Positions 1 through 10,863 of a stretch of 10,863 bases of DNA are shown piece by piece (positions within the stretch are counted from its first letter, which is position 1; each line of letters begins with the position of its first letter). Origin of the DNA: Promethearchaeota archaeon (lineage in GTDB: Archaea > Asgardarchaeota > Hermodarchaeia > Hermodarchaeales > Hermodarchaeaceae); NCBI GenBank assembly GCA_048939625.1, contig JBHLPH010000044.1, positions 1 through 10,863 on the forward strand, in the 5' to 3' direction. The notes under the pieces are model-generated. The model was not told the DNA's origin, made no database searches, and saw nothing but the letters and a program-made list of their open reading frames with translations. The position numbers and the translations under genes are program-made.

Positions 1-350
1 GTGGAAATATCGATTTGTCGCACTATGAGATCTGGCATGAACCGGTTTCGGAGTACTTCAGCCACATCGACGGCGCGACTGATAGCTCGACCCCGGGCCT
101 TGATCACGAGTTCCTCAGGATTTCGGTTGAGTTGAGTGACACAGGCAGTGATATAACTCATCAAAGGTTTGCTGCCAACGAACACAACGCTTTCATCACG
201 TCGTGACTTGGGAGCTTCAGCCTTTGCTTCAGCTTTAGGCTTTGTTTCTTTTTTCGGAGCCTTTTTCGGCTTTTCCTCTTCAGCCTTAGGCTCTTCCGCT
301 TTGGCTTCTTCGGTTTTTGTAGTCTCAGCAGATTCAGTTTCTTTAGACAT
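1..350 (-). CDS. albA: DNA/RNA-binding protein Alba with ~52-aa Lys/Glu/Ala/Pro-rich N-terminal extension (3' end runs off the window)
   Basis: Manual translation of the minus strand from ATG 350: [116 protein letters not shown]... It has the Alba hallmarks VFVGxKPxMxY and [27 protein letters not shown]-like motif at 366-362; alternative in-frame ATG at 368. Confidence 0.95.
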
Positions 351-484
351 TTTGGGAGTTTCCTCCATCTCTGGTTTTGTTGTATGCTGGTTTCACCAGT
401 TGTCCAGTGACGAGTTACAGAAAGGTCTAGGACCTCCTCCTGTAACTTGGTGAGGAGAACCGATACCCGCGTATTAACTTTAAA
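351..484 (-). promoter_or_regulatory. Putative alba promoter (TTTAAA 484-479) and structured ~105-nt 5' leader
   Basis: TATA-like TTTAAA at 484-479. Hairpin AGUUACAG/CUGUAACU (447-440/420-413) enclosing AGGUC-CUA-GACCU. Small hairpin CUGGUGAAACCAG (399-387). GGAG-GAAA-CUCC hairpin (366-355) covering the SD. Confidence 0.5.
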
Positions 485-531
485 GTGTTTGGTTTCAACC
501 CAGAAAGCTTTTTTCTAGGAATATTGAGAAA

Positions 532-1647
532 TTATTCGCCTTTCTTTTGATAAAATAGCTTATACACTATCAAAACAATGACACCGCCAACAATCGGAAT
601 AAGCATACTCAGGTGAATAAGCTGGTCAGGTGTAAATGGGAATCCCGTGGGAGTGAAAGGAGTAGGAGTCATTAATTGCGTTTCCATGAAGGCTTCGATG
701 ACCCGCCCTACTGCTTCCAGAGAATCGGGAGAACATTTATCGGGAGTGTCCTCTAGGGTGTGCCAGTATGGGTAGGAGAAATCAATGATATCGACAGCAG
801 GAATCCCTGCGGATAAGAAGGGGCGGTGATCATCAATTACATAGAGACCTGCCGAATTCAGGAAAATATCTTCGTAATTGAGATCAGCAGCAAGTTGCCA
901 GATCGAGTCCACAAGTGCTGGTGTGGATGACCGTTCTTTTGGAAGCTGAAGATCCGCATCACCCATCATATCCAATAATATTGCTGCTTGAATATTCACT
1001 TTTTGAGTTTGCGTAAGACTTTCGACAAAGTGTGTTGACCCAACAATCCAATCCCACCCGTTATAATCTCCTGAATCTTCAGCATCAACAAATAACAGCA
1101 TTGTAACTGCTTGTGCTTCATCAGGTAGTACTTCAGCCAACTCTAATAAGTTGGCAACACCACTCCCACCATCATTTGCCCCAAGAATGGGACGTGACCG
1201 ATTTAAGGGGTCGGGGTCATAGTCAGCAATTGGTCGGGTGTCATAATGAGCTAAGAGCACATAATGCGGGGATACCAGTTCACCTGCCATGATGTTCCTA
1301 AGCGGCGTGTTCAAGTAGGTCCACGTTTGTGTCTGAACGGACCAATTTAGGGATTCTAGAGTAGCAATGATATAATCTCCACAGGCCGTGAGGTTATCTG
1401 ATCCAGGTGGACGAGGACCAAAATCACATTGCGCTTCAACGTATCCGAATGCTCGAGTGCCATTAAACTCCAAAGTGACTTGGAGTGGATGTGTAGAAGT
1501 ATCAATTTCTTGACACGGCATCGTGGAATTGCTCACAGCGATTTTGACTAGTGAGATTATCAACAAAAACAACAAGATCAGGACAAGTAGTCCAATTTGA
1601 CGCGGCTGGACACGGTTCATTTGTCGATTCGATTCCTGGGTCAACAT
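532..1647 (-). CDS. M28-family zinc enzyme, glutaminyl-peptide cyclotransferase (type II QC)-like, with N-terminal signal/TM and C-terminal TM anchor
   Basis: Motifs GPRPPGS, LAHYDTRP, GANDGGSGVA.LLELA, LFVDAEDSG, ILLDMMG, DDHRPFL, YWHTLEDTPDK. Hydrophobic segments at both ends, the C-terminal one followed by QKKGE. The ORF-track start at 1797 overlaps the divergent gene, so ATG 1647 or 1620 is more likely. Confidence 0.85.
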   Translation of the reverse strand: MLTQESNRQMNRVQPRQIGLLVLILLFLLIISLVKIAVSNSTMPCQEIDTSTHPLQVTLEFNGTRAFGYVEAQCDFGPRPPGSDNLTACGDYIIATLESLNWSVQTQTWTYLNTPLRNIMAGELVSPHYVLLAHYDTRPIADYDPDPLNRSRPILGANDGGSGVANLLELAEVLPDEAQAVTMLLFVDAEDSGDYNGWDWIVGSTHFVESLTQTQKVNIQAAILLDMMGDADLQLPKERSSTPALVDSIWQLAADLNYEDIFLNSAGLYVIDDHRPFLSAGIPAVDIIDFSYPYWHTLEDTPDKCSPDSLEAVGRVIEAFMETQLMTPTPFTPTGFPFTPDQLIHLSMLIPIVGGVIVLIVYKLFYQKKGE

Positions 1648-1673
1648 ACAATCAGAAATAAAGTCAGAAAACC

Positions 1674-1688
1674 CGAAACCTATAAAAG
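1674..1688. promoter_or_regulatory. BRE/TATA element between divergent genes, possibly bidirectional
   Basis: CGAAACC-TATAAAAG on + (TATA at 1681-1688, ~40 nt before ATG 1729). The same bases read TTTTATA on -, ~35 nt before ATG 1647. Confidence 0.55.
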
Positions 1689-1728
1689 TACTGGACAGGA
1701 GCCTCAGTTTTGCCGTTAGGTGGCTTTC

Positions 1729-2115
1729 ATGTCCAAAGACGCTGATGAGTTGAAACGCATTCGGGAACGTAAGATACAAGCTCTTCTCAAAGAGCAAGAG
1801 CGCCGTGATGCAATCAAAGATGAAGTCGCCGAACGGGAAAAAGAACGTGAAAAAATCGTTGCAGCACTGTTTCTACCTGAGGCTGTTTCCTACCTGGAAG
1901 AATTGAAAAAGACCAAACCCACAATCGCCTATCGAATCGAGGATTTAGCAATCACGCTCTATCTCCGTAGACAGCTCATTAATAGAATTCCTAAAGAAGG
2001 CGTCATCTTAGTTCAGCGGAAACTTGAAGGTGTGGAACCAAAGATCACTGTGAAACGCCGAGGCGAAGATGAGGTTAGTTTCTATGAAGCAGTCAAGAAG
2101 GATTTGGCTGAGTAA
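1729..2115 (+). CDS. PDCD5/TFAR19-family double-stranded DNA-binding protein, divergent
   Basis: N-terminal DELKRIRERKIQAL, central LFLPEAVSYLEELKKTKPTIAYRIEDLAI (cf. the family pattern ILTPEARERL..L...KPE.A..VE..LI) and KITVKRR. AGGTG SD at 1718-1722 favours ATG 1729 over GTG 1720. Confidence 0.75.
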   Translation: MSKDADELKRIRERKIQALLKEQERRDAIKDEVAEREKEREKIVAALFLPEAVSYLEELKKTKPTIAYRIEDLAITLYLRRQLINRIPKEGVILVQRKLEGVEPKITVKRRGEDEVSFYEAVKKDLAE

Positions 2116-2184
2116 AATCCTCTAATATCGAATCCACTAGATTCGACCATCTATTACTGTTAATTGAACAACTGGATTAGGCAC

Positions 2185-2670
2185 CTAAAATGCCGCGACT
2201 GGTGCTTCTCCAGTTGAGGTCTCTTTTAAAACCCGACCTTGCCTATTTTGGAGCGACACTCTCACTACACTGACCGCGTTTGCACCCCACACGGTTCGTT
2301 TGACATCCCGCTCCAACATTTTTACTGCTGAATCATTGCTCAATTCCTGAAATGCATTGGAACCTAAGTGCAGCAGTAGGTGAAGGATAGTTCCGGCCTC
2401 CTGAAATAAAGGATCAGGGGCTAAATCCATATCCATGGTCTCAGGTAAGGTTACCTCGGGTTGGGGTTTCCAATTGAAGTAACGTTTGCGAGCTTCCTTC
2501 CGAATGCTGACTAATCCTGCGCAACAAAGCACTTCGATAACATCATACAATCTCCGTTTTTCTTGGAGCGGCAAGCCTAGATGCATTAGAAGCGTATTGG
2601 CAGTATACTCTTGTTCTGGATGTTCTCGCAAAAAGGTAATGACGTGACTAGCAACTTCGCCTAATTTCAT
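2185..2670 (-). CDS. Winged-helix DNA-binding protein with E2F/DP-family signature
   Basis: First ~70 aa: VASHVITFLREHPEQEYTANTLLMHLGLPLQEKRRLYDVIEVLCCAGLVSIRKEARKRYFNW. This matches the E2F/DP pattern KRR[IL]YD[IV]xNVLxxxGL[IV]x[KR]...W. A Pro/acidic linker and an ~70-aa unassigned C-terminal domain follow. GAGGA lies upstream of ATG 2670; the ORF track uses TTG 2703. Confidence 0.75.
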   Translation of the reverse strand: MKLGEVASHVITFLREHPEQEYTANTLLMHLGLPLQEKRRLYDVIEVLCCAGLVSIRKEARKRYFNWKPQPEVTLPETMDMDLAPDPLFQEAGTILHLLLHLGSNAFQELSNDSAVKMLERDVKRTVWGANAVSVVRVSLQNRQGRVLKETSTGEAPVAAF

Positions 2671-2780
2671 TTCGATATCCTCGCCCAGTCCATAATGTTC
2701 CAAGGCAAGCCGTCGGTTTCGATGATTTGAGAAAAAGCCAGCAAGCTGGCTCGAATCTCCTCATGAATTGCTTCCCTCAA
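2667..2780 (-). CDS. Possible 37-aa small ORF translationally coupled to the E2F-like gene
   Basis: TTG 2780 opens MREAIHEEIRASLLAFSQIIETDGLPWNIMDWARISK*. Its TGA overlaps the downstream ATG as ATGA (2670-2667). TATA-like TTTTTAAT at 2823-2816. No recognisable homology. Confidence 0.3.
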   Translation of the reverse strand: MREAIHEEIRASLLAFSQIIETDGLPWNIMDWARISK

Positions 2781-2951
2781 AACATTAAGCGTGTTCTTAT
2801 CCTTTCTACCTCCTAATTAAAAAGGACTGGTAATACCTTCAGAATCAATTATCAAAGACCTTAGGATCATTTTCTTCGGGTCAGGCAGTAAAAGGAGAGA
2901 GCTTAAATCAGTAAAATGCCTGCTAGAAGAGATGGGGCAATGCTGGTCGGA

Positions 2952-4193
2952 ATGCGCAAGTACCGTATTTGGTTCATTGCATCAGTTCTATTTCTTCTCC
3001 TCCTGGTAGCTATGTCGCTACCTCGGGTTTCAGCATTCCAGTATGTCCATCATTGGCGAGTCAATTTCTCTGGTTCTCTATATGTGTCAGGAAACCAATC
3101 TCTGCCAGTCTCACCATTCTGGAGTTATATCGGCAATACATCCTGGCAAACATGTGAGCAGAAATTCTTCGCAATGACGCAAAACAACGAAACAATTGTA
3201 GCTACTGGGATAGGGATTGATGACGATGGTAATCCACGTTTGTCTCTTAACTTAACGTCTCCTCTTGCCCCCCAAGATGTTCTTATTTGGGAAGAAGAAT
3301 GGATGTTTACAGTATTAGATCATCGTTCTCTTTTACCTCAGATTTCGGTTACTCAGTCTGGAAGTCTAGTTGAAGTTGAAGAGCGCATCGGCTCAGAAGA
3401 TTTCGATCTATTTACCCATAGAACTCCATTATGGGACACAACCAATACAAGCTTAACGGATTTGGCTCAGACAATCCGGGATGGCCTTCCTGAAGAAAGA
3501 CAAGATAATGTGCTTGCATTAATCTATGCTTCAATTCAATGGATTCAAGCCAATATCTTTCAATCAAGTGGAGTTACAGATCCTCAATACCCAGAAGAGC
3601 TCATCATTAGCCAAAATGGGGATTGTGATGACCAATCTAATCTTCTCATTTGTTTATTGCGAATATTTGGTATTCCTAGTTATTTGATGACTGGTCATTG
3701 GTTTCAAGAAGGAGCACGGACATATGGTTTCGTTTGGGGCTCTGTTGCCAACAATTCCTATCGGTATGTGGACTTTCAAAACGCCGTTGGTCATGGGTGG
3801 GCGATGGTTTTTGTCCCTCCATGGGGTTGGCTGCCTTTCGATTTACTATCTGTAGGAGTTGGTGTGAACCCAGCTAACACATACGCGGACTCCCTATATG
3901 CTTCAGATCGACCGTTTGTCTCCTTGTGGCAAATTGTGGCAAGTGACTATATTGGTGAAATGAGAACTGAACAGACCAATTTGTTCACGTATCAACTGCA
4001 TCGAACAGAGTACGAGGATTGGACCTCACTCGGCTCGGTTCCCATTGTTGATGCAGAATACCTTGCAGCCAATATGGTAACACTAATTGCCCTCATTATA
4101 ACACTGGGTTCTCTAACATTCTTGGTTGGACTTGCGATTCGACGGCATTCACAGGAGGACCCAAACCGTGACTCCACAGCTCCCACCCAGTAA
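2952..4193 (+). CDS. Transglutaminase-like (Cys-His-Asp) domain protein, exported and membrane-anchored
   Basis: GDCDDQSNLLICLLRIFGIPS (catalytic Cys) and GHGWAMVFVPPWGWLPFD (His and Asp). Signal peptide MRKYRIWFIASVLFLLLLVAMSLPRVSA and a C-terminal TM followed by RRH. Start is uncertain (2916, 2940 or 2952); TATA-like CTTAAAT at 2902-2908 favours the later two. Confidence 0.85.
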   Translation: MRKYRIWFIASVLFLLLLVAMSLPRVSAFQYVHHWRVNFSGSLYVSGNQSLPVSPFWSYIGNTSWQTCEQKFFAMTQNNETIVATGIGIDDDGNPRLSLNLTSPLAPQDVLIWEEEWMFTVLDHRSLLPQISVTQSGSLVEVEERIGSEDFDLFTHRTPLWDTTNTSLTDLAQTIRDGLPEERQDNVLALIYASIQWIQANIFQSSGVTDPQYPEELIISQNGDCDDQSNLLICLLRIFGIPSYLMTGHWFQEGARTYGFVWGSVANNSYRYVDFQNAVGHGWAMVFVPPWGWLPFDLLSVGVGVNPANTYADSLYASDRPFVSLWQIVASDYIGEMRTEQTNLFTYQLHRTEYEDWTSLGSVPIVDAEYLAANMVTLIALIITLGSLTFLVGLAIRRHSQEDPNRDSTAPTQ

Positions 4194-5937
4194 GCTCTAC
4201 ACAGACTATGTATTTGACGGAAAAAAAACAGCGCTTCAGTTCTGGGGACCCATACCCCGGAACATCAAAGAGGCTATCAGCCTGAGCAGTCCACTCATTC
4301 GCGCTTATAGAGAAAAACAACCCCTCTTTTCATTGGAGCGAATGAAAACTCTTTGCGACGTAATTAGAGAAACCCACCAAGCGGTGAACATGTTAACACC
4401 TCAAGTACAGGACCAGCTCCGCAAATTCGAAGAACAAGGAGCCGTGATTGAAGCTGGACACCAACCCGCTTTACTAGGAGGCCCCGGCTTTGTCATCAAC
4501 AAAATCGCAGCGATATCAAAAATTGCCTCCCTCACAAACGCTACACCAATTATGTTTGTTGGTGATCACGACCAGGAACAAAAGGAATTAACAGTGGTTC
4601 ATCTCCCCAGTCCCGGACCACGAGGGCTCACATTTTCTTTACCAATTAATCGTGAGTATAGGATGTCACCAATGCATCTGTTACCTTTGCCATCTAAAAA
4701 TTGGTTAAAACCAGTGATTGAAAAGGTATCCTCAACTTATCACGAGCTCGTAGCAAGCTCTGCGAAGAATAAACTCAACTTATACGAAGAACGAGCAACT
4801 ATTATTGCAAAAATAATTGAACAAACTTTTAACCAAGCCCGAACAATTGCTGATTGGACAATCCGCCTTTGGATGCAAATTATCAACCAATCACAAGATT
4901 CGGGCGTTTTGTTCCATGTATTTTCGAACCCATCGGTTCGAGAGCTAATGCTACCAGCTTTTGAATATCTCCTCACTGAACCAAACCGACAAAAATTCAT
5001 CCAAGCGCTAAATCAGAGTGCTGAAAAACTTGAACACCTTGGTTATGAACCAGGGATTGGCAGAAGAACACCCGATTATGTACCGTTTCATCTGGAGTGT
5101 CCTACCAAAGGGTGCCATCGAACACGCCTAGATCCAACTCTCTCACTGAACACTAAAAAAACACAAACCACAATTTCTGCAACCTGTCCGAAATGTAAAA
5201 ACACACATCAACTAGAAATCAAATCAACCAACCCGGATTTAACAGAATGGAAACTATATCTCTCGCCACGTGTCGACACCCGAGCATTCCTGGTACAAAG
5301 TTATACACCAGTGATTCTTCATGTGGGAGGAGCGGGAGAAACCAGTTATCATGCTCAAGTCTCGCCAGCTCTCCAGGCGAATAACAGTATTGTTCCAATT
5401 TTTTTCCGTTATACACGGCTTTATTACGAAAACCCTTGGACGACCCGCACTGCTCAACGTCTCACCAAAGAGCAGTTAATCCCATTAAGCCATAAAGAAT
5501 TGAAACACTTTGAAACCACCATTAAAACTGGTTATGCCAAAGAGGATAACGGGGTTATTCACTCTCTTTTTGCAGCCAGTGAAGAACACATCATGGAAAC
5601 AGCTGAACGCCTTATTAGAACTGAAACCCAATTAGAAGACGAAAGACATGAAATTATCCTGCAACAACGAGAAAGTGCTGATTCCACTCAAAAGAAGGAA
5701 AGCCAAATACAGATTGGAGTTCTCACACGCCGACGCCAGGTTCTGCAGACGTATCTATCACAAATGTTCGGACGTTACTCCGTTGAGCGCTTAGGCCAAG
5801 AGGTGAGTTTCATCTGGGTTGATGCCTCGATGTCCATGGACCCACGACTCCATTTCAGTAGACTCTGCAATCATTATCAGGAATATACCCCAGCGGCAGC
5901 GACCGCCTATCTCACGGATCTACCTTTCCAAAACTAG
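4168..5937 (+). CDS. bshC: Bacillithiol biosynthesis cysteine-adding enzyme BshC-like protein with Zn-ribbon insertion
   Basis: SKLYTDY, VIEAGHQPALLGGPGFVINKIAAI, MFVGDHDQE and LSPRVDTRAFLVQSYTPVILHVGGAGETSYHAQ correspond to the BshC motifs TGQQ..L.GGP.Y...K, EDHD and SPNV..RP..Q....P...Y.GGPGE..Y.AQ. C-terminal coiled-coil-like region; adjacent to bshA and bshB. GGAGG at 4154-4158 supports GTG 4168. Confidence 0.82.
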   Translation: MTPQLPPSKLYTDYVFDGKKTALQFWGPIPRNIKEAISLSSPLIRAYREKQPLFSLERMKTLCDVIRETHQAVNMLTPQVQDQLRKFEEQGAVIEAGHQPALLGGPGFVINKIAAISKIASLTNATPIMFVGDHDQEQKELTVVHLPSPGPRGLTFSLPINREYRMSPMHLLPLPSKNWLKPVIEKVSSTYHELVASSAKNKLNLYEERATIIAKIIEQTFNQARTIADWTIRLWMQIINQSQDSGVLFHVFSNPSVRELMLPAFEYLLTEPNRQKFIQALNQSAEKLEHLGYEPGIGRRTPDYVPFHLECPTKGCHRTRLDPTLSLNTKKTQTTISATCPKCKNTHQLEIKSTNPDLTEWKLYLSPRVDTRAFLVQSYTPVILHVGGAGETSYHAQVSPALQANNSIVPIFFRYTRLYYENPWTTRTAQRLTKEQLIPLSHKELKHFETTIKTGYAKEDNGVIHSLFAASEEHIMETAERLIRTETQLEDERHEIILQQRESADSTQKKESQIQIGVLTRRRQVLQTYLSQMFGRYSVERLGQEVSFIWVDASMSMDPRLHFSRLCNHYQEYTPAAATAYLTDLPFQN

Positions 5938-5987
5938 GACATGGTAAGCATATTTCTACTCTTTTCCAATTCGTCCATTTGATGAAA

Positions 5988-6500
5988 ATGGATTTTCTTG
6001 ATGTTATTAAAGGTCGACGAAGTATACGAAAATACCTTCCCAAGGAGGTTGAAAAGGAGAAGATTGACACAATCCTTGAAGCAGCCCAATGGGCTCCTTC
6101 AGCCTCAAATAAGCAACCTTGGCATTTCGTTGTTGTCCAAGACTCTGATACACGCACACGCCTTAGTGAATTACACACGCATGGCCGATTCATGAAGCAG
6201 TCGCCCATCGTAATCGCTGTCTTAGGAAACCCAGCAGTTCATCCGAAATACTACCTATGTGACCCACATCAAGCTGTGCAAAACATTATACTTACCGCCT
6301 ATTGGCTCGGATTAGGATCTTGTTGGATGGGAGTTCGAGGAGCGGACTTTGAAAAGGATATGAAAGAAGTTCTTGGAGTACCTGAAGAATTCACCATTCT
6401 CTGTACAATCTCGATTGGATACCCCGATGAAAAACGAGAAAGTAGTCGTCAACCAATAAACGAATTAGTGTCATGGGAACGTTACGGGAAGCAAGGTTAA
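5988..6500 (+). CDS. Nitroreductase family FMN-dependent oxidoreductase
   Basis: IKGRRSIRKY, ILEAAQWAPSASNKQPWHFVVV, QNIILTAYWLGLGSCWMG, ISIGYP. Alternative starts at 5979 and 5982. Confidence 0.93.
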   Translation: MDFLDVIKGRRSIRKYLPKEVEKEKIDTILEAAQWAPSASNKQPWHFVVVQDSDTRTRLSELHTHGRFMKQSPIVIAVLGNPAVHPKYYLCDPHQAVQNIILTAYWLGLGSCWMGVRGADFEKDMKEVLGVPEEFTILCTISIGYPDEKRESSRQPINELVSWERYGKQG

Positions 6501-7603
6501 CTCTGCAATATCGAGTCATAGATTGATTCATATTGGGGTAAGACTTTTTCAGCCGTGTGATTCTGGAGGATAGTTTGTCGGGCAGCTCTACCAAGAGTTC
6601 CGGCTAGGTTTGAATCGGTGAGAATTGCATAGAGCTTTTCAGCCAGAGCATCAATGTCTCCAAAGGGTACAAGTAATCCATTTTTCCCATCCTCGATAAT
6701 CTCGGGAATGCCACCCACGGATGTGGCAACAACAGGAAGACCACAGCTCATGGCTTCCAGAAGCGAAAGGGGAGCGCCTTCTAATTCAGAACTTAACCCG
6801 AAAGCATATGCGCAACGAAGGTATTGATACACATCGCGTTTGAATCCAGGACATTTAACCCGATTGTTCAGTTCGAATTTTCGAATGAGCCGATCAACCT
6901 CAGGTCGAGTTGGACCATCACCAATAAGTAGAAGCTCAACGTCTGGGATATCATCAGCAATCTGGGCAAATGCAGTTACTAAGTCATTGACCCGCTTAAC
7001 AGGACGAAAATTAGACACATGGACAAGTTGACGTTTCTCCCCCTCTAAATTAAATTCACAAGCATTGGGTTTGAATAGTGCGGGATCGGTGAAGTTGGTA
7101 ATCGGTTCGATGGCGCAGCGAACGCCTAAGGTTTGTTCCGCTGTTTGACAAATGTGATTGGTCACACAGGTTACAGCATTTGCTGCCTCAACAGCAAACC
7201 GAGTTGATGGCTGATAAGCTGGATCGGCACCCAAAGTGTGGACATCGCTTCCATGTAATGTAACAATATAGGGAACCCCAGTCATTTGTTGGGCAATGAA
7301 AGCAGATACCGCATGAGGAATAGCATAGTGGACATGTAAAAGGTCCAAATGGTGTTTCCGAACTACTTGCGCCATTTTTGAGGCAAGGGCAACGGTGTAC
7401 GGAGGATACCGGAAGAGGGGATATTCAAGCACATCAACGAGGTCCACTTTCACATTCTCATATCGACCTTCCTGGAGCTCAAAAGGTACCTCATAGGTAA
7501 TGAACCGTACCTCATGACCACGTTTTGCGAGTTCAACTCCCAATCGGGTACCTAAAAGTCCTGAGCCCCCAACGCCGGGGTACACTGTGATTCCAATTCG
7601 CAT
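6497..7603 (-). CDS. bshA: N-acetyl-alpha-D-glucosaminyl L-malate synthase BshA (GT4 glycosyltransferase)
   Basis: BshA-specific motifs MRIGITVYPGVGGSG, YPLFRYPPYTVALASKMA, LDLLHVHYAIPHA, TLHGSDV, HVSNFRPVKRV, plus the GT4 motif EGAPLSLLEAMSCG. Confidence 0.93.
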   Translation of the reverse strand: MRIGITVYPGVGGSGLLGTRLGVELAKRGHEVRFITYEVPFELQEGRYENVKVDLVDVLEYPLFRYPPYTVALASKMAQVVRKHHLDLLHVHYAIPHAVSAFIAQQMTGVPYIVTLHGSDVHTLGADPAYQPSTRFAVEAANAVTCVTNHICQTAEQTLGVRCAIEPITNFTDPALFKPNACEFNLEGEKRQLVHVSNFRPVKRVNDLVTAFAQIADDIPDVELLLIGDGPTRPEVDRLIRKFELNNRVKCPGFKRDVYQYLRCAYAFGLSSELEGAPLSLLEAMSCGLPVVATSVGGIPEIIEDGKNGLLVPFGDIDALAEKLYAILTDSNLAGTLGRAARQTILQNHTAEKVLPQYESIYDSILQS

Positions 7604-7717
7604 TGTTTATCCTGTGGCATGCTAGCGTTCCTGCCCAAATGTGTTGTGATGGCAGAAAAATGCCCTCTGAGGTAGTGTTAGCAAACCTTTTGGTAAGATA
7701 AAGAGGTACATTTAGCT

Positions 7718-8392
7718 ATGCCAAAAGTACCACTCAAGCGTCTGCTAGTTATTGCAGCGCACCCAGATGATGAAACCTTTGGTTGTGGAGGCACTATTGC
7801 CCAAGAAGCCAATCGTGAAGCTGAAGTGACAGTCTGTTGCCTTACAGGCACTCCTACTCGACATAAAGAATTAGCAGCAGCTTGTGAAATTATCGGGGCT
7901 AAAGTAATTGCGCTGAAGGGAAAGGATCTACAACTTACAGTTCCTGAAGTGACCAACGCCCTAATTCCTATTATCCAAGAAACCCAACCAGAAGTCATTG
8001 TGTCCCACAGCGCAGATGATTACCATCCTGATCACAAGGTTGCCCATCAAGCAGTCAAACGAGCAGCTGAGTGGGCAGGCCATTCTACAAAGTATAAGAA
8101 AAAGGCATGGCGCCCAAAACGCTTGTTCAGTATGGAAATTAATACGCTCCTAGCCTACCCCACACGGTTGGTTGATATTTCCGAAATTATTGAATTGAAG
8201 ACCCAGGCAATCTCCGAGTACCAAAGCCAACTAAAAAAAACTGACGAATACTATCTGATGTTTAATCTACAAAAAGCAAGGCTACGCGGTATACAAGCCG
8301 GTTGTGAGTATGCTGAAGCATTCCGTGAAGAACTTTTGCCAGTTCATGGTCCCTTCTACCATCCTACTCCAATTGCGAAAACAATTTTCTAG
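7718..8392 (+). CDS. bshB: PIG-L/LmbE-family deacetylase, probable bacillithiol deacetylase BshB
   Basis: LVIAAHPDDETFGCGGTI, R..E (RHKE), DYHPDH, VDISE...K..AI..YQSQ, YAEAF. Divergent from bshA, with a GAGGT SD at 7703-7707. Confidence 0.85.
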   Translation: MPKVPLKRLLVIAAHPDDETFGCGGTIAQEANREAEVTVCCLTGTPTRHKELAAACEIIGAKVIALKGKDLQLTVPEVTNALIPIIQETQPEVIVSHSADDYHPDHKVAHQAVKRAAEWAGHSTKYKKKAWRPKRLFSMEINTLLAYPTRLVDISEIIELKTQAISEYQSQLKKTDEYYLMFNLQKARLRGIQAGCEYAEAFREELLPVHGPFYHPTPIAKTIF

Positions 8393-8400
8393 CTTCGCTT

Positions 8401-9420
8401 TTAATCGAGCGGTGGTCGTATCCGGCTTCGAGATTGAGTGATCTGCTTCACCCAAGTTTCATACTCGGAACTAGGAGGATGATCTTGGTACAGATTTACT
8501 CGGTCAGCTTCAAGTTGAAGATAAGGACGACCAAGTACTTCCGCGATTGTCAGGAGCTGATTCCCTTGTTTACTTGCATGCTGCTGAATTGGTCCTAACC
8601 AGTCATGCCACTCTTTATCCCGTAACAAATGGTGGTCAATAATAATCAAAGGGATGTGGTTAGTAAGGAAACGAAGAACGCCAGCAGCTTGTGTTAGAAT
8701 CTCAGGAGCCACGCGATCAGGAACCAAGTAGGTAGGAGGACCTGCAAGAAGAAGGATGTCGGGGTGTTGCCTGATAATCCAGCTAGCAGTTTCTTGTTCC
8801 ATGGGCCCTTGCACATCAGAACCATGGACCATTGAAAACCCGCCACACCGAATTGCGGTCATAATCACCCACCCGAGTTTTGTCCCACTTTCCCCATGGG
8901 GAACTGCTGGGGAAAACCGAATCATTGTGTTCCCGATTTTTGTGGCTTTTCCATCTGCGTAGACCACTTCAGTTGCAACTTTTCGGGCTTTCCGAACAAA
9001 ATTATATCCACGACCTTGTTGGGAGTAATTGATTCGCTTGCGAATATCCTTACACCAGATATGCTTCCCCGCGTAAAGGTGGTTTGCATCATCGGGGTTG
9101 GACCAAAAATAAGCGTAATTTCGGTAGAAGGGCATAAAGTGATCATGGTGGAAATGTGATATCACGATGTGATCGACTGATTGAGCAGTAGATAGTATTT
9201 GTCTTCGAATAGTCTTCAACAGGAGATATTCCTTGGGATGGGGGTGTAATTGGTCACGAAACCCAAGGGCAACCCCTGGGTCAATTAAAATAGAAGCATC
9301 CGAGGTGTTGACATGTGTAGCAAGGCTTCGTAGACCTAGACTTTCAGCTGCAATAGGTGTGATTTCCAATTCACTACTGATTTGGATTTTACCAGATTTT
9401 GAAGGTTTTATTTCATCCAT
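8401..9420 (-). CDS. Archaeal MBL-fold metallo-hydrolase, UPF0282-like
   Basis: PIAAESLGLRSLAT, ILIDPGVALG, PHPKE, ISHFHHDH, INYSQ..RG, FSPAVPHG...KLGWV, SDVQGP, GPPTYL, IDHHLLRD. Confidence 0.85.
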   Translation of the reverse strand: MDEIKPSKSGKIQISSELEITPIAAESLGLRSLATHVNTSDASILIDPGVALGFRDQLHPHPKEYLLLKTIRRQILSTAQSVDHIVISHFHHDHFMPFYRNYAYFWSNPDDANHLYAGKHIWCKDIRKRINYSQQGRGYNFVRKARKVATEVVYADGKATKIGNTMIRFSPAVPHGESGTKLGWVIMTAIRCGGFSMVHGSDVQGPMEQETASWIIRQHPDILLLAGPPTYLVPDRVAPEILTQAAGVLRFLTNHIPLIIIDHHLLRDKEWHDWLGPIQQHASKQGNQLLTIAEVLGRPYLQLEADRVNLYQDHPPSSEYETWVKQITQSRSRIRPPLD

Positions 9421-9490
9421 TACGAAATAACTCCGTGTACTGCAATGACCGATTCACGCACAGACAATATGTGCTTATCGATACATGCTC

Positions 9491-9567
9491 ATCAGAAAAA
9501 ATTGTGACTCAAATCAGAAAAAACAGTGAAGTGATGGAGTTCGAGGCGCAAAGGTGCCCCGAACCCC
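9491..9567 (-). terminator. 3'-UTR hairpin plus two oligo-U tracts downstream of the bactofilin-like gene
   Basis: 12-bp stem GGGGUUCGGGGC/GCCUCGAACUCC (9567-9556/9547-9536) whose two G-U pairs form only on the minus strand. Followed by two copies of TTTTTTCTGAT (9523-9513, 9501-9491). Confidence 0.6.
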
Positions 9568-9584
9568 GAGGCTGTGGGCTTATG

Positions 9585-10778
9585 CTATTTGATCAAGTCT
9601 TCAGGCGTTGGAAGTTTTTTGACCTGTTCAGGTTCTTTCCCATAATGAACGCCTGGTTCGGTTTCTAAACGCTCTGTGTAGAGGACCTCACCTTCCACCA
9701 TAACATCGCGTTCAATGTAGATATCACGCCCATAGAGGTTTTTCACCCGAGCCCGTTCTTCCACACGGATGGAATCACCATAAAACGATGCTCCACGAGC
9801 TTTTTCTCCAACGATAATATCTGAGCCTTCAACAAAACCTGAAACTTCACCCCGTCGACCAATACGGAATTCACGTTCTGCAATAATATGAAAAGCCCGA
9901 ATAGACCCACCCACATCTATTCGTGGACATTGAATTTTTTGTCCAGCCTGTAAAGATCCACCAATGTCAATCAGTCCACCAACTATCAAATCGGTTCCAA
10001 TTACAGCACTTCCACCAACGTCGAGTTTTTCGCTTAGGAATAAAGATTTCTCAGCTTTAATAGCGCCACCACAATCAATTGACTTGCCTTTCGCATCTCC
10101 AGAAAATTTTGCTGCGCCACCAGCGTCTACTTCTTCGAAGGTCAGGTCACCTTCGCTCTTGAAGCTGCCACCAACGTCGACTTTGATTATTTTGGAATTG
10201 GGTCCTACGACTACAGCACCGCCAACGTCTATGTCGCCGATTTCAATGGCGCCCTCTGCTTTGAAAGATCCTCCGACATCGACTTTTCCGATGGTTCCAG
10301 TGTTGCATTTAGCAGCTCCACCTACTGATAATTTTGTGGAGTCAATATTTCCTTCTATTTTGACTGCTCCGCCAACCCGAATTTCTTCAACTTTGGCGTC
10401 TCCAACAACTTTTAGGGCTCCACCGATGGAGACCAGGGTGGCGGTTAGATTTTTCCCAACTTTGAGAGCAGCACTAATATCAATTCGATTTGCTGTTGCT
10501 GATCCCGTGACGTCTAGTTGCCCGTGGCGAACACTGACAGCTCGTGCGATGTTCAAGTCGCCGTGGATTTCCGTGGTATTATCGCCGTCAATTTCAAGAT
10601 ATTCAGCCTTCAAAGAACCTTCAACTTCAACATCACCACGGATGGTAAGGCGACCGTCCACGGTGATGGTATCACCTTTTTCGGGGAGGATTCGACGACA
10701 GTTTTTAAGTTCCACATCACCTTTGACGTGTCCTAATGTGACTTCTTGTTCATTTTTGTACTGAAGTTTATCACCCAT
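9585..10778 (-). CDS. Long bactofilin-like (polymer-forming cytoskeletal) beta-helix repeat protein
   Basis: ~17-aa periodic repeats such as IGKVDVGGSFKAEGAIE / IGDIDVGGAVVVGPNSK / IIKVDVGGSFKSEGDLT. C-terminal GDSIRVEERARVKNLYGRDIYIERDVMVEGEVLYTERLE resembles Bacillus YhbE/YhbF-type bactofilin ends. GGAGG SD and a TATA box support ATG 10778 (397 aa) rather than 10856. Confidence 0.7.
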   Translation of the reverse strand: MGDKLQYKNEQEVTLGHVKGDVELKNCRRILPEKGDTITVDGRLTIRGDVEVEGSLKAEYLEIDGDNTTEIHGDLNIARAVSVRHGQLDVTGSATANRIDISAALKVGKNLTATLVSIGGALKVVGDAKVEEIRVGGAVKIEGNIDSTKLSVGGAAKCNTGTIGKVDVGGSFKAEGAIEIGDIDVGGAVVVGPNSKIIKVDVGGSFKSEGDLTFEEVDAGGAAKFSGDAKGKSIDCGGAIKAEKSLFLSEKLDVGGSAVIGTDLIVGGLIDIGGSLQAGQKIQCPRIDVGGSIRAFHIIAEREFRIGRRGEVSGFVEGSDIIVGEKARGASFYGDSIRVEERARVKNLYGRDIYIERDVMVEGEVLYTERLETEPGVHYGKEPEQVKKLPTPEDLIK

Positions 10779-10824
10779 TTTGAATGCCTCCGAGCATTTG
10801 GCTGAGGAAAGCAAGGCATTCCTA

Positions 10825-10832
10825 TTATAAAA
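10825..10832 (-). promoter_or_regulatory. TATA box of the bactofilin-like gene
   Basis: TTTTATAA on the minus strand ~47 nt upstream of ATG 10778, followed by a GGAGG SD 8 nt before the ATG. Confidence 0.55.
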
Positions 10833-10863
10833 GGCGGACTCACATTTGGGGGTCACATAATGT

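Follow-up and report, generated by a model that had tools for sequence, protein, structure and literature searches.

An E2F/DP homologue of Hermodarchaeia with a subfamily-specific C-terminal domain and candidate sites at ftsZ1 and cdc6-1

E2F/DP transcription factors drive the G1/S transition in eukaryotes, and their origin bears on how cell-cycle control arose. The window, the whole 10,863-nucleotide stretch of DNA that was analysed (contig JBHLPH010000044.1 of a Promethearchaeota archaeon placed in the Hermodarchaeia), carries a gene whose product had been read in an earlier note, from the sequence alone, as a minimal prokaryotic E2F/DP relative. This locus raises the question of whether the protein is truly related to the eukaryotic regulators, whether it had been described before, and on which genes it might act. 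To our knowledge, neither a target nor an oligomeric state is known for any Asgard E2F homologue.

Translation of the window bounds the minus-strand open reading frame by an ATG at 2670 and a TAG at 2187-2185. An alternative longer frame opens with a TTG at 2703, which is unlikely to be the start because an SD-like GAGGA lies 6-10 nt 5' of the ATG at 2670 and 24 orthologues open with MKLGEV. The GAGGA is located inside an 18-nt block kept genus-wide. The features of the coding sequence are as follows.

2185..2670, minus strand: coding sequence of the E2F/DP-family protein, 161 aa, stop codon included (translation, Pfam, orthologues).
2467..2670, minus strand: winged-helix DNA-binding domain, residues 1-68 (Pfam, AF2, Asgard-only profile).
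2542..2559, minus strand: KRRLYD, the RRxYD base-contact motif, residues 38-43, at the start of the recognition helix (sequence).
2419..2466, minus strand: Pro/acidic linker, poorly conserved and predicted to be disordered (pLDDT <50 for residues 72-85, variable alignment columns).
2215..2418, minus strand: subfamily-specific C-terminal domain, residues 85-152, with the invariant motif M..RD[IV]KR (conservation, AF2).

Family membership was investigated with profiles in both directions. Residues 3-67 match the Pfam family E2F_TDP (PF02319) at 34.1 bits (E 2.2e-8, cut-off 25.7), covering profile positions 5-63 of 65, and the six-frame search of the genome gave this gene 35.4 bits. E2F_TDP is the best profile match, with TrmB (PF01978; 14.4 bits against a cut-off of 25.6) and F-93_WHD (~14 bits) far lower and both sub-threshold. 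All Asgard homologues tested for E2F_TDP lie above the curated Pfam cut-off, at 33-44 bits. Because the Pfam model might itself include archaeal sequences, the reverse test used a profile built from 19 winged-helix domains of Asgard origin, free of eukaryotic and viral rows. Against 177,635 PDB sequences, this Asgard-only profile retrieved E2F8 (4.9e-13), E2F4 (3.6e-10) and DP2 (1.9e-4); the next chain appeared at E 0.085, and prokaryotic wHTH proteins were found solely above E 0.4. A narrower orthologue profile yielded the same two best matches, more weakly. Prokaryotic wHTH chains in the PDB number in the hundreds.

The E2F-type match spans the domain from helix 1 through the wing Trp and goes beyond the RRxYD motif. 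KRRLYD aligns with RRIYD of E2F4 and E2F8, and R39, R40, Y42, D43 and W67 are invariant across 24 orthologues as well as 19 diverse Asgard homologues. EVL is aligned with NVL of E2F4, placing a Glu at the position of the Asn. Judged from its score, the E2F_TDP match is far beyond chance, and the protein is almost certainly a true relative of the eukaryotic E2F/DP DNA-reading domain. The earlier note had placed KRRLYD at 2559-2542, in exact agreement with our reading of the sequence, and its further claims of an Asn-to-Glu replacement and of a prokaryotic E2F/DP relative are supported by these results. Two of the refuting conditions it had named, a best profile match to a generic wHTH family and a lack of RRxYD conservation among homologues, did not hold when checked.

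At the structural level, AF2 predicts three helices (residues 3-16, 24-31 and 35-50) and a β-hairpin wing (strands 54-59 and 62-67) with pLDDT 81-94, and RRLYD opens the third helix. This agrees with the two helices at winged-helix spacing that had been proposed to precede KRRLYD. The structural comparison proposed in the earlier note did not discriminate: a winged helix is predicted, but fold searches with the full model (Foldseek against the PDB, VIA-align) ranked generic winged helices first (Hop2, Z-alpha, Fur/PerR, ArsR/SmtB and HlyU, Z 9-11), and neither E2F4/DP2 nor any other E2F chain was among the top 50. As the fold searches return generic winged helices alone, the E2F assignment rests on sequence and not on structure.

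We identified 32 orthologues in Asgard MAGs labelled Thor-, Hod- or Promethearchaeota, at 56-93% identity. Of 301 Asgard genomes searched, 123 gave an E2F_TDP match, covering 35 of 70 genera, and 14 control genomes gave none. Its occurrence is sharp by family, for example 68 of 76 genomes in one and 0 of 68 in another. The present genome (87.6% complete) holds one E2F_TDP gene by six-frame search, and 16 of the 18 other genomes of the same family have the gene. The full-length subfamily is narrow, giving 10 matches in an exhaustive profile search of 1.8 billion proteins. E2F_TDP proteins with two tandem domains are also present on giant-virus-like metagenomic contigs.

Whether this family had already been catalogued, a question left by the earlier note, is answered by Eme et al. 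2023 (Nature 618:992, PMC10307638). Their Suppl. 4.1.5 reports Asgard E2F/DP homologues across most Asgard groups, the ESP table lists an 'E2F/DP homolog' under arCOG02749, and the sequence table contains Hermodarchaeia_WORB2_22320, a protein of 161 aa with the layout MKLGE...KRRLYDVIEVLCCAGLV...RDIKRTVWGANAVSV, which agrees with genus members such as L032 at every one of residues 1-50. This listing also puts the window in Hermodarchaeia. The family and a Hermodarchaeia orthologue from this lineage are therefore already catalogued, published in 2023, and a 2024 review (Annu Rev Cell Dev Biol, PMC7617429) states as well that Asgard genomes encode E2F homologues. The present protein belongs to the same family and orthologous group and is no different in identity; the Asgard DNA-binding domain being already published, the find of the protein itself adds nothing new.

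The shared and distinct parts become evident on comparison with the solved eukaryotic proteins. With E2F1-6/DP1/2 (1CF7), the archaeal protein shares the winged helix, the RRxYD at the start of the recognition helix, the VL..GL[IV] and the wing Trp. It differs by its length of only 161 aa, by the Glu for the Asn of NVL, and by the absence of the coiled-coil/marked-box, transactivation and pocket-protein-binding regions, as the chain ends at residue 161. A search of this 87.6%-complete genome for RB_A (PF01858), with E values up to 1, found no match, and the single E2F_TDP gene in it means that no E2F-DP heterodimer is possible. Among the atypical members E2F7/E2F8 (4YO2), E2F8 is the best-scoring solved relative (4.9e-13), and like them the archaeal protein must act without a DP partner. 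E2F7 and E2F8 carry tandem domains in one chain, whereas the archaeal protein has one domain and would need self-association.

In the published description (PMC10307638), the Asgard DNA-binding domain retains the base-contact residues, eukaryotic homology is confined to that domain, and the Asgard E2F/DP homologues are without a dimerisation domain. In contrast, the Hermod orthologue does have a conserved 70-residue C-terminal domain. This part, residues 85-152, follows the disordered linker and shows an invariant M, R-D-x-K-R and L. Folded alone, this domain reaches pLDDT 80 and is predicted by AF2 to form an extended hydrophobic segment, two helices and a β-hairpin. By HMM search it is confined to the two Hermod genera, Odinarchaeia and one further family. 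No Pfam family was matched outside residues 3-67 at E up to 1, the best PDB fold match of the domain reached Z 3.5 (SEA-like domains), and no useful match to it came from the ESM Atlas feature search. These results fit the earlier statements that no coiled-coil/marked-box region is recognisable and that a distinct short C-terminal domain is present instead. Most other Asgard E2F-like proteins are ~183 aa long and continue with a heptad-like (coiled-coil-like) helix followed by a small β-rich module. This module found generic coiled coils only in the PDB, hhalign of the C-terminal domain against it gave a probability of 0.08%, and neither Asgard tail type matches the eukaryotic CC-MB families in Pfam. 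The C-terminal domain specific to Hermod, Odin and one further family is a lead that goes beyond the published family.

The single E2F_TDP gene, with no paralogue, makes self-association necessary if two winged helices are required on DNA, as they are for E2F4-DP2 and E2F8, and the C-terminal domain would be the obvious candidate for this role. A homodimer is plausible given one gene per genome and a palindromic candidate site (see below). Prediction of two copies with an alignment scored 0.51, 0.30 and 0.17, the median falling under the mark. The chances appear about even that the protein acts on DNA as a homo-oligomer, in the simplest case as a homodimer joined through the subfamily-specific C-terminal domain.

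Candidate DNA sites were found at two loci of the genome. The human E2F1 SELEX/JASPAR consensus is (A/T)TTGGCGCCAAA (PMC5449588, PMC11580471), and its core, the palindrome TTGGCGCCAA, is a 10-mer with two copies in this genome. The candidate sites read as follows.

Upstream of ftsZ1: candidate site …AATTGGCGCCAATC…
At cdc6-1: candidate site …TTAGCGCGCCAATTG…

The first palindrome (G000:C28:38435) is separated by 265 nt from a small RHH gene (PF01402) downstream of it, which in turn is followed by ftsZ1. Upstream of this RHH-ftsZ1 operon, TTGGCGCCAA is invariant in all 12 aligned genomes of the genus, while the flanks have diverged. Its spacing is constant to the RHH-proximal elements and variable to a divergent tRNA-like gene, to whose TATA box it is also close; the tRNA-like block itself received no call by ARAGORN or Rfam. 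At the second locus, upstream of cdc6-1 in an ORB-bearing origin region, the half-site GCGCCAA[AT] is likewise invariant (12/12 genomes), with the full palindrome in 3. This half-site is nested in a larger inverted repeat, GTTCACA...TGTGAAC, and may for that reason belong to the site of another protein, such as one of the origin proteins. The second copy of the palindrome in this genome, TTTGGCGCCAAA at G000:C12:54176, had been considered as a site upstream of a cis-prenyltransferase gene and was rejected: it lies inside the coding N-terminus (LWRQ codons) and is kept in 9 genomes because it codes for the protein N-terminus.

Counts over whole genomes place these two loci in context. In 19 genomes of the family, TTGGCGCCAA occurs 71 times against 35 for the reversed control; ~23 copies are intergenic, 16 of them at the ftsZ1 and cdc6-1 loci. 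Genome-wide, TTTSSCGC shows no preference for the space between genes: 12.7% of its copies are intergenic, and intergenic DNA makes up 12.2% of the genome. TTGGCGCS stays at background as well, with 11 of 89 copies intergenic, and SGCGCS shows no intergenic enrichment. The other intergenic TTGGCGCS copies adjoin unrelated genes (Roadblock, BacA, GHMP kinases, thermosome) and form no coherent regulon. Among 15 genomes of five other Asgard families, none has the palindrome upstream of ftsZ; since 5 of these are E2F-positive genomes of one family and 10 are E2F-negative, the ftsZ1 site is genus-specific. Across families, the excess over the reversed control tracks E2F presence only partly: 321 versus 65 in family f6 and 71 versus 35 in f1, with 20 versus 5 in the E2F-negative f12 and 5 versus 18 in Odin, which shares the subfamily. 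No report of such target sites was found in the literature searched. The candidate archaeal site equals the E2F1 SELEX consensus core, and the E2F1-type palindrome at ftsZ1 and cdc6-1 may add to what is published, as a lead drawn from motif conservation.

The region upstream of the E2F-like gene contains the following features.

2817..2836, minus strand: conserved promoter element GTATTACCAG-N3-TTTTTAA, a palindromic GTAWTAC core and a TATA-like box (footprinting).
2671..2795, minus strand: predicted structured 5' leader, ~125 nt (RNAalifold, covariation).
2691-2674, minus strand: conserved SD region GGACTGGGCGAGGATATC (alignment).

Across 16 genomes from two genera, the pattern GTAWTACCAG-N3-TTTTTAA varies little or not at all, in a spacer that has otherwise diverged. 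This combination has no second copy in the genome, where GTAWTACCAG by itself occurs at chance frequency (11 found versus 10.3 expected). The RHH-ftsZ1 promoter also keeps GGTAATAC elements. We infer the transcription start of the E2F-like gene from the position of the TATA-like box. Within the leader, 2787-2775 and 2705-2693 are predicted to form a 13-bp stem around ~70 nt of variable hairpins. Across 13 genomes (RNAalifold and pair counts), 92% of the cells are paired, compared with 40-56% for slid partners. In 7 pairs both partners have changed, and none of 500 shuffles equalled this result. The minimum free energy is -39.8 kcal/mol (z -2.1), and no Rfam family matched the leader. This covariation-supported structured leader is a further lead beyond published knowledge. 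No TTGGCGCC word was found upstream of the E2F-like gene itself, whose own expression appears, from these conserved elements, to be controlled separately via the GTAWTAC/TATA element and the structured leader.

Taken as a whole, the locus is probably best explained as a published Asgard E2F/DP orthologue that acts as a sequence-specific DNA-binding regulator, an account we hold with good confidence. Its finer points are put forward with decreasing assurance. The N-terminal winged helix (residues 1-68) would read DNA through RRxYD, and TTGGCGCCAA is a tentative choice for its preferred site. In a homodimer, the two RRxYD helices would each contact a GC-rich half-site in the manner of E2F4-DP2, a point that shares the even odds of the homo-oligomer; the proposed binding mechanism as a whole we regard as doubtful. 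The presence of TTGGCGCCAA at RHH-ftsZ1 and of the half-site at cdc6-1 and the origin suggests that the protein might regulate transcription in connection with cell division and replication, via the RHH(cdrS-like)-ftsZ1 and cdc6-1/origin sites. Its own level could be set through the structured leader and the GTAWTAC element common to the ftsZ1 promoter. The complete scheme, a Hermod E2F homologue that is a homodimer through its C-terminal domain, binds TTGGCGCCAA at both loci and is itself adjusted via leader and GTAWTAC, is rather unlikely to hold in every part. If it were true, the link of E2F to replication and division genes would be older than the eukaryotes. Binding of TTGGCGCCAA would mean that E2F DNA specificity and part of the target logic predate eukaryotes; failure to bind it would favour the view, already in print, of a different mode of action for the archaeal proteins.

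The neighbouring gene gives rise to a different reading of the function.

1729..2115, plus strand: divergent PDCD5-like (dsDNA_bind) paralogue, convergent with the E2F-like gene (PF01984, 26.6 bits, cut-off 26).

The stops of the two genes are 69 nt apart. The tail-to-tail pair recurs in both Hermod genera and in Odinarchaeia, where the remaining neighbours differ, and in one further family a PDCD5-like gene is located ~0.9 kb from the E2F-like gene. In other Asgard families, no PDCD5-like gene lies within 1.5 kb of it. A canonical PF01984 copy is present elsewhere in the same genome. The conserved convergent neighbour is another lead in addition to published knowledge. It would suit an architectural or origin-associated protein of the E2F/DP fold, active on chromatin or at the origin of replication and perhaps in concert with the PDCD5-like paralogue, rather than a gene-specific regulator. 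The kept pairing in Hermod, Odin and one further family speaks for such a role, as do Alba at a distance of 2 kb within the same conserved block, the position of one of the two conserved candidate sites inside the ORB-containing region by cdc6-1, and the genome-wide motif counts, which yield no regulon. However, the invariant RRxYD base-contact residues argue for sequence-specific reading, convergent genes are not co-transcribed, the pairing does not extend to the other E2F-bearing families, and the association of a second PF01984 copy with E2F presence across families is weak. We consider an architectural role improbable, and the gene-specific regulator remains our preferred account.

Two further explanations would deny the E2F/DP ancestry of the gene or its archaeal residence. 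An ordinary archaeal winged-helix regulator of the TrmB, MarR or ArsR type, with RRxYD by chance, would agree with the generic winged helices that led the fold searches and with the weak matches to TrmB and F-93_WHD. TrmB (PF01978), ArsR/SmtB, MarR and Fur do have the same three-helix and β-hairpin fold, but are without the RRxYD signature that distinguishes the E2F-like protein. The E2F_TDP scores above the curated cut-off here and in the Asgard homologues tested, the selection of E2F8, E2F4 and DP2 by the Asgard-only profile, and a match over the entire domain render this explanation very unlikely. Likewise, recent acquisition of the gene from a eukaryotic or viral source, or an artefact of binning or assembly, might be suspected from the giant-virus-like contigs with two-domain proteins and from the estimated contamination of the MAG (6.3%). 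Against it stand the homologues in half of the Asgard genera sampled and in most genomes of the family, the even G+C of 0.43-0.46 over the window, and the archaeal flanking genes (Alba, PDCD5-like), and we judge it extremely unlikely. Transfer or artefact is contradicted above all by conserved synteny: the same neighbourhood recurs in other MAGs, and the order MBL, PIG-L, GT4, BshC-like, transglutaminase, E2F-like, PDCD5-like, M28 peptidase, Alba is found on a 95-kb contig of another MAG, showing that the present contig, whose possible chimerism had been raised, is not chimeric.

The E2F-like gene of the window shares a promoter element with a cell-division locus elsewhere in the genome of the same organism, on contig C28. 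Three regions of that contig, all outside the window, and the leader of the E2F-like mRNA are listed here.

C28:38435-38700 (locus L058:1236-1665): small ribbon-helix-helix (RHH) gene, CopG-type, PF01402, and its promoter
L058:1040-1200, minus strand: conserved block, tRNA-Leu(GAG)-like gene
C28:3020-3420 (locus L042): cdc6-1 upstream region, with ORB-like elements and GTTCAC/GTTAAC words
Window 2671-2795, minus strand: 5' leader predicted for the E2F-like mRNA, with a long-range stem

The RHH gene is immediately followed by ftsZ1, an order that resembles the haloarchaeal cdrS-ftsZ2 arrangement. Two or three GGTAATAC elements are kept in the RHH-ftsZ1 promoter in all 12 aligned genomes of the genus, and their GTAWTAC core is also conserved in the promoter of the E2F-like gene. 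The presence of this core in both promoters hints that the two are under one regulator. Downstream of its promoter, the E2F-like mRNA is predicted to carry a leader closed by a 13-bp stem (2787-2775 with 2705-2693), whose pairing is backed by covariation and which encloses variable hairpins. The leader matched no Rfam family, and may govern translation or stability.

The ORB-like elements upstream of cdc6-1 consist of TTCCAGTGGAAA followed by a G-run, and the GTTCAC/GTTAAC words are repeated and conserved throughout the genus; this region is probably a replication origin. In the tRNA-Leu(GAG)-like block the D-arm holds an insert and the CCA end is encoded. The block went uncalled by both ARAGORN and Rfam, and may thus be a tRNA carrying a non-canonical intron.

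Among the retrieved E2F_TDP-matching proteins, P0039-P0043 (loci L040 and L041) are short (195-248 aa) and each contain two tandem E2F_TDP domains, the layout of E2F7/8. Their genes sit on 70-kb metagenomic contigs crowded with ORFans, together with TBP, RCC1, Kelch, protein kinase, and DAGAT genes, and these contigs look like giant-virus DNA.

The window also contains the following genes.

3-368, minus strand: Alba protein, open at the window edge
1729-2115, plus strand: divergent PDCD5-like paralogue, PF01984, 26.6 bits
4126-8392: bacillithiol-type gene set (BshC-like Rossmann protein, nitroreductase, GT4 glycosyltransferase, PIG-L deacetylase)
9585-10856, minus strand: 423-aa protein with bactofilin repeats

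The PDCD5-like gene is a second copy, the canonical one (E = 7.5e-26) lying elsewhere in the genome; two copies are found in many Asgard families. The bacillithiol-type set is conserved in a sister MAG, and the Alba protein bears an N-terminal extension of approximately 55 residues.

Follow-up and report, generated by a model that had tools for sequence, protein, structure and literature searches.

The window analysed here, a stretch of 10.9 kb, is a whole contig of a metagenome-assembled genome (MAG) that is 87.6% complete, with 6.3% estimated contamination. It carries a bshC-like gene, a small nitroreductase-family gene, bshA and a bshB-like gene next to each other (Table 1). The preliminary description had reported this four-gene layout with a 4-nt stop overlap, and all the open reading frames (ORFs) were located as it gave them; the convergent nitroreductase and bshA genes have TTAA in common at their stops (6497-6500). 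bshA and bshB are transcribed apart on either side of a spacer that presumably contains the promoters of both. A promoter scan of this spacer with a bacterial consensus gave nothing above chance. A Shine-Dalgarno-like motif (AAGAGG) is located about 10 nt 5' of the bshB ATG. The bshC-like gene starts with GTG at 4168, 9 nt downstream of a Shine-Dalgarno sequence (GGAGGA, 4153-4158), and this start is backed by 589-aa homologues, whose alignments begin at residue 1-2. Translation of the nitroreductase gene more probably begins at the ATG at 5982 or 5988.

Table 1. Features of the bsh locus, in positions of the window
Feature	Position	Strand	Remarks
bshC-like gene	4168..5937	+	589 aa, putative cysteine-adding enzyme; archaeal zinc-ribbon subfamily of the BshC family
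Four-cysteine (zinc-ribbon-like) insertion within BshC	5098..5196	+	C311, C316, C340, C343
Small FMN nitroreductase-family gene	5979..6500	+	172-173 aa; PF00881; optional insert in the bshC-bshA interval
bshA	6497..7603	-	TIGR03999 above cut-off
bshA/bshB divergent spacer	7604..7717	.	114 bp; read from sequence
bshB-like PIG-L/LmbE zinc deacetylase gene	7718..8392	+	224 aa, putative GlcNAc-malate deacetylase; PF02585

The genes are part of a larger block with the order alba-M28-E2F-TGase-bshC-[NTR]-bshA-bshB-MBL-bactofilin, in which the transglutaminase-like gene upstream overlaps bshC in the Hermodarchaeota version. The entire block was syntenic in all 14 genomes of the genus and in two of the four genomes of the sister genus, on contigs of up to 232 kb. 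The contig is therefore archaeal (Hermodarchaeota, Asgard), as had been assumed. With its flanks, Alba and an Asgard E2F/DP-like gene, the block was syntenic in 16 of the 18 family genomes. ORFs, family matches and synteny all agree with the earlier claim that three biosynthetic genes are clustered in an archaeon.

The encoded proteins

BshA scored 373.6 bits with TIGR03999 (cut-off 273.7) over profile positions 1-374 of 375, and its gene is the only one in the genome exceeding that cut-off. Of 14 control genomes, only 2 had a match over this cut-off. The protein has the two-domain GT4 architecture (Glyco_transf_4 and Glycos_transf_1), and the solved structures of BshA from Bacillus anthracis (2JJM, 3MBO; E ~1e-91) and B. 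subtilis (5D00; E 1e-83) were matched full length, with residues 1-367 aligned. Identity to the Bacillus proteins is about 50%. Based on these profile and alignment results, BshA is predicted to be an equivalog-level malate glycosyltransferase, and the GlcNAc-malate scaffold is likely to be unchanged.

The BshB-like protein belongs to the PIG-L family (PF02585, 84.9 bits) and scored 105.7 bits with TIGR04001, under the cut-off of 182.5. Its top PDB match was BshB1 (6P2T, E 5e-16), and archaeal diacetylchitobiose deacetylases came next. The metal ligands H15, D18 and H106 are kept (aligned to His12, Asp15 and His113), as are D17 and R48 (aligned to Asp14 and Arg53), leaving the HxDD+H site intact. 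The roles of the metal-site residues, Arg53 and Arg109 have been described, and mutagenesis has shown Arg109 to be important for GlcNAc-malate turnover (PMC4101496). Its equivalent in the window is Tyr102, within DYHPDH instead of DRHPDH. Tyrosine was found here in all Hermodarchaeota, Bathyarchaeia and Thorarchaeota orthologues, with His110 and Asp112 changed too in Thorarchaeota, and Arg109 is retained in the BshB of a canonical Asgard cluster (family f21). The preliminary description had overlooked that BshB, too, misses its family cut-off and is without the substrate-binding Arg109. A second PIG-L paralogue (contig C25) reached 123.7 bits with TIGR04001, likewise under the cut-off.

The BshC-like protein matched PF10079 with 60.2 bits (gathering score 27) and TIGR03998 with 65.2 bits, far under the cut-off of 265.8. 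Its sequence gave no match to the Pfam C-terminal BshC model. A profile built from 27 archaeal BshC homologues had B. subtilis BshC (4WBD, E 7e-15) as its only PDB match. The AF2 model (pLDDT 93.5) was also compared with 4WBD, giving a Foldseek E of 2.5e-20 and, with VIA-align, a Z of 35.0 and an rmsd of 3.7 Å over 483 residues (model 4-584, chain 11-539). The long helices 442-534 of the model are included in this match, which extends to the C-terminal coiled-coil domain. As modelled, the BshC-like protein keeps the BshC fold. It also keeps the conserved core Q99, K112, D135, G292, F307, S366, P367, G388, G390, Y394 and P410, taken as positions conserved over 66 canonical and 32 archaeal-type members at which it has the canonical majority residue.

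Flanked by the two stretches aligned to 4WBD, the four-cysteine insertion forms small beta-strands (308-352) in the model. All 27 archaeal homologues have C311, C340 and C343, and conservation of C316 among them is at least 90%. The motif is not restricted to archaea, being found at the equivalent place in scattered distant representatives of the BshC family. The protein belongs to a discrete subfamily, only 58 of 3047 family matches having E<=1e-30. The scores bear out the earlier remark that BshA is canonical and BshC much more diverged. The check with family models proposed with that remark gave a divided outcome, as BshA passed its model and BshB and BshC fell below theirs; for BshC, the Pfam family and the 4WBD fold were matched but the TIGRFAM cut-off was failed.

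The nitroreductase scored 113 bits with PF00881, and the PDB entries nearest to it are putative NADH oxidases/nitroreductases (3E10, E 5.6e-29). The gene was found between bshC and bshA in six genomes (G003, G009, G001, G012, G007, G005). The cluster lacks it in four of the ten related genomes (G014, G010, G018, G017), and these four have no nitroreductase orthologue of >40% identity elsewhere. The nitroreductase is an optional passenger of the cluster, and its inclusion in the pathway is not borne out.

Relatives and shared history

Clusters of the same archaeal type, with a canonical BshA and a co-diverged BshB and BshC, were found in Hermodarchaeota, Thorarchaeota and Bathyarchaeia. The gene order is bshC> [NTR>] <bshA bshB> in Hermodarchaeota, <bshB bshA> bshC> in Thorarchaeota and bshB> amidohydrolase> bshC> <Trx-like <bshA <DinB_2 in Bathyarchaeia. 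bshB adjoins bshA in Hermodarchaeota, Thorarchaeota and other Asgard families, and the two are about 3-4 kb apart in Bathyarchaeia. Clustering of bsh genes extends to further Asgard families, covering two phyla in all. The occurrence of the cluster in three gene orders across lineages argues for a functional unit. The Bathyarchaeia cluster also includes a thioredoxin-fold gene and a DinB_2/MST-like gene, from the family of bacillithiol and mycothiol S-transferases, which fits a thiol cofactor.

Identities with the Bathyarchaeia proteins were 49-54% for BshA, 41-46% for BshB and 28-34% for BshC; with those of Thorarchaeota they were 42-45%, 36-43% and 29-33%, respectively. The pattern of scores in both lineages is like that in the window, in that only BshA exceeds its cut-off (TIGR03998 scores of 56-62 bits for the BshC orthologues). 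The preliminary description had suggested different histories for BshA and BshC and separate phylogenies as a check. The two trees were congruent, with equal groupings, and the nearest relatives outside the family were in both cases from Bathyarchaeia and Thorarchaeota and not from bacteria, giving no sign of different histories. BshC is simply less conserved within the genus (60-78% identity vs 80-95% for BshA). The three genes are best explained as having been passed on jointly, by descent or transfer, with BshB and BshC evolving faster than BshA.

Of 400 genomes examined from the phylum, 174 had a PF10079 match, which was above the cut-off in 156. In the canonical Asgard cluster of family f21 (locus L128) BshC (386 bits), BshA (406 bits) and BshB1 (237 bits) all pass. 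Because its BshC is separated from the window type by a very long branch, Asgard archaea have at least two types of BshC.

Proposed pathway and alternative products

We consider, with a probability of roughly 0.65, that the cluster encodes a three-step pathway with bacillithiol or a close analogue as its product, so that the earlier proposal that this archaeon makes bacillithiol or a variant is still the best reading. BshA would couple UDP-GlcNAc and L-malate to GlcNAc-malate, as suggested by its equivalog-level membership. The PIG-L zinc deacetylase, with its intact catalytic residues and its gene adjacent to bshA, would convert GlcNAc-malate to GlcN-malate. The BshC-like protein may then put cysteine on the free amine to form Cys-GlcN-malate (bacillithiol) or a very close analogue, to which the BshC fold, the conserved core residues and the strict co-clustering point. 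The reaction of bacterial BshC has not been reconstituted in vitro to date (PMC5790435).

Thiol recycling and use would rely on other proteins, the genome being without recognisable Bdr and bacilliredoxins. In the 87.6%-complete genome the best match to TIGR04018 (Bdr) was 78 bits vs the cut-off of 339.9, from ORFs that are TrxR paralogues, and neither PF06491 nor TIGR04019 gave a match, so that BrxA/B and BrxC orthologues were not found. The genome likewise gave no match for a gamma-glutamylcysteine ligase (GCS2), which fits the proposed pathway. Speculatively, candidate thiol partners are the three TrxR paralogues, a CoADR/Nox-like flavoprotein, two putative S-transferases of the DinB_2 family and the second PIG-L paralogue.

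A less probable reading, which we regard as doubtful, is that the archaeal BshB/BshC pair makes a distinct conjugate, in which GlcN-malate carries, for example, another amino acid or a modified cysteine, or that it uses another cysteine donor suited to archaeal partners. A new thiol or aminoacyl-sugar would then be made instead of bacillithiol. BshB and BshC have co-diverged next to a BshA that is still canonical, and this canonical BshA in turn speaks for an unchanged GlcNAc-malate scaffold. The change of Arg109 to tyrosine in every archaeal-type BshB, together with those of His110 and Asp112 in Thorarchaeota, fits a distinct conjugate, as does the separate BshC-like subfamily with its conserved four-Cys ribbon. 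However, the ribbon also occurs in scattered distant BshC members and need not mark new chemistry, all core residues conserved family-wide are kept, and the low scores are explained, without a change of function, by BshB and BshC evolving faster in the genus. The cysteine-donor substrate of BshC is not known even in bacteria (PMC5790435), which also speaks for this reading. It is thus conceivable, though we would not expect it, that the Arg109-to-Tyr BshB and the zinc-ribbon BshC are an archaeal adaptation, either to an archaeal-specific activated cysteine donor or to a thiol unlike bacillithiol.

That no redox thiol is made seems improbable. GlcN-malate or a derivative would then be a compatible solute or a precursor for the envelope or glycosylation, and the BshC-like protein a ligase of unrelated specificity. 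The missing Bdr and bacilliredoxin orthologues (88%-complete genome) are consistent with this, as is the BshB-like protein being nearly as close to archaeal diacetylchitobiose deacetylases as to BshB1; the hosts probably live in anoxic sediment, where a dedicated thiol against oxidative stress is less obviously needed. Nevertheless, anaerobic bacteria such as Chlorobiota use bacillithiol derivatives (PMC12719100). Also standing against a non-thiol role are the strict co-clustering of bshC with the other two bsh genes across two phyla and several gene orders, the thioredoxin-fold and DinB_2/MST-like genes inside the bathyarchaeal cluster, and the BshC fold and core residues. A mis-binned bacterial fragment, to which the contig-sized window, the estimated contamination of the MAG and the resemblance of BshA to that of Bacillus could have pointed, is refuted by the synteny of the block with its Alba and E2F/DP-like flanks and runs counter to the archaeal nearest relatives of BshA and BshC.

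Bacillithiol is a protective sugar-cysteine thiol that, to our knowledge, has so far been measured only in bacteria, and we know of no report of a bacillithiol- or mycothiol-type low-molecular-weight thiol from any archaeon. The preliminary description had supposed that genomic predictions may already exist. This is the case: BshA and BshC homologues in Asgard archaea are mentioned in section 13 of the review of Rawat and Maupin-Furlow (2020), which also states that bacillithiol has not been detected in any archaeon (PMC7278568), and NCBI MAG records contain Thorarchaeota and Bathyarchaeia proteins annotated as BshA or BshC. The prediction of archaeal bacillithiol genes is not new, having been in print since 2020, and the gain is incremental. 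The literature is inconsistent, since a 2025 RefSeq survey reported the complete pathway in no archaeon (PMC12719100). This locus and its relatives, from three archaeal lineages, have the complete set of three genes, clustered and co-inherited. The locus also establishes a separate archaeal type for BshB and BshC.

If a bacillithiol-type product is confirmed, this redox chemistry would reach abundant sediment archaea and the Asgard group, and the divergent BshC could help to find the cysteine donor that is not known for bacterial BshC. If the archaeal adaptation is true, archaea, including relatives of the eukaryotic ancestor, would have their own undescribed major low-molecular-weight thiol, and a second, independent handle on the BshC reaction would be gained.

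Comparison with known systems

The bacterial bacillithiol pathway (Bacillus subtilis, B. anthracis, Staphylococcus aureus, Deinococcus, Chlorobiota, Bacteroidota) consists of BshA, BshB1/BshB2 and BshC. The window shares with it the three enzyme families and the inferred reaction order, with BshA at equivalog level, an intact PIG-L metal site and the BshC fold over the whole length. It differs in that BshB and BshC are well under the curated cut-offs, Arg109 is replaced by tyrosine, BshC belongs to a discrete subfamily with a conserved four-Cys insertion, the partners Bdr, BrxA/B and BrxC were not found and the host is an Asgard archaeon.

Ranked second among the structural neighbours of the BshC-like model was class I lysyl-tRNA synthetase (1IRX; Z 21.1, 298 residues), far under the Z of the BshC match. 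Only the Rossmann-type catalytic half aligns, with 13% identity, and the model has no sign of the tRNA-binding domains. Mycothiol biosynthesis (MshA, MshB, MshC) follows a shared logic, in which a GT4 glycosyltransferase is followed by a PIG-L deacetylase and by addition of cysteine to the glucosamine amine, the last-step enzyme having a class I aminoacyl-tRNA-synthetase-like fold. However, the mycothiol acceptor is inositol phosphate and not malate, MshC is a paralogue of CysRS and not a BshC-family protein, and the mycothiol models gave the window proteins much smaller scores (60 bits for MshA, 46 bits for MshB).

Within Asgard archaea, the canonical, bacterial-type bshC-bshB-bshA operon of family f21 has the phylum, the functions and the tight clustering in common with the window; unlike the window, it passes all three NCBIfam cut-offs and its BshB has a Bacillus-like DRHPDH. 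The gene order of the window is lineage-specific in comparison to the Thorarchaeota and Bathyarchaeia clusters, and the Hermodarchaeota cluster is without the thioredoxin and DinB genes of Bathyarchaeia, but the subfamilies of all three proteins, the pattern of scores and the tyrosine in place of Arg109 are the same.

Gene order and archaeal origin of the cluster

The window is one entire contig (G000:C70) of the 2.31 Mb MAG G000, for which completeness is 87.6% and contamination is estimated at 6.3%. The preliminary description had proposed a bacillithiol-type bshC-nitroreductase-bshA-bshB cluster, and its account of the genes was accurate with respect to the open reading frames, the TTAA at 6497-6500 common to the stops of the nitroreductase gene and bshA, and the divergent orientation of bshA and bshB, which are 114 bp apart. 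Its interpretation was supported in part: the assignment to the bacillithiol pathway largely stood, and its views on gene history and on the nitroreductase did not. The bshC-like gene starts with GTG, with GGAGGA 9 nt 5' of it. A promoter and terminator scan of the window gave nothing above chance with a bacterial consensus that is not applicable to an archaeal host.

Genes of the window, each identified from an open reading frame and a family match
Feature	Position	Strand
Alba	3-368	-
M28 peptidase	532-1797	-
E2F/DP-like winged helix	2185-2703	-
Transglutaminase-like protein (PF01841)	2916-4193	+
BshC-like	4168-5937	+
Nitroreductase	5979-6500	+
BshA	6497-7603	-
PIG-L deacetylase (BshB-like)	7718-8392	+
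MBL-fold protein	8401-9420	-
Bactofilin-domain protein	9585-10856	-

The BshC-like protein was present in all 14 genomes of the genus and in two of the four of the sister genus. The ten-gene block was syntenic in the BshC-carrying genomes of both genera, on contigs as long as 232 kb, and these genomes are assigned in public records to Candidatus Hermodarchaeota or Ca. Hermodarchaeum. A bacterial contig binned into an archaeal MAG is excluded by this synteny, and the cluster is archaeal. In one genome of the genus (G006:C27:7090-8945; L050:6001-7844) the bshC-like gene was broken into ORFs of 300 and 324 aa; the gene may be a pseudogene, or a frameshift or misassembly may account for the break.

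The transglutaminase-core protein has a hydrophobic C-terminus, and the last 26 nt of its gene overlap the beginning of bshC. As this gene lies directly 5' of bshC in all Hermodarchaeota genomes examined, the two may be co-transcribed. The MBL-fold protein (archaeal PRK04286 family) and the 423-aa bactofilin-domain protein were found beside bshB family-wide, probably as plain synteny.

Assignment of the three biosynthetic proteins

BshA scored 373.6 bits against TIGR03999 (cut-off 273.7) and was the sole G000 gene to pass; the model exceeded its cut-off in just 2 of 14 control genomes. It matched the solved B. anthracis and B. subtilis BshA over the full length (E 1e-91 to 1e-83) and, judged by sequence, is clearly a member of the BshA family.

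The BshC-like protein passed Pfam PF10079 (60.2 bits, cut-off 27) and stayed far under the cut-off of TIGR03998 (65.2 against 265.8 bits). Single-sequence phmmer against the PDB retrieved no BshC; the family profile alone did so, and with a profile of 27 archaeal homologues B. subtilis BshC was the sole match (E 7e-15). In the AF2 model (pLDDT 93.5), 483 residues align to the B. subtilis BshC structure 4WBD with a Z of 35.0, and the second structural neighbour is class I LysRS (Z 21.1). The residues conserved in canonical BshC representatives (Q99, K112, D135, S366, P367, G388, G390, Y394) are retained. Based on profile, model and conserved residues, the protein belongs firmly to the BshC family. 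A four-Cys insertion (C311, C316, C340, C343; nt 5098-5196) is a conserved feature of the archaeal type, by which we mean canonical BshA together with diverged BshB and BshC. Scattered distant members of the BshC family carry the motif at the same position, and it is therefore not an archaeal invention.

The deacetylase reached 105.7 bits against the BshB1 model TIGR04001, under the cut-off of 182.5, and its sequence marks it as a PIG-L/LmbE enzyme, not an equivalog-level BshB1. The closest solved structure was BshB1 (6P2T, E 5e-16), with archaeal diacetylchitobiose deacetylases close behind. The metal ligands, the catalytic Asp and Arg53 are retained. Tyr102 replaces Arg109, a residue of importance to the turnover of GlcNAc-malate by Bacillus BshB (PMC4101496), and Tyr occupied this position in all Hermodarchaeota, Bathyarchaeia and Thorarchaeota orthologues examined. 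The cluster most likely serves to make bacillithiol or a closely similar thiol, with a probability of about 0.65. A chemically modified product is possible though less probable, and a non-thiol role is less probable still.

A second PIG-L paralogue of 272 aa with a DPHPDH motif was found on another contig (G000:C25; L020:1105-1923, minus strand). It scored 123.7 bits on the BshB1 model, above the gene in the cluster, and may be either a Bca-like amidase or some unrelated deacetylase.

Shared history of bshA and bshC, and the accessory genes

The preliminary description had noticed that BshC is more diverged than BshA and had suggested different histories. The contrast is real, with identities within the genus of 60-78% for BshC and 80-95% for BshA, and branch lengths about twice as long for BshC. 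However, the two trees, built from the same 48 loci and not rooted with named bacteria, were congruent. Both recovered every lineage as a single group, split Hermodarchaeota, Thorarchaeota and Bathyarchaeia from the other Asgard families (SH-aLRT 100) and grouped the Asgard families f13 and f18 (SH-aLRT 98). The closest relatives beyond the family were Bathyarchaeia for BshA (50-54% identity) as well as BshC (~33%). Separate origins were rejected on the congruent trees and common nearest relatives, and the contrast is explained by a history that the genes share but along which they evolved at unequal rates. As a conjecture, BshA and BshB would use metabolites common to all cells, whereas BshC would depend on a possibly host-specific cysteine donor, still unknown (PMC5790435), and would have had to adapt.

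The nitroreductase, a generic small FMN nitroreductase, was present in the cluster of six related genomes and missing from that of four others (G014, G010, G018, G017), in which no close orthologue was found elsewhere in the genome. Because it is absent from these without replacement, we rejected it as a conserved part of the pathway, whether as one of its enzymes or as a stand-in for the disulfide reductase; it is an optional insert. In G000 (88% complete), searches for Bdr/YpdA gave three TrxR paralogues as best matches and no Bdr/YpdA, and BrxA/B, BrxC and GCS2 were not found. Elsewhere in G000 we detected two stand-alone DinB_2 proteins, one Thioredoxin_9 protein and a CoADR/Nox-like flavoprotein; a tie of these, or of the C25 PIG-L protein, to the thiol is speculative.

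The archaeal type among lineages and known systems

An exhaustive profile search of the BshC family gave 3047 matches, with just 58 at E<=1e-30 and a sharp score gap between these and canonical BshC; a word-indexed profile search got to only three canonical BshC proteins. Among GTDB species genomes, the archaeal-type subfamily occurred in Hermodarchaeota, Thorarchaeota, Bathyarchaeia and three short bacterial-labelled contigs. The latter, from bins labelled Krumholzibacteria, Desulfaltia and Patescibacteria (L056, L059, L061), are 2-8 kb long, have the bathyarchaeal cluster type and order, and probably represent archaeal sequence placed in the wrong bins. Across the phylum, PF10079 was found in 174/400 genomes and 43/85 genera.

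In all three archaeal lineages BshA was above its cut-off, BshB and BshC were below theirs, and the genes were clustered in an order that differs per lineage: bshC> [NTR>] <bshA bshB> in Hermodarchaeota (NTR, nitroreductase), <bshB bshA> bshC> in Thorarchaeota, and bshB> amidohydrolase> bshC> <thioredoxin-like <bshA <DinB_2/MST-like in Bathyarchaeia. A phosphoglucosamine/phosphomannomutase-type gene just upstream of the thorarchaeal bshB-bshA-bshC (L086:2156-3535) would fit UDP-GlcNAc supply. The closed Bathyarchaeota chromosome CP070640.1 (L051, L057) carries two bshC-bshA pairs ~1.4 Mb apart.

Unlike the Hermodarchaeota cluster, a bathyarchaeal cluster (L067) has Amidohydro_2, Thioredoxin_9-fold and DinB_2/MST-like genes embedded (4968-5912, 7719-8312 and 9537-10010, respectively). 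These are candidates for thiol-using partners, DinB_2/MST-like being the family of thiol S-transferases. The Asgard family f21 also differs from the window, in having a canonical bshC-bshB-bshA operon (L128:7287-10684) in which all three proteins pass the NCBIfam cut-offs. At least two BshC/BshB types therefore exist in Asgard archaea, which suggests more than one acquisition.

Previously, 39 archaeal InterPro hits each were reported for BshA and BshC, mostly in Asgard archaea, with only two YpdA homologues (Rawat & Maupin-Furlow 2020, PMC7278568), and the names BshA and BshC are already attached to homologues at NCBI. A 2025 RefSeq study with strict BLAST criteria and Chlorobaculum queries found the complete pathway in no archaeon (PMC12719100). 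The locus is a Hermodarchaeota example of an archaeal variant, so far uncharacterised, of a known pathway.
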